Below are positions 1 through 64,000 of a DNA stretch of 64,000 nucleotides, in pieces. Location: the NCBI GenBank assembly GCA_963845755.1, contig CAWJTV010000019.1, positions 32,001-96,000 on the forward strand, in the 5' to 3' direction. Source of the stretch: an uncultured Planctomycetota bacterium (lineage in GTDB: Bacteria; Planctomycetota; Planctomycetia; Isosphaerales; Isosphaeraceae). A model generated the notes under the pieces. It was not told the origin of the DNA. It was given only the letters and a program-made list of their open reading frames with translations, and searched no databases. The position numbers and the translations under genes were made by a program. Each line of letters starts with the position of its first letter. Positions within the stretch are counted from its first letter, which is position 1.

Positions 1-1474
1 CCATCGCGGAGGTAAGCCTGGGGGTCGATCCCCAGATTCTTGCAGGTCGTGCACAAGCTCATCAACACGGCCGCCGTCTGGCCTCCCTGGTCGCTCCCCG
101 CGAATAACCAGTTCTTCCGTCCCAGCGCCACGGGCTTGAACGCGCGCGCGCACGCACCGTTGTCCAGTTCGAGGAACCCGGCCTCCAACGGACGCTTCAG
201 GGCCTCCCAATGGTTCAAGGCATACTGGATCGCTTCGCCGATCGGACTCTTGGGCAGAACCTTGGGCTGCTCGGCTTCCAGCCAGGCGTGAAACTTGTCG
301 AAGATCGAACGCGATCGCTCGTTTCGCAGTTCGTGCCGGAACGCGACGAAGGCCTCGTAGTCCGCGGTCTCGCGCTTCTTGGCGTCGCGTTCGACGTCGT
401 AGAGCAGGCTGATCCATGCCAGCGCCGATGGGACCGTTGCGGGTTGACGGTCCGCGCCTCGTAGAACTTCCGTCGCGCGTGCATCATGCAGCCGACCTCG
501 ATAATCTCGCCCGACTTGTACAGGCCGTCGTAGGCCGAATAGGCGTCGGCCTGGAGATAACCCTGGAAGTCCTTGAAGATCTCCCGGGGCCCGGTGGCGC
601 TGCGGTCCGGCGTGTAGCGATAGACCACGTAAGGATGGCCGCGGTCGCCGACGGAGACCCAGAGCCGGCCGGTCTTGATCCCCTTGCCGTCGTGGTCCTG
701 CACCGGCACCGTCGTGTCGTCGTTCTGGACGACCCTGGAGCTGAGGATCTTCTTCAGCATCAGATCGACGATCGGCTTGAGCAGATCGGCGATCGTGGCC
801 ATCCAGTCGCACATCGTTGACCGCGACAACTCGACGCCCGAGCGATCGAGGATTCCCTCGAGGCGATAGAGCGGCAAGTGATCGGCATATTTGCTGACGG
901 CGACGTAAGCCAGCAGCCCCGGGCCTGGCAGGCCCTTGTCGATCGGCTCGGGGAGCACGTCGGCGATCACGACGTTGGCCTGGCAGTCCTGGCAAGCGTA
1001 CTTGGGGCGGATGGGTTCGAGGATGACCAGGCGGGCGGGGATGAATTCGAGTTGCTCGCGGACTTCCCGGCCGATGCAGGTGCGCTCGGCGCCGCAGTCG
1101 GGGCAAGTGCGTTGTTCGGGCGGGACGTCGTGCAAGACCGGCACTCGGGGCAGGCTCGCCGGCAACGGCTTGCGTCCGTGGCCCTTCTTCTGGGCCGCAC
1201 TCGGAGCGGGCGTCGGGGCCGGGGCCGGCTCCGGGGTCGGGGCGGGTGTCGGCGCCGCCTCGGCCTGCTCCAGGATCTCCCGGGCGAAGAGCAAGAGCTG
1301 GGCCGGGTCGATCCGCTCCCCTTTGGGACCGTAGCGCTGGCGGAGGAGCTGCTCGAGCTGGTGCTGGAGCTTCTCGTTGAGATGGACCTGCTGGGCGAGC
1401 GACTTGAGCAGCTCACGGATGAGCTGATGGGCCGCCTCCAGGTCGTCCGGGAGTGGGTCCGCGAGGGTGATCAT
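1..1474 (-). CDS. tnpC: IS66 family transposase TnpC (frameshift near 420-430; runs off left edge)
   Basis: ORF 215..1474 has the coiled-coil N-terminus, HGRKPLP, CPDCG zinc finger, KYADHLPLYR, QADAY and CMMHARRKF motifs. The alternative frame continues EAIQYALNHW...ELDNG...ALGRKNWLFAGS to position 1. Confidence 0.95.
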
Positions 1475-1513
1475 ACCCTATACTACGTTGACGGGTGCTC
1501 GATTGTTGGCGCA

Positions 1514-1700
1514 TTATGCTCCTGTCGGTAGATTATTCTCCGAATTTCGAAGGGGAGTGGCGGGCCGCGAGTAGCGGACGCGCCGTCGGGCCTTGTCCAG
1601 ATCGATGCCGGCCAGGAGGGCGGCGAGTTCGGCGGTGGTCATCTCGACGCGATCGGCCGCCGCGTCCGGGATGCGGAAGGTGCCGCGTTCGAGCCTCTTG
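1514..1700 (-). pseudogene. tnpB: IS66 tnpB, C-terminal part
   Basis: KRLERGTFRIP...MTTAELAALLAGIDL is the typical TnpB C-terminal half. Confidence 0.9.
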
Positions 1701-1790
1701 ATGCTGGCATCACAGGACCCTCGTTCTTGTGGCGTTACACAAATCCTGAGACGTTGGGCTACTGCCGCCACAAATCGGCGGCCTCTCTTG

Positions 1791-3970
1791 CTACCGGTCG
1801 GGACGGTCCTTGGGAACGACCAACTCAGGGTGCCGGGCGGCGATCCAGGAGTTCTTTCGTCTGGCCAGTTGTCGCAGGCGACGAACCTCGTCCTTGTCGG
1901 CCCACACGATCAGATGCTTTCCCGAAGGCGTACGCCGCGAATGGACCCAACCCTGCTTGATCCAATAATGGACCTTCTGGGCGATGACGCCGAGTTTCCC
2001 GGCCAAGTCGGGGATCCACCACTCGTCCTGGCCGACGAGGTCGTCGCGGAACAGTTCTCCGACCAGCCCAAGTTCACGGACCAACGCCCCGATCGTTCCC
2101 GCCGTGAACACGCCGCGACGGCGCGGCGGGACGAAGCCCTCGGCATTGAGCCGCGCGGCGATCTGCGACAGGTGAAGTCCTTCTCGATGGAGTTGCTTGA
2201 TTCGTTCCGTGAGGCGTCGAAAATCCTTCAATTGCTCATACCTGCCGACTGGCCTCGCGACCTGCTGTTGGGTTGTCATGCCGCCGAGCCAAACGATCGT
2301 TACCTCGTTGAGCTCAGTCGCCTTGTCGGCCACGACAATGACCCGCTCCACCGCGCAGCGCACGATCTGCTTGCGATCCATCGCCGACGTGCCTGGTGCG
2401 TGCCAGAGCGCGGCGACGCTCTCGGAGAGCGATCGAATCCGTTGGCGATCGGCGTCGTTCAGCGTCGCCGGCAGTCTCGTCAGGAACCGATGGTAATCCT
2501 CCTCCGTTTGACGCTGCTTCTTCAGCGCGTCCTCCCACCGCGCCTCGAGTGTCCGCGCCACGAGTCGGTTCTCGGGCTCCACGGCCTGATACTGCCGCTC
2601 GGCCCTCTCGACCTCCTGGCGTGCGCGTTCCAGAGTCTGACGCCAATGGTCGTGGAGCGCTTGCGCTCTCGCTCGGCGTTCTCGATCGCGCGTAGGCTCA
2701 GGTCCAGCGCAGCGGGCTCCAACGCGCGGAGCACTTCCTTCGCGACCAGGTCGTCCAGCGTCTTTGCCGAGATGCACCCGCACGGCTCGTCCAGGGCCAG
2801 CCGCCAATACTCGCCGCAGTGATAGCCGGGCTTCTTGTCGGCCTTGTATCGCGTCGTCATGTGGCGGCCGCATTTCCCACAGACGACCAGGCCGGGCAGC
2901 AAGGCCTCGCCGCGTTTGGGCACGCCCCGCGTGTCGTGGAGCGATCGATTCTGTTTGAGGCGTTCCTGATTCGCGAGATAGCGATCCCAGCTAATGTACG
3001 CTGGGAGCCGATCCGGCAGGAACACGGCCAACTCCTCGGGCGGCACGAACCACTTGCCGCCTTCGGCTCGACCCGTCGTGGGATTCTTCGTCCCCGCGCG
3101 ATGTAGGCCATAAGCGTATGCCCCCGCATAGATGGGGTGTCGCAAGATCGACAGGACTCGACTGGGAGAGGCTGGCTTCCACTCCAGCTCCCCAATGCGC
3201 CCACCGCGATGACGGCGAAATCCCAGTTGCAGGTTGTTCACGACCAGGTAACGGAAGACCGCGTAGGCGGAACCGAGTTCCTCGAACTTCTCGAACACCA
3301 ACTGAATCATTCCACGCGCCTGCTCGTCAGGCTCTTGAATGATCTCGCCCGTGGCCGTCTTGAGGTATCCCAGCGGAACGGCCAGGAACAGCTCGCCGCG
3401 CTCCGCTTTGTTCCGACTGCCTCGAAGCAAACGATTGTACATAGTAATCAATTCGTATTCGCTCATTGCGCTTTTCATGCCAAGGAGGAGACGATCGTTA
3501 CTGTCCAAGGCATCGTAGACGCCATCTTGATCGCATAGCAGGGTGCGAAAGATGCCGCAGACGTCGATAAGACGATGCCATTCGGTATTCGACCGCGACA
3601 CCCTGCTAAGCTCCAACCCCAGCACGATCCCCACGTGGTTCAAGCTCACTTCCGTCATCAACCGCTGGAAGCCCGTGCGATGGTCGGTCAACTTGCCGCC
3701 GTGGCCCTGATCCTCGTCGATGATCACCACCCGCTCTGCGGGCCAACCGAGCCGTTGCGCGAACTGCGCCAGAGCATACTGCCGTTCGCGAGACTCGCGG
3801 TTCTCGAGGACTTGCTGCGGCGTTGACTGCCGCACGTACACGATCGCGAGTCGATCGAGATGCCGATCGCCAATCTTCGAGCTCGACCTCTGGCCGAAGG
3901 TGGAGGTCGATGGAGTCTCGTCGATTGATCTGTCCGTGCGATTGACGGCCCGTGCATCACGAGATTTCAT
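1791..3970 (-). CDS. Large serine recombinase (resolvase, recombinase, Zn-ribbon, coiled coil, C-terminal HTH-like); frameshift near 2665
   Basis: YVRQST catalytic motif, IDEDQG, ELSRVSRS, VPLGY, HPIYAG and CGKCG. The second frame 1791..2873 supplies the C-terminus. Confidence 0.92.
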
Positions 3971-4146
3971 CGCGCACCTCCTGAGCGGTGCGAGGCGCGC
4001 CGAGTTGTCGAGTCACGATGTCGCTGAGGGTGAGCAGCGTTCGTTGACGCTGCTCGTCCGTCAGTCGGCTCCAGAGTTGGTCCAGCACCGACGGCCGAAC
4101 GACCGACGTGCGCGGGGGGAGCAACGAGTCCGGCGTCTCGCGACAT
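3957..4146 (-). CDS. Small accessory ORF of the recombinase element (probable frameshift in a C-run)
   Basis: GGAGG RBS precedes ATG 4146. The helical tail LWSRLTDEQRQRTLLTLSDIV overlaps the recombinase start. Confidence 0.5.
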
Positions 4147-4280
4147 GGGGCACCTCCTTGGATCACGGGGTGTTGAGCTTCGATCCATTCCGCCAGCCGC
4201 ATCAGGCCGGCCAGCGCGATTATGGGGGTGTCCGACGATTCCTGTAAAGTCGAGAGGATGGGGGCAGTCTTACTCGTACT

Positions 4281-4488
4281 TCTTGGCCCAGACGGCCAGG
4301 CCATCGCGATCCCAGTACAGGATCTTGATGCGGTCGCGGCGCTTGTTGACGAAGACGAAGAGATGACCGGAGAGGGGATCTAGCGCCAGGCTGCCTGATG
4401 CCAGGGCGGCCAGGCCGTCAAAGCTCTTGCGCATGTCGGCCGGCTGTTTGGCGAGATAGACGCGGACCGCGGCGCTCAGTCCGAACAT
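4281..4488 (-). pseudogene. tnpB: IS66 tnpB, N-terminal part
   Basis: MFGLSAAVRVYLAKQPADMRKSFDGL...LFVFVNKRRDRIKILYWDRDGLAVWAK. Confidence 0.93.
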
Positions 4489-4841
4489 GGGCGTCCCTCC
4501 ACGACCGCGATGAGATGGCGGAGGGTCAGGGGGTCGAATCCGGGGGCGACGGCGATCCGACGTCCGTTGGAGAGGATGAGTTCGAGGTGGGGTCCCGAGG
4601 CGGCGCTCGGCGGGATGGGATCGGGAAGGATAGTGACCGGGAGGAAATGGCGGTCGGCACTGGCGAAAGGACGATCGTCGCTGGGAGTGCGATCGGCCGG
4701 GGCGGGCTGGTAGAGATGCTTTCGGAAGGAGTGAAGCGAGATTTGGCGAAGGCGGCAGAACTCGGCTTGAGTCAGACCGCTCCTGCGGAAATCGTTGAGG
4801 AGGGCATTCCATCGTAGATCGATGGTTCGGCTTCGAGACAC
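4476..4841 (-). CDS. tnpA: IS66 TnpA accessory protein
   Basis: SGLTQAEFC HTH-like motif, FLPV and LELILSNG motifs; overlaps the tnpB start. Confidence 0.88.
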   Translation of the reverse strand: MSRSRTIDLRWNALLNDFRRSGLTQAEFCRLRQISLHSFRKHLYQPAPADRTPSDDRPFASADRHFLPVTILPDPIPPSAASGPHLELILSNGRRIAVAPGFDPLTLRHLIAVVEGRPCSD

Positions 4842-4934
4842 GGCGTGATCTCCCTGACGGGACCACTGGCCCCGACAGCACTATCATCGCGGGGAGTCAC
4901 GCCGCTTTGTAGATGCACTTCACCGGACGGACAC

Positions 4935-5558
4935 CGAACAAGTTGAGGACGGGATGAGTCATTGGGAGAAGTTTCTTCATGCCCCCATGCCAGATGTGCT
5001 CGTTCAACTCGCCATCGTCCATGCAGAGTTCGAATCACTTCACCCATTCTTGGATGGAAATGGTCGCATTGGCAGAATCGTCATTCCTTTGTTTCTATAT
5101 GCAAGAAACCAATTGCATGCGCCTATGTTTTACCCGAGCGAGCACCTAGAAGCCAATCGACAGGAATATTGCGACCGCTTGCTAGCCGTGTCACGGGACG
5201 ACGATTGGACTGGCTGGTGCTGTTTCTTCCTCGACGCCCTGATCCAACAAGCACGCCAAAACGCAAACAAGACCCGCAAGATCTTGGACCTCTATGAGTC
5301 GCGAAAAGACCAGATTCCCTCCGTCACGCGCTCACCCCATGCCATCAAGGCTCTGGATTTTATCTTTAAGACTCCGGTCTTCAACGCGAAGACATTTGTC
5401 AATGAGTCGCGTATACCGGCTCCCACGGCTCGCCGAATTCTCAACGTGTTGGCCGATAGAAAGTTGCTAAGAACGATCCGCCAGGCTAGCGGCGCCGTCC
5501 CGCAATCTACGCGTTCTCTGAACTGCTGAATATTACCGAGGGGAGGACGATCATTTGA
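4935..5558 (+). pseudogene. Fic-domain protein, C-terminal part (5' part separated by IS66)
   Basis: Canonical HPFLDGNGRIGR motif. The frame is open back to the IS end (EQVEDGMSHWEKFLH). A frameshift near 5490 gives the tail RRPAIYAFSELLNITEGRTII*. Confidence 0.88.
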
Positions 5559-5752
5559 TGCTCGATTTTGGGAGGCCAAAACGCTTTGACGCTCATAAAG
5601 TCCCAAAAGTGAGCGTCAATAAAACTTGCCGCGCATGACTGAGCGTCAACAGAGACCAGCAGGGTGCTACATCAGCGCACTAGGCTTGCCGGGTTCCCTT
5701 GTTTTTATCCATCCTGCGTTCTTTGACATCCCGCACGCATCGCACGGGCGGT

Positions 5753-7146
5753 CAGGGCTTACGCACCAGCCTGGGATATCTGAGTGTTCTGGGAAAGAGC
5801 ATCTCGCCTCGATCCTACAGTCCGGCTGGTCGGGAAACGGACGTCTTTTGTACCATCGATCGCCAGGATAACTCGATCTTTTCAGGGACGTCCACACCAT
5901 GACCGTCAGCTCGGATTCGGCCTCCGCTACTCCCGCCCAAGACCCGATCTCACTCCTCGATCATTTCGCCGACTTGCCCGATCCCCGCCGCGAACAGGGG
6001 CGAATCCACCGACTCGATGAGATCATTTTCATCGCCACCTGCGCCGTGTTCTGCGGCGCCGACAACTGGGTGCAGATCGCCGATTATGCCCACTCCAAGA
6101 GCGACTGGCTCGAGACCTTCCTCGAATTGCCCGGCGGCATCCCCTCGCACGACACCTTTCGACGGGTCTTCTGCCTGCTCGACCCGCTGGCCTTTCAGAA
6201 GGGCTTCTCCTCCTGGATGACGGCGCTGATGGAGCGAACGGGATTGACCCCCGTCGCCACCGATTCGCCCGAGCTGACGCCGATCGCCATCGACGGTAAG
6301 GCCCAACGCGGCGCGGCGCGGCGCACCGTCGGCCGCTCGGCCCTGCATGTCGTCAGCGCCTGGGCGGTCGTGAACCATTTGACCTTGGGGCAAGTGGCCA
6401 CCGACGCCAAATCCAACGAAATTACGGCCATTCCCGACTTGCTCGCGATGCTGGACCTCAACGGGGCCGTGGTGACCATCGACGCCATGGGTTGTCAGAA
6501 AGACATCGCCGCCAAGATCATCGACGGGGGTGGCCATTACGAGCTCGCGGTCAAGGAGAACCAGCCGCACCTCTACGAGGACATCGCGCGGGCGTTCGAC
6601 GAGGCATTGGATCAGGGCGAGCCCGGGGTGGACTTCACTGAATGTCAGACGGAAGAGATCCGCAGCGGTCGCCAGGAGACCCGGAGTTGCTGTGTGATCA
6701 CCGAGCCGAAGGGGATCCGCAACCTGGGCCTTTGGGCCGGGCTGACGGCGATCGTGATGGTGATCAGCCATCGGGTGATCCATGGTGAGGCCAGCAGTGA
6801 GACCCGCTACTTCATCAGCAGCGCGTCCCAGCCGGCGACAGAGCACCTGCGTTGGGTGCGGGGTCATTGGGGGATCGAGAACTCGCTGCACTGGGTTCTG
6901 GACGTCTGTTTCTCTGAGGATGATCAACGGCACTGGGCCGGGAACAGCGCGGAGAACTTGGGATGGCTCCGCAAGATGGCTTTGTGCTTGCTCAAGGCGG
7001 AGAAGAACAGCAAGGGCAAGAGTATCGCGACGCGCCGCCTGGTTGCGGGCTGGAAGAATGACTATCTCTTGGATGTACTGGCCCAAATCCCCGAGAAATC
7101 AACTGTACTGGCCGAAAACCCCGAGAAATCTGGTGCGTAAGCCCTG
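5753..7146 (+). mobile_element. ISAs1 family insertion sequence, complete
   Basis: Perfect 17-bp IRs CAGGGCTTACGCACCAG at 5753-5769 and 7130-7146. 10-bp target duplication CACGGGCGGT at 5743-5752 and 7147-7156. Confidence 0.97.
5899..7140 (+). CDS. ISAs1 family DDE transposase
   Basis: DPR..HRL, IPSHDT, IAIDGK, KSNEITA, TIDAMGCQ, HWGIENSLHWVLD motifs. Confidence 0.97.
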   Translation: MTVSSDSASATPAQDPISLLDHFADLPDPRREQGRIHRLDEIIFIATCAVFCGADNWVQIADYAHSKSDWLETFLELPGGIPSHDTFRRVFCLLDPLAFQKGFSSWMTALMERTGLTPVATDSPELTPIAIDGKAQRGAARRTVGRSALHVVSAWAVVNHLTLGQVATDAKSNEITAIPDLLAMLDLNGAVVTIDAMGCQKDIAAKIIDGGGHYELAVKENQPHLYEDIARAFDEALDQGEPGVDFTECQTEEIRSGRQETRSCCVITEPKGIRNLGLWAGLTAIVMVISHRVIHGEASSETRYFISSASQPATEHLRWVRGHWGIENSLHWVLDVCFSEDDQRHWAGNSAENLGWLRKMALCLLKAEKNSKGKSIATRRLVAGWKNDYLLDVLAQIPEKSTVLAENPEKSGA

Positions 7147-7353
7147 CACGGGCGGTATCCCCGGGATCGGTGATATAAACTGGTCTCGGGGATATTAGCC
7201 ATTGACGGGAACCGGTTGACTCGGTATCCCTATTATTCTCCCGGGAAGGGCGAAAACTCCCGTGATTCTTGCGGGAATTCGTGAGATTTGCAGGGGGAGG
7301 CGATTGCCCTAACTCGGTGCTGGTCCAAGGATTGGGACGAACGGAACGGCGTG

Positions 7354-7427
7354 GGCCGGAGTGCTCAGGTGGCTAGAGCGCACCCCTGATAAGGGTGAGG
7401 TCCGAGGTTCGAATCCTCGTGCGCCCA
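7354..7427 (+). tRNA. tRNA-Ile(GAT)-like sequence with defective 5' acceptor strand (probable att-site copy or pseudo-tRNA)
   Basis: D arm GCTCAGGTGGCTAGAGC, anticodon arm CACCC-CTGATAA-GGGTG and T arm CGAGG-TTCGAAT-CCTCG are all present. The 5' GGCCGGA pairs only 5/7 with TGCGCCC and U8 is missing. Confidence 0.75.
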
Positions 7428-7999
7428 TTGGACGCAAGTCCTTAGCCGAACACAACTTGAGTGTACTTGCCGGCGGTTGGTACTGCGGCCTGTAAGTTCG
7501 ATGGCGGTCGTACCGGTACTACCAAGTTCCTTCGAAAATCCTCTTCCGACGTACCGCCAATAGTAGCCCAGGAATCTCGCCATCGTTCGCATCGACGACC
7601 GCGACCATGACCTGGGGACGTTTAACTGTCCCGAGTCTCTTGCGATTGCGGGGCTGGTTCGTCGTTGCGGTCTTCATCGTCTTGGGCGCGGGCGCGTCGC
7701 GGGGCGCGGTCCCTTGCGAGTGAGCTTGAATCTCGGCGTCGTGGTGCACAGGATTCGGGACATCGCGGGCTCTCCAGAAGCTTGCGACCTGGCCGGTTGG
7801 GTGCTTACGGCGCCCGACCGGCCTTTCTTCTTGGGTCGAACGTCTCGGTAAAATAGAGATATTTTAATAAAACTGATTACCAATTTCACTTGGGAACTTA
7901 ACGAGAAGAACGTGTTGGTTACCATTGTCTGTCGGAACGTGATCCATTGGCGAACCGATCCCTTTGCGGCTACCCTGATAGGGTGGAGATCAAAGTCTT

Positions 8000-8233
8000 A
8001 TGGTTACCGACCTTCTGGACCCGCCAATGGCGACAGAGATGCCCAAGACGATGCCAGTCAAACTTTATTCGGACGTCGTCAACTCGTCGCGGCTTGTTTC
8101 GGCGATCCGCATCGAGCCGATCTCGGATATGATCCGCGACATATTGCGGCCGATCCTGGCGAAGATGGGGCAAGCGGAAATGGGCCGGCAAATGGGGACC
8201 GCGGCGCCGCAGCGAAAGGCGGGCGATAAGTGA
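8000..8233 (+). CDS. Small hypothetical, possibly ribbon-helix-helix-like DNA-binding protein
   Basis: Short beta-like PVKLY segment followed by two amphipathic helices, downstream of an AT-rich tract at 7850-7900. Confidence 0.4.
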   Translation: MVTDLLDPPMATEMPKTMPVKLYSDVVNSSRLVSAIRIEPISDMIRDILRPILAKMGQAEMGRQMGTAAPQRKAGDK

Positions 8234-8634
8234 TCGACCGTGACCGAATCCGCGAGTTGGCCGAGAAGTTAACGTCCATGGGTTGTGCGCCGCCGCTCCA
8301 GGCGCCGACCGCACGAGAGGGTTTGCTCGAGTACCTGGAGCAGGTCGAGCCAGACGTCAATCTGATCGAGCAGATTGAAGCCAAGGTCATCGAGACGGCC
8401 GGTCGCTCGGGGCGGCTCGCGACGGCCGACAGGATCGGCAGGTATCGAGGGCTGCAAAAGCTCGCTGGAGAGCACCGTGCGCGACAAGACCGCGCCATCG
8501 GGGCTCTTGAGCAGGCCCGGATTCACGACCAGAGCGAACGGGCGCGGCGGCGGATCCGCGGGCGAAGAGCCGCCCGGGGCTGGCCAGCGAGGAACAGCGG
8601 GAGCTGTCCGATCGCCTGGCTCGGGTGCTGGTGA
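8230..8634 (+). CDS. Hypothetical helical protein
   Basis: Start overlaps the upstream ORF; plausible amino-acid composition in the first 100 residues. Confidence 0.35.
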   Translation: MIDRDRIRELAEKLTSMGCAPPLQAPTAREGLLEYLEQVEPDVNLIEQIEAKVIETAGRSGRLATADRIGRYRGLQKLAGEHRARQDRAIGALEQARIHDQSERARRRIRGRRAARGWPARNSGSCPIAWLGCW

Positions 8635-8918
8635 CGCTGGAGAGGTTCGTCTCAGGTTTCGCGAGGATTGGTAAACTCGAGCCTTGAATGTGGCGGAATG
8701 CACTGATGGCGCAGCGATGGCATCGTCTTAACGACATCGTAATAATGATGCACATGGCGCTATCATTTCGAGCCCGACCCGCCGGAGCGGGAATGATTTC
8801 TCGGCCGACCGCCTCGATGGCCGCGCGAGCAGGAATCGGCGGGCAGCAGGACGGACAACCGACTACGCGAGACCGGTAATCCCCATGCGTCCAGACAAGG
8901 AAAGGGGACCTTTACACC

Positions 8919-10026
8919 ATGACCGTTTCCAGGCTGAAGATCCCGGGCGCGGCTGCATTGGCCTGCGTTCTTGTGTTGGGCGGCATGCAGCCCTTCGGAG
9001 GCTCCGGCGCCGCCCGAGGAAGCCGGGAGCCGGCGCGGGGCGTACGGGATACCGCCGGTAGTCAGGCCACGCCGATCAACCCGATGGTCGAGCCCGCCCA
9101 GGCCGCTCGCAAACTCGCCGAGGCCATTCATGCGCCAACCCCCAGCTCGGCGCATCCCGAAGAAGGGTGAATCGGCTCAGCTCTACATGATGGACCTGGT
9201 CCAAGGAGGGACGACATTGGTTGCCGACGAGCCCGATCCGGGTCTCGATTTCTGCACGGCGTCGGGATGGTCGCATGACGGTACGCGGATCGTCTTTATC
9301 GCCAGGCCGTGGACTCGTCCTCAAGCATCGCAAATCAAGATGATCGAGGTTCGCGAAGGGCACCTGACGATCGCGGATCTTGGGGCGGGTACCTGCCCCA
9401 CCTTCTCCCCGGACGACAAGCGCATCGCGTTCTGGCTCGATCACGAAGCCGAGCCGGGGGCCGAGGTCGGTGTGTGGGTCATGCAGTCCGATGGGTCGGA
9501 ACGACGCCTGGTGGGGCAGGGCGGGGCTCCCTTGTGGTCTCCGGATGGGCGAGAATTCCTGTTGAACCAGGACTCCAAGCCTACCGTGTCCCTCGTGCTC
9601 AACCTCGAGAGCAAAGAGGACGGCCTGCTTGAACTCCCCGGACATCGGATCTTCTCGTGGCCGAGTTGGGCCGGCCCCGGGACGCTCGTATCGTCCATCG
9701 GCGCCCACGAAGAGGGCGACTCCGTCGTCCTCATCGACGTGAGCAAGCCGGCCAAGGCGAAGATCATTGCGGCCCTCTGGAGGAGGGATGAAGCCCTCGA
9801 CGCGGAGCCGCTCTGGCCCGTCTACTCGCCGGTCACCCGCCGTTGCATCTTCGTCGCGGCAGAGCCCAAGAAACGAACGCTCTATTCGGTCCGACGTGGC
9901 GAATCCCTGCGAGCGACACGACAGGAGCCCGAGGGATTCGATGACAGGCTCTCGGGTCTGTCGTTCTCGCCGGACGGTCGGTATCTCCTCTTCTGCGCCA
10001 ACCGGCCCGATCGGCGACTGAAATGA
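8919..10026 (+). CDS. TolB/PD40-like beta-propeller protein with N-terminal hydrophobic segment (frameshift near 9160)
   Basis: Repeated WSHDG, FSPDD, WSPDG and FSPDG motifs. Confidence 0.78.
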
Positions 10027-10256
10027 ATCGTCCGAGCCCGTGGTACCAGGCCCGCGGGCCGCGAAGGGGCCGCGACCATCTTGCCGAGAGGTCGCCATGA
10101 TGAAAGACGATCGAGCCTCGCGGTTCCGCTTCCGGCTCCGGCTCAGGATGATCTTGCTCGTCGTCGCCTTCCTGGATTCGCTTGACATCAAACCACTTGC
10201 AACGCGCTGGCCCGAGTTTGGCGCCGGTCGCAAGGCGGGAGCGCGGATGGCGGCTT

Positions 10257-10617
10257 TTACCTGTCAGGAAGATAACCTAGCTCCAGGGGGATCGCCTCCA
10301 TGTCGGCCGGGAGCGCGATGATGGCTTCGTGGAGCCGTTTGGGCTCCGAGGCGAGCAGCCCGCGCCGCGAGGCACAGGCCAGGCAGAGCCTCTCGTCATC
10401 GCGCGTGGAGGAAGACCTCGCTGTCCAGGAGGCGGTGATAGAAGTCCTGGCCGGGCGCCTTCATGTAGCAGAATTCGCGCACGCTGCCGCTCTTCACGCC
10501 GATCCGCCAGCCGGGTTCGGTCAGGTACATCCGGAACGGTGGTACGGTCTGTCGGTCTTCCGTGCTTTCTGGTGGCGACGGCTCGGAAGCGGGGGACGAG
10601 CTCGAAGGGTATTTCAT
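10257..10617 (-). CDS. Hypothetical protein (frameshift near 10400), CxxC motif
   Basis: Start overlaps the upstream stop; continues DERLCLACASRRGLL...LGYLPDR* in the shifted frame. Confidence 0.55.
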
Positions 10618-12098
10618 GAGCGTGGCACCTCCTGAGTGTCTGCCGGCGTCGGAACCGCGTTGTGCGGGTTTTGGGCGTGGCCTCGGAGTCGAGCCACGTT
10701 CCGCGGTGTCCCGGAATGGATTCCGCAGATCTCATCCGTGCAGGGGACGTCGCGCGGCCGAGTGGCCGCAAGGTCATTGTATACCCTTCTTCCCCATATT
10801 GCGACCCCCGGTAGGTGCGCGACCGCGGCAATCGGCCAGAATAGAGGGAGACCGGCCCAGATCGATCGCACGGCATCGAACCCGGACTGGACGCGCCCCG
10901 TGGCCGAGACCACGTGCATCGACCGCAGGCAACCCTCGAGGGTCAAGTCCGGATGGATCGCACGGACATCCACCGCGGTCAGGTCAATCGGCTCGATGAC
11001 CCGGCCCGGGTCCGCCGCCGTGACCAACGCCATCGATCCCCGGCACCGCGGACACGCCCCGTCGAAGAGCACGCGCAGCGCCGGGCGGTCGCCGCCGGTC
11101 GCCAGTCCGCGCAGCCAGGGTCCGGAGATGAACGCCAGGTTCGCCGCCAGCATCACCAGGCTGAATTCCGCCAAACCCGGGTTGATGACGGCGATCCCCA
11201 GATGCATCGCCAGGGCACCGGCCAGGATCAAGGGACGCGCGATCCGGACCCAGATCAGGATCGGATACAACAGTTCCAGGGCCAGACTGAAGTGCGTCAG
11301 GAAGTTCAACACCAGGGGCCACTCCGCCATTGCCGTGAAGTTGCCCACCGCGAACTCGCCGGCGGTCATCGTCCGCCAGATCGCCATCCCGGTCCACCAC
11401 GAGGGACCTTGCAGCTTGCCCAGGCCGGCCATGGCGTAGATCACGACGAGGTGGAGCTGGATCAGCCGGAGGGACAGGTTCGCGGAGATCGTCGGGACCG
11501 GGATGCCCGGCTCCTCGGGCTCGACGCGACGGGCCATGCTCGCGCCGCCGGCCCGCGCCGGGGCGGGCGCGGCGGATGCCGATCTCGCCTGCCGCCATCG
11601 CCGCAAGAATCGGTCCAGCGATACGGCCTGGCCGCTAGCCCCCGTCACCGCCAGATACAGGGCCATCGGCGAGAGCACCTGGTCGAAACCGAACAACGCA
11701 ATCGGTAGCCGGCGCACGGTGGAGACCACGATCAACCACGCCATCACGGCAGTCCATCGGCTGAACAACCCCACGCTGTACGTCGCCAGCACCACCAGGC
11801 ATCCGATCCACGCGGGCCGGAGGGCTGCGTCGGGCACCAGGAACCAGAACGACCAGGCCGGCGCACGCTGGGCCATCCGGATCGCCGACGGCTCCGCCCA
11901 GCCATCGGCGCCGAAGTAGTCTTGCAGGTCCAGGCCGAAGACCAGCAGACTCCAGAGCGCCAGCAGGCCGACGGCCACGCGCAACAGGCCCAGCGCCGTG
12001 GGATCGGCCGGGGTGAAGAAGAAGGTGTTCCATCCGCTACGGACGGCTTGTACCAGCTCGGCCAGGTAGCGCTCGATCTCGTTCAGAAGGCGTCGCAC
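10614..12098 (-). CDS. HTTM-domain membrane protein fused to DCC1-like (DUF393) thiol-disulfide domain
   Basis: RLIQLHLVVIYAMAGLGKLQGPSWWTG, LELLYPILIW, MHLGI, then VLFDGACPRC...SMHVV...GFDA. Confidence 0.88.
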   Translation of the reverse strand: MRRLLNEIERYLAELVQAVRSGWNTFFFTPADPTALGLLRVAVGLLALWSLLVFGLDLQDYFGADGWAEPSAIRMAQRAPAWSFWFLVPDAALRPAWIGCLVVLATYSVGLFSRWTAVMAWLIVVSTVRRLPIALFGFDQVLSPMALYLAVTGASGQAVSLDRFLRRWRQARSASAAPAPARAGGASMARRVEPEEPGIPVPTISANLSLRLIQLHLVVIYAMAGLGKLQGPSWWTGMAIWRTMTAGEFAVGNFTAMAEWPLVLNFLTHFSLALELLYPILIWVRIARPLILAGALAMHLGIAVINPGLAEFSLVMLAANLAFISGPWLRGLATGGDRPALRVLFDGACPRCRGSMALVTAADPGRVIEPIDLTAVDVRAIHPDLTLEGCLRSMHVVSATGRVQSGFDAVRSIWAGLPLFWPIAAVAHLPGVAIWGRRVYNDLAATRPRDVPCTDEICGIHSGTPRNVARLRGHAQNPHNAVPTPADTQEVPRS

Positions 12099-12802
12099 GG
12101 ATAGTCTCCGATCCATTCGGGTGTCGTGAACATCCGCTCGGCGAAGAGGTCGAACCGGGCGCCACCGGGCTCGGAGATCGTTTCCCGCACCCGCTGGGGA
12201 TCGGGGATCAGATGTTGCTGGACGCGGAGAGTCACCATCCGGCACCCGGGCCGCGACCGGCACAGGTGGCGTGCGTAGGCGCGGGCCAACCGGCTCTGAC
12301 TGGCGTCCCGCGTCCGCAATTTGGCCTCCTGGACGTCGGTGTAGAGCGAGTTGGCCAGGGCCAACTGCCGCTGGTGCCGCATCCGCGGTCCGGCCAGGTC
12401 CCGGGCCGGCAACCGCACGGTCTCCTCGGGCCGCCCGTTATCATACTGGAGCGTGGCCGTGACCACCGGCGTCGGCGGCGGTTCCGCATAGTATCGGTAC
12501 GAGTATCCCATGTCCATCAAGTCGAAGTACGGCGTGAACCAGTCTGCAATTCCCTGTTCCAGCTCGGACGAGGGCGGTACGCCCACCGCGCCGGCCAGGA
12601 CGGCGGCCATGTGATACAACAGCACCAGGCTGACGGATACCCGCGCCCAGGCCGGCCACGCTCCCCGACCCGGCGCCTCCGAGTCTGCCCCGGATCCCGC
12701 CTTCGCATCCAACCGATCCTCGATCGGTTCCCCCCTCCCTCGCAGCTCGTGACGCGTCGGGGTCCGACCTTCGGACCGGCCTCGTGACTTACTCCCCATC
12801 AT
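12083..12802 (-). CDS. Hypothetical membrane-anchored protein, partner of the HTTM gene
   Basis: One TM segment, GYSYRYYAEPP motif, overlaps the HTTM start. Confidence 0.7.
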   Translation of the reverse strand: MMGSKSRGRSEGRTPTRHELRGRGEPIEDRLDAKAGSGADSEAPGRGAWPAWARVSVSLVLLYHMAAVLAGAVGVPPSSELEQGIADWFTPYFDLMDMGYSYRYYAEPPPTPVVTATLQYDNGRPEETVRLPARDLAGPRMRHQRQLALANSLYTDVQEAKLRTRDASQSRLARAYARHLCRSRPGCRMVTLRVQQHLIPDPQRVRETISEPGGARFDLFAERMFTTPEWIGDYPCDAF

Positions 12803-13408
12803 GGATCTCCAAACCTGTAACTCGACGACCGGTTCAGGACCGGGCTCGGGCCGGCTCACGGACCGGCCGGAGTCGGGAATCACGAAGCTCGCGCCAGGCG
12901 AAGGACGACGGTAGGTCCCACGATCCCCACTTCAGGACGAACGATTCATCACCGACCACCAGGTAACCATACCCGCCGGATCCCTCCTCGGCCAGCGGCT
13001 CGCCGAGTCCCGGCCCTTCGTGGTCCGGCTCCTGATCGAACCTCGCGTGTCCCATCAATCGGAGCTGGATGCGTTGGAGCGTCAGCTCGCGGTGGGAAGA
13101 AACCGCCCATGGCGCGGGCTCGCCCTCTCGATTCTTCGGCGAGCCGTCATTTGTTATCCAGTCAACTTTTTTTCGCCATTTTCACTTCTGAGCTTGAAGA
13201 TGGAGTATGATGGCTACTAGAATCTGGGTTGTCTGAGCAGAGATTACGACTTCGGGCGACTTGATGGGAAAGAGCGGGTGCATGGTCGAGCAGGCCGATG
13301 CACCCGTCTCGGGAGGCCCAGCCGTCGTTGAGGGTTGCACCAGGGTCAAGGTCGGTGCCGGTCGCGGGTTGATCGATTGTCCTCGATTTCGCAACGGGGA
13401 GAGTAGTA

Positions 13409-14116
13409 ATGCAGGGAACATTGGTAATGCTGGTGGCGCTCAGTGGACTGGGTTGCCATAACAAGGGCTGTGACGTTGCTTATGTCTCGCCGACCTACAC
13501 GAGTTGTTTCTCGGGCGGGTGCTATTCGAACTGGTATCCCGGTCCCGTGATGCCGTCGTGCTACTCCGGCTGTTACGGGGGCTGCTACGGTGGCGGCTGT
13601 TACGGTGGGTGGGGCGGGAGCGGCTTCGGCTCATGGGGCGGTGGCAGCTTCGCGTCGTGCTATGGCGGAGGTTGCTATACCGGTTTCCATCGGCGTTACG
13701 GCTGTGGACATCGTCACGGCGGGTTGTTTAGCTGCTTCCGCAAGAGGTCGGTTTGCTCGGCCTGCTGCGATTCCGGTTACGCCTATGCGGGTGTGGGATG
13801 CTACGGGGGAAGTTACGCACCCGCGGTCTTCGGCTCAGCCTTGGGGATAAGCTACGCCCCGCTCTACCCGGATTCGACGGTCCCGCAGGCCGGGACATCC
13901 GGCACGATGGCCCCGGAGCCCACCACGGCCACTCCCTCTGAGGTGACCAACCCGGTCCAGCCGTCCCAGGTCCCCTCGACGACCACGACTCCTCCGACGG
14001 AGATCGCGCCGCCTCGTCCGTCGCCATCGACGACCATTCCTCCGACGGAGATCGCGCCGGCTCGTCCGACGCCGATTACCCCCTCCGCTCCCCCACCCAA
14101 TCCTCCGAAGACCTGA
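13409..14116 (+). CDS. Exported Gly/Cys/Tyr-rich protein with Pro/Thr-rich tail
   Basis: Signal/lipobox-like LVALSGLGC, many CYGG repeats, duplicated PPTEIAP.RP.P unit (48-bp period). Confidence 0.75.
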   Translation: MQGTLVMLVALSGLGCHNKGCDVAYVSPTYTSCFSGGCYSNWYPGPVMPSCYSGCYGGCYGGGCYGGWGGSGFGSWGGGSFASCYGGGCYTGFHRRYGCGHRHGGLFSCFRKRSVCSACCDSGYAYAGVGCYGGSYAPAVFGSALGISYAPLYPDSTVPQAGTSGTMAPEPTTATPSEVTNPVQPSQVPSTTTTPPTEIAPPRPSPSTTIPPTEIAPARPTPITPSAPPPNPPKT

Positions 14117-14444
14117 TTGGCGTGCCCCGGGATGGCCGGCTCGCGGGTTTGTCCCGGCCGAGCCATCGCGTGACCGCTTTCGACGGGCTGCTCCTCATCG
14201 GGGCAGCCCGTTGTCATTCCCAAAAGACTCGCGGCGCCGTAGAGTGCAGGTGGCAGGATTCCTCCAGCCGCCTCGAGGATGACGCCGCCTCGTGTTCGGG
14301 CGATCCGGCTTCCCTCGGGTCCGCTGGTCGCTTATCCTTAACCCAGACGCGCTTTGCCGATCCCTGCCGGCCGCGCAGTCACTTGCGCCGTCGAGACACC
14401 CGGATGACCGTGAGGACCGGCCGTAATCCCGAGGATTTTGCGCG

Positions 14445-15344
14445 ATGGACGTCAGTTCGCTTTCCCACGAATCGCAGTCCGCCGGGACCGATGGGGTTTC
14501 GGCTCGGAGTCCCGATCCTTCGACCCTGATGTTCGCTGACGACGATCAGCGCAGAAACTGGCTCATCAACACCATGGGTGAGCAATTCTGCCGTAAGCTG
14601 GGGATCTACCGAATGCCCGGCGACCTGACCCTCTCGGTCGTCATTCCCGCCTACAACGAAAAGAAAACCATCCGGGAGATCCTTCGGCGGGTGAAGGCCG
14701 TGCCGATCCGCAAGGAGATCATCGTCGTCAACGACTGCTCGACCGATGGCACGCGCGAGATCCTCCGGGAGTTGAAGGAGAACGACGGCGAACTGAAGCT
14801 CATCTTCCACGAATTCAACCAGGGGAAAGGTGCCGCCCTGCGCACGGGGTTTCGCGAGGCGACCGGGCAGATCGTCATCGTCCAGGACGCCGACCTCGAG
14901 TACGACCCGGAGCAGTATTCCCAGCTCATCCAGCCGATCATCGAGGACCAGGCCGACGTGGTCTTCGGCTCCCGCTTCATCGGCGAGACGCACCGGGTTC
15001 TCTACTACTGGCACTCCCTGGCGAACAAGGGTCTCACCTTGCTCTCGAACATGTTCACGAACCTGAACCTGACCGACATGGAGGTCTGCTACAAGGTCTT
15101 CCGCCGCGAGGTGATCCAGGGGATCACGCTCAGGAGCGACCGGTTCGGGTTCGAGCCCGAGGTGACGGCCAAGGTGGCGCGGTTCACCTTCCCGGCCCGG
15201 GACGACCAGCCCCAGCGCCTCTGCCGGATCTACGAGATTCCCGTGTCCTACCACGGGCGAACCTATCGCGAAGGGAAGAAGATCGGCTTGAAGGACGGAT
15301 TCCAGGCGCTCTATTGCATCGTTCGATATGCGTTCGCCGACTGA
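14445..15344 (+). CDS. GT2 glycosyltransferase (DPM1-like)
   Basis: [42 protein letters not shown]. Confidence 0.95.
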
Positions 15345-15358
15345 GGCCGGGAGCACCC

Positions 15359-16286
15359 ATGATCGGGATCAGCCGAAGACCCAGAGCCATCCTGGCGGCG
15401 CTATTGGCGGCCGCGTCGCTGGCGACCATCCCCTTCCCGACAGCGGCCCAATCCCCGGCGCCCTCGGAGAAAGACGGGGGTTCCGGGTCGGGAGACCGCC
15501 GCCAGTCCGACCCGCCCGAGGCTTCATCCGCGTCGAAAGCCAAGACCAAGGCGAAGTCGGCCCGTGCCAAGGGCCGGGCCCGGCAGGATCCGCCCGGATT
15601 CTACATGGGCCGGCCGATCGCCGACGTCATGACGTGGCAGGCCGCGGACTGGCTCTTTCGAGAGACGCGGATCGAGGAAGAGCAGCCCGAGGCCATGCTC
15701 GACGCCCTGAAGATCCCGCGCGGGGCGACCGTGGCCGACGTCGGGGCGGGGGCCGGCTACCACAGCATCCGCCTGGCCCGCCGCGTCGGGCCCAAGGGGA
15801 TCGTCTACGCCACCGACCTTCAGGTCGAGATGCTCCGCATGCTCCGGACCAACGCCCGCGAGGCGGGCGTTACCAATATTAAGCCGGTCCGCTGCACCCA
15901 GCAGAACCCCGGTCTCCCCAAGGAGGCCATCGACCTGATCATGATGGTCAACGTCTACCACGAGTGCTCCGACCCCGAGACGACCTTGCAGGGCCTCCGG
16001 GCCGCGCTCAAGCCCAAGGGCCGCTTGGTCCTCGTCGAGTTCCGCGGCGAGGACCCCGAGGTCCCCATCAAGCCCGAGCACAAGATGACCGTCGCCCAGG
16101 TGCCGCCGCGAGGTCGAGCCCCAGGGGTTCACGTTCAAGGAGTCGCTCGAATTCCTCCCGTGGCAGCACGTCATCATCTTCGAGAAGCCGGCCGACCCGA
16201 AGAAGGGCGAGAAGTCGGGAGGCGACCAACCGAAAACCAAAGCGGCTCATGTGGGGAAAATGGTGGTGGTGGACCTCCTTTCCTGA
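15359..16286 (+). CDS. Exported class I SAM-dependent methyltransferase (frameshift near 16103)
   Basis: VADVGAGAGY motif I, VYATD, IKPEHKM; shifted tail LEFLPWQHVIIFEK. Confidence 0.88.
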
Positions 16287-16505
16287 GATGGAGTTCGTCA
16301 GGATCGGGAGCAGCCAACGTGTTCCCGCCAACACCGGCCACGGTCGCGAATCCAGACCTCGACCGGCCATCCGCTCGAAGGACTCCCACCCATTCCTCAC
16401 AGCCGCTATCTTCGGTATTCCCTGGCACAATTGACCCGACGTCCCGAACCGGATCATTCGGCACGACGCGTACAAGCCATGCCATCGCTACGACGCCGAG
16501 AGCCG

Positions 16506-16711
16506 TGGCTTCGATCTGCGGCTTTCAGGGGCCGAGACCGCTCGCTGGCTTCGATTTGAGAATTCCCGGGCTCGGACCGGCCGACTTGGCTTCGTTTCGC
16601 GTGGCAATCGGTGGTCGCGCCGCCGAAGCCACTGCCAAATCGGCAGCGGTGGCTTCGTTTCGCCCATCGCGCCGACGCGCCCGCCTGCCATTCCGGCAGA
16701 TGGCTTTGTTT
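16506..16711 (+). repeat. Array of short TGGCTT(C/T)G(A/T)T motifs
   Basis: Copies start at 16506, 16546, 16587, 16650 and 16701, plus an inverted CGAAGCCA at 16624. Confidence 0.7.
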
Positions 16712-17648
16712 CATCGCGTTCGCCGCGCCGGTTCCACTCCTTGCCGAGCGACCGGGCGGGGACGGCACGTGCAACCATCCGTGGCGGCTTGATGGTCGGG
16801 CGAGATCCCGGTGCTGTCAACCCTACTGGATGGTAGACCGTCCCGCGCCCGATCGCTCGGCCCAGGCGAATCCATCGACCGTATTGTCAAAGAGTTCGCT
16901 GGCCACAATCAACCGTCATGAAATATTACACACGATTGGGCAAACGCAAATGAGACGGAACCGTTTTTCGGGTGATCCGGTGAGACGGGGGGAAGGGATC
17001 CAATGATGGCGGGAATTCTGGTCGTATGCGACGTCGCTGTTATGAGGAATCAGGTGCCGGCGGCGATGGGGGGCGGGTCTCCGCTCCGGAGACTTACACC
17101 CTGGGACTGACCACGACGGGCCAAAGACTGACCCCGGGAAGCGGTGCCCGGAAACACGAGAATCTATCGAGGCTTCGCCTCAGCCCGACGAGACTTGTTA
17201 TCATGGATTAACGACCATAGCGCGTGACCGGCTCACGAAGACGGCATCCCGTTAAGGGTGACGGCACCATCTTCCGCGCATAACGCGATCCGTGCTCCCG
17301 GCTTTCGGGACACCGCTTTCATCAAGGCCACCGCCGTTATATGCAGTCCTCATGATCCGAGTCGTCTCGCGTTCCGCCCGCCCGGAATGCCTTCGCTTCC
17401 CTGGGGAGGGGGGGCTTGTGCGGACTATCGGACCAAGCGCCCAAACTTGACTCAAGCGGTATGAGTTTTGAAATTCAAGTGACCGAGTGTTGACCGCGAC
17501 GGGCCGACGGCTGACCGCGACGGGCCGGTTCGTCTCGGAGGGGAAACTGGGACGCGGCCAGGACGAATCAAGAACTTGCTGCGTCCCCGCTCGTTTCCAC
17601 GTCCCGGTTCGTTTCCATCTTCATCCCCGGTTCCCCGTCGTTGTATCT

Positions 17649-19151
17649 TCATCCTGTTCGGATTACGAGCGTTGAGGCGATGAAATCGTGGAGCGCCTGC
17701 TTTCTTGGCGTGAAGCCCGCCATCACGAAGCCGAACCCGAAGGTGATCCATGAGAAGGTCTTGGCGAGAAACCGGCCGAGGGCGTGACCGAACGAGATGC
17801 GACGGCCTTGGAGGTCGGTCACTTGGAGTCCCAGGGCCCTCTTGCCCAGGGTGGCCTGAGTCTTCGAGCTTTCCATCAACGTATAGTAAGCCAGAGGGCC
17901 GAACAGCATCATCACCCAGCCCAGGATCAATATGACGGGCTCGAAGGTCTGTGCCACTTCCTTAAGGCTCTTCGAAGCCTCGAGGATGCCAACGACGATC
18001 GCTGATTCTCCGAACCACAGGAGCGTCAAGACGAAGGTGTCGATGACCTTGGCCACGGCTCGCGACCAGAAACCTGCATAGCAGATCGTTCGGGCGCGGG
18101 TTTCGAACGGCTCGCCGCCGATCTTGGTCGTAGGTGCGACGTCGGGGTGTGGGCTTCCGTGAGTCTGCTGCGGTTCGTGACCAAGAGAAGGCGCGCCTTG
18201 GGTTTCGCGCGTCGAGGCGGTGGCACCATTCCCCGACGGTCCGTGGAAATTGACGTGAGCAAGCCTGATCCCAAAGCGCTCGCCCACGAGATCAGATTGC
18301 ACGAGTGGAGAAGGGTCGTGGTCGTGCACAATCAGAATCGGTACTCGATTGATCTGGCTGATCCGGATCACCTGCGACCAGCGGACGAAGCGGTGAATGT
18401 CGGCGGCTTTCCACTCACCGGTGTGGCTGAAGATCAGGATTGCCTCGTCGCCTCGCTTCGCCACGCAGGGGATGGAGAAGTAACCCAAGGGCCCATCGCC
18501 GATGGATTGAAACTCGACAGGTTCCCACCCCTCCGACTTGAGCTGTCGAACGGCATGCATCAGGTAGACGGCTTGCATCCCTTCCGGCCCGCCGCCGCCG
18601 AGAACCTGGATCAATGGTGGCACCTTCCCATCGGGTGTGGGATTGGTTGGCCAGTTGAGCCCAACAGCCCTCCCCGCGGATTCCTGGGAGGAGTCTTCGG
18701 TCTTGGGGGGTGAGGAGGGCACGGGCTTGAGTCCCATCTCGGGAATGTGTTGCTCTCGGACTCGCTTGAGCGACGTGAAAAAAGAGACAAGGCTATCCTC
18801 TTCGCCGTTGTCGATTCGCTTGGCCACCTTGCCGAGCGGGTTGCAGACGACATCGTCGGAGAGCTTGACGAGGACCGGCATGCTGGTTGCAACGCCATCG
18901 CCGGCTTGCCAGCTTCCGCCAAGATGGCGGATGATCACCTCGCCGAGATAGCAGCCGAATGTGGCGACGAGCCCCGGCATATCGTGGCTCTTTTTCTTCT
19001 CGTCATGGAACCGCTGAAGCAGCGGATCGATGGTGAGGAGACTCTGCGGAGAATAATCGAGGTCGAAGTGAAAGACTCTTGGTGCCTCGTCGACCGCGTG
19101 CGCAGCGGCCTCGGGGGCGGTTTCGGGGGTGAGCTGTTTAGTCTCGACCAC
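17649..19151 (-). CDS. Multidomain protein: DUF3806-like N-terminus and C-terminal RDD domain
   Basis: LDYSPQSL..ID, GCYLGEV..RH.GG.W, NPLGKVAK; YAGFWSRAVAKVID, QATLGKRALGL, KQALHD. AGGAG RBS before GTG 19151. Confidence 0.8.
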   Translation of the reverse strand: MVETKQLTPETAPEAAAHAVDEAPRVFHFDLDYSPQSLLTIDPLLQRFHDEKKKSHDMPGLVATFGCYLGEVIIRHLGGSWQAGDGVATSMPVLVKLSDDVVCNPLGKVAKRIDNGEEDSLVSFFTSLKRVREQHIPEMGLKPVPSSPPKTEDSSQESAGRAVGLNWPTNPTPDGKVPPLIQVLGGGGPEGMQAVYLMHAVRQLKSEGWEPVEFQSIGDGPLGYFSIPCVAKRGDEAILIFSHTGEWKAADIHRFVRWSQVIRISQINRVPILIVHDHDPSPLVQSDLVGERFGIRLAHVNFHGPSGNGATASTRETQGAPSLGHEPQQTHGSPHPDVAPTTKIGGEPFETRARTICYAGFWSRAVAKVIDTFVLTLLWFGESAIVVGILEASKSLKEVAQTFEPVILILGWVMMLFGPLAYYTLMESSKTQATLGKRALGLQVTDLQGRRISFGHALGRFLAKTFSWITFGFGFVMAGFTPRKQALHDFIASTLVIRTG

Positions 19152-19368
19152 GGTGGTACTCCTGCCCGGAGGGCATCCGGGGCTTGACCAGGTTTGCCGT
19201 TTTCTCTCTCGCGAAGGCAACCGGCGTAGGCAGGCGTGGTAAGACCCGGGTTCCGGCTTTTGACTCTCGCGCCGTCTCGGAGAATCATCCGGAACGCTGG
19301 TCTGACCCACGTGCTGGCGACGCCCCCAGGGCCAGATCCCGATGTTCCCTTGGGCTCCGGCCGTAGCA

Positions 19369-19480
19369 TCAGCGGAAGAGGCCGAGGTTCGGGAACACCT
19401 TCTTGAGCACTGCGACACCGGCGTCGGTGACGCTCGTGCGCGACACGAACAAGCCGCGAGGGTCCTTGAGAACCTTCAGG
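19369..19480 (-). pseudogene. C-terminal remnant of a leucine-rich-repeat protein
   Basis: LFVSRTSVTDAGVAVLKKVFPNL resembles planctomycete LRR C-termini; no upstream repeats remain. Confidence 0.45.
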
Positions 19481-19505
19481 GAACAAGTGGTGTTGGGAAC
19501 TAGTG

Positions 19506-19577
19506 GTGTCAGGTCGGTTTCCTGGAGAACAGGTAGTGTCAGTTCGATCTCCCGAGAGTGGGAAAGACGAACTGACA
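19506..19577. repeat. REP-like palindrome (GTGTCAG[G/T]TCG ... CGAACTGACA)
   Basis: Direct copies at 19506 and 19536; the inverted copy at 19568-19577 abuts the intron. Confidence 0.75.
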
Positions 19578-20223
19578 TTGCGCCAAGGAGCTCGGAAAAG
19601 GAGGATCGCCACAAACGTGAAACCTTTTGCAGGAACCCTGCGGGTCACCAATCCTGTCCGGTAGAGCTGGGCCAGCAGCCGGGAGCGAGTCTTGCGTGGT
19701 GGCGGGTGACCTCCACTGCGAAGTGTAGACCGCCAGGTCAAACGCTGTGTGATTGAGCCCCGAAATCATTCCTCGTGGGGAGTCCTCGTTGTTGTCAGAA
19801 GCGGGGACCGCGCCAGGCAACTTACCCATGGCCCACTCAGTGGAGCACCGGCTTACCAGCTCCGGGTTGATCCACAGCCAAGTCCTGGGCGGTTGGGGAC
19901 GAATCAGGCATACCACGATGGTATCGCCAAACGAAGGTAACGAAGTGCGGCGAGACGGACGTCGGGGAGTCGCAGTGCCCCAGAGTCGTGTGGAAGCAGG
20001 GGAACGGACCCTCCCGGACCCCGCGGAGCGAAGGGGCACCGCGTTGTGGGACCGGAGGCCGGAACCACGCGGAGGGCATCGAACCTCCGAGCGAGCCACC
20101 GCAGGGCCGATGGATCTTGCGAGGGACAGCGAATCCGCAACGTGACGAGCCGGATGCGCCTTCGACTGCGCACGTCCGGATCTGTGTGAGCCCTGGGGGA
20201 GCAATCCCCCAGGGCGACCCGGC
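19578..20223 (+). ncRNA. ORF-less group II intron (about 646 nt)
   Basis: 5' TTGCG start. Domain V GAGCCGGATGCG...CGCACGTCCGGATC (20147-20182). Domain VI hairpin GCCCTGGGGGA-GCAA-TCCCCCAGGGC then ACCCGGC. EBS1 loop TGTCAG (19793-19798) is complementary to the 5' exon CTGACA. No RT ORF. Confidence 0.88.
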
Positions 20224-20290
20224 CGAATGGCACGTTAGAAAAATATGTGTGCGATTCAGGTCTGACCCCGACGTTCCGCGACGTTCTGGT

Positions 20291-20999
20291 CTACGCAGCC
20301 CAATTTCTCACACAATTCTTCCTTCGCTGTTGTCGATAAATGACGATCCCGAGGCTGGCCAACGCCACCGATAAGAGGGTGATCGACGATGGTTCCGGTA
20401 CCATCACGGTCGACACGAAACCCATGACTCCATCACTACCGGGGATGGGGTTTCCCGAGTTGTCGAGTGGGATACTGAGAATCATCGGCTCGAACCCTTG
20501 CAGCGTAAAGGGGAGGCGCGAAGTTGTTGTCCGCGTCGCTTGATGTGCCGATTACGGTCAGGTTCGCCTCGATCAGCGATTGCGATAGGTCGTTCACGTT
20601 CAAGGTCGGAGGTGTAAGTAACGCTTCATATTCAACTGATGAGACCGCGAAAGGCGGACTCGTCAGTGCTCCGGTCGCGGGATCGGCGAAGAAGTAATTG
20701 AGCGTCAGAGTTGTACCCAGTTGTTCTGGTGAATACTGCAAGACCGGGTAAGTTGCCGCAAGCGAGCCTTGACCCACAGCCGGAAGGTTCGCCTGCGCGC
20801 TCGTCAAGTAGTATTTGTCCCAGTTTGCCCTGATCATTGCCACTTCCTGCCTAGCCGTCAAGTTCTTGAGCGCCGTGTCAATGACAACAGCCGCATTATC
20901 GACGACTGTGTCCCAGTAACCCGCTGCCATGGCGCCCGTCGGAGCCGAGGCAATTGCCATCGAGACCACCGCCATCAAACCGAGTTGGCGCACGTTCAT
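20291..20999 (-). CDS. PEP-CTERM sorting-domain protein 1 (frameshift near 20515)
   Basis: Signal peptide, AGGAG RBS, C-terminal VPEPSSITLL, TM segment and RQQRRK. Confidence 0.85.
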
Positions 21000-21380
21000 G
21001 GATATTTCTCCTGAAAGAACAGAATTCTCAAAATCGTGGGGACGTCGGGGTCAGACCAGGTTTCGGGGGGCGCCGGAGGTCAGACCTGGTTTCCAGTTTT
21101 TTCACGTGAAAACACGTGAACCATTCGGCGTTCCCGTTGCTACTCCAGCCGAGGTCGGAAACGCCGGTTGATTGACATGGGCCACCGACGTCACGGTGGC
21201 GGAGAACCCAGTCGAACCGGCAAGAGAACGGTTCGGTCGGTCGAAGCTCTGCGTTGTCGCGGTCGCCGTCGGATCTTGAGGCCGTCGTCGATTCGGTCGG
21301 TCAAATCGAAACGCCTGCTGGAATCCGGACCGCGAAGCGGACGGGTGTCGGGAGATGCTGCCGAACGGCTCGCATGCCCT

Positions 21381-21406
21381 TTCCACTGTAGTAAATAATG
21401 CAGCGA
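21381..21406 (-). promoter_or_regulatory. Conserved motif TCGCYGCATT-N9-AGTGGAA, copy 1 (candidate promoter)
   Basis: Same motif and spacing as at 23373-23398; each lies at the 3' end of a sigma gene, upstream of a PEP-CTERM gene. Confidence 0.5.
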
Positions 21407-21424
21407 GGCGATCGATTCATGACT

Positions 21425-21937
21425 TCAATCTTTCCCGAATTCGATCTTTTCTTGTTCCAACCCCTCCATCCAGCGGCGGAGTTGGTCGAGTACACGCCGC
21501 TTGCGCCGGCTAATCCCCGACTGGGTGAGGCCGAGCATATCGGCGAGTTGGACTTCCGTCGTCTCGTCCCAGTAGAGGCTCTCGATGAGTTTCCTTTGAG
21601 GTTCAGCCAGCCGTTGAAGCCAGTTCTGCAAAGACTCGGAGAGCTCGATCGACGTAGTCGCGGACGCGGTTCCATCGTGGCAGTCGCCACACTCCAGGTG
21701 AATTCCCGATCGCCGGGCATAGGTCCATTCCCGCCGATAGCGTCTCAGGGCGTGAGTGACGACCCGTTGATGAACAAAGGCCTCCAAGGGGACGCCGCGC
21801 GTCGGGTCGAATTCGAGCTCAGCCTGCCAGGCTGCGGCGATGGCCTCCGCTTCCAATTCCTCGCGCCAGTCCCGCGGCGCCCAGTTCGGCGGCACCCGCC
21901 ATGTGTAGATCCTTCTCAAGTATGTGGGAGTCATCAT
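21425..21937 (-). CDS. Short sigma-70 family factor (region 2 plus region 4 HTH), copy 1
   Basis: AELEFDPTRGVPLEAFVHQRV (region 2-like) and L..PQRKLIESLYW..TEVQLADMLGLTQSGISRRKRR (region 4). Confidence 0.85.
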   Translation of the reverse strand: MMTPTYLRRIYTWRVPPNWAPRDWREELEAEAIAAAWQAELEFDPTRGVPLEAFVHQRVVTHALRRYRREWTYARRSGIHLECGDCHDGTASATTSIELSESLQNWLQRLAEPQRKLIESLYWDETTEVQLADMLGLTQSGISRRKRRVLDQLRRWMEGLEQEKIEFGKD

Positions 21938-22076
21938 GGTTTCCGGACTTTCGCTCGGAAGTTATTACCGCCAGGCCGTGGAAAACCAACGGCGCACGGC
22001 GCCGGTCTGAGGCGTTTCACGCTTGGGTTGCGCGGGGGACAATCAAGACAGGTACTCAGAGATGTCACGGGAGGGA

Positions 22077-22194
22077 GCCGATTAGCTGTTCCGGGAGACG
22101 CGGATCGCAGAAGGGCAGCCCGAGGCCATGTTCGACGCGCTGAAGATCCCGCGCGGGGGCGATGGTGGCCGACGTCGGCGCTGGGTCGGGCTAC
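22077..22194 (+). pseudogene. Degenerate internal fragment of the methyltransferase gene at 15359-16286
   Basis: GAGACGCGGATCG..GAAG.GCAGCCCGAGGCCATG.TCGACGC.CTGAAGATCCCGCGCGGGG...GTGGCCGACGTCGG matches about 15644-15760. Confidence 0.8.
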
Positions 22195-22201
22195 CCAGGC
22201 C

Positions 22202-23182
22202 TCAAGACGGACGCGAAGGTCCTGCATACTTCCCGTTCACTCGCATCCGGTTCCGAAGGGCATAGCCCAGCCCGATTAAACCCGAGCCCAACAGCAGGAC
22301 AGAGGTCGGCTCCGGAACCGAGGCCAGCGATCCAATGACGCCGGGGCTGGTGGACGTCGTGCCGAAATCCACGCCTGCACCACTCTGAATCAGTGCCGGA
22401 TCGAATGTTGCACTGAGAATATCACCGTTGATGGCCAGGTCTACTCCATAGGAGCTGGCCATCGGCTGCATCAATTCGAACATCGTATCCGCAATCGTAG
22501 TGCCCGACGTATCCGGCAAGGACTGGGAGCTGAATGAAAACTGAAGTTCTCCCACATCGGTGGAAAAGCCCGCCGTAAATACGGCGAAATCCCCTCGAGA
22601 ATCCAGGGGATCGAAATTCCCGTTGTTGAACTGGACGGAGGCCTGGAGGACGGCTGCACCCGTAATGCGGATGCTGTCTTTCCGCTCCCCCGTTGTTCCC
22701 ACATCGAACGACACATCACTCACGGCAGGCATGTTCGTCAGTTTAACAGTCGATGAACCCGACTTGTAATCAACTGTGAAGGGACCCGAGGGAGTGCCAA
22801 GCACGCTCGCGATCGCGTTCGCCTTATCCGCCGCCTTCATATCCGGGTTCACATGGACCGTGTAAGGCGTCCCTTTCTCTCCGTCGGGGCCGATGGTGAT
22901 CGTGATGTCTCCCGCCTTCTTGATTTGCGGAGCCGACACGTCGAATGAAACCGAACTGCCGGCATTCGCGATTCCCATCGTTGCGAGAGTCAGGGCGCCG
23001 AAACCCAGAATGGCAGCAAGGTGACGCGCCCCACTTCTCCGTGGAGCGAAACGAATCGTTTTGGTATCGCAGAAGTCGGAGGTTTGTCCCAGTTCCGGCT
23101 TCCGCCGTGCTCCGATCCGTCGAGTGCTCTGAGGCCCGCCAAGAATCATGAAGTCCGAGCAAACTAACAACGGACTTGTCAT
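22202..23182 (-). CDS. PEP-CTERM sorting-domain protein 2
   Basis: AGGAG RBS at ATG 23182, hydrophobic signal segment, C-terminal VPEPTSVLLLGSGLIGLGYALRNRMR. Confidence 0.88.
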   Translation of the reverse strand: MTSPLLVCSDFMILGGPQSTRRIGARRKPELGQTSDFCDTKTIRFAPRRSGARHLAAILGFGALTLATMGIANAGSSVSFDVSAPQIKKAGDITITIGPDGEKGTPYTVHVNPDMKAADKANAIASVLGTPSGPFTVDYKSGSSTVKLTNMPAVSDVSFDVGTTGERKDSIRITGAAVLQASVQFNNGNFDPLDSRGDFAVFTAGFSTDVGELQFSFSSQSLPDTSGTTIADTMFELMQPMASSYGVDLAINGDILSATFDPALIQSGAGVDFGTTSTSPGVIGSLASVPEPTSVLLLGSGLIGLGYALRNRMRVNGKYAGPSRPS

Positions 23183-23372
23183 CTGAGGATCTCCTTGGTC
23201 TTGAGGTTGATCGGAATCGACAGTGAAAAATAGGCGAATTGGCGTCACATCCCCTGGAAGCGGAGACTGGTAAGCTCATAACACGGAGTGTTATGGACCG
23301 GAGGCTCGGCCTCAATGATCCAGAACACAAGGCCAAGAATCCGTCGGTCCCGCGAACCCTTCCTCACTTCTC

Positions 23373-23398
23373 TTCCACTACTGATGAGAATGCGGCGA
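23373..23398 (-). promoter_or_regulatory. Conserved motif TCGCYGCATT-N9-AGTGGAA, copy 2
   Basis: See copy 1. Confidence 0.5.
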
Positions 23399-23922
23399 CC
23401 GAGCTGCCCTACCAGTTGATTCTGTCAAGGCATTTCTTTTTTCGGAGAGGCGAATACTACGGCGGAGGTGCTCGATGATTTGACGCTTGCGCAGGCTGAC
23501 GGATTGCTGACTGAGGAAAAGCCGCCGGGCGACGTCAACCTCCGTCATCCCCTCCCAGTACAGGCGTTCGATGAGCCAGCGTTGGGATTTCGGCAGCCGG
23601 TCGAGGAAACACCGCACGGACTCGGAGACCTCGAAGGACGTAAAGCCGTTGGAGGTCATGTCGATGCCGTCGCAGTCCACCGATCGAGGTTTGCAGCGTC
23701 ATGCGTATGCCCATTCGCGACGATAGCGACTCAGGGCGTGGGCCAGGACCCGCTGGTGAATGAACGCCGGCAAGGGGACGCCGCGCTCGGATCGAACTCA
23801 AGCTCGGCCTCCCACGCGGCAGCAACCGCCTCCGCTTCCATTTCCTCTCGCCAGTCCCTCGGCGACCAGTTCGGCGGCACGCGCCATCGGTAGATCTGTC
23901 TCAAAGACCGGTCAGTCATCAC
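23378..23922 (-). CDS. Short sigma-70 family factor, copy 2 (frameshifted)
   Basis: WRVPPNWSPRDWREEMEAEA..AAWEAELEFDP and LPKSQRWLIERLYWEGMTEVDVARRL.LSQQSVS are paralogous to copy 1. Confidence 0.82.
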
Positions 23923-24101
23923 TCTCTCCTGGGTCTCTCTTACCCTCCAAGCAGGCGCAATCGGATGCAGGGCTTCGGCGCTGCCCCTCGGCTGCGCTCG
24001 CCGGGTTGCGTGCAGCTCACTGACTCGACTGGTCAGATCCAGCCTGAATCGGGTCGAAGCGTCTCCTCCAATTGGCCGGATACTGGTCGAACACCAACTC
24101 G

Positions 24102-24248
24102 AGAGCGCCTATCGATTGGGTTGCGCCCATGTCCGGCAGCGTTGTCGGCTAGACCAGCCCGACGCGCGAGCGAGGCGATTGGCCTGGAGACCCTCGCTCG
24201 CGCGTCGGGCTGGTGTGGCACGTGCGCAACCCAATCGATAGGAGCTCT
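24102..24248. repeat. Nested palindrome, MITE/REPIN-like
   Basis: Outer perfect 19-bp IR at 24108-24126 and 24224-24242; inner perfect 23-bp IR at 24153-24175 and 24192-24214. Confidence 0.85.
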
Positions 24249-24850
24249 ACCGGTCCCGCAGCCAGGAATCCCGAAGGAGCGACAGTGGAAGAATTGTTGG
24301 GATCTTTCACGATCTGGAAGGTGGGCGACCGGCGTGAGGATTTGATCGGCCTATCAGGCCGGCCGGAGAGGCGGGGTGGCAGGAAGACGTTACCATCGGG
24401 CCGACGTGGCACCCTCTGATTCAACCCGAGGCACGGAGTCGAAGAGCTACTCTCTTGCATTCCGATGGCGATACCTGTTAAAAGACATGTGTTTGTTCGG
24501 CCTAACCGATGTCTTTCGGGTTAGGCTTGATTCGTCATGGCCCCTCTGTTTAGGGCGTTCGCGGGTCAGAACGGTCTTTGAACCTCGACCGACTTAACCA
24601 CGTGCGGCTATTTCACTCGATGCGGCCCGGAAGAACCGCACCGAGGAACGCGACGTGCTCTCTCTCGGATCGGCGGACTGGGCCTGGTGTATCTGTCGGC
24701 GTCCGAGACAAGATCACTGGCGAGCAGGACTTGATCCCCAAGGTGCAATGCGCCACTGGGTTGGCTACGCGACATCCGATCAGCCCTGATGGCCCTCAAC
24801 GCGAATGCCCGGCGTTCTGTACCTCTTCACCATCTTCTCGGAGCCACGTC

Positions 24851-25660
24851 ATGAGGAACCTCATCGCGCGCGCCGTCGTCGTATGCATGTTCGTTCTGGT
24901 TGCGCCAGGTATGACCCCTGTGGTCCGCGCCGGTCTCTTGAATCCTTTTGAAGCATCTCTGGTCGTCCAATCGACGGCGACGGATACAGATGCGATGCTT
25001 CTCTCCTTATTCTCTGGCTTTAAACCCGGGCAAACGCTCAACTACAACGCGAGCTTGACCACGACCTCGTGGTCGGGCACGCTCATGGGCACTTACCTTG
25101 GGACGGGACTGAGCTTGACCTACTTGGGTGACCTCTCGAATTACCCATCAGGTCCGGTGAACTGGACGAGCTCGGGCTCTTATGGAAACCAAAGCTGGAA
25201 CGGCAGCGGCAGCGCTACGATTGCGGATACCTCCTCCACGACATTCCAGGTCGGCTTCAGTTATTCCATGACGGTTGGCAGCAACTCGGCTTCAATTGAT
25301 TACGTGATCCCCGGCACGGTCGGCTCGAATGGGGCGATCATGTATGGCGCTCCCGGCGATGGAGAGGTCGGGAATGGAACGGTCACACTGAATGGTGTAA
25401 AAGAAGACAATATATTTAAATTTTCTTTATGGATGTTACACCAGAATTGCACATAACTTCCGATATTGGGATACCGGGCCTTTTGATGAATGGGGTAACG
25501 ACTTTGATGTCCGGTCTGATTCTCGGGCCAATCATCGGATCGATTGGCAGTAGTCCCCGAGCCCTCCTCCTTAGTTTTGATGGGCCTGCGGGCTCCTCGG
25601 CTTGGTGGGGATCCCTCGCTCGGCGGAGCGTGGGGCGATACCGGAACGGCCGGCGATAGT
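24851..25660 (+). CDS. PEP-CTERM sorting-domain protein 3 (several frameshifts, end uncertain)
   Basis: Signal peptide MRNLIARAVVVCMFVLVA, S/T/G-rich body, VVPEPSSLVLMGL encoded near 25551-25590 in a shifted frame. Confidence 0.7.
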
Positions 25661-25894
25661 TGCTCGTCCGGGAACTGACGATCCGACACCAAGTCTTCCT
25701 CATCTGGTTGCTCACGCACCGGCCCCGTGGAATCGATGTGCTCCGCCCTATGAGCAAGCCCCGTGTTCGGGACCAACCCGCCGCTGGCCGTAGCAGCCTT
25801 CGGGTGAACGCGTGCTCGCACTCTATTGATCGACGTGTCCGTGCGAATTAAGTATGTGGGTTCGTGCGATCATGCGCTGCATGCGAAGGCCGCA

Positions 25895-28800
25895 CTAACT
25901 AGGGTCTCCGATCAGGATGAACGCCGCCCAATAGAAGGGGTGTTCATAGGGGCGGCCGGGCTTGGCTGCGGAGCGCGATGGGCCGCGCTTCTTGTCACTC
26001 CGCTCAACCGCCGGCAGGCTGGCTCGGAGTCGATCCGCGTCGGCTGCTGTCAGCGATCGGAGCCATTGTTTCGCCTCGGCCAGGGCCTCGGCCTTGGGCA
26101 GGGGATGGTCCAGGTCAGGCCGTCGGCCGAGTAGGTTCTGATAGAAGCGTCTCATGAACAGCGCCGTCGTCGCGTCGTCCACGTTCCAGAGGCTCAGGAC
26201 GATGCTCTTCGCGCCTGCCAGGAAGAGGGCCTGGGAGAAGCCCAGATAGCCCTCGCCGCCGCTCTGGCGACCCAATCCGCTCTGGCAGGCGCTCGAACGT
26301 CACCAGCTCGGCGTTCAGTTTCCACGTACTCATGACTTCGCTGGCGGAGAGGGTCCCGTCGAAAATCGGCCCTTCGCTCGGCGAGTTCGACTACTGGGCG
26401 GCGCATGCCGTCCTGCGAGAGGATCAGCCGGGAATTCATCGGGCACAGGTCATCCATCTCGCCGTGGGTCGCCAGATGGATGAAGGCGAACGTCCCCAGT
26501 TCGCCTCGGGCACGCAGCGCCTCGAGCCGCGCTTCGCTGGCGTCGGAGCCGAGAAGGACCGTTTTCTGGTCGAAGAGTCGGGCCACGTCTTGCACTTCAT
26601 GACGGGAGCCGGGCAAGGGGATGAAAGCCCCTGCGCGAGAACTGCGGATCACGGAGTCGGTGTCATGCCGGGCGAGAATCGCCTTGGCGGGCGACTGGGT
26701 GCTGAGAGTGACTCCCAACGGACCCGGGCGGACGGTCCTGTCGAGGATCTCGCCGTCCCGCCAGACCGAGACGGCGACTCTCCCGGCGTTGGAATCGACG
26801 GCCTGGATCTTCTTGTCGAGGTCGCCGCGGGTCGCCACTTCGACTCCGGAGTAGTGGAGCAGGACATCACCCCGCTGGATGCCAGCCTGCTCGGCAATCG
26901 AGCCCGCCTCGACGCGCTGGACGAGCACGCCGTTGTCGGGAGGTTTGGGATTCGGCGCGGCGGGCTGAGGTACCGGATCGCCGAGGGCCAGGAGGCGGGG
27001 TGGCGACGGCCGACCTTGCTGATCGAGGTCGTGTTCCTCGAGCCAGGCAAAGAGCGTGCCCGACGGCACGTAGCTAACGATGTAGGCCGGTGCGCCGGGG
27101 GGGCGGCCCAGCAGAAGGGTCTCGACGGGGATCCCGGCCATCGCGGGCGAGGGCAGAACGATCAGGTACCGGACTGCCGGCAGGCCGTTGCCAGCCCCAA
27201 GCGCGGTCTCCACTGGGGCCAGCCGCTGATTCGCCAGTTCCGCCAGGCGCTTCTGCCAGGCACTCCCGTTTTCGGCGAGGAGCTGGCGGACCGCGCCAGG
27301 GCGATGGTCGTCAGCCTGGGTCCACGTCTCGCCTGGGCCCGTGCCATGGATCCGAATCCACCGCGGCGCGCCGCGATGCCGGACGACGCAGGCCCAGTGA
27401 TCCCCGTGTGGGTCCTTGGCATTAGGCATGGTCCTGAGATCCAGCCAACCAACGAGTGCCGCGTCAGCCGGAAGCCGAGTCTGGATCTTCTCGAGGGAAT
27501 AGACCGTACCGGCGGCCGCCTGGTATTTCCGCACGAGGTCCGATTCGAAGCGGGTCAGTAGGCGTTGCAGCTCCAATCGCTCGATCTGGAGCTTATCGAG
27601 CACCCGCCTCTGGTTGACGGCGAGGGCCTTGACGCTGGCGAGCGTGCTAATCTGGTTGTCAAGCCGATCGAGCTTCTCGCCCAATTCGTCCTGCCGGCGC
27701 CGCTCCTCGGTTGTGAGAGGGCGGCCGCGGCGGGCCGCCAGGTCATCGAACAGACCGCGCGCCAGTCCCGATTCCCAGTATTGCCATGCGTCCTGATCAG
27801 ATCCTCGCCGGGCCAGGAGGGAGGCGACGAGCGGCGAAGGCGAACGCTTCGCGGCAAACTCGGCCCGATCGAGTCCTGTGAAGCTGACTCGAGATCTCGC
27901 GACCTCGTATCTTTGGGCTGCTGCGAGCGCCATGGTTTCGGCCTGTGCTGATTCCCCGAGGGCGTGCAGGTTGGCTGCCAGGTTGTTGTACGTGAAGGCC
28001 GTTTCGGGGTTGTCCTCGCCCAGGTTACGGCGGTAGATCCCCAGCGCGTATTCGATAGAGCGGCTCAGCCTCGGCATGCTTTCCTTGGGCGTCCAGGTTG
28101 ACCGCCAGGTTGCTGTAACCCGCGGCCGTGTCGGGGTGGTTTTCGCCCGGAGTGCGACGCCAGATCGACAGAGCTTTCTGAAAGTACGTCTCGGCATCGG
28201 TGAATTTCCCCTGAGCGTAGAGGTCGTGGGCCAGGTTGGCATACATAAAAGCCGTATCTGCGTCGGCCTCACCCGGTTTCTCCTGAATGGCCAGCGCCTT
28301 CTCGAAGTACCGCTGAGCCTCGGCATGTTTCCCTTGCTCGGTTAGATTGCAGGCTATGTTGTGATAACTCTGGGCCGTGACCGCGTTGTGCTCGCCCAGT
28401 AACCGACGGCGAATCTCCAGCGCCTTCTGGAACAGGGGCTCGGCCGCCGCGGTCTTCCCCTGGGCCCAGAGGTTGCTGGCAAGGTCGTTGTAGACATCAG
28501 CCGTGAGGAGATGCCCCTCACCCAAAGTGCCCAATCGGATTGCCAGCGCATTGTGATAGTAGAGCTCGGCCTCGTCGTACTTTCCCAGAAAGTAGAGGGT
28601 ATTGGCCAACTCGTAATAGCCCGATGCGATTCCGGCGTCATCTGGATTCAGCAGTTTCAGCCGGATTGCCAATGCCTTGCGCCGGAGCGGTTCTGATTCC
28701 GCGAGACGACCGAGCTCCTCCAGTATCCGGATCCACTCGTCATAACTGCTTGCGGTATCGAGATGGTCCTCCCCCAGGACTTTGAGGCGGATCTCCAGCA

Positions 28801-29926
28801 ACTTTCGATACAACGGCTCGACCTCATCGCGCCGGCCCAGCGCGGCGAGGGTCGAGGCCAGGCCGCTGTAGCTGAGGGCGGTCTCGGGGTGGTCCTCGGT
28901 CAAGACTTTGATCCGAATCGCCAACGCTTTCCGATGCAACTCCTCGGACTCGGGCAACTTGCGGCGGCGGACAAACAGATTGTAGCCCAGGTTGAAATAG
29001 ACACAGGCCGTCTGGGCGTTGTCCTCGCCCAGAACGCGCCGATCGATCTCGAGCGCCTTGCGGAACAGCGGCTCGGCCTCGTCATGTTTGCCCAGTTCCT
29101 TGAGATGGTTTGCCAGGCCGTCGTAGCCGGTGGCCGTCTCGGCATGATCCTCGCCGCGAGTCCTCTTCCAGATCTGAGATGCCTGTTCGAAGAGGCGACC
29201 GGCCTCGTCGAACTTCTTGAGGGCATCGAGGCAATAACCCATTTCATGAGAGATCCGGGCTATATCAGGGTGTTGCTCGCCGAGGACTCGCAGCAGGTTC
29301 GTCCGGGCCTTGCGGAATAGCGGCTCGGCCTCGCTCGACCGGCCGAGTCGATACAAGATGTAGGCCAGCTTCTCCTCGCTCCGCGCGGTCCATTCATGGT
29401 TCTCGCCGAGCATTCGTCGGAAGAGATCCGTGGCCTCCTGGCGGAGCGGTCGGGCTTTGAGATGCTCACCGCGCTCGAAGAGGGCGTCGCCCTCGGCGGC
29501 AAGGCGTTCCGCCGTCACGAGCGTGGCTCGCGCCTCGGGCGGCATGGCTGCGATTGTCCTGAGAACCTCGAACCGGCGCAGGGAGTCGGCCGTCTCCCAG
29601 TGATCGTTGCCCTGGGCGCGTGCCCGGATCGCCAGGATTCCTCGAACCTTGGTGGCTGCGTCGGCGAATTGGCCCTTCGACTCGAGCTCGACAGCGGTCT
29701 TTTGCAGCGCCTCGACTCGCTTTGAATCGTCACCGCGGAGGATTCTCGACGTCGCGTTCGAGTTGGGAGCGGAACTCTCCGACTGGGATTGTGCGAGCGC
29801 CGCGCCGGCTCCTGCTAGCCAGATGAGACCGGCCTGTACCAGAGCACGTGCGATCGAGCTGGCCTGGGATTCACGCCGTCCGGGGCTCTCTGGGGATGAT
29901 CCGTCTGAGATATGCAGAGCAGCCAT
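25895..29926 (-). CDS. TPR-repeat CHAT (caspase-like) protease with inserted PDZ domain (about 3 frameshifts)
   Basis: Many LGEDHPETA-type 42-aa TPRs; [45 protein letters not shown] and HPFYWAAF. Confidence 0.92.
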
Positions 29927-29950
29927 CGGTCTCCTCTTTCGGATTCCGAT

Positions 29951-32035
29951 TCAGGGATTCTTCGGCGCCGAATTGACCGGGAAGGCGACGATGCGGACTG
30001 CCGCAATCCCGGGTTGAGATGAGAGAGATATGCCGAGCTCGGTCAATAACCTGAGCCCGTGCGAGACTTTTCCAGGGGACCCCTCGCGATGAGTCACCAG
30101 GGGCTCGCACCGTTCTCCATCGTACAACCAGGGGACGCGGGTCTTGATCTGACTCCATCCCTTCTCGTCAACGCGCCCTATCTTCAGGACTTCGGCCGAA
30201 GCGAGAGGCTGGTACGATCCCAGCACGACCACGCCCAGGAGCCCTTCCTTCGGCACAGGGAGGTAATCGTCGCCGGTGGGGTACTGGAAGTGACTCCGTG
30301 ACGAGGCGTTCGAGTCCTTCTCGGGGTACTGTAGCTCGCGGGTCCCATCCGGGTTAACGAGGATCAGATACGGGAAAAGCGGCGCTCCGAAGATCGCTTC
30401 GACGACGAAGTGGAGGCTGTCGTCGGCCGCCGCCTGGGGCCCGTCCTGCGGGTCGCCAATGCGGCCGAGATCCGTCAGATCATCGGGTGTTTTCCCGAAG
30501 CGGTAGAGATGGACGGTCAGCGTCGTGTGGACCGGGTCACCGTTGCGCACGATCGATGTGTGTGGGGCCGTCGGGGACTCGTTCGCTTCACGTTCGGCCG
30601 AGATCGACTTCGGCTCTTGGCCCTGCCAACGGCCCAGGATCGGGTATGACAGAAGCGGCAAAGCCACGCACGCGACGACGACGGCGACGTGCTTCGAGAA
30701 CCCGGGACGGCGCGACCGATCCCATCGCGGCCTCCACCACCTCGGCTCGGAGCCGGTCATCCCGACTCCTACGTCCCCGGCCGGGTCGACGGGGACGGGC
30801 CCGGGGGTCAACGTGAGCGTCGCGACGGAGAGGTCCGGTGGCAGGAGCGCCCGCAGGTCATGCCCCGCCGTGAAAGGGATCAGGGCACGGCCGATGTCGG
30901 CCGGCGTCGCATAGCGCTCGGTGGGGCGTTTGGCGAGCATGCGATCGAGGACCGCGGACAGACCTTCGGGCACATCGGGCCTCTGTTCGCGGATCGGAGG
31001 CGGTGGGACCAGCCCATGGGCCATCATCTTCTCTTCGCGGGTCGCCCACCGCTCCCCGGAAAACGGGGCGCGACCGGCGAGAAACTCGTAAAGCGTGCAT
31101 CCCATCCCGTAGACATCCGCTCGGATATCGGCCCCGCGGCCGGTGAGCCATTGCTCGGGCGCCATGTAGTCGATCGTACCCAGACGCTCATCCGCGTCGG
31201 TCAGGGCGGCGCGCGCACGACCGGGAGATTCGGGATCGATCGGGGCGAGGCGCGCGATTCCCAGGTCGAGCACCCTGACAGAGCCGGCGGGCGTGATCAT
31301 GAGGTTCGCCGGCTTGATGTCGCGGTGGATCAGGCCGAGCGTGCGGTACGCATGTTCCAAACCGATTGCAGCCTGTCGGACCACCTCGCAGGCATCAGCG
31401 ATCGGAAGCGGCCCATTCCGCTCCAGCAGCCGCGCCAGGTCGAGCCCTTCGAGGTATTCCATCACCAGGAAGGCGATTCCTTCCTCCTCGCGCGCATCGA
31501 GCGCGCGAACCAGGTTAGGGTGATCCAGGCCGCCGAGGTTGCTCATCTCCCGCTGAAAACGCGCGATGGCACGGTGATCGCTCGCCCGCTCGGGGCGAAG
31601 CACCTTGAGAGCCACGACCCGGTCCAGCCGCGTGTGGTGCGCCCGATAGACGGTGCCCATTCCGCCGCGGCCGAGCGGCTCCATGAGCCGGTAATCACCC
31701 AGCCGCTCCGGCATCCGACCATCGCCCGATCTCCCGGACTTCGGGTCGCTCGACCTCCCGAACGGCCCACCCTGGTTGCCGAATCGCTCGGCCCAGGTCC
31801 GATCTTCGTGGACATCGTCGTCGCTCTCCGGCGCGACCGGACCGCGCAGGTCCGCAATCAAGGGGTCGGACGCGTCGTTGATGGACTGGAGCACCGCCAG
31901 GCAAGAGTCGCAGCCTTCGATATGGTGCTCGACCGCGTCTCGGACCGTCCCGCACAATCGGCCGACCGCGATCGCGGACAGGAGCTCGCGGCTCGGGCAG
32001 TCGGCCCTGGGCTGTGCGTCTGGATGAGCGTTCAT
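29951..32035 (-). CDS. Ser/Thr protein kinase with N-terminal zf-HC2 motif, TM segment and C-terminal DUF4384-like domain
   Basis: HIEGCDSC; LGRGGMG, VALK, HRDIKPAN, DLGIA, GTIDYMAPEQ. Confidence 0.93.
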   Translation of the reverse strand: MNAHPDAQPRADCPSRELLSAIAVGRLCGTVRDAVEHHIEGCDSCLAVLQSINDASDPLIADLRGPVAPESDDDVHEDRTWAERFGNQGGPFGRSSDPKSGRSGDGRMPERLGDYRLMEPLGRGGMGTVYRAHHTRLDRVVALKVLRPERASDHRAIARFQREMSNLGGLDHPNLVRALDAREEEGIAFLVMEYLEGLDLARLLERNGPLPIADACEVVRQAAIGLEHAYRTLGLIHRDIKPANLMITPAGSVRVLDLGIARLAPIDPESPGRARAALTDADERLGTIDYMAPEQWLTGRGADIRADVYGMGCTLYEFLAGRAPFSGERWATREEKMMAHGLVPPPPIREQRPDVPEGLSAVLDRMLAKRPTERYATPADIGRALIPFTAGHDLRALLPPDLSVATLTLTPGPVPVDPAGDVGVGMTGSEPRWWRPRWDRSRRPGFSKHVAVVVACVALPLLSYPILGRWQGQEPKSISAEREANESPTAPHTSIVRNGDPVHTTLTVHLYRFGKTPDDLTDLGRIGDPQDGPQAAADDSLHFVVEAIFGAPLFPYLILVNPDGTRELQYPEKDSNASSRSHFQYPTGDDYLPVPKEGLLGVVVLGSYQPLASAEVLKIGRVDEKGWSQIKTRVPWLYDGERCEPLVTHREGSPGKVSHGLRLLTELGISLSSQPGIAAVRIVAFPVNSAPKNP

Positions 32036-32062
32036 GGGTCCATCTCAGGGTCCCGGTCGGTC

Positions 32063-32716
32063 CTATGTATTTGGCTCAAACCCGGCTTCACCGAGATCCA
32101 TCAAGACCTCACGCAGCCGGCCGAGAATCCGGGACTTGGCGATGTAGACTGCGTTGGGAGTCATGCCGAACTCGGCGGCAACATCGGCCGGCCTCCGGTC
32201 CTCGACCACCACCAGCCGAACCGCCTGATAACTTCGAGGCTCAAACTCGGAGCTGACCAATCGAAGAGCTTGTTGGACCAGGATCTGCCGATCGGACGCT
32301 TCGTCCGCATCCGTGTCCTGGAATCCCTCGTCCGCATTGTTGGGGATCTGGCCGAGGGCGCGTTGCGCATCGGTGCCGCCTACCCCACACGGTTCTTCAC
32401 GGGAACGTCGGAAGTAGTCTCCCAGCTTGTATCTTGTAATGGTTTTCAGCCAGCTTCGGAAGCTCGGACCGGGCCGCTTCTGAAACTCTCCGATCTTCTC
32501 CCACACCGTTTTGAGGACTTCTTGAAGAATGTCCTCCGCCCCCGTTCCGGTCACGCCTTGGCGTCAACAATTCGCCCGCACGACGGGCGAATACAGGTAC
32601 ACCAGGCGTTGCCAGCCCTCCGGCTCGCCTTGTTTCACTCGATCGAGGAGGCTCCAGGACGTGGACGGATACCCTCGACTTCGCTCCACCCCTTTGAGAT
32701 CGTCGGGGTCTTTCAC
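32063..32716 (-). CDS. ECF sigma factor (kinase-associated type) with in-frame TGA at 32564-32566
   Basis: STSWSLLDRV...WQRLVYLYSP, AEDILQEV, SFRSWLKTIT, VAAEFGMTPNAVYIAKSRI. Confidence 0.88.
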
Positions 32717-32901
32717 GATGTAGTCCACTCAAGCCGCACAATAACTACCGGACAGGTGTCCAGAATAATGCTGGTCTACACTGCGGGCTGGCCCGATCCT
32801 ATCCTACACGAGCCGCAGGCGCGGCGTCAGCAAGTGTCTCGGGACCAGCGATGTGATTGCGGTTGAAACCGGAAAGGTCGCCAGAGCGACGGCACGCCCG
32901 C

Positions 32902-33702
32902 TCACTCGGGGTCGTCGTAGACGGTCCAGCCTTCGGCGGCGGCGTTGCGCTGCTTGATGTATCGGGCATCATCGGCGAACAGGAAAGCGACGAAGATGCC
33001 GGTCAAGGCGCCGCCAACATGGGCGAGGTAGGCCACGCCTCCCGAGTCGGCACCTCGCTGGAACGATCCGGCGCCCATCCAGATCTGCATGGCGATCCAG
33101 CCGCCGATGACGACGGCCGCCGGCAGCATGGTGATGAAACGGAACACGAGCACGCGGATCTGGTTGCGCGGGAACCACACGACGTAGGCCCCCATGATTC
33201 CGGCGATGGCGCCGGAGGCCCCCAGGTTGGGGATGTCCGATTGGGCGTTGGCCGCGATCTGGGCCAGCGAGCCCATCAATCCGCACGCCAGATACACGAT
33301 CGAATACCGGATCGAGCCCAGGACCTCCTCGACGTTGTCGCCGACGATCCAGAGATACAGCATGTTGCCCAGCAAGTGCAGCCAGCTCCCGTGGAGGAAC
33401 ATCGACGTCAGCAGCGTCCAGCGGACCGGGATCGGGGTCGCGAAATGCTCCAGGGGCTCGTTGCGCACCTTCCATTGGGCGCCTCCGAATGCGTCGGGCA
33501 CCAGGACCCGGACCGGTCGCTCTCTGGGTTGGACGAGGTCCTGATTGTGGGTGATCTCCCAGGGCGTCATCGCGAAGGCGCGCGTGAATTCTTCCCCGCG
33601 GTCCTCCTGGACCAGGAAGATGGTGACGTTGAGCGCGATCAGGAGATAGGTGACGATCGGCACAATCCGCGTGGGCTGCAAGTCGCCGAGGGGAAGGACC
33701 AT
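32902..33702 (-). CDS. Rhomboid family intramembrane serine protease
   Basis: SMFLHGSWLHLLGNM, GASGAI, AHVGG. Confidence 0.95.
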   Translation of the reverse strand: MVLPLGDLQPTRIVPIVTYLLIALNVTIFLVQEDRGEEFTRAFAMTPWEITHNQDLVQPRERPVRVLVPDAFGGAQWKVRNEPLEHFATPIPVRWTLLTSMFLHGSWLHLLGNMLYLWIVGDNVEEVLGSIRYSIVYLACGLMGSLAQIAANAQSDIPNLGASGAIAGIMGAYVVWFPRNQIRVLVFRFITMLPAAVVIGGWIAMQIWMGAGSFQRGADSGGVAYLAHVGGALTGIFVAFLFADDARYIKQRNAAAEGWTVYDDPE

Positions 33703-33745
33703 GGTCGAAGTTCATCCTGTGAGGTGGTCGGAAGTCGTTGCCCGG

Positions 33746-34655
33746 TCAAATGGGTTCCCGTCGCGTGGCGAACGGCCCGGGGATCTCGACAGCCAGGCGC
33801 CGGGCCCATTGGCTGAGGGATTTCCAGGCCGATGCGGGAACGACGATGCCGCGCTCGTGGGCCTCGTGGCGCCGGGCGTCCCAGACGTGGGGTACGAGCC
33901 GGCCGGGCGTCTCGTCCTGGTCGTGCAGGGCGGCGACGACCCGCTCATGGAAGGCCGACAGCGGTTCCCACGCGGTGACCGAGATCGCCGCGAGGATCCA
34001 GCTCTCGGCCGGCCTGAAGACGTCGCTCCCGAGCCAGAGGGCTTCCAGCCGATCGAAACCGGGAACGGATTCCCCGGGCCGTGACACGGGGTGCTTCGCC
34101 GCCTTGCCAGGCGTCCGGGGCGGGTGCGGCTTTCCGGCAACCTCGGGACCGGCCAGCCCCGAGTCGATCACGACCGGCAGCCCGGCCTCGGAAGGTAACG
34201 CCATGCTCCACAACCGATTCGGTCCGAAGGCCAGGCCGGCCATCGGCCCCAGGGCGATCCCGGCCACCACCGCCGCCGCCGAGCCGAGCGGCCTCAGATG
34301 ATCCACCCGCACCAGCCCCACGGACGTCTCACGCCGCCTTTTCGACGGCCAGTTCGGCCGCCCGCTCCAGAAGCAAGGGCGGCAGCCCGTTCTCCCCATC
34401 AAAGACGGCCAGTGCCGAGCGTTCGCCCACCACCCGACCCATCGACCTGGGATCGACCTGGCCGTTCTCGATCGCTTCCAGCCAGTCCGGGAGACTCGCG
34501 GTGCCCAGGTTCGCGGCACCGGCCGCATCGAACCAGAGCAAGTGCGAGGCCATCGCCAGGGCTCGGGCCGGTGTCAGTCCGCAGCCGATCCCCAGCGCCG
34601 CGGCAAACCGGCGCAGATCGTCGAAGTCGAATCGTGGGCTTACCGCGGTGGACAC
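33746..34655 (-). CDS. Ldh_2 (malate/L-lactate dehydrogenase-like) divergent protein (frameshift near 34330)
   Basis: LRRFAAAL...LLWFDAAG, AVFDGENG...AAELAVEKA..VGLVRV pattern. Confidence 0.6.
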
Positions 34656-34988
34656 GTTCGTCTCGATCCCCAGGCGGTCCAACGGTTAACCCGCGGCTCG
34701 CACCGCCGGTCTCGGAGGGCGTACGAGAAGCGTTCTCGCGTCCCGGGAAGAGACGCTCACGACCGATTCCCTCCCACAACGACCCAGTTTGTGACGGAAA
34801 CCCCGGAAACCCTGGGACTTGTGTCGCGACCGATCGCCCTGCCCCTCACGCGGCAGGCGACATCCCGCCACCCCTCCCGGGATTCTCGGATCTCGTCACA
34901 GGTTAAAGTCGAGCGGCGAAAAGTGCAAACCCTCCCTCTCACTCATCCGCCTGCCGCGCGGGGCCCACGCCGAGAATCCTGATCGGGT

Positions 34989-35540
34989 CTACAGCACGGG
35001 CCGGGCGGGCTTGCCGGATGCGGGGCCATCGGTCTCAAACCGCTCCCACTCGCGACGTACGCAAGACAGACCGAAGGCGCACAGTTCGAACTGCTCGCTG
35101 AGCCGTCGCAGGAGCGGCCCCTCGGAACCGCCGTCGCTGAGAGTGGAAGCGAGGTAGTAGGATCGTTTCCCCTGCTCCTGGTAGCTGATGAGCGAATCCG
35201 CCGAGCCGCTTCCCCTCAGCTTGCTCAGCGCCTCCGGATAGACACCCGTCCAGAACAGGGTGTAGTCCCCGACGTGCCGGTGACATTCACGCCGTCGGGC
35301 CGCGTCGCTGGCCAGCTCGGCCGCCGCGATCATCGCCGCAACCTCGGTCAACGGACGACCTTGCGGATCACGCAGCCGCCAGACGGTTTGACTCGGCACG
35401 AAGTTCGCCAGCAATTCGGCCACGTATCCGACCAGCGGCGGATCGCCGATACCTAGTTCCGTCATGAACGCGTATTCGGTCAGGCCCCGGAAGAGCCGAT
35501 GCAGCGCATGCGATTCGGGGATCGCTCGCAACCTATCCAT
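34989..35540 (-). CDS. Conserved hypothetical protein
   Basis: Intact ORF with HRHVGDYTLFWTGVYPE and QGKRSYYLAS motifs. Confidence 0.75.
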   Translation of the reverse strand: MDRLRAIPESHALHRLFRGLTEYAFMTELGIGDPPLVGYVAELLANFVPSQTVWRLRDPQGRPLTEVAAMIAAAELASDAARRRECHRHVGDYTLFWTGVYPEALSKLRGSGSADSLISYQEQGKRSYYLASTLSDGGSEGPLLRRLSEQFELCAFGLSCVRREWERFETDGPASGKPARPVL

Positions 35541-35744
35541 TGAGGGCGCTCCTCACCCAATGGTTTGGACAGCGTGGGAAAGAAGGACGACCGAGGTGCA
35601 TGGCTAGCGGGGTCAATCTGAGAGAAGCGAGAAGGGTCAACTCGAAGAGTCCTAGCAAATCTTACGCCTTGTTTCGAAATCGATCAACCGGCAATTCTTC
35701 TCAAAGGGTGTACGAGGTGTACGAGAAAGAGCGCAACCAGAGAC

Positions 35745-36482
35745 TCATCGTCCTCGTTCTCGGTTCGCTGCGCCGTCCAGACGTCGCCAGGTCCGGGCCG
35801 GGTCGGCCAGGACGATGCTCAGGAGGACCATCCAGAGGCCGAACAGCAGGAAGGATACGGTACCCAACGAAGCGATGACCAGGGCATGGGTCGTCAGAGG
35901 AAGCACGGGGCCGCCGCCCAGCTCCAGGCTGCGCATCAGGAGGAACGCGATGAAAATCACCGATAAGGCGACGAAGCCGATCAAGGTGAAGAAAAGCGGC
36001 CGGATCCAGGACTCGATGACGCGGTAGGACATGGGATGGAAGTGGGACAGGCCGGAGTCCGCGGGATCGATGGCCTCGATCTCGTCGGAGCTCGGTGCCT
36101 CGGGCTCGAGAACGTCGGCGCTGACCGCGTGCCAGTCGTCGCTTGAAGCGCCGGGCTCGTCCTTCAGTGCGATGGTCAACTCATAGTGAGAGTCGCCCGG
36201 CCCCAGCTTGCCCATCGACGATTCGGGCTCGTCGAAGGTGGCGACGAAGCCCTCGGCCAGGAAGAGGGCCGGATTCTCGCGAGTCCGGCCGGCCACCGGC
36301 GTCTCGAGGCCCGTACCGCGCCAGGGACCGATCTCCTTGAGGCGGGGCTCGATCGCTTTGAGGGAAGCCTCCGGCATCGGGAAGTTCGCCTGACATTTCC
36401 GGCAACGCAGGCTGTTCGCCGCGGGGACGAGGTGATCGGGCAAGTAGCCCATTCGACCGCAGTTCGGACACCGAATCTTCAT
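35745..36482 (-). CDS. Zinc-ribbon protein with two C-terminal TM helices
   Basis: CPNC...CRKC at the N-terminus, AGGAG RBS. Confidence 0.75.
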   Translation of the reverse strand: MKIRCPNCGRMGYLPDHLVPAANSLRCRKCQANFPMPEASLKAIEPRLKEIGPWRGTGLETPVAGRTRENPALFLAEGFVATFDEPESSMGKLGPGDSHYELTIALKDEPGASSDDWHAVSADVLEPEAPSSDEIEAIDPADSGLSHFHPMSYRVIESWIRPLFFTLIGFVALSVIFIAFLLMRSLELGGGPVLPLTTHALVIASLGTVSFLLFGLWMVLLSIVLADPARTWRRLDGAANRERGR

Positions 36483-36843
36483 GGCCAACTCCTCTTGAAG
36501 GCCATCCTGGCAGCGCCGCCGCTCATCTTGCAAGTTCCAAGCCCGCATTCCAATGGCGTGTGGACAAAAAGCATCATCCTGGTGAGCGATGGGGCGAATC
36601 TCTCCGGATTCCGATCGTGCCGTCGGCTCTAGGTCGCGGATCCCCGGCATTGTGCGAGTCGACGCCGGGGCGAGAGAAATGTCGAGTTACCGGCCTGAGC
36701 CGACCTCCTGAAACGGTGCGTCAGGTTGGAGTAGACTGATGCGGATTATGACTTTGTGGTCAAGTCCTCTTAGGGTCAATTACTTCACCGGGTCCGGCTT
36801 GTCAAGTGCGTGGTGCCCGGCCTGGAGACGATCCGAGGGCGCA

Positions 36844-36903
36844 GTAGCGTGGGTGAGACCCACCAAGACATGGCCCGATTCCGGCGAGTTTCCCCCACCC
36901 TGA
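36844..36903. repeat. Degenerate GTAG-type REP doublet
   Basis: GTAGCGTGGGTGAGACCCACC ... GGCGAGTTTCCCCCACCCTG, downstream of mgtE. Confidence 0.45.
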
Positions 36904-36931
36904 GGGCCGGTCGCGGTTCTCGACCGGTTTC

Positions 36932-38386
36932 TTACAAGATGGTCCCTCGCAGGACGACCGTGGCCACGGTGAAGTAGATGATTAATCCGGTGACGTCAAC
37001 GAGGGTCGCGACGAAGGGGGCCGAAGAGGTGGCCGGGTCGAAACCCAGGCCTTTCAGGAGGAAGGGAAGCATGGAGCCCGTCAAGGTGCCCCAGATAACG
37101 ACTCCCAGCAAGGCGCCGGCAACGGTGAGACCCAGGAGAATCCAGTGCTCGCCATAGACATGCGAGACGCTGCTCCAGGCCGCGATCCGGAGGAATCCGA
37201 TGGAGCCCAGGATGGCCCCGAGCATCAAGCCGGCCAGGAGCTCCCGGCGCAGGACCCGCCACCAGTCACGGAGACGGACCTCACCCAGGGCGAGGGCCCG
37301 GATAATCAGGGTGGCTGCCTGAGAGCCGGAGTTTCCTCCGCTGGAGATGATCAGCGGAATGAACAGGGCCAGGACCACCGCGCGGGCGATCTCGGCCTCG
37401 AAGTAGGCCATGGCCGTGGCGGTCAGCATCTCCCCCACGAAGAGGATGACCAGCCAGGAGGCGCGCTTCCGGACCATCGCCGGCAGTGAGGTGCCCAGGT
37501 ACGGATCGTCGAGCGCCTCCAGGCCGCCGAATCGCTGGAGTTCTTGCGTCGCCTGCGCCTCGACGAGGTCCAGCACGTCGTCCAGGGTCACGATCCCGGC
37601 CATCCGGCCGTGCGGGTCCACGACCGGCAGCGCCGTGCGATCGTATTTGCGGAAGACCTGGACCGTGGTCTGGGCATCGTCGGTCACCCTCAGGTTGACG
37701 CACTGGCCGTCCGTCACGTCGGAGACGCGCGCGTGCAACGGGGCCAGGAGGACCTCACGTATCCGCAGGTCGTCGATCAGTTTATTCTGATCGTCCACGA
37801 TATAGATGACGTTCAACGTCTCGCTGTCGCGGCCGTGGGCCCGGACGTGGTCCAGGACGTGCCGAATCGTCCATTCCTTGCGGACGACGACATAGTCCGG
37901 CGTCATCAGCCGCCCGACGCTCCCCTGGGGATAGTCGAGCAGCCTGCGGGCGACGGCGCGCTGCTCGGGATCGAGCAGCGCGATCAGGCGATCGGACTGG
38001 TCGGGCGGCAGCTCGGCCAGCAGCGCCGTGCGGTCGTCCGGCGCCATCGCGTTGAGGATCTCGGCCGACTCGGCGTCGGACAGGGCATCCAGGATCTCGC
38101 ACTGGGCGGAAAGGTCCAGGTATTCGAAGGTCTCGGCGGCCCGGGCCGGCTGGAGCAGGCGGAAGATCCGGATTCGCTCGCCGGCCTCCAGCGCACCGAC
38201 GAGCTCGGCGAGGTCCGCCGTCAGCCAGCGATTGACGACCGCCGTCAGCGTCGGCTCGTCCCCGGCCGCGATCAGCTCGCGGATCTCCGGCAATACCAGC
38301 TTTCCCAGCATGGCTCGACGACTCCGGTCCACGTGATGAGGCGAAGGTCCAGAGGCTGCATCGGTCCCGATCCGATCAGCGCCCAT
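36932..38386 (-). CDS. mgtE: Magnesium transporter MgtE
   Basis: MAPDDR, GRLMTPDY, CBS pair, PLIISSGGNSGSQ, DPATSSAPFVATLVDV. Confidence 0.96.
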   Translation of the reverse strand: MGADRIGTDAASGPSPHHVDRSRRAMLGKLVLPEIRELIAAGDEPTLTAVVNRWLTADLAELVGALEAGERIRIFRLLQPARAAETFEYLDLSAQCEILDALSDAESAEILNAMAPDDRTALLAELPPDQSDRLIALLDPEQRAVARRLLDYPQGSVGRLMTPDYVVVRKEWTIRHVLDHVRAHGRDSETLNVIYIVDDQNKLIDDLRIREVLLAPLHARVSDVTDGQCVNLRVTDDAQTTVQVFRKYDRTALPVVDPHGRMAGIVTLDDVLDLVEAQATQELQRFGGLEALDDPYLGTSLPAMVRKRASWLVILFVGEMLTATAMAYFEAEIARAVVLALFIPLIISSGGNSGSQAATLIIRALALGEVRLRDWWRVLRRELLAGLMLGAILGSIGFLRIAAWSSVSHVYGEHWILLGLTVAGALLGVVIWGTLTGSMLPFLLKGLGFDPATSSAPFVATLVDVTGLIIYFTVATVVLRGTIL

Positions 38387-38717
38387 TTCGATCAGCGTGC
38401 TCGATGACGAGGTAGATGACCGTCGCCACCAGGAACAGGGCGCCCATGGCGATGGCGTAGAGGATGAACAGGAGCATCGGGCCCAGACGCGATTGGAGCC
38501 GACGACGGGCGACCCACCAGCCGGCCGCGCCGATGATCGCATACAGCACGAAGCCCCCGGCCGCCAGGGCGACGAGGGTGGGCTCGTGCACGCGCTGGTC
38601 CTGGATCTGGGCGATGGCGACCGCCACGAACAGGACCAGCAGCGCAAGGTGCCAGATCCGGGGTTGATACCAGCGCGCACCCCGCTCGGGTGGTGGAAAC
38701 GATTGGGCTTCGGTCAT
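38376..38717 (-). CDS. Small 3-TM membrane protein
   Basis: Hydrophobic helices; overlaps the mgtE start. Confidence 0.65.
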   Translation of the reverse strand: MTEAQSFPPPERGARWYQPRIWHLALLVLFVAVAIAQIQDQRVHEPTLVALAAGGFVLYAIIGAAGWWVARRRLQSRLGPMLLFILYAIAMGALFLVATVIYLVIEHADRNGR

Positions 38718-38768
38718 GGTGTCCTGAGTTGGTTTGCGGGATCGTGAGGTTGTCGTGAAGAATCCCCG

Positions 38769-41756
38769 TCATTTGACGGGCGGCCCGCCCAGCTCTTGCA
38801 GACGGCGGCGGAGCTCCCAGAGGACGAGCTGGTCGATGCGGCGGATGGCGTCCCCGTCGTCGAATTCGAGCTCGGTCGCGACGCGGACCCAGCACAGAAT
38901 CCGCTCGGCGTCTCCGGGGATGGGGGCAGGGACCCGCCAGTATCGCGCCATCCCGTCGGCACCGGCCGTTGCGAGTCGCCGGCCGTCGGGACTGAATGCC
39001 AGGGCATGGATGGCGCCGCGATGCTCGAGCGGGGGGCCGATCGGCAGGCCGGTGGCGGCATCCCAGAGCCGGACCGACCCGTCCCGGCTGCCGGTGGCGA
39101 CGATCGAGCCGTCGTGGGTGAACGCCAGGCAATCAACGCGTGCCCGGTGCGCGAGCGGCTCGCCGATCGGTTTGCTGGTGTTGAGATTCCAGATCCGCCC
39201 GGTCCCGTCGTGGCAGGCCGTCGCGACCGACTGGCCCGTGGGGCTGAAGGCGACACGGCCAACCTCGGCGCGATGGGCGAACTCCGCGACGAGGTCCCAC
39301 CGGGCCGCATCCCAGAGTCGGGCGCGTCCATCGCTGCAGCCGGTCAGCAGCGTCCGGCCGTCGGGACCAAACGCCAGCGTGGGGACGGCCGCATCGTGCC
39401 GGAGCGTCGGGTCGAGCCAGCGTCCGGTCGCCGTCTCCTGGAACCAGACCGTGCCGTCATCGCCCGCGGCTGCGAGCGGCGTGCCGTCGGGATGGAACGC
39501 GATGGCCAGGACTCGCGCGATTGTGCCGCGCCGACGACGTCTCGCCGATCGGCTGACCGGTTGCGGCATCCCACAGGCCTGGGAGGTCCGCCCGGCTGGC
39601 CGTCGCGACCCTCGAACCGTCGGGGCTGAAGCACACGTCGGTGATCGGGACGTCCTGGCGGTTCGAAACGCCGAGGGCTGCGCCGGTGACGGCATCCCAG
39701 CGCCAGAGCACTCCGTCGTTGCCCGCGGTGGCGATCATCCGCCCGTCGGGGCTGAAGGCGATCGTCAAGACGGCTCCTTGGTGATTCAGGGGAGAGGCCA
39801 GGGGGCGCCCTTGGCGACGTCCCAGAGCCGGCCGGTCCGATCGGCGCAGACGGTCGCCAGGCTCCGCCCATCGGGGCTGAAGGCCACGCCGTGGACGAGG
39901 CCGTGATGCGCGAGGCATCGTTCCATCAGTTTCGCCCCGGCATGCCAGCCGCCCAGGCTGGCGCGGACGGCGCGCTCGAGGCCCGGCGAGTCGGGCGGGA
40001 TGCTCTCGAGGGCCCGGGCCAGCCAGAGCAGGCCCTCGCCGTGCAGCTCGTGGCCGAAGAGGTTGTGGGCGCGCTCGATGCAAAGCCGGGCCAGCGACCG
40101 CTTCACGTCATGGGTCGCCTGCTCCTGCTCGCTGCGATATCGGACATCCGCCATCCAGGCTTCGATGCCCTCGGCCAGGGCCGTCGGGGTGGCGTGGCGA
40201 TCCTCCGGCTGAAGTGCCATGGCCTTGAGGCAGATCGTCTCCAGCGCCGGATCGATCGACCGCCGCAGCCGTCGCGGCGCGGGGAAGACGCCGTGGCGGA
40301 CCCGTGTCAACACGTCGGCAACTCCGCCCGTCGGAAAGGGGCCATGTCCCACCAGCAGGCAGTAGAGCGTCGCCCCGAGGCTATAGACGTCGCTGGCCGG
40401 CCCGACCCGGTCCCGATCGCCCGACGCTTGCTCGGGGCTCATGTACTGCGGTGTCCCGATCGCCGAACCGGGGCGGGTCAAGGAGGAATCGTCCTCGCCC
40501 GCGAGCGGATCGACGGAGCCTTTATCGGCCGCCTCATCCCCGCGTTCTCCGAACGGCTTGGCAATCCCCCAATCGACGACGAGCGTCTCGCCGAACCGGC
40601 CGAGCATGATGTTCTCAGGTTTCAGGTCGCGATGGACCACGCCACGACTGTGCGCGTAGGCGACCGCGTTGCAGGCGTCGATGAGGCTGCGCAGCAGGCG
40701 ACGGAACCCGATCTCCCGATCGCCGGGCTGGCGCGCCGATCCCGACGCCTCGTGGAACCGCTCGATCGCCTGTTTGAGGGTCTCTCCTTCGATGAACCGC
40801 ATCGCATAGTAGGGACGTCCGTCGGCATACTGACCCAGGCCGTAGACCGGCACGATCCCCGGGTGCTCCAGCCGACCCGTGACCTTGGCCTCCAGCAGGA
40901 AGCGCGCCTGGCTGACCGGATCGTCCGCGCGATCGGCTCGCATCTCTTTCAAGGCGACCTGGCGATCCAGCTCGGGATCGAGCGCGAGGAAGACCTCGCC
41001 CAACCCGCCTTGCGCATGCGCCCGGACGATGCGGAACCGCGCGTTCGTACGGCCGGGGTCGACGGGGTGATGCGTGGTCTGATGGGATCCTTGATAGGCG
41101 ACGGTGGCGGTGAGATCCGCGGATCCGATCGAGACTGCGTCATCGCGCTCCGCATGACCGGTGCCTCCGAAGACCGGGCCATCCAGCGGGATACCGGAGG
41201 CACACAAGGGACAATGTGAAGGCTCCCAGAGGTGGTTCGGCAAGGATGCGAGGCTTTCCAGAGAGGCGCCCTCGCTCGCGGCGAAGGGCGAAGCCGATGA
41301 CCCGAGAACCAGCAGCGCGCCGACGACGACCGGTCGCGCACCGCAGGCCTTCAATGCCGCGAAGGCCCCGCGAACCGCGGACCCGGCGTTGATGACGTCG
41401 TCCACGACTGCGATCATCTTGCCACGGACGATCGAACGGAGCGCTTCGGGAATGCGATAGCCGATGGGAAATAGGCCGTCGCTCTGCGGTCGGGCGAATT
41501 GCTCCGCGAACGTGAACGCGACATCGATTTCCTCGGCGACCATCTGCGACAGGAACGCGCCCTCGACCAGGGGGCCGCAGACCGCCTCGATGCCGTGCGC
41601 GGCGAGCCGATGAGCCAGTTCGACTGCGAACGGCCGGAGACGGCCAGGGTTCAGGTAAAGCCGGGGTATCTCCAGCCAGAGGTCGCCATGATGGCCGGAT
41701 TCCAGCCGGAAGTGCCCCTTCCGCGGTGCCAGGAGGCTGAGGAGTTCTTCCTGCAT
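38769..41756 (-). CDS. Fusion: orotate-PRTase-like domain, Ser/Thr kinase and WD40 repeats (frameshifts near 39810 and 39530)
   Basis: GHFRLESG and AVVDDVINAG (PRPP loop); GGLGEV, HRDLKPEN, DWGIAK, GTPQYMSPEQ; repeated AFSPDG...LWD. Confidence 0.85.
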
Positions 41757-41931
41757 CGGATCATCTCCTGCACCGGTCCGCCGTCGATCCCCCGCTGCAC
41801 GAGCTGGGGAATGTCCCCGTCTTCACCTCATCCCCGAGGAATCCAGTCGCTAGCGATCAGGATCCCCGCGGGGTAGCATGTCCTGGCGGAGCAGGGCGCC
41901 TGTTACCTCGGAACATCCAAGGATACTAACC

Positions 41932-42923
41932 ATGAGCGATCATCTCGGCAAAGGCCACCTCGCGCGTTCCGATCGGAGAGGGTTCCTCAAGCGAATGGGA
42001 CTCGGGGCGGCGGTAGGGCTGGCCGGCGGTGCTTCCAGTCGCGCCCAGGTGGCGAAGTCGGGCCTCGACGAGCCGACGGCGCATCCGCGGCGGACTTCCA
42101 TCGGCGTCTCGACCTATTCCTTCTGGCAGTTCCGCGGTCGCCGCCTGGACATCGTGGATTGCATCGACAAGGCCGCGGCCATGGGGTTCGACGGCGTGGA
42201 GGTCCTCCACATCCAGATGGCGGACGATTCGAACGCGACCCTCCAGAAGATCAAGCGACGCGCTCACTCACTCGGGCTGGCCTTGATGGGGTTCTCCACG
42301 CATCAAGGTTTCGTCACTCCTGACCTGAAGGATCGCCAGGCGAATGTCCAGAAGACGCTCCACCAGATCGACGTCGCGTATCGGCTCGGCATCCCGACGA
42401 TGCGGATCAACACCGGCCGGTGGGGTACGACCCGATCGTTCGACGAGCTGATGACCCACAAGGGGATCGAGCCCGCACTGCCCGGCCATAACGATGAAGA
42501 GGCGCTCAAGTGGGTGATCGACTCCCTCGAGAAGCTCCTGCCACGCGCCAGGAATGCGGAGTCGTGCTCGGGCTGGAGAACCACTGGGGCCTCGGTCGCA
42601 CGGCCGAAGGCGTGCTGAAGATCGTCGAGACCATCAAGTCGCCATGGCTCCAGATCACGCTGGACACCGGCAACTTCCTCGAGAACACCTACGAGCAGAT
42701 GGAGCGCATGGCCTCGAGCTCGGTCCCGCTGGCGCTGGTCCAGGCCAAGACCTACTTCGGCGGCGGCCGATGGTACGCCCTCGAGCTCGATTATCCCCGG
42801 ATCGCCGGTATCTTGCGCAAGCACAATTACCATGGCTGGATCTCGCTGGAGTTCGAAGGCAACGAGGACGCCCAGACCGGGGTTCCCAAGAGCCTGGAGG
42901 TGTTGAGGAAGAGCTTTGGCTGA
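41932..42923 (+). CDS. Tat-exported sugar phosphate isomerase/epimerase (TIM barrel; frameshift near 42550)
   Basis: RRGFLK Tat motif, GFDGVE, LENHWG, LDTGNF, SLEFEG. Confidence 0.9.
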
Positions 42924-42934
42924 AGCGGACAGAA

Positions 42935-44153
42935 TCAGTGAACGATCGTAAATCCGCCGTCGGGCCGGGCGACGACGGTCGCCAGGCCCCAGACGGGCAC
43001 TCCGTTCGCGACCCGGCCCTCCGTCCCGATCGGGCGGCCGGCTCGATCGAAGACCTGCCAGACCAAGGAGCCCCCCTTCTGCCAGCCGGTGCCCTCGGTC
43101 CAGACCAGGATCATCTCACCCCGGGCATTGCCGGCCACGGTCGGATGCTTGCGATCCCCGCGACCACCCGCCGGGGCGATTGGCGACGTCGTTTCGTGCG
43201 ATGTCGGATCGACCCGGCAGAAGTAGACCTGTCCCTGGGTCTCCCAGGCCGCCAGGATGCCCGAGCCCGTCTCGGCGAGCGAGGCGCTGCTCATCGGGCA
43301 CGCGTTCACCTTCCAGGGGTGGACCGAGGCGCCCCGAAAATGGCCACCGTGGTCGTCTGAGGTCAACAGGTAGATGTCCCGCTCGACGTTCCGTGTGGCG
43401 GCTCGGTACAGGACATAGACCGTTCCGCGATGGTCGGCCAACGCGCGCGTGCCGCAGCAACCGCAGGCACCCGTCTCTTGTTCAAGGGCGGGTTGCTCGG
43501 CAGCAAAGGTCGCTCCATCGTCCTTCGAAACGCGCGACCCACATGCGCCGCCCCGACTCACCCGGGACCGAGTCTTCCGTCCGTGCATGCCAGGCCACAT
43601 GGACGTTCCCCTCGCGATCGGCGGCGATCGTCCCGCCTCCGTCGAGGGCGGACGTCCGTTGCATCAGGTTGCGCTGCGGCTCGAAGGCCAGGCCCTGACC
43701 TTGAGTCTCCTGACCCCGCTCCTCGCGAGATCGTGCAAAAAGCATCGGCGAGCCGCCGGGCGGGCTCTTGGGAAGTGCGCGATTCGAACCGTTCCAGGCG
43801 ACGTGGATCCGTCCGACGCGTCCCAGGGCGATCTGACCGCCGCGGATCGTCCCGATCGCGATCGCCGAGCCGGGCTGGCTGTTGACCGGGACCGGCGCGG
43901 CGAAGCGATCCGCGCCCGGCTCGCGGCTGGTATAGAAGAGGTCGCCGCCGGCCGGATCTCCCTTGTAGAAGAGCAGGTGGATCACGCCTCGATCGTCGAT
44001 CACGGCCTGGGGCTGGATGCCCCCGTCGGGCGTCTCGAGCACCGTCACACGACCGGGGCCGCGCGCTTCATCGGCCCCAACGGGGCACCCCAGCAAGGCG
44101 CCGAATGTTGTGAGCATCAGGAAGCCGAACCGGGATCGGATTGATCGCATCAT
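42935..44153 (-). CDS. Exported BNR/sialidase-like beta-propeller protein (frameshift near 43530)
   Basis: Signal peptide, Asp-boxes SKDDGATF and SDDHGGHF, CGCC and CPMS motifs. Confidence 0.78.
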
Positions 44154-44181
44154 ACTATTTCCTTTTGATATTTATGATATT

Positions 44182-45667
44182 TTAAATCGTTCCGTGCCCT
44201 GGTCGAGCGACAAGCTCCTTGACCACCCGACCGTGGACATCGGTCAGGCGGAAGTCGCGGCCGGCGTATCGATACGTCAGTTTCTCATGGTCGAAGCCCA
44301 GCAGGTGGAGGATCGTCGCGTGCAGGTCGTGGACGTGGACCTTGTCGGCGACGGCTGCGAATCCGAGCTCGTCGGTGGCGCCGTGGACATATCCGCCGCG
44401 CAGCGCCGCCGCCGGCCATCCACATCGAGAACCCATAGTGGTTGTGATCGCGGCCCGAGAGCGCCGGCAGCTCGGCGACGGGCGTCCGGCCGAACTCGCC
44501 GCCCCAGATCACCAGCACCTGATCGAACAGCCCGCGCTGTTTCAGATCGGCCAGGAACGCGGCAATGGCCCGGTCCCACTCGGCGGCGAGCTGCCGGTGG
44601 TGGGCCGCGAGGTTCTCGTGATCGTCCCAGGGCTGGCTGGCGCCGCTCCAGACCTGGATGAACCGCACGCCGCGCTCGAGTAGCCGGCGGGTGATCAGGA
44701 GCTGTCGGGCCTGTGTGCCGGGGCCGTACAAGGCGCGGATCGACTCGGGCTCGCGATTGATATCGAAGGCGTCGGCCGCCTCGCCTTGCATGCGATAGGC
44801 CAGCTCAAACGATTGAATCCGCGCCTCGAGCGCCGGGTCGTGCGGCCGGATCGCCGCATGACGCTCGTTGAGCCCGCGCACCAGGTCGAGCTGCCTTCGC
44901 TGTTCGTCCAGGGGCATCGCGGTGTTGCGGATGTTCTCGATCAGCTTGTCAACGGTCGTGTGCTGGGTGTCGATGTACGTCCCCTGGTAGGCGCCGGGGA
45001 GGAACGCCGTGCGCCAGTTCTGGGTCGCGACGATCGGATAGCCGCCCGGGCACATCGCGATGAAGCCGGGGAGATTCTGGTTCTCCGAGCCCAGCCCGTA
45101 GGTGATCCAGGCCCCCATGCTGGGGCGCTGCAATCGGCCGTCGCCGCAGTTCATCAGCATCAGCGACGGCTCGTGGTTGGGCACGTCGGCGTACATCGAG
45201 CGGATGATGCACAGGTCGTCGATGTGCTGCTCGGCCGTGCGGGCGAACAGCTCGCTCACGGCGATGCCGCTCTCGCCGTACTCTCGGAACCGGAACGGAG
45301 AGCCCAGCGCCGCGCCGGTCTTGCGCTCGGTGCGGAGGTTGGGACCCGGCAGCGGCTTCCCGTGGTATTTCGCGAGCAATGGCTTGGGGTCGAACGTATC
45401 GACATGCGACGGGCCGCCGTTCATGAACAGGTGGACGACCTGCCTGGCCTTGCCGGGGAACTGGGGAGGCTTCGGCACCATCGGGCCGAGCGACCGAGAT
45501 GAGGCCGGCGATTCGGCGCGCACGGCAGGAACCAACCCCAGCGAACGGTCATCGGCCAGCACGCCCGCCAGGCCGATCAGCCCGAACCCCATGCCGCACC
45601 GACCGAGCAAATCGCGGCGGGTCAGGGCGGAGCGGGGATCGGTCTCGGGCAGAGAATCGTGCGGCAT
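44182..45667 (-). CDS. DUF1501 domain protein (frameshift near 44400)
   Basis: Tat-like [51 protein letters not shown]. Confidence 0.92.
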
Positions 45668-45690
45668 GGCGGATTTCCTTCAGCTTCCCA

Positions 45691-46476
45691 TCAAGTACGC
45701 AATCCTGCGGCACGGAGGCGCTCGTCGACCCAGGCGGCTTGCTCGGCCGAGAGAGGCCCACCGGGAGATTGAGTGTAGTCGATCTCCAGGTTGTAATCGC
45801 TGAGATCGTAGACTGTCGTCAGCGCGAGTTGTAGGTCCAGGAAGACGTCGGCGTCTCCTGGAAGGAGAGGTACGGGGATCGTCGGTAATGGCTGGTCGAG
45901 GAGGATCGGCCAAACGTCTGTCTCCGGCTGGATCTCGAAGCGACCGACGTAAACATAGTAGGGGGCCGGTGGGAGGGGCCACGTCCTGGGGATGCGTCGT
46001 CCCGAGCGGAGGAAATCGATCTCGATGAGATGGGATCGACTGTGCAGGATTCGGCGTCGTTTCGCTAGATACTCATCGCGCCCTTCTCCCCGCTTGTTCG
46101 TCGGTGATAAGATCTCGATCGACGTGACCAGCCGCCGCTCGAGTCGGTCACGTATCTCCACCGAGAAGTGGATAATCGATTCGGGTATCTCCGTGGGAAT
46201 GCGCACCGGGACCGTGGCGACACCAAGACCTCCGGCTCGATTCGGTTGTGATAAGGGCCTAGACTCGACGACGGCGATATCAGGAAACTCCGAGGGCTTT
46301 GTCGTCCCGGCAGCAACGGTAATCTCCGTGAAGAATCGCTCCGTAAATCGTGCCATATAGCGCGGCCGAAGCTTCGGGCCCAACTGTCGCGCGATCTCCG
46401 AGCAGAGCTGACCGTGGAGGTTCATCCAGGTCGATCTCTCGAGATACGGATCCATCCCCGGAAACGGTGATGGCAT
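45691..46476 (-). CDS. DUF4058 family protein (restriction-endonuclease-like fold)
   Basis: MPSPFPGMDPYLE, PDIAV, IEILSPTNK, IEIDFLR. Confidence 0.9.
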   Translation of the reverse strand: MPSPFPGMDPYLERSTWMNLHGQLCSEIARQLGPKLRPRYMARFTERFFTEITVAAGTTKPSEFPDIAVVESRPLSQPNRAGGLGVATVPVRIPTEIPESIIHFSVEIRDRLERRLVTSIEILSPTNKRGEGRDEYLAKRRRILHSRSHLIEIDFLRSGRRIPRTWPLPPAPYYVYVGRFEIQPETDVWPILLDQPLPTIPVPLLPGDADVFLDLQLALTTVYDLSDYNLEIDYTQSPGGPLSAEQAAWVDERLRAAGLRT

Positions 46477-46496
46477 GAGTCACGCTCCTTTGGGCT

Positions 46497-47636
46497 TCAG
46501 ACCCTCAAGAAGATCCGGTTCCGGTAGAGGTGGAGCAGGAATAGCCACTCGATCACGAGGGCGCCGATCGGCACGACGGCCGGCCCGAACGATCCCGAGC
46601 GACCGGCGACGCCGCCGAGGAGCCGATCCGCGATCACGTCGAAGGGGATGATCTCCTTGGCGATATAAATTGTGATCGCGTTGACGCCGATCACCACGAA
46701 GAAGAATGCCCAGGCGCGGAGGCCGATCGCGTCGATGATCGTGTAGAAGAGGGCCAGCAACAACAGGCTCCAGCCGCCCGCGACCAGGACATACGAGCTG
46801 GTCCAGAGGATCTTGATGATCGGGAACTGCTGGGCCCACAGCAGGCCCAAACCCAGGCAAGCCAGTCCTGCGAGCACCAGACCGAACGCCTTGATCCAGC
46901 GATTGCGGCCCACGAGCAGCCAGTGGCCGGCCAGCATGCCGAGAAGCGTGGTGGCCACCGCCGGGATCGTCGAGAGCAGCCCCTCGTTGTCGCCGAAGCC
47001 GTAGAAGGATTTATAGATCTTGCCGGGGAGATAATGCCGATCGAGGTAGCCGGCGAGGTTCGTCTGCATCGTGAGATCGCCGGCCTTCGAATCCGGCGAG
47101 GGCACGTACATCAAGATGGCCCAGTAGCCCAGCAGGATCGCGACGAACAGGATCGCCTGGGTGCGGACCCTCGTGAACAGGAAGATCAGCGCGGCGATCC
47201 CGTAACAGATGGCGATCCGCTGCAAGACCCCCGTGACCCGGAGATTCGCGAAGTCAAATCTCAACAGATTATTATAAATCAGGCCCAGCAGGAACAGCAG
47301 CACGACCCGCCGCGCCGTTCGGCCCAGGGCCGCACTCCTGGGATGATCGCCCGTCTGGTACTTCCGCAACGAGAACGGCAGGACCACCCCGACCAGGAAC
47401 AGGAACAGCGGGAAGATCAGGTCGTAGAACCGGAACCCCTCCCACTCGACGTGCTCGAACTGGTCGCCGAGCCGCAGGGCTTCCGGCGTGCCCCACCACT
47501 TGCACAACGCCCGCGCGACCTCGTCGCCGCCGACGATCCAGAACATGTCGAAGCCGCGCAGGGCGTCGATCGACGTCAGGCGCTCACGAGGCGCGACGTC
47601 GGGCTTTTCGGGGAGATCGTCGGAAACCGTGGTCAT
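46497..47636 (-). CDS. HGSNAT/NagX-like membrane acyltransferase
   Basis: RLTSIDALRG, H.EWEG, DLIFPLFLF, GVLQRIA, EGLLSTI, IKILWTSSY. Confidence 0.9.
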   Translation of the reverse strand: MTTVSDDLPEKPDVAPRERLTSIDALRGFDMFWIVGGDEVARALCKWWGTPEALRLGDQFEHVEWEGFRFYDLIFPLFLFLVGVVLPFSLRKYQTGDHPRSAALGRTARRVVLLFLLGLIYNNLLRFDFANLRVTGVLQRIAICYGIAALIFLFTRVRTQAILFVAILLGYWAILMYVPSPDSKAGDLTMQTNLAGYLDRHYLPGKIYKSFYGFGDNEGLLSTIPAVATTLLGMLAGHWLLVGRNRWIKAFGLVLAGLACLGLGLLWAQQFPIIKILWTSSYVLVAGGWSLLLLALFYTIIDAIGLRAWAFFFVVIGVNAITIYIAKEIIPFDVIADRLLGGVAGRSGSFGPAVVPIGALVIEWLFLLHLYRNRIFLRV

Positions 47637-47745
47637 GGGTCCTCCTGTTTTCGAGAGGGGCCGAATCGCGGGCGCGGATTTCGAGAGTTCCATCATAGAC
47701 GATCCGACCGGGCTTCCAAAGATTGGATACCCGAACGTCTCCTCT

Positions 47746-50680
47746 TCAATCCACGAACACGAACTCATTGGCCATCAGGAGCGCCTGGGCCAGCTCGCGC
47801 AGGGGTCCGAGCCGGCGGGGTGCGTTGCCGCCAGGAAGTCGCGCGCTAGCCTGACCTCGTCGGCGGTCGGGGCGCGGGCGTAGATCAGGCGATAGAGCGG
47901 ATCGAGCCTGGCGTCGGAATCACACGTTGCAACGACCTCGGGACGGGAGAGGATCGCTCGCGCGGCGTCGATCGCGAACGGGTGGTTCATGAGGAACAAC
48001 GCCTGGGGCGCGATGGTCGTCTGGTCGCGCCGGGGACTGGTTGCATTCGGGTCGGGGAAGTCGAACGTGCGATAGACGCCCGGCAGGTTGAGTCGGTCGA
48101 TGGAGCCATAGAGGGTCCGACGATGGGCGTCAGTGCCGGTCAGGCTGGGCATGGGCGGTCCGCCGATGCGGCCGTCGAGCCTTCCGGCGACGGCGAGTAT
48201 CGCGTCGCGGGTGGCCTCGAAGTCGAGCCGGCGGCGGTTCGTCCGCCAGTAGAGCGCGTTCTCGGGGTCGACCGCGCGGGCCTCGGGCCGATCGTCGCTC
48301 CGCTGCTGGTAGACGGATGAGAGCATGATCCGGCGATGGAGCTTCTTGATCGACCAGCCGTCGGCCATGAACCGCGCGGCCAGGTGGTCGAGCAGCTCGG
48401 GATGTGTGGGCGGGTCGCTGCGCAGGCCGAAGTCGCCCGGCGTGGCGACCAGGGGGGTGCCGAAGTGGTGCATCCAGACGCGGTTGACCAGCGCGCGAGC
48501 CGTCAGCGGGTTGTCCCTCGAGGCGATCGCCCGGGCGAGCTCGAGCCGGCCGCTGACGTCGCGGAACGGTTGTCGATCGGGACCGGACAGCACGGCGAGG
48601 AACCGTCGCGGCACGCGCTCGCCCAGGTTATTGGGATTACCGCGGATGAAGACCTGCGGCTCGACCGGCGTGGGTGAATCCTCCAGGGTCAGCGCTCGCG
48701 CCGGCGCGCCGGGCCCTTCGGTCAGCCATTTCTGCAGGGCGTTCCGCAGCTCCTGGAGCTTGGCCTGCGAGGGACGGTCGGGCAAGAGCGCGAGTTCGCC
48801 GAAGGGATCCATCGGGACTTCGGGTGGACTGTCCGGACCGTGGAACACCTGTCGTAGCGATTCGAGTGCCGACGCGGGGAGCGGGCCGGGCGATCGCCTC
48901 TCGAGCGATGCGCGACGGGCCGCGTCTTGCCAGAGCACCTCGACGTGGTTGAGCACCTCGCCATAGATCCGCGCAACCTCGGCCAACGACCGGGGCGATG
49001 CTTCGAGCAGGGCCCGCACGACGAGCGGATTGACCGGACGAGCGGCCGACGAGCGGCCGTCACCGGCCTCGGCCGCAAACCCGGCGATCAACGGGCCCGA
49101 TCGTATCGCGAACTCGGTCTTCGGCAGTGCCGACAGGGCGTGCCACGGCGCGAAGACCGGGTCGTGCCCTTTGCGGTTCCGCAACAGATAGACCTGCCAG
49201 CGCACCAGCATCGCCGGGTTCAGGTCGGTCCCGTCGGCGATCAGCATGAAGTCCTCGGTTGTGGGCTGGTCGAGTGCTTGCTGGGCGGCCAGGAGGTAAT
49301 CGCCGGCCCGCCGCTTCGCGGTCTTGACGAGCTCGCGATGCTTGGTCGTCACGAACTCGGCCAGCTTCTGCTGTCGCGTGCGAAGCTCCCGGACGAACGT
49401 CTCATGGACCGCGGTGTGCGGCGGGTCGGCGGCCTCCGGCGGGATCATCGGCTCCCGGGCACCGGCCATCACGCCGTAGAGGGCGTAATAGTCGCTTGTC
49501 GGGATCGGGTCGAACTTGTGATCATGACATCGTGCGCAAGTGACCGTCAGGCTCATGAGTCCGCGACAAACGACGTCGATCCGGTCATCGATCACGTCGT
49601 GGAAGTTGCCCATGAACCGTCCGCCCACGGTGAGATACCCCAGCGCGGCGAGAGGGGGCCGACTCGCCCTCGTCTCCATCGGCAGCCGGTCGGCCGCGAG
49701 CTGTTCCAGGATGAACCGATGGTAGGGCAGGTCGCGGTTGAAGGCGGAAACGACGTAGTCGCGATAGGTATAGGCCCAGTGGAAGTCGGCATCCTGGAAG
49801 AAGACATAGCCCTTGGTGTCGGCGTATCGGGCGACGTCGAGCCAGTAACGCCCCCAGCGTTCGCCGTATCGCGGCGAAGCCAGCAGGCGATCGATCAGCC
49901 GTCCGAAGGCATCGGGCGAATCGTCGGCCTCGAAGGCCGCGACCTCGCCGGGTGCCGGCGGCAGACCGGTCAGGTCGAAGGTGGCGCGTCGGATCAAGGT
50001 CCGCTTGTCGGCCCGCGGCGACGGTGCGAGCCCCCGGCTCTCGAGCCGGGCCAGGATGAACCGGTCGAACCGGATCCTCGGGCCAGGTGCCGTCGCGGAC
50101 CGCCGGAGTGGCCGGGACCTGGACCGGCCGGAACGCCCAGTGGCGCCGCCGAGACGGTTGCGACCGCCGTCGCGCCGTCGCGTCCCGCGTCCGGCGGCGA
50201 TGCCGTCCGAGAGATCTCCGGCCAGGGGGACCCGATCCGGACCCATGCCGTCAGGTCGTCGATCGCTGGCTGGGGCAGTCTGGTCTTGGGGGGCATCTTG
50301 ATCGTCGAGTTGTACCGGATCGCATCGATGAGCGGGCTCTCCTCGGGCCGGCCCGGCACCACCACAGGCCCGGCATCGGTCCCCGTCCGCACGCCCTCCG
50401 GCGAGTCGAGCCGCAGGCCCGATTCCTGCTTCCGAGGCCCGTGACACCGGTAACAATGCTCCGCCAGGACCGGACGAATCCGGGCCTCGAAGAACTCGGC
50501 GTGCCGGGCCGAGTCCGCGCGGGGCGGGACTCCACCCCGGGACCGATCCGCCTCGTCACCGGCGCCGGCCACCGATCCCCACACGATCGCGCAGGCCGCG
50601 AAAATCGGAAAGATCCTCGCAAGATACGCGACGTCCGACCATTGTTGAACTCTGATGTGCTCGTTCACATGATCGCCCAT
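47746..50680 (-). CDS. Planctomycete cytochrome c / DUF1549 / DUF1553 protein (frameshifts)
   Basis: CYRCH, TGLPP, WLDVARYAD, CARCHDHKFDP, NPLTAR..VNRVW, PTHPELLD. Confidence 0.92.
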
Positions 50681-50695
50681 TCGATGGTCTGGGAG

Positions 50696-52108
50696 TCAGG
50701 CCAGGACCTCCCGGACGACATTGCCGGACACGTCGGTCAGCCGGTAATCCCGGCCGGCGTGGCGATAGGTCAACCTGGTGTGATCGAGGCCCATCAGGTG
50801 CAGGATCGTGGCGTGGAAGTCGTGGACGTGGACCGGGTCCCTGGCCACGCGGACGCCATACTCGTCGGTCTCGCCGTGGACGACGCCGGGTTTCACGCCG
50901 GCTCCCGCGAGCCACGAGCTGAAGGCCCAGTTGTGATGTTCGCGTCCCTTGGCATCGGCGAGGTTGTTGAAGGGGGTGCGGCCGAACTCGGTCGTCCAGA
51001 CGACCAGCGTTTCCTCGAGCAATCCGCGCAATTTGAGGTCTTTCAGCAGGCCGGCGATGGGCCGGTCGACATTTTGGGCGAGTCGCGCGTGATCCATCAT
51101 ATCGCCGTGCGAGTCCCAGTTGCCCGAGGACCCGGTATCGATCAGCTCGACGAATCGCACGCCGCGCTCGATCAGGCGACGGGCGACCAGGCATTGCCAG
51201 GCGAAGCCCTGCGTGCCGCCGGGGGGAAGGCCGTACAGCGCGAGGGTCGCCGGAGATTCCCGGCTGAGATCGAACGCCTCCGGAACGGACATCTGCATCC
51301 CGAACGCCGTCTCGAACGATCGGATCCGGGCCGCCAGCAGCGGGTCGTCGGCACAATGGGCCAGGTGTCGCCGATTGAGCCGCGCCATCGCCGCGAGCTC
51401 GAGCTCCTGACGGTTCAGGTCGGTGCGCGGTGCGATGTTCGCCACCGGTTCCGGGCCGGGGACGACGAGCGTCCCCTGGTGCGCACCGGGCAGGAAATCA
51501 CTGGCATAAACCTGCGTTCCCGCGTAGGTCTGGGCCGGCGCGATGACCAGGAACGAGGGTAAGTCGCGGTTCTCCGTGCCCAACCCGTAGCTGACCCAGG
51601 CGCCCAGGCTCGGCCGCGCGAAGGCGAACGAGCCCGTGTGCATCCCCAGCGTCGCGTTGTAGTGGTTCGAGTGATCGGTGTGCATCGACCGGATCAGGGC
51701 GATGTCGTCAACGCAGCCGGCGACGTGGGGGAACAGCGTGCTGACCTCCGTCCCACTCTCGCCATGATGGCGGAACTCCCACTGCGGGTGCTTGAGAAAG
51801 ATTCGCTCGTACCCGGGCCGGTTGCGGATCTCGGGGTGGTCGAGCTTGATTTCCTTGCCCACGTCCGCGCACAGGCGCGGCTTGGGATCGAACGTGTCGA
51901 CGTGGGACACGCCACCGGTCATGAACAGGAAGATGACGTTCTTGGCCTTGGCCGGAAAGTGGGGCGCCTTGGGGGCCAGCGGGTCGCCGGGTCCGGCCTC
52001 GCCGGCGAGCAGTTGCTGGAGGATCCCGGGCATCAACAGCGAGCCGGCGACGAACGAACGCAACACCTCGCGACGAGGCAACCCGGAGCTCGAGCGTTCA
52101 GTCCACAT
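50696..52108 (-). CDS. DUF1501 domain protein
   Basis: [31 protein letters not shown]. Confidence 0.93.
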   Translation of the reverse strand: MWTERSSSGLPRREVLRSFVAGSLLMPGILQQLLAGEAGPGDPLAPKAPHFPAKAKNVIFLFMTGGVSHVDTFDPKPRLCADVGKEIKLDHPEIRNRPGYERIFLKHPQWEFRHHGESGTEVSTLFPHVAGCVDDIALIRSMHTDHSNHYNATLGMHTGSFAFARPSLGAWVSYGLGTENRDLPSFLVIAPAQTYAGTQVYASDFLPGAHQGTLVVPGPEPVANIAPRTDLNRQELELAAMARLNRRHLAHCADDPLLAARIRSFETAFGMQMSVPEAFDLSRESPATLALYGLPPGGTQGFAWQCLVARRLIERGVRFVELIDTGSSGNWDSHGDMMDHARLAQNVDRPIAGLLKDLKLRGLLEETLVVWTTEFGRTPFNNLADAKGREHHNWAFSSWLAGAGVKPGVVHGETDEYGVRVARDPVHVHDFHATILHLMGLDHTRLTYRHAGRDYRLTDVSGNVVREVLA

Positions 52109-54288
52109 GAAACACCTCGTTGCAGCCGAAGAGGACTCGTGCGTACGCTTCCCAGGCTTCGACGCCCCGCTGATCTTGCGGTCGATCGGCGACCATGGTC
52201 GCATACTCCTGGAGGAACGACCGCGCCTCGGTCCGCTCGTCCTCGGTCGGGTCGCGACCGAGCAAGACCTGGTAGGCGAAGTCCAGCCGTGCGCGCTCGC
52301 CGGGCGCGGATGCCCGGATGCGAGCGGCGAATCGGGCGGCTCGCGCATGGAGGAACGGATCGTTCATGAAGAAGAGGGCCTGGGTCGGGACCGTCGTGAC
52401 ATCCCGCCGCGGCGTGCTCTCGTTGGGGTCGGGACCGTCGAAGAGCGCGAAGAACCGGCTACGCCGATTCCGTTTCTGCATCAGGTAGATGCTCCGCTTG
52501 CGGGTCTCATATTCGGCGGCGAACGGATCGTGCTGCGTGAAGTGCCAGGTGGCTTCGGGCGGGAACGGATGCGCCGCGCCGGGGGTTGTCTCCAGCTCAC
52601 CACCGGCGGCGAGCAGGGTGTCGCGCAGCTCCTCGGCCGAGAGCCGTCGTCGGGCGAAGGAGTCGTACCAGGGCGAAGGCTCGGACGAGATCGACGCTTG
52701 CTGGTAGGTCGCACTGAGCAGGATCTCGCGGTGGAGGGCCTTGAGGCTCCATCCGGACTCGATGAACTGACTCGCCAGATCGTCGAGGAGTTCGGGGTGC
52801 GTCGGTCTGGCGCCTCGGGTGCCGAAGTCGTTGGGCGTCATGACCAGTCCGCGGCCGAAATGCCAGTGCCAGACGCGATTGACGATCACGCGGGCCGTGA
52901 GGGGGTTCGTGGGATCGGTCAACCACTGCGCCAGCTCCAGGCGGCCGCTGGTCCTGGTCGCCTGGACCTTCTGGCCGCCGAGCACGTCGGGGAACTTGCG
53001 GGGGACTTCCGGGCCGAGGTCGGCCGGCTCGCCCCGGCGTTGCAGGCGTGTGTTGTGCGGCACGCCTTCGGCCACCGCGTAGGCAACGGCCGGACGTGCC
53101 GCATTGGACGCGGAAGGCGGCAGCGGTACAAGGTCGCGCGGTTGCTGGTTCGGCTCGCAGCCGGGGAAGGCGAACCGCGTGCTTTCGAAGATGCCGTACA
53201 GGCCGTAATAGTCGCGTGCCGACAGCGGATCGTACTTGTGATCGTGACAGCGGCAACAGCCCAGTGTCAGGCCGAGGACCGATCGGCCGAGTGTGTCGAT
53301 CGTATCGGCGTAGGTCAGATGCATGTCCTTGTCGATATCGTGCCCGAACCGCCGGGCGATCGCCAGGTAGCCGGTGGCGATGATCCGGTCGTCCGCTTGT
53401 TCGGGTGGCCCATCCTTGGCGAGCAGGTCGCCGGCAACCTGGTCGCGGATGAACTGGTCGTACGGCTCGTCGTCGTTCAGCGACTGGATCACCCAGTTGC
53501 GATATCGCCAGGCATGCGGAAGCGGGTGATCGGTGTTTTCGCCGGCCGTGTCGGCGTAGCGCACCACATCCAGCCAGTGCCGGCCCCAGTGCTCGCCATA
53601 GTGCGGCGAGTCGAGCAGCCGCTGGACGACGGCCTCGAACGCGTCGGGGCGCGGTGTCGTTTTCGAACGCGGCGATGGCTTCGGGGGTCGGCGGTAGGCC
53701 GGTCAGATCGTAGGTGACGCGCCGGAGCAGTGTCCGCCGATCCGCCGGCATCGTCGGCTTGTGGTCGGCGGACTCCATCCGGGCGAGGATGAATCGGTCG
53801 AGACGCGTCTTGACCCAATCCGCGTCTTTCACGGAGGGCGGCGCCATCGCGCGGATCGGTTGGAAGGCCCAGTGGGGTTCGGACTGGAAGCGTGCGGATG
53901 GCTTCGGCCAGGGCGAGCCGGCCTTGACCCACGCGGTCAGGTCGGTTACCTCACGCGGGGAGAGTGCTTTGTCCGGCGGCATGGCCGAGACGTCCGGGTC
54001 CCTCCGAATCGCCTGGATCAGCAGGCTTTCGGCCGGTTCGTCAACATCGATCGCCGGTCCGCTATCCCCGCCCTCGATCAGGGACGCACGCGTGTCGATG
54101 CGCAGGCCGCCGCTGACTTTCTGCCCGCCGTGGCATCGGAAGCAGGTCCCCGCCAGGATGGGACGAACCCGGTTCTCGAAGTACGATTCCGAGCGAACGT
54201 CGTCCGCGTGCGCGGAGTTCCCAGGGGCTCCGACGACGAGGAGCCCGGCGAGCAGGGCACACACGGCTCGAACGTTCGCGCGCGACAA
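52098..54288 (-). CDS. Planctomycete cytochrome c / DUF1549 / DUF1553 protein (frameshift near 53650)
   Basis: CFRCH, HWAFQP, RYAD, CCRCHDHKYDP, NPLTARVIVNRVW. Confidence 0.92.
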
Positions 54289-54290
54289 GA

Positions 54291-55595
54291 CTAGACCTCC
54301 GAGAGCGGCTCGGTCGCGTCGCCGAAGCGGTCGAGGTGGACGTTCATCTTGTCCGTCATCGACAGGAAGAGACGGCACATCTGGCGGTTCGGATTGTTGC
54401 GATAGTCGAGGACTCGGCCTGCCTGAATTCGGCCTCCGCCACGTCCCAGCAGGATGACGGGCAACTGCGTCGCGTCGTGGCCGCCGTTCAACATGCTCGA
54501 GCAGAACAGCAGCATCGAATTGTCCAGCGCCGTGCGATCGCCTTCTTGAATCGCGTCCAGCCTGCGGGCGATGTAGGCCAGTTGCTCGACGAAGAACTGG
54601 TTCACCTTCAGCCAGTCGGCCGTGTCTGAGTGCGACAGCAGATGATGGATCATGTAATCCACGCCCAGGTGCGGGAACCGTAGCGACGAGTGGTCGTTGT
54701 TCAGTTTGAGCGTGGTGATCCGGGTGGTGTCCGTCTGGAAACCGAGTACAAGGATGTCGCACATCAGCCGCATGTGGTCGGCGATATTCTGCGGAGTGCC
54801 TTCGGGCGGGCGCGGGATGTTCGGCTTGTCGAGCGTGGGTCGCCATCCCTGCAGATGGCCGTCCTTACCGGCATTGGCGATGCGCTGCTCGACGTCGCGG
54901 ACGGAGTCGAGATACTCGTCGAGCTTGCGCTGGTCGCTCGTGCTGATCTGCCTGCGGAGGGCGCTGGCCTCGTTCAAGACGGAATCGAGCACGCTCTCAT
55001 CGCCATGCTGGACCTCGTCCTTGAAGAGCCGATCGAAGGCAAGTGCGGGGTAGAGCTCCAGCGGCGTCGGGGTGGTCGGCGAGCTCCAGGAGATGTGCGA
55101 GCTGTAGAGCATCGAATAGTTCTTGTGGACCGACGGGTTCGACTTCTCGCAGGCCAGCACCAGGCTGGGCACCTTGGTCGACCGGCCGTATTTCTGAGCC
55201 AGCAGTTGATCGACGCTCGTGCCGGAACGGATGTCGCCACCGGAGGCCAGCGGCGCGCCGGAGAGGAGGTTGCCGGTCTGCGAGCTGTGAATGTTGCCCT
55301 TGAGCGCCTCGGCATTGTAGAGGCCGCGGATGAAGAGCAACTTCTCGCGGAAGTCGGTCAGCGGTGCCAGCACCTTGCCGAGCTCCATCCCCTTGCCGGC
55401 TCCCTTGGCCCACCACTCCTTGCTGTGAAACCCGTTGCCGGCAAAGAGCACGGCCAGCCGGACGGGGGCCTCGCTGGCCTTGCGGGTACCCCGGGCTTCG
55501 TCGCCCCACACGTTGAGTGACTCGAGCCAGGGCAGGGCCATGCTCACGCCAAGCCCACGGAGCATCGTTCGGCGGGTGAATCGGTGGGTCGTCAT
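54291..55595 (-). CDS. DUF1552 domain protein
   Basis: TRRTMLRG..MALPWLES, SVDQ, ISW, AFDRLF, DxTR, HHLLSH. Confidence 0.92.
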   Translation of the reverse strand: MTTHRFTRRTMLRGLGVSMALPWLESLNVWGDEARGTRKASEAPVRLAVLFAGNGFHSKEWWAKGAGKGMELGKVLAPLTDFREKLLFIRGLYNAEALKGNIHSSQTGNLLSGAPLASGGDIRSGTSVDQLLAQKYGRSTKVPSLVLACEKSNPSVHKNYSMLYSSHISWSSPTTPTPLELYPALAFDRLFKDEVQHGDESVLDSVLNEASALRRQISTSDQRKLDEYLDSVRDVEQRIANAGKDGHLQGWRPTLDKPNIPRPPEGTPQNIADHMRLMCDILVLGFQTDTTRITTLKLNNDHSSLRFPHLGVDYMIHHLLSHSDTADWLKVNQFFVEQLAYIARRLDAIQEGDRTALDNSMLLFCSSMLNGGHDATQLPVILLGRGGGRIQAGRVLDYRNNPNRQMCRLFLSMTDKMNVHLDRFGDATEPLSEV

Positions 55596-55671
55596 CGTGG
55601 TCTCCTGTCACAGTAGGGTGCTCTGCGAGCACCGATCGGATTGCACGGAGATTTGGTGCTCGCAGAGCGCC

Positions 55672-55890
55672 CTACGAACTTTGGCGATGCTGGTCGAATA
55701 CCCGCTCCAAGGCTTCAGCAATTCTCGCCTGGTGTTCGTCGAGCGACCAAGCGGGATCTTCTGCCTGATGCATGACCTCCTTGGCGGACTGGAGGTCGAG
55801 CCCAAAACTCTCTCGGATGGCCCGGATGGCGGCGAAGCGGTCGCCGGTGGCCTTGATTACCTCCCGAAAAAGTTCTACCGGACTGTCCAT
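55672..55890 (-). CDS. Small hypothetical protein with L7/L12-like AIRAIRE.FGL.L..AKE motif
   Basis: Co-directional 72-aa ORF inside the DUF1592-DUF1552 operon. Confidence 0.55.
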   Translation of the reverse strand: MDSPVELFREVIKATGDRFAAIRAIRESFGLDLQSAKEVMHQAEDPAWSLDEHQARIAEALERVFDQHRQSS

Positions 55891-55985
55891 CGATTCGAGG
55901 CTCCGCAGCCCTTTTCCGAGATTCCTGGATCGTCACCCTTCACCTAGCTTTTGATCGCCCGCAACCCAGAGAGGCGTCGGTCAGG

Positions 55986-58900
55986 TCAATTCTTCGAGCC
56001 TGTGTCTTGTCCTCGAATCTCCCGGAACTGCCGACTTTTCACGATCGCTTCAATCGCGGCGAGGATATGATAATCCTTCGCCTTCAGCGCGTCCTGGATC
56101 TCGGTCATCAGCGGTTCGTCGGAAAGCTGTACGGATCGGCCGAGGGCATAGCCCAGCAGCTTCCGGGAGAACTGTCTCACGAATGAATCGCGGCGGACCG
56201 AGCTCAGGTAGTTTCGCAAGCTCTCGGCGCCATCGAGCGAGGTGCCATCGAGGGTCTTCGATCGCGTGTCGATCGGCCGATCGCCGAGGTCCTTGTCGCG
56301 CCATCGGCCGATCGCGTCGAATCGCTCCAGTGCGAATCCGAACGGGTCGATGCGACGATGGCAGACGGCGCATTTGACGTCGCTGCCATGTTTTTCCACG
56401 AGCTGCCGGACGGTCAAGCCCGCGGTGGCTGACTCGTCGTCGGGGAGAGGCGGGACCCCCTTGGGCGGGCGCGGTAGTCGCTCGCCCAGCAAGACCTCGC
56501 TGATCCAGTTGCCTCTCAAGATCGGACTGGTGCGCGCGGCACCGGACTGCTTGGCCAGCGTGGTCGCCTGGCCGAGGATGCCGCCGCGGGAGAGTTTCTT
56601 GATGCCGTCAACCCGGCGCCATGCGGCTCCCGTCACACCGGGGATCCCGTAATGCTCCGCCAGATCCTGGTTCAGGAACGTGTAGTCGGCGTCGAGGATG
56701 TCGAGCACCCGGCGATCCGACTGGAAGAAGTCGGCGAAGAACTGGATCGATTCTTCATACATCGCGCCGCGGAGTTTATTAAAAGTCGGGAAATGGCGCT
56801 CGCTCTTCTCGTCGAGCTGATCGAAGTCGTAGATGTGCAGCCACTGGCAGGCGAACTCGGTCGCCAGCCGGCGCGTCTTGCCGTCGCGGAGCATGCGACG
56901 GGTTTGAGCCAGCAGCACGTCGGTCTCGTGGAGCTTGCCCGCGGCCGCGACTTGCCGCAGCTCGTCGTCGGGTTGCGACGACCAGAGGAAATAGCTCAGC
57001 CGGCTCGCCAGCTCGAAGTCGGAGACCGGGCTCTGGCCCGCCACGGAACCCGGCTGCTCCACCCGGTACAGGAACGGCGACCCGACGAACACGCGCGCCA
57101 GCGTGAGGTGGAAAGCTTGGTCGTGGTCGAGCCCTTCTTTCCGCAGCGTGGCGTACAGCGCGCGAAGCTCGTGCGACTCCGACTCGGTCAGCGGCCGCCG
57201 ATAGGCGCGCGCGGCGAATTCGAGAAGCGCATTGAGCTGGATGGGCTCGGCGGCCTTCAGTCGTTTCCGGAACGCGGCGGCCCGATCATTGAAGGGCTGG
57301 CGCAACGGTGCGAACACCGAGGGGTCCGCGTCCTGCGAGGCGTACTCCATCAGTTGGGCCAGGACATCGACGAGCGTCAGCGCATCCTGGCTCACGAACC
57401 GAAGCTCGTCCCAGAGCCGGTCGAGTCGAGCCGCCTGGGCAGGGTCGAGCATCAGCCGGACGAGATGGTCGTCCTCGCGATAGAACAGCGTCAGCGTGAT
57501 GACCTCATCCACCGGGACGATCTTGGTGTAGCAGAGGGCCGCCGGGAATAACGCCGCGGAACGCCTCGAATGCCGACTCGATACGCCGGCGTGCCGGGCT
57601 CCCGTCGTTGACCACGATCGGGCGACCGGGCTGGAGGCCGGATTGCGAACGGGGAGTGCCGGCAGCCACGCCCAGTTGGACGCTCCCCTCAGTGCCGCTG
57701 TTCTGGTCGAGCAGGCCGGTCGCGATCAGCTCGCAACCGGCGACGAGATCGGCGGGGAGACGGATGGTAACGACCGATGGCGCGTGGACACACAGGCTGT
57801 CGGCGTCGATGGCGTTCCCATTCGGGTGCTTGCCGAACCGCGAGGCATCCAGTCCCCAGTCAAGCCCGCTCTTCGCGAGATCCTTGGCATGGTTGCCATT
57901 CCGGGATGCCGCATCGGCCCGATCACCCACTCGCGTTCGGAGCATCGCGCCGAACAAGGGTCCGCCCAGCGATGCGAGTTGCCGGTGGAGCGTGGCATCG
58001 GGGCTGCTAGATGCCGCGGGTGGTCCGGAACTCAGCAGTTCCTGGACGGCTTCCGCCAGCTTACGGCGGTCGTCCTGACTCCTGGCGGCCTGCCACCTGG
58101 CCAGCAGCGACCCGGCCGGGATCACGGGGGCCGTCGCACCGGGCTGGTCTGGCTCGGTGTAGAAATGCCAGACCGCGGCGTTGCCGAACCGGTCCGCGTG
58201 CGGGTTGCCAGCCAGGACGTCGCTCGAGACATCGGCGGCGAGGTCCCACGTTCGACCGCCGGCGCCGGATAGCTTCAGATCGATCGCCGTCAGATCGCAG
58301 GAGTGATTGCCGTCGCGCGGGCCGATCAGCAATGAGACGAGGTCGCCTTTCTGGACGTCGAGGCTTTCGATCGGTCCGATCTTCACCTCCTTGCTTCCGG
58401 CCGCGACGCCGTTGGCGAGTCGCTGGCGGGTCTGTCCGCGCCGCCGTTCGAGCGACCAGGTCACGCCATTGCCGCACTCGGGATGGGCATGCGTGACCGT
58501 TCCCTCGAGACGGACCGTTGACGTGACCGGACTGCGCCAGCCGGCGGCCACGCGCAGGGTCGGAGTCGGGTGCACCGCGACGCTGTGCGGTTTCATATTG
58601 CCGGGGATGCGGACGTGCTGGCCGGACGAATTCGCCACGAACTCCGGCAGGCCGGGATTGCCCCAGCCGTTGATGAAGTCGTAACCCGACCCTTTGGTCA
58701 TCTTATGAGCGAGATAGCCCTGCAACTGCACCGCGTCGCCCGAGCCGATGCCCAGATAGTCGAGCCAGGCGCGGAGGGCATCCGGCTCGATCCCGTGTGT
58801 CTTTGCGAGCGTGTTGATGTCCGCATGACCCTGTCCCGCCTCGGCTTGCTCGGCCGCGGTCAGATACGCCGACGCTCGGCCGAACACCTGCTGGCGACGC

Positions 58901-60217
58901 AGGGTCAGGTCGCGAGCGACGGCACGGACGTCTCGCAACAAGAGGTCGGGCCGACCGGGCGCCACGAGTCTCGGCCGCTGCCAGATGACGAAGTCGTCTG
59001 AGTTGCCGTCACCCGCATCCGACGCCAGCAGTGAGAGCACGACTTCCTGGCCCTCAGAAGTCGCTGGAATCTTGAACCGCACCTCCTGCCGGGCAACCAC
59101 CGGGTTGACGGGCTCCAGCCATCGCTTGGGTCCGCCGACCTTGCCGATCTGCCCGACGGTCGAGAATCGCGACAAGGTCTGTTGCCAGCCGGTGATCTCC
59201 GCGGCGAGCGCGGCAGCGTCGCTCGCCCTTGCGACTGCGCCAGCGTGCGCGAACGAGGTCCAGCAGCAGCGACGGTTCGGCGCTCCTCAGGCTGCTCCAG
59301 AGCGTGCCCAGATACTTGGCGTTCAGTTTGCGGTCCTTGGCCACGACGGCGATCGTCCGGGCGCCGGTCGCGAGGGCTTCGCGTTCCTCCAGCGTGGCCG
59401 TCAGGTACGATTCCAGGGGTAGCCGGCCGCCGTCATTGGTGTTGAACACAATGCCCTGGAGGTTCACCTGGTCGCTGCCGCGGGCATCGCTGAATTCGCG
59501 ATAGAGGCCCCGGATTTCCGCAAGCAGCTCATCGGTCCAGTCGCGTCGGGTGGTGCCGGGCGCGAATCGGAAACCGTCCGGCAACAGGACCGCGTGCGCG
59601 GCGACTTGCTTGGCGGCGTCCAGGTATTTCGTCAGGAGTGCCGGCGACATCACCAGCGCGTTACCGGTATTTGTGAACCCTTCGCCCGCCGCGCCATCGA
59701 CGGGAAACTCGCGCGTCGGGGTCAGCGACGCCAGGCCGGTCAGATCGCGGAGCGTGTAGGTGTACTCGGCGTTGTTCAGCCGTCGCAGGACCACCGGACC
59801 GGGATCGCCGGCATGCGCCAGGGCTTCCGCATAGAGATACCGCTCGACCCACCCGCGCAATTGCGTCGATTGCTCGGCCGTGGGCTGTTTCGCCCGCTTC
59901 GGCGGCATCTCCTTGTGGTCGAGCATCTCGGCGACCTTCTGCCAGACCTTTTCATCACGACGCACGTCCGTCAGCGTCGCGAACCGTTCGAGGTCCAGTT
60001 CTCCTTCCTGTTCCTCCGCCGAATGACATTCCAGGCAGAACTGTCGGATCGTCGGCCGGATCGTCGTCTTGTACTGATCGGCCAGGGCCTCGAAAGCGTC
60101 CGCTTTCGCCGTGGGTTCCTTCCCAAGAGCCACCGACGAGCAACCCCAAAGGATCGTTCCCAGGATAGCGATCGCGTGCATCACATGACGGCGGATGAGG
60201 TTAGAGATCATTCTCAT
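55986..60217 (-). CDS. DUF1587/1595/1592/1588/1585 planctomycete cytochrome c protein (frameshifts near 59230 and 57540)
   Basis: CLECH, LRRLNNAEY, AYRRPL, ELASRLSYFLW, TSPILRG.W, CAVCH, DPFG.ALE.FD.IGRWR. Confidence 0.92.
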
Positions 60218-60269
60218 GAGGTTATTGGTCCCCAGGGCGGCTCACGCCACAACCGGATCCGGAATCGCT

Positions 60270-60944
60270 TCACACGCGCCCGCGATGACTCTCGATGTGG
60301 ACTCGCAGACACGCTGCGCTCTCTTCGACCCGGCCGAGCCGGAGTGCGTCGATGATGCGCCGGTGGCCGTCGATTCCCTTGGCCCACTCGGCCTTCTTGA
60401 TGCTCTCGCGGAAGCGCTGAAAGAATACGTCCAGGACATCGCTGAACGCCATGAGGGGGAACAACCCGCTCGCGGAGATCAGCTCGCGGTGAAACGCCAT
60501 GTCCAGTTCAACCCAGCGCTGCACGGTGCGAGCCTGGCGCAGCTCGCGATTGATTCCGTCGAGTTTCTCGTAAATCGCCGGGTCGCGGCCCATCCGATGC
60601 GCGACGTGGGGAAGGACGCCGGTCTCGATGACGAGGCGCGTGTCGATCAGCACGTCGGGGGCCACGTTCTGGAGCGCGGGATGAAAGCCGAGGTACTCGG
60701 TCACGCGGTCCATGTTCACGTGACCGATCGTCAGACCTCTTCCTGGTTTGGCCTGGACGATGCCCAGCATCTCGAGCGATTTGGTCGCCTCGCGCAGGCT
60801 GAGTCGGCTGACGCCGAACCGCGCGGCCAGCTCGGTCTCCGTCGGCAGGCGATCGCCGGGCTGGAGGCTCTCGTCGACGATGTACTTCCGCAGCCGGCTC
60901 AGCACGACATCGCGCAGCTTGGATCGTTCGATCACTTCGAGCAT
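60270..60944 (-). CDS. GntR/FadR family transcriptional regulator
   Basis: LQPGDRLPTETELAARFGVSRLSLREA wHTH plus FCD domain (DMAFH, H..I). Confidence 0.94.
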   Translation of the reverse strand: MLEVIERSKLRDVVLSRLRKYIVDESLQPGDRLPTETELAARFGVSRLSLREATKSLEMLGIVQAKPGRGLTIGHVNMDRVTEYLGFHPALQNVAPDVLIDTRLVIETGVLPHVAHRMGRDPAIYEKLDGINRELRQARTVQRWVELDMAFHRELISASGLFPLMAFSDVLDVFFQRFRESIKKAEWAKGIDGHRRIIDALRLGRVEESAACLRVHIESHRGRV

Positions 60945-60986
60945 GCCGGTTCCTCGCGTTCGTATCGCACGCGTTTTCGCGAAAGA

Positions 60987-61005
60987 CAGATTATCAGACA
61001 ATCTG
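60987..61005. promoter_or_regulatory. Candidate FadR-type operator CAGATTATCAGACAATCTG
   Basis: AT-rich near-palindrome about 40 bp upstream of the regulator, in the divergent intergenic region. Confidence 0.6.
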
Positions 61006-61168
61006 ATCGCGAACAAGCCCCGAGCGAAGCGCGTTCACGAGGCTTGGCGACGGGTCGCCGTTCGACTACACTAGTCCCCGACCTAACACCGGTCTTTGCT
61101 CTCCTCTCCGCGACCTCTGACGTACCGACTTGTAACCCTTCGATTCGACCCGCCGAGAGATCTCCACG

Positions 61169-63384
61169 ATGTGGTCACTGCGTGTCCTCGCCCTTAGCCT
61201 CTTGATCGTCCCCATTGCGAAACCAGCTTCGGCCGCCGAGACGCCGTTCGGTCTGTCTCAACGCGTTCCCTGGAACGATTCACGCGTGGTCGGCTCGCCC
61301 GACCCGCCGACCCCTTACAAGGTCGTGAAGGCATTCCCCAGGTTGGTGGTCAAGCAACCCTTGAGCCTGACTCCCGAGCCGGGCACGAATCGTCTGTTCC
61401 TCCTCCAGCACCTGAACCACTGGGCCGGGCCGGGCCGGTTGCTCGCCATCCCCGACGACCAGAACGCGCATGAGGCCGAGATGCTGCTCGAGGTCGACGG
61501 ACTGGCCGTCGGCGTCGCCCTCCATCCCGAGTACGAGCGCAACGGCTACGTCTACATCGGCCTGAACGGACCACTGCGAGGCCGGCCCCGAACCACCCAG
61601 GTCGTGCGCTACACGGTCGACCGCCGGCCGCCCCATCGCATCGATCCGAACTCGAAGCGACTCATCATCGAGTGGCCCTCCAACGGGCACGACGGCGGCG
61701 ACCTGGCGTTCGACAACGCGGGCAAGCTCCTGGTCTCCTCGGGTGACGGGACCAGCGGCTCCGACGTCAACCTGACCGGCCAGTCCCTCAACGATCTGAC
61801 GGGAGCGGTGCTGCGGATCGACGTCGATCATCCCGACCCCGGGCGGAACTACGGCATTCCGGAGGACAACCCGTTCCTCCGTCGCCCCGGCGCACGGCCC
61901 GAGCTGTGGGCGTACGGCCTGCGCAATCCCTGGCGGCTGAGCTACGACCGTCCCTCGGGCCAGACCTGGGTCGGGAACAACGGCCAGGACCTGTGGGAGC
62001 AGATCTACCTGATCCAGAAAGGGGGCAACTACGGATGGAGCCTCACGGAAGGGAGCCATGTCTTCAACGCCCAGCGACAGACAGGCCCCGACCCGATCTC
62101 CCATCCGGCCGCCGAACACCACCATAGCGAGGCCCGTTCGATCACCGGCGGCCGCGTCTACCGCGGCAGTCGGCTCCCCGAACTGGTGGGCGTTTACTTC
62201 TACGGCGACTGGTCCACGGGCCGCGTCTGGGGGATCAAGCACGACGGCACCAAGGTCACCTGGCACCATGAGCTGGTCGACACGCCCTTCAACATCACCG
62301 GGTTCGGTACCGATCATTCTGGAGAGCTCTATGTCATCGACCACGTCAGCGGATTCTACCGGCTCGAGCCGAGGACCGCGGCCGACCGGCCCTCCGTGCC
62401 GTTCCCGACTCGATTGAGCGAGACCGGACTGTTTGCCTCGGTGGCTTCCCACCGGCCCCACCCGGCCGCTCTCCCGTTCGACGTCAGCGCCCCGCAATGG
62501 GCCGATGGGGCGACGATGGAGCGGTTCGCCGCGATCCCGGGGATGGAACGGATCGAGCAGCAGCCGCAAAAGAATGCGGGGGGCACGTGGACATTGCCCG
62601 ATGGTTCGGTCCTGGTCCAGACCCTCTCGCTCGACCTGCCCGACGAGGCCGGCAAGATCGTCCGCAAGCGGATCGAGACCCGCATGCTCACCCGCCAGCA
62701 AGGGGAATGGACCGGCTACTCCTACCGATGGAACGCCGGTCAGACCGACGCCGAGCTGCTCCCCGCCACCGGGGGCGCCGCGGAGCTCGAAGTGGCCGAC
62801 TCGAGCGATCCGAGCGGCCGTCGCGAGCAGACCTGGCGATTCTCCACCCGCACCGAGTGCATGGTCTGCCACTCGCGCGCGGCCGGCTTCATCCTGGCCT
62901 TCACGCCGCTCCAGCTCGACCGCGACCACAATTACGGCGGGATCACCGACAACCAGCTCCGGATCGTTCGAACACATCGGCCTGTTCCAGGGTGCGCTGC
63001 CCGCCCGGCCCAAGAATCGGATCAGGCTGGTCAATCCGTATGAGGAGAAGACCCCCCTGGAGGCCCGCGTGCGGTCGTACCTGCACGTGAACTGCTCGAC
63101 CTGTCACGTCAACGAGGGGGGCGGCAACTCCAACATGGAGCTGGATCTGACGACCCCAAACAAACGAATGCGGCTGATCGATGAAGCCCCCATTCATGGC
63201 AATCTCGACATCAAGGACGCCCGGCTCGTCGCCCCGGGCTCACCCGAGCGCTCGGTGCTCTATCGGCGGATCTCCCGTCGCGGCTCCGAGCAGATGCCTC
63301 CCCTGGGGTCGAACGAGGTCGAACCGCTCGGCCGTCAAGCTGATCGGCGACTGGATTCGCGGCTTGCCGGCGGTGGGGCGATGA
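61169..63384 (+). CDS. PQQ-dependent sugar dehydrogenase-like (GSDH) protein with heme c motifs (frameshifts near 62965 and 63325)
   Basis: HDGG.L.F, GAVLRIDVD, WAYGLRNPW, GGNYGW, SITGG.VYRG, CMVCH, CSTCH, QMPP. Confidence 0.9.
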
Positions 63385-63501
63385 GCCTGGCCGATTCGCC
63401 GCGGAAGAACAGGGTCACGGCTTCACGGGTTCCGATGGCTCGTACGCGTTCACACCTCGGTCAACAATGGTCCGAGGTTCACTCGTTCCCACGCTCGGTG
63501 C

Positions 63502-63745
63502 CGAAGGTACTCAGTCCCTTCGAAGATCCTCACTCTCTCAAGGTGAGTACCTTCGAAAGGGACTGAGTACCTTCGAAGCCGACGCACGGTTCCTCGTCAG
63601 AAAAGAAGAGAAGAAGAAGAGAGAGCGTGTGTTGGCGTCGGATTGTGGATGCATCCATTGGTCGTAACGTTCGAAGGTACTCAGTTCCTTCGAAGGTACT
63701 CACCTTCCGTGAGTGCGGATCTTCGGGGCAAGGTGAGTATCTACG
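63502..63745. repeat. Cluster of CGAAGGTACTCA palindromic repeats
   Basis: Forward copies at 63502, 63521, 63672 and 63691; reverse copies at 63544, 63564 and 63734; perfect 19-bp IR at 63502-63520 and 63557-63575. Confidence 0.88.
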
Positions 63746-63863
63746 GTCGGACCGCTCCGTCCTGGGATGGTGTGGACTTCGGTCGGTCCGCCCCGTTCTC
63801 GGACTTCAAGAACGAGTACGACGGCTCGGGTAGCGTGGAGGCTGTCTCGATCGGTTGCGCTCG

Positions 63864-64000
63864 TCACCCGGATCTCCCGGCCCCGGCCACTCTCCAACGC
63901 CTCACCACGATCATGCCCACGCTCAACGCCAGGAGTGTCCACCAGGGCTGGTCGCCGATCCAGTAAGTATAGGGGCTCCGGTAATCGAGTAAGGTCACCT
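63864..64000 (-). CDS. C-terminus of a membrane protein, possibly apolipoprotein N-acyltransferase-like (partial)
   Basis: VTLLDYRSPYTYWIGDQPWWTLLALSVGMIVVRRWR resembles the Lnt T/SPY..WGD tail. Confidence 0.4.
   Translation of the reverse strand, partial: VTLLDYRSPYTYWIGDQPWWTLLALSVGMIVVRRWRVAGAGRSG

Follow-up and report, generated by a model that had tools for sequence, protein, structure and literature searches.

The window, a 64,000-nucleotide stretch of DNA from an uncultured planctomycete, carries an IS66 transposon whose tnpB gene is interrupted between ..AVWAK and RLERGTF by a 2,585-bp insert (window 1701-4285, one TCTTG counted). Sequence comparisons make it very likely that this insert is a minimal site-specific element with a large serine recombinase (SR), which entered tnpB and then rode IS66 to more copies. 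The following features were assigned (window positions).

1..4934, minus strand: composite of IS66 and insert (G000:C19:31689-36934, 5,246 bp; begins 311 bases before the window)
3..1474, minus strand: IS66 tnpC, with DDE_Tnp_IS66, zf-IS66 and LZ_Tnp_IS66; frameshifted, a base missing at about 426
1514..1696, minus strand: C-terminal fragment of tnpB (RLERGTF... to the stop codon), Pfam TnpB_IS66
1696..1700: TCTTG core copy at the end distal to the recombinase gene; coding strand CAAGA
1701..1725, minus strand: far end of the insert, with outward-facing GAGGG (1722-1718), then GTG (1713-1711) and ATG (1710-1708)
1791..3970, minus strand: large SR gene, 726 aa if intact (L002:1817-3997); in the window copy, a G is missing after 2656
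3957..4113, minus strand: small region, C segment (..LDQLWSRLTDEQRQRTLLTLSDIVTRQL..), conserved; its end lies 14 nt within the recombinase gene
4114..4119, minus strand: C tract (G run on the plus strand), meeting point of two coding frames
4144..4159, minus strand: internal AAGGAGG and ATG, conserved, in the third frame
4160..4280, minus strand: small region, N segment (..PIIALAGLMRLAEWIEA..), conserved; holds a sigma-70-like site, TTTACA-18-CATAAT, at 4248-4219
4270..4488, minus strand: N-terminal fragment of tnpB (MFGLS...AVWAK), continuing within the insert as KYE and a stop codon
4281..4285: TCTTG core copy at the end adjoining the recombinase gene
4476..4841, minus strand: 121-aa IS66 tnpA-like ORF, in synteny with relatives; no Pfam match

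The two parts of tnpB were recognized in minus-strand ORFs. ORF 4270-4887 matched positions 2-64 of the 101 positions of the Pfam profile TnpB_IS66 (E 6.7e-24), and ORF 1514-1771 matched positions 60-100 (E 7.8e-8). With 1701-4285 deleted, ..GLAVWAK continued in frame into RLERGTFRIP.., for a total of 129 residues and a stop codon, in agreement with the proposal of the initial annotation that excision leaves an intact, in-frame tnpB. The 2.6-kb TCTTG-bounded unit with a large SR and a small ORF, also described there, was confirmed by the tnpB halves and by domain matches. We counted the insert as real because of the split tnpB and the recombinase context; a 5-bp repeat is meaningless by itself. 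No terminal inverted repeat linking the insert ends was present among the 25 longest of 68 inverted-repeat pairs. An Rfam search of window 1-5200 (E up to 0.1) gave no match, and a terminator scan found none.

The SR contains a Resolvase catalytic domain (PF00239, residues 42-193, E 5.5e-16), followed by Recombinase (PF07508, E 6.6e-12) and Zn_ribbon_recom (PF13408, E 1e-9) domains. Its nucleophile motif is YVRQS49T, and the serine is kept in five of six aligned relatives. In genome G119, one SR copy has Leu at this position; the idea that this genome holds dead recombinases only was rejected, since the sister copy has Ser. The C-terminus is extended by about 170 residues with weak wHTH/MerR-like matches. 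DUF4368 was absent from the Pfam matches at E up to 1, and the scores for the NCBIfam models XisF (72.2 bits, cut-off 375) and CcrA, CcrB, and CcrC (28-38 bits, cut-offs 700-900) stayed below the cut-offs. With its domains, a short core, and neither terminal inverted repeats nor target duplication, the SR shows, as far as sequence can tell, the features of large serine recombinases.

Both the SR and the small ORF named in the initial annotation are present, with two corrections to their reading frames. The SR reading frame is broken by the missing G after 2656, and the frame of the small ORF is set by the G/C run at 4114-4119. The extra G was detected in seven of the eight other copies aligned there and in contigs of three public runs; in the remaining copy (C21), a base is missing 7 nt further on. 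As assembled, the SR ORF is uninterrupted in one of eight near-identical copies (one of nine if the diverged copy C13b is counted). Short-read contigs suggest that the single-base indels among the copies are assembly errors.

Empty alleles were found in other genomes. In G046, which belongs to the same genus, all five matches to window 1300-1900 end at the junction. The two that were checked (L156 and L160) are uninterrupted, 97% identical IS66 elements in which the flanks abut with a 5-bp overlap. The predicted attB, GTTCGAGCC-TCTTG-GCCCAGACG, is identical letter for letter in L156. The empty allele holds a single core copy, in keeping with insertion without target duplication. For the SR, even the best matches in G046 reach only 46-51% identity. 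In G023, an empty locus (L055) and a filled one (L044) are 95-96% identical and belong to one IS66 type; among the matches listed for this genome, at least 10 tnpB genes are contiguous and 2 are split. The core is 5 bp long in the window element and 7 bp in G023, and the core bases common across lineages are AAG or AA only.

In at least 12 other genomes or MAG records, SRs with 45-83% identity occupy the same W-x-K|R-L-(E/S) codons (the bar marks the insertion point) in divergent IS66 elements. The hosts at this shared site have TnpC proteins 42-68% and TnpB N-terminal parts 58-73% identical to those of the window. The tnpB variants with ..RLS(S/E)GRF.WWP were identified from translations, the HMM for the C-terminal part of tnpB being insensitive to them. 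L043 and L044 have the tnpA side and the insert in common, and their similarity stops exactly at the AAG core. The tnpB site is occupied at 5 of 29 representative loci of the family and at 11 of 80 loci phylum-wide, and the other loci of the wider family (24/29 and 69/80) lie outside tnpB. In the SR tree, the tnpB-targeting elements form two separate clades. The empty alleles, the divergent filled hosts, and the free-standing relatives support the earlier notion of an IS-like unit with a large SR targeting a conserved tnpB motif.

Homologous copies in unrelated targets without TCTTG had been named in advance as evidence against specificity for IS66. Such copies occur marginally: L083 and L084, two copies of a 72%-identical relative, are located outside IS66, at sites with only AA(G) in common, and specificity for IS66 does not extend to the wider family. 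Among the relatives at least 55% identical with readable flanks, 13 of 15 are in tnpB. In G111, all six copies fetched (at least nine matches were listed) are 100% identical over 2,516 bp and have four different flanks. G107 has four copies with three flanks, and two of these copies lie in different IS5-like transposase genes at the same ..SIVE|NLIGWLK.. codons. G119 contains three composite copies and none empty of that IS66 type. The wider family is abundant in Planctomycetota (more than 586 loci), where other lineages form 2.5-2.6-kb single-gene repeats in other targets; by raw count, these targets are often genes of other mobile elements. The Pfam scan of flank genes comprised 36 loci; of their 459 ORFs with 70 aa or more, it took in 450 (the last nine, all of L053, were left out). 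For annotation, the family would account for many planctomycete genes labeled "recombinase family protein" and for many tnpB pseudogenes that occur in split form.

The host transposon has the gene order tnpA-tnpB-tnpC, terminal inverted repeats beginning with GT.. (GTGCGTCCGGTGAA.. and GTGTCCGTCCGGTGAA..), and the 8-bp target duplication of an IS66 element. Its tnpC is intact (524 aa) in copies C21 and C22. The genome holds eight near-identical composites, a ninth copy, C13b, with divergence in both parts (95.5% and 97.2%), and, on C9, an IS66 end fragment of 928 bp; one of the eight, C13a, lacks the outer 928 bp of the tnpC side. The insert is present in all nine copies or remnants that retain the site. 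We found no empty copy of the window IS66 in this genome and no uninterrupted tnpB among its 18 PF05717 matches. Target duplications of 8 bp were detected at C22 and C19b and, reciprocally, between C20a and C20b. Three of the four possible combinations of the variants at window positions 818 (IS66 part) and 3824 (insert) are present. Contigs of four public runs on window 1300-4700 showed no empty-site or circle joint, which says nothing on absence because contigs drop rare variants; for this genome, neither an empty site nor a circle was detected as a product of recombination. One contig from a run of a different study contained a 97.5% identical insert variant with flanks of only 25 and 17 bases, a hint that the insert has several flanks in that sample. 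The insert in this genome probably multiplied as a passenger, through IS66 transposition.

We propose the following mechanism. The SR would recombine the joined ends of the element (attP) with an attB of about 30-40 bp that encodes the W-x-K|R-L-E motif of IS66 TnpB. The crossover would fall within the shared AAG(A), and insertion would therefore have a single orientation, cause no target duplication, and be exactly reversible, with the SR presumably catalyzing integration and excision alike. In the genome studied here, one filled IS66 founder would have been multiplied by IS66 (TnpC) transposition, carrying the insert along. If composites spread in this way, an intact tnpB would not be needed in cis, which raises the question of whether IS66 needs TnpB at all. 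Work on IS679 reportedly found tnpB to be required for transposition, and this would argue against helper-free transposition of the composites. The proposed strategy is compact: a multicopy, conserved coding motif of another transposon serves as the landing site, and copy number then rises by riding. The family also offers a natural set of SRs whose attB/attP pairs can be read off in GC-rich DNA and that may serve as integration tools.

The uniform filling of the site could also have arisen by saturation, in which eight or nine IS66 copies existed first and were each invaded separately, transient excision restoring tnpB and letting IS66 move. An attB is available in each IS66 copy, the recombinase is intact in its consensus form, and the congener has empty copies only; moreover, an assembled genome without any uninterrupted tnpB is awkward for passenger spread if TnpB is required for IS66 movement. 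Nevertheless, we regard saturation as unlikely: no empty copy of the window IS66 was found in the genome, variants in the insert are linked to those in the IS66 part, the older copy C13b has diverged in both parts, and G119 likewise has three composites and none empty of that type. In addition, serine recombination is conservative, so that the copy number of the insert cannot easily rise to fill every site.

Two further readings were weighed. A module captured once by an IS66 ancestor, inherited only with IS66 and devoid of its own mobility, would match the invariant orientation and the exclusive presence of composites in this genome and in G119. Such a history is contradicted by empty alleles at 95-97% identity; the same SR clade is also found in IS66 hosts with TnpC proteins sharing 42-60% identity with that of the window, the core marks the exact point at which similarity ends, the close relatives L083 and L084 lie outside IS66, and 100%-identical relatives have unrelated flanks. 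We give it hardly any credence. It also seems quite improbable that the insert is kept since controlled excision turns tnpB on, as in the skin or fdxN elements. Exact restoration of tnpB would follow from excision, and the insert is co-oriented with the IS66 operon and would thus be transcribed together with it, but excision products were not observed, the host is a selfish element in its own right, and the composites seem to multiply without tnpB repair. The XisF score (72 bits against a cut-off of 375) points in the same direction.

Several known systems share single traits with the window element. In Tn4451/Tn4453 (TnpX) and Tn5397 (TndX), one large serine recombinase excises and inserts a circle, without inverted repeats or target duplication. 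The window element, as proposed, resembles Tn4451 and Tn5397 in these respects, but they are 6-21-kb, cargo-bearing elements of Firmicutes with loosely defined GA sites, whereas the window element is 2.6 kb long and cargo-free and has as its target a long coding site inside another transposon. In Tn4451, the joined ends of the circle reportedly (Lyras and Rood 2000) supply the signal from which the recombinase is expressed; in the window element, an RBS and a start codon, not an experimentally shown promoter, span the joint. In IS607, TnpA is a small protein whose HTH is N-terminal and whose catalytic domain is C-terminal. The window element is like IS607 in its insertion-sequence size, its serine recombinase, and the lack of inverted repeats, whereas its SR has 726 aa and an N-terminal catalytic domain (42-193), followed by large-recombinase domains. 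IS4321/IS5075 (IS1111 family) insert in the inverted repeats of Tn21-type transposons. They too are small elements that specifically target a conserved sequence of another transposon, but with a DEDD transposase, RNA-guided or other target choice, and a non-coding repeat in place of an SR and a protein-coding motif.

Phage and ICE integrases of the PhiC31/Bxb1 type, which act with recombination directionality factors, have the same Resolvase, Recombinase, and zinc ribbon domains and a short attB in conserved coding sequence. According to PMC10083194, many large serine recombinases target one conserved site in a gene, and DUF4368 is typical of multi-targeting recombinases. TnpX and TndX are multi-targeting recombinases; the window SR has no DUF4368 match. 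In contrast to phage and ICE integrases, the window element carries neither phage nor conjugation genes, it targets a selfish gene present in multiple copies, a small partner gene straddles attP, and the SR is about 170 C-terminal residues longer. The skin (SpoIVCA) and fdxN (XisF) elements similarly place a large serine recombinase inside a gene that excision restores exactly, but they are single-copy, developmentally timed, and located in a host gene, whereas the window element is multicopy and phylum-wide. A literature search, with subscription journals and ISfinder outside its coverage, yielded no description of the element family or of SR insertion in IS66 tnpB. What PMC3971601 says about beta-clamp motifs in IS66 proteins has no bearing on the insert.

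In the small coding region, one conserved reading frame gives way to another at the C tract. Among 50 distinct sequences, third-position variability was highest for the N frame on the upstream side of the tract (p 0.003) and for the C frame on its downstream side (p 3e-5). The motif (N)T-C7-8-GCGC is conserved family-wide; the tract has six residues in the window copy and seven in six of the eight other copies listed for this genome and in short-read contigs. Once the ends are joined (attP), but not otherwise, the GAGGG and GTG/ATG at the far end of the insert are followed in frame by the small gene. In 13 of 13 fully evaluated lineages, an RBS and a start codon stand at -14 or -11 relative to the core and share the frame of the N segment. 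The attP-only start and the conserved C7-8 tract at the frame junction, both family-wide, are new to us. As read from the window, the small ORF has 115 aa and starts with an ATG (4304) outside the insert, within tnpB. Supply of the start codon by tnpB was rejected, since this ATG is not conserved (G071 has ACG).

Expression of the small gene may be coupled to the state of the element, because the RBS and start are available only across attP and the two halves need a frame change at the C7-8 tract. A gene completed in this way only by the circle junction and recoding would let the element sense whether it is integrated or free, and the region is a candidate for circle-dependent expression and a recoding site, conserved in about 90 loci. 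A broader reading appears possible to us, although it falls short of probable: the elements may constitute a phylum-wide, undescribed family of minimal SR transposons that are hyperparasites of mobile elements, with a circle-completed, C7-8-recoded small gene. As part of this joint reading, separate lineages would each have become specialized on DNA that codes for conserved protein motifs: two motifs of IS66 TnpB, the zinc finger of IS66 TnpC, and motifs of group II intron reverse transcriptases and of IS5-like transposases. At E up to 1, the small ORFs of the window and of two relatives gave no match to DUF5372 (Pfam); this domain was detected solely in the small ORF of the outgroup lineage L073 (E 3.4e-8).

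An IS66-family element on the reverse strand, comprising a tnpA-like ORF, tnpB and tnpC, takes up the initial 4.9 kb of the window. Its tnpB is interrupted by an insert that encodes a large serine recombinase (SR):

3-1474, reverse strand: IS66 tnpC (DDE_Tnp_IS66, zf-IS66 and LZ_Tnp_IS66 domains)
1514-1771, reverse strand: ORF of the tnpB C-piece (Pfam TnpB_IS66 profile positions 60-100)
1696-1700 and 4281-4285: TCTTG pair bounding the insert, with 2,585 bp between the tnpB pieces
2522-3970 and 1791-2873: SR gene, in the window copy split over two frames (Resolvase, Recombinase and Zn_ribbon_recom domains)
4248-4219: sigma-70-like site, TTTACA-18-CATAAT, 10 of 12 matches
4270-4887, reverse strand: ORF of the tnpB N-piece (profile positions 2-64)
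4476-4841, reverse strand: tnpA-like ORF of IS66

The insert also contains a small ORF upstream of the SR gene, and none of the 25 longest of 68 inverted-repeat pairs joins the insert ends. Its in silico removal joined ..DGLAVWAK in frame to RLERGTFRIP.. The initial annotation had described a TCTTG-bounded 2.6-kb unit of a small ORF and an SR, whose excision would give an intact in-frame tnpB of 130 codons. Both points held: the unit measures 2,585 bp with TCTTG at both ends and SR domains, the frames join, and a natural empty allele encodes a TnpB of 129 amino acids (aa).

Four lines of evidence from sequence comparison indicate that the insert is a mobile element in its own right. First, a single further genome of the genus, G046, was compared, and in it the same IS66 (97% identity) occurs free of the insert. 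Each of the five G046 matches to window 1300-1900 ends at the junction, and in the two that were aligned (L156 and L160) the IS66 arms abut with a 5-bp overlap. The empty site of L156 reads GTTCGAGCC-TCTTG-GCCCAGACG, precisely the attB (empty target site) that had been predicted from the window alone. An SR of the window's lineage is absent from G046, whose closest recombinases share 46-51% identity. Second, filled and empty alleles of a single IS66 type coexist in genome G023 (empty L055 versus filled L044, 95-96% identical, 7-bp overlap); among the matches listed there, at least 10 tnpB genes are contiguous and 2 are split. In the second filled copy of that genome, L043, the tnpA side and the insert are 95.7% identical to L044, and the similarity stops exactly at the AAG core. 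Past the core, L043 is a different IS66, with a TnpC 42% identical to that of the window, versus 60% for L044. Separately, an IS66 tnpB that is otherwise contiguous (L047, G071:C19:2972221-2972524) is frameshifted by a 7-nt insertion, AAGCAAA, directly after the AAG core. The inserted bases match the first bases of SR-element ends, and this single case looks like a scar of element loss.

In the assembly of the window's own genome (14.3 Mb, 49 contigs, completeness estimate 88%), we found eight insert copies at 99.6-100% identity and a truncated one, C13b, at 97%. All eight near-identical copies have identical flanks of at least 40 bp on each side, and C13b lies at the same TCTTG in an IS66 that is 95.5% identical. 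The search for empty tnpB alleles in this genome, which the initial annotation had proposed, yielded none: using the IS66 arms, all site-reaching matches continued into the insert, and 0 of 18 PF05717 matches represented an uninterrupted tnpB. The sole further arm match, 928 bp long, lay on contig C9 and corresponds to the outer tnpC end. Since insert copies always have the same IS66 flanks and no empty copy of the window's IS66 was detected, the repeated unit is a 5.25-kb composite of IS66 and insert.

The composites occupy different loci, with 8-bp target duplications at C22 (GCGTGAGC) and at C19b (TCTTGTGA, one G extra). Copies C20a and C20b (C20:715080-720330 and 738506-743758) are inverted and show reciprocal 8-bp duplications, AACTGGTC and GAGCCGCC, which show that the intervening 18 kb were inverted by recombination between these two copies. 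The copies differ by a few substitutions and many single-base indels, and the full 726-aa SR ORF is present as assembled only in C20a. Contigs of three public runs contain one G more both after 2656 and after 4113. One of these runs may be the source sample, another comes from that sample's study (X2) and the third from a separate study (X5). Thus, the window frameshifts are either private to the window copy or assembly errors. At C13:343105-351972, a composite lacking the outer 928 bp of the tnpC side adjoins an older diverged composite with the insert cut at 2544. The absent 928 bp sit on contig C9 (C9:1396-2321), an arrangement reflecting either a rearrangement or an assembly join.

Three findings point to one filled founder that IS66 transposition then multiplied: variant positions 818, in the IS66 part, and 3824, in the insert, occur in three of the four possible combinations, the old copy C13b has diverged in both parts, and the congener has empty copies only. 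That the SR element invaded each IS66 copy separately is possible but less likely, as serine recombination is conservative and yet no empty copy of this IS66 was found in the genome. Multiplication from a filled founder also bears on the role of tnpB. In genome G119, three composites and no empty copy of that IS66 type were found. Multiplication of composites in both genomes would mean that IS66 can do without an uninterrupted tnpB in cis; the assembly of the window's genome showed no intact tnpB. In IS679, tnpB was reportedly required; ISBst12-type members lack it.

As a third line of evidence, the same tnpB codons are occupied in G071, G079, G119 and G029 (5 of the family's 29 representative loci) and at 11 of 80 loci from a species-genome scan, 3 of the 11 duplicating the representative-locus set. 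SRs at this shared site are 45-83% identical to that of the window, and their hosts 58-73% in the TnpB N-part and 42-68% in TnpC; by these identities, divergence of SR and IS66 host is not in step. The proposed targeting of a conserved IS66 motif was borne out for 13 of the 15 relatives that are at least 55% identical and have readable flanks, which lie in tnpB. It did not extend to L083 and L084, a pair at 99.9% mutual identity whose two flanks are unrelated and have only AA(G) in common with the usual core. In a FastTree phylogeny of 85 recombinases, tnpB-targeting SRs formed two separate clades.

Fourth, lineages further removed are plainly autonomous, as judged by their copies. In G111, six of six fetched copies (at least nine matches listed) are 100% identical over 2,516 bp, CTC-bounded and placed in four different flanks. 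G107 has four copies of a 2.64-kb unit in three flanks, two of which are different IS5-like transposase genes struck at identical codons, ..SIVE|NLIGWLK.. (L062-L064). The species-genome scan revealed 586 relative-encoding stretches, and 68 of 121 genomes within the window's family had a match. By record title, relatives are mostly Planctomycetota (Isosphaeraceae including Singulisphaera, Gemmataceae, Pirellulales); a handful come from Streptomyces, and some from small contigs that were binned elsewhere. A Pfam scan of flanking ORFs detected other mobile-element genes beside 19 of 36 loci, and interrupted or adjacent genes included:

L067/L068 (G010): IS66 TnpC, interrupted in its zinc finger (L067 in the Pfam scan)
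L073/L074 (G071): group II intron reverse transcriptase, with RVT_N on one side of the split and RVT_1 on the other
L033 (G098): another recombinase gene of the same family, split
Further flank genes of the 36-locus scan: DDE_5, DDE_Tnp_1, DDE_3, IstB, rve and Tn5-type transposase
Tyrosine integrases: among the flank genes of the same scan

In addition, a 35%-identical SR lineage in the window's genome (L053, C9:4500-7900) abuts an IS66 tnpB at a second conserved motif, RK|SFDGL. From these raw counts, a specialization of the family on mobile elements is a lead only. L053 itself sits in a nest of IS66 fragments and has a far end with GGAGG and ATG. One family member (L128) is located on the Tundrisphaera lichenicola plasmid pP12_2, and plasmid carriage is a possible route between genomes.

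Insert anatomy was read from alignments of both ends across lineages. At the end away from the SR gene, a GGAGG- or GAGGG-like box is conserved and precedes an outward-reading ATG or GTG, placed at -14 or -11 relative to the core. Once both ends meet as attP, this start is in frame with a conserved upstream coding part (N segment, ..PII.L..LL.LA.W..) in all 13 lineages fully evaluated, seven by script and six by hand; L088 could be read only in part. Integration leaves this start codon reading out of frame into tnpB. The scan that detected the sigma-70-like site returned 3 sites in 3.6 kb versus 0.4 expected, and hand reading of the alignments showed the -10 box kept family-wide as TAnnAT. The insert also has an internal AAGGAGG and ATG in the third frame.

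Upstream of the SR gene, where two coding frames meet (window 4114-4119), about 90 loci have an (N)T-C7-8-GCGC tract. The second conserved part (C segment, ..LW..L..EQR..L..L..IV.RQL..) finishes just within the SR gene. Among 50 distinct sequences, variability upstream of the tract was highest at N-frame third positions (1.62 versus 1.13 and 1.25 bits, p 0.003), and downstream at C-frame third positions (1.54 versus 1.20 and 1.03 bits, p 3e-5). Thus, both segments look coding, in frames differing by +1. From the internal-ATG frame, a -1 shift would lead into the C frame, in C8 lineages via a C_CCC_CCC heptamer. C8 was present in all four G107 copies (L062-L065) and in L145, a finished Singulisphaera acidiphila record, and C7 in all six G111 copies (L056-L061). 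At some other loci, a single missing C masks the tract; copies in the window's genome have 6 or 7, and contigs of four public runs have 7 at the window site. We infer that the shorter counts are homopolymer errors of long-read assembly. In the outgroup L073, there is no tract, and the RBS-ATG runs straight into a DUF5372-like ORF (E 3.4e-8). The tract is a candidate site of programmed frameshifting or slippage.

By domain content, the 726-aa SR belongs to the large serine recombinases; it scores below every curated NCBIfam equivalog and has weak wHTH/MerR-like matches near the C-terminus. Among solved structures, its sequence matched a resolvase catalytic domain and nothing else. Predicted folding with the fused 108-aa small product scored 0.57 versus 0.01 for the best control. 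Values up to 0.60 were also seen for 18 of 157 solved complexes and for the only 2 of 215 mismatched pairs to pass. Runs agreed in at least 37% of contacts, and partner pLDDT was 44-46. The model gives only a weak hint that the SR may bind this product.

Enzymes of the large serine recombinase family recombine attP with attB at a central dinucleotide, and the target is not duplicated. Seen directly in this case are the element's structure, its filled and empty alleles and the target site common to different hosts. Crossover would occur inside AA(G), and the fixed orientation would put the SR gene downstream of the IS66 promoter. Upon excision, the joint would supply the small gene with its own translation start, and the small product may assist or direct the SR. 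This resembles Tn4451, whose circle joint creates a signal for TnpX; here, the joint would be the translation start of the small gene. Elements moved by SRs, elements targeting other transposons and genes restored by excision are already known. In the literature searched, we did not find this combination described: a cargo-free 2.5-2.6-kb unit, common in one phylum, that targets coding motifs in other mobile elements and has an attP-spanning gene and a conserved C tract.

The first 7 kb of the window form a mobile-element cluster. Just ahead of the window start (C19:31434-31943), the terminal ~255 bp of the tnpC-side end of IS66 are doubled in tandem at the window copy. On the other side, a forward-strand ORF (4954-5529) begins 20 bp past the IS66 end and matches only the C-terminal Fic/DOC part (profile positions 47-93); it is probably a fic-type gene cut short by the IS66 insertion. 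An intact 413-aa transposase (5899-7140, forward strand; DDE_Tnp_1_assoc and DDE_Tnp_1) adjoins the composite.

Follow-up and report, generated by a model that had tools for sequence, protein, structure and literature searches.

The window analysed here is a 64,000-nt stretch of DNA on contig C19 of an uncultured Isosphaeraceae genome (14.27 Mb, 64% G+C, 49 contigs, 87.9% complete). In its intergenic space between two minus-strand genes, that of an RDD-family protein (17649–19418) and an ORF without Pfam match (20436–20999), lies a group II intron of 646 nt devoid of an ORF (19578–20223, plus strand). The intron starts with TTGCG at 19578 and ends with ...ACCCGGC at 20223, its RNA termini being UUGCG...GGC, and the first base of the 3′ exon, C20224 (plus strand), completes the arm of a hairpin. 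Because the intron lies outside any gene and in antisense orientation to its two neighbours, nothing selects for its splicing. A minus-strand ORF crossing the hairpin (19369–19614) was considered as an interrupted gene and rejected, since it has no Pfam match and removal of the intron adds no length to it. Elsewhere in the window, a tRNA gene is found at 7354–7427 (Rfam tRNA, 47.2 bits).

The domain I core is recognised at 19648–19849 (plus strand) by the Rfam model RF02005 (group-II-D1D4-6), with 76.6 bits and an E value of 1e-19, above the gathering threshold of 49. The EBS1 stem-loop, GTCCTCG-TTGTTGTCAGAAG-CGGGGAC, occupies 19782–19808 on the same strand and displays the EBS1 sequence UGUCAG at 19793–19798. 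Domain V (20147–20182, plus strand) is 36 nt long and combines the AGC triad with a 2-nt bulge and an 8-nt loop of non-GNRA type, CUUCGACU. Domain VI (20188–20223, plus strand) consists of a hairpin at 20190–20215 followed by A20217, which is unpaired and lies seven bases from the intron's 3′ terminus. Both domains are recognised by their sequence and by alignment to 12 relatives, and for domain VI also by a homologous fragment on contig C42 that aligns to the Intron_gpII model RF00029; this model is silent on domains V and VI of the window intron itself, even at E ≤ 10. No reverse transcriptase (RT) or maturase ORF is found in domain IV or elsewhere within the intron, and cognate RT proteins give no tblastn match at the locus; RT-encoding relatives of the same lineage do exist (L120–L122 and others). 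The first-pass annotation, which had described a 646-nt group II intron with domains V and VI and without an RT ORF, is upheld by the sequence. Of the two covariance models it had put forward as a check, the domain I model matches at 76.6 bits and Intron_gpII does not match. The window element is a group II intron with exact boundaries.

The upstream exon forms part of a hairpin. The 5′ arm, GTGTCAGTTCG (19536–19546, plus strand), faces a 3′ arm, CGAACTGACA (19568–19577, plus strand), whose last six bases, CTGACA at 19572–19577, constitute IBS1. The inverted repeat TGTCAGTTCG/CGAACTGACA (19537–19546 and 19568–19577) is 100% complementary, its arms being separated by 21 nt, and removal of the intron, together with the pair G19536/C20224, gives an 11-bp stem, in agreement with the earlier proposal that the 5′ exon is the 3′ arm of a hairpin extended by the next C. 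EBS1 pairs with the exon end CUGACA in all six positions, as had also been proposed from the complementarity of the loop to the upstream sequence. Furthermore, a repeat search reveals, at 19479–19552 on the plus strand, three left-arm units (GGGAAC..GTGGTGT[CAG..]) in the form of degenerate direct repeats, and the locus represents a small degenerate array composed of three left-like units and one right arm.

A different site lies 35 nt downstream of the intron, where the 14-mer GGTCTGACC, followed by CCGAC, is present and unoccupied (20259–20272). The same 14-mer occurs in 19 copies in the host genome, and in the same-genus genome G456 it is occupied (..GGTCTGACC^CCGACCTCCC) by an ORF-less intron of the present lineage, L059, with the EBS1 sequence GGUCAA.

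The lineage in related genomes and its target repeats

Across the phylum, 151 genomes were sampled, and RF02005 matches 28 of them, with scores of up to 192 bits. At class level, BLAST with the intron picks out 81 of 401 genomes, and within its own family, Isosphaeraceae, 53 of 98, so that the sister copies to be looked for according to the first reading are indeed present. By their record titles, the matches of an exact-pattern scan fall in Isosphaeraceae (Tundrisphaera lichenicola, Singulisphaera sp. GP187 and many MAGs), in other Planctomycetota and in a few other phyla. From 69 loci, chosen for a BLAST match starting within the first 13 query bases, 48 distinct 5′ ends were gathered. Twenty of them belong to ORF-less introns with both ends mapped (493–822 nt, 15 of which measure 729–750 nt), and 12 to introns with an RT ORF in domain IV. 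Another 16 are interrupted by the end of a contig or by a different insertion, or are unclassified. The ORF-less form is therefore more numerous than the RT-encoding form among the collected 5′ ends, a ratio that is merely indicative because the loci were selected by the start of the BLAST match. At one locus (L057, G540:C47), two ORF-less copies of 736 nt form a tandem pair with a spacing of 50 nt, and ATGGTGTCC precedes each of them.

In the literature on group II introns in Planctomycetes, Gemmata, Singulisphaera and Isosphaera, no description of this lineage was found. One preprint names Singulisphaera acidiphila, in a figure legend only, and the main text of Toro & Martinez-Abarca 2013 (PMC3552965) contains no mention of Planctomycetes, Isosphaera, Singulisphaera or UUGCG.

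The termini of the window intron depart from the consensus 5′ GUGYG ... AY 3′, and the non-canonical ends remarked upon at the outset turn out to be a property of the whole lineage. The sequence TTGCG/TAGCG or a close variant is observed at 47 of the 48 5′ ends, and CCGGC at 18 of the 20 3′ ends printed, all 20 of which fit the search pattern. Sister lineages of the same Rfam type (L045 and L078) carry GUGCG with ..GAC or ..GAU, from which it follows that the G-to-U change at the first position goes together with the A-to-G change at the penultimate one. This joint change fits the tertiary contact between the first and penultimate intron positions that Chanfreau and Jacquier reportedly found in yeast introns in 1993. 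One of these sisters, L045 (G089:C13, 1468–2130), is apparently an ORF-less D1D4-6 intron of ~650 nt with the canonical ends GUGCG...GAC, from another family of the phylum. The domain V loops of the lineage are mostly non-GNRA; among 20 related copies, RF00029 reaches its cut-off in four and remains below threshold in three, and it is absent at E ≤ 0.01 from the other 13.

The pairing between EBS1 and the upstream exon is supported by covariation. The position of EBS1 in the loop is fixed, and 10 EBS1 variants are observed among the 39 copies that retain the loop, with examples such as UGUCAG/CUGACA, GGACGC/GCGUCC, GGUCAG/CUGACC, GGACAC/GUGUCC and UGCCUG/CAGGCA for EBS1/IBS1. In 28 of these copies all six positions pair, in eight the score is 5–5.5, and in three, all visibly decayed, it is 4. 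Compared with the last six exon bases of 38 copies, the EBS1 column scores a mean of 5.64 out of 6, while the next best column reaches 4.21 and the median is 1.85. In addition, the first base of the 3′ exon is C in all 20 copies with a mapped 3′ end. The covariation between EBS1 and the exon, together with the C at +1, proves the boundaries and the pairing given in the first-pass annotation and shows that EBS1–IBS1 sets the target site, as stated there. As to its further question, whether all copies follow CTGACA repeats, the upstream flank varies along with EBS1 over the 10 variants. For EBS2–IBS2, no alignment column rises above background against exon positions −7 to −14, the best scoring 3.1 out of 6.

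Local hairpins are found at only part of the sites. At 8 of 48 sites, a perfect stem of 9 bp or more has its 3′ arm ending no further than one base from the insertion point; none of 960 shuffled flanks shows such a stem. The hairpin-bearing sites include that of the window, those of the RT-encoding introns L120 and L053 at the homologous GAACTGACA^CC, and that of L082, where compensatory changes are present in both arms. The remaining sites show conserved arm sequence alone, for example AAAATGAACTGACA, AAACTAGCTGCGTCC and AACCNNGTCTGACC. Across the lineage, the constant feature is the repeat-arm sequence and not the hairpin as such.

Intron-free palindromes of the form GTGTCAGTTC..GAACTGACAC are present in three of five related genomes searched (G544, G484 and G492), and a reversed control pattern gives no matches. 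These palindromes sit inside nested arrays in which many left units (GGAAATTGGTGTCAGTTCATTTT) are followed by many right units (AAATGAACTGACACCAATTTCC), and the right unit is the exact target of introns carrying UGUCAG. The left-arm units of the window resemble the GGAAATTGGTGTCAGTTCA units of such arrays at L123–L125. The arrays were seen at L124 (G484:C21, 1250–1950), L123 and L125, with left units either full or truncated, and their arrangement looks like the repeated self-insertion of a small palindromic element.

The host genome offers a different picture. No other GTGTCAG-N(0–80)-CTGACAC unit is found in it, GTGTCAG and related words are not enriched (720 occurrences versus 682 and 706 for similar words), and BLAST with the flanks of the intron (138 nt upstream, 177 nt downstream) finds no relatives there. 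A REP-like repeat family in the host genome is ruled out on these three grounds. Since repeat arrays exist in the relatives and the hairpin is unique here, the idea of a multi-copy palindromic target is right for the family and not for the host genome.

Host genome copies, internal deletion and reverse transcriptase

According to BLAST and RF02005, the window copy is the only near-complete member of the lineage in the host genome. Six further pieces are fragments cut by other insertions: 5′ fragments on contigs C27, C22, C3 and C15, each truncated by another insertion, and 3′ fragments on contigs C42 and C20. The four 5′ fragments belong to a second sublineage with the 5′ end UAGCG and 78–86% identity. 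They follow GGTGTCA or GGTGTCG, words similar to the left-arm unit of the palindromic repeat described above, and have lost their own EBS1; a relative from the phylum, L023, carries the EBS1 sequence UGACAC and is inserted after GCGTGTCA. The fragment on C27 (323300–324600, minus strand, locus L002/L008) is cut inside the EBS1 loop by a perfect hairpin, beyond which lies an ORF flanked by GGGGACATAAC / GTTATGTCCCC repeats. By its motif, this ORF is a putative IS200-like or REP-associated tyrosine transposase-like gene; TTATGTCCCC occurs 30 times in the host genome. The numerous other group II introns of the host genome are of D1D4-4 type; two such families account for at least 11 copies (contigs C47, C41, C3, C13, C16 and C45), with a domain V of the canonical 34 nt and 3′ ends reading ..CCCGAC.

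The window copy carries an internal deletion that had been overlooked in the first reading. In an alignment of 13 sequences, comprising the window copy and 12 relatives, 92–99 nt present in all 12 relatives are absent at the junction 19840/19841 (plus strand). The deleted segment of ~95 nt holds the 3′ strands of basal and internal domain I helices and the start, or one strand, of domain II. In the RNAalifold consensus derived from the relatives, 70 of 203 pairs thereby lose one partner, several of which covary with compensatory changes, and the window copy does not form the complete six-domain fold with a closed domain I. In keeping with the loss of these pairing strands, its RF02005 score is 76.6 bits, compared with 104–141 bits in 20 related copies. 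Judging from the alignment and the predicted consensus structure, the ribozyme activity of this copy has probably been lost. Short copies of 493 and 536 nt in other genomes point to comparable decay elsewhere.

The RT-encoding members of the lineage are known from related genomes. Full-length introns (L120, L121 and L122) measure ~2.0 kb, with RT reading frames of 476–517 codons from stop to stop. L120, with a frame of 476 codons, interrupts the hairpin GGTGTCAGTTCA...TGAACTGACACC at GAACTGACA^CC, and its protein contains Pfam RVT_1 only, without an endonuclease domain. Its closest solved structures are the IIC RTs 5hhl, 7uim and 6ar1 (E about 1e-44), with LtrA at 3e-40, and since LtrA is nearly equal to the IIC enzymes, these matches do not fix the RT class.

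In the 87.9% complete host assembly, by comparison, no match to the cognate RT is obtained at E ≤ 1e-40. Only remnants are present, namely 47 aa at 83–87% identity on C34 and frameshifted pieces on C24. The same-genus genome G456 possesses open copies of the cognate RT of 515 aa and 424 aa; no cognate RT that could act in trans is detected in the host assembly. Six other genomes with the intron RNA (G504, G328, G436, G364, G288 and G448) likewise give best RT matches no better than E 1e-44 to 1e-54, values typical of matches with 36–45% identity. The RT-encoding parent sought from the beginning is thus found in related genomes, but not in the host assembly. Because the latter is 87.9% complete and split into 49 contigs, the cognate RT could lie in unassembled DNA. 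Many copies of other group II RTs, with 30–43% identity to the cognate RT, are also present in the host genome, and cross-action of these proteins on the window intron may occur.

State of the window copy and nature of the family

It is probable that the locus holds a group II intron of the non-autonomous, ORF-less kind that is stranded and very likely inactive. The loss of ~95 bases of scaffold and the lack of a cognate RT in the genome make a dead relic the most likely state. Under this scheme, the parent would be a D1D4-6 intron of ~2.0 kb that codes for an RT/maturase devoid of an endonuclease domain, and loss of the ORF from domain IV would have given derivatives of ~740 nt. The parent protein would splice the ORF-less derivatives and retro-insert them in trans, with insertion by reverse splicing at a site defined by the six EBS1–IBS1 base pairs and the C at +1. 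The window copy, with its EBS1 UGUCAG, presumably inserted itself at CUGACA^C, within the right arm of one unit of a palindromic repeat, and would later have lost the ~95 nt in which the domain I helices have their 3′ strands and domain II begins; the cognate RT may have been lost from the genome, or may be missing from the assembly. Both the trans-mobilisation and the order of these events are inferred. Given that EBS1–IBS1 still pairs in all six positions and both termini are intact, one of the two events, insertion or deletion, may be of recent date.

A currently functional copy, spliced and mobilised in trans and using a multi-copy REP-like repeat of the host as a safe haven, is an unlikely alternative. 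The intact termini, the complete EBS1–IBS1 pairing and the presence of domains V and VI are all compatible with activity; the family as a whole behaves in this way in the relatives, and many other group II RTs are encoded in the host genome. Against this stand the ~95 nt missing from domains I and II, which leave 70 of 203 consensus pairs unpaired, the lack of a cognate RT at E ≤ 1e-40, the single copy of the deleted form, and the uniqueness of the hairpin and flanks in the host genome. The segment that is gone is needed for folding, and the copy is consequently unlikely to be mobile at present. The mobile non-autonomous retroelement envisaged in the first-pass annotation is, for this copy, not supported, in view of the deletion and of the assembly without a detected cognate RT.

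The deletion could also be an error of assembly or consensus, with the real locus holding an intact ORF-less intron of ~740 nt. The division of the genome into 49 contigs at 87.9% completeness leaves room for such an error. Short-read contigs were assembled from four public DNA runs, possibly of the source sample, and two of them (19578–19845 and 19717–19867) are identical to the window across 19840/19841; the second extends only 27 nt beyond the junction, and no record counts as bridging it. A search for RNA records containing the locus gave none. Nevertheless, two contigs agreeing with the window without differences, together with the decayed copies of 493 and 536 nt in other genomes, make an error improbable, and even less credible than a functional copy. 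Co-option of the truncated ribozyme as a structured non-coding RNA, or as a regulatory or terminator element for the minus-strand neighbours, has nothing direct in its favour beyond the position between two genes, and is very hard to reconcile with a single copy that is antisense to both neighbours, whose deleted form is not conserved elsewhere and for which G456, of the same genus, yielded no orthologous locus but just matches of 70–80 nt.

With the window copy taken as a relic, attention moves to the family. It is plausible, although somewhat less likely than not, that the ~740-nt ORF-less introns of Isosphaeraceae form a thriving SINE-like family living on the RT of their full-length relatives, with repeated EBS1 switches between palindromic repeat families, insertion into one arm of hairpin-forming units, splicing with a co-varied U1 and penultimate G, and a non-GNRA domain V. 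If so, the window copy would be one dead offshoot, and the odd termini and unusual domain V would allow the family to evade surveys based on domain V or on RTs.

The window locus itself is an ordinary, decayed mobile-element relic of little consequence for the host. The family outweighs it in significance, since roughly every second genome sampled from a single bacterial family carries an ORF-less form with a domain V of this kind. The lineage poses directly testable questions concerning the linked first and penultimate bases, the natural series of EBS1/IBS1 covariation and the preference for one arm of nested palindromes. We regard the family as a moderately novel variant among group II introns.

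Comparison with known systems

Class IIC introns have an IBS1 shorter than 6 nt and a ribozyme of about 400 nt; in contrast, the IBS1 of the present lineage comprises 6 nt and the ribozyme about 640–740 nt without the ORF. Moreover, only 8 of 48 lineage sites have a local stem that reaches 9 bp. Resemblance to class IIC is seen in the nearest solved RTs, which are the IIC enzymes 5hhl, 7uim and 6ar1, with a small margin over LtrA. Zimmerly & Semper 2015 (PMC4424553) describe three group II target specificities, namely homing sites, terminators and attC, and state that class C introns insert after terminator hairpins or in attC sites. Measured against this description, the lineage is similar in having an RT without an endonuclease domain, hairpin-forming DNA at the site and no detected EBS2, and differs in that insertion takes place inside the 3′ arm, 1–2 nt before its end, and not downstream of the stem.

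A second parallel is provided by UHB.I2, an IIB1/CL1 intron with the ends 5′-UUGCG..GU-3′ located directly after an attC site, as described by Sonbol & Siam 2021 (PMC7923331). Compared by that description, the two share the UUGCG 5′ end, an endonuclease-less RT and insertion beside a hairpin-forming site; the 3′ end of UHB.I2 is GU instead of GC, and it encodes its own RT.

RmInt1 of Sinorhizobium meliloti, according to Molina-Sanchez & Toro 2015 (PMC4496777), homes into ISRm2011-2 and decays by mutation and fragmentation. As in that system, the target lies in a multi-copy element, here in the relatives, and inactive or fragmented copies are found within the genome, here one deleted copy and six fragments. 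Unlike the present introns, RmInt1 copies as described there encode an RT, and their target is an IS gene and not the arm of a palindromic repeat.

The ORF-less introns of Thermosynechococcus elongatus, which Mohr et al. 2010 (PMC2882425) and Zimmerly & Semper 2015 (PMC4424553) report to be mobilised in trans by RTs of related introns, offer a further comparison. In contrast to that case, the present lineage spans a whole bacterial family, bears U1...G(penultimate) termini and a mostly non-GNRA domain V, and is represented in the window by an internally deleted copy in a host genome without a detected cognate RT. As in T. elongatus, ORF-less derivatives coexist in many genomes with RT-encoding kin of their lineage that share the same ends and the same target rule.
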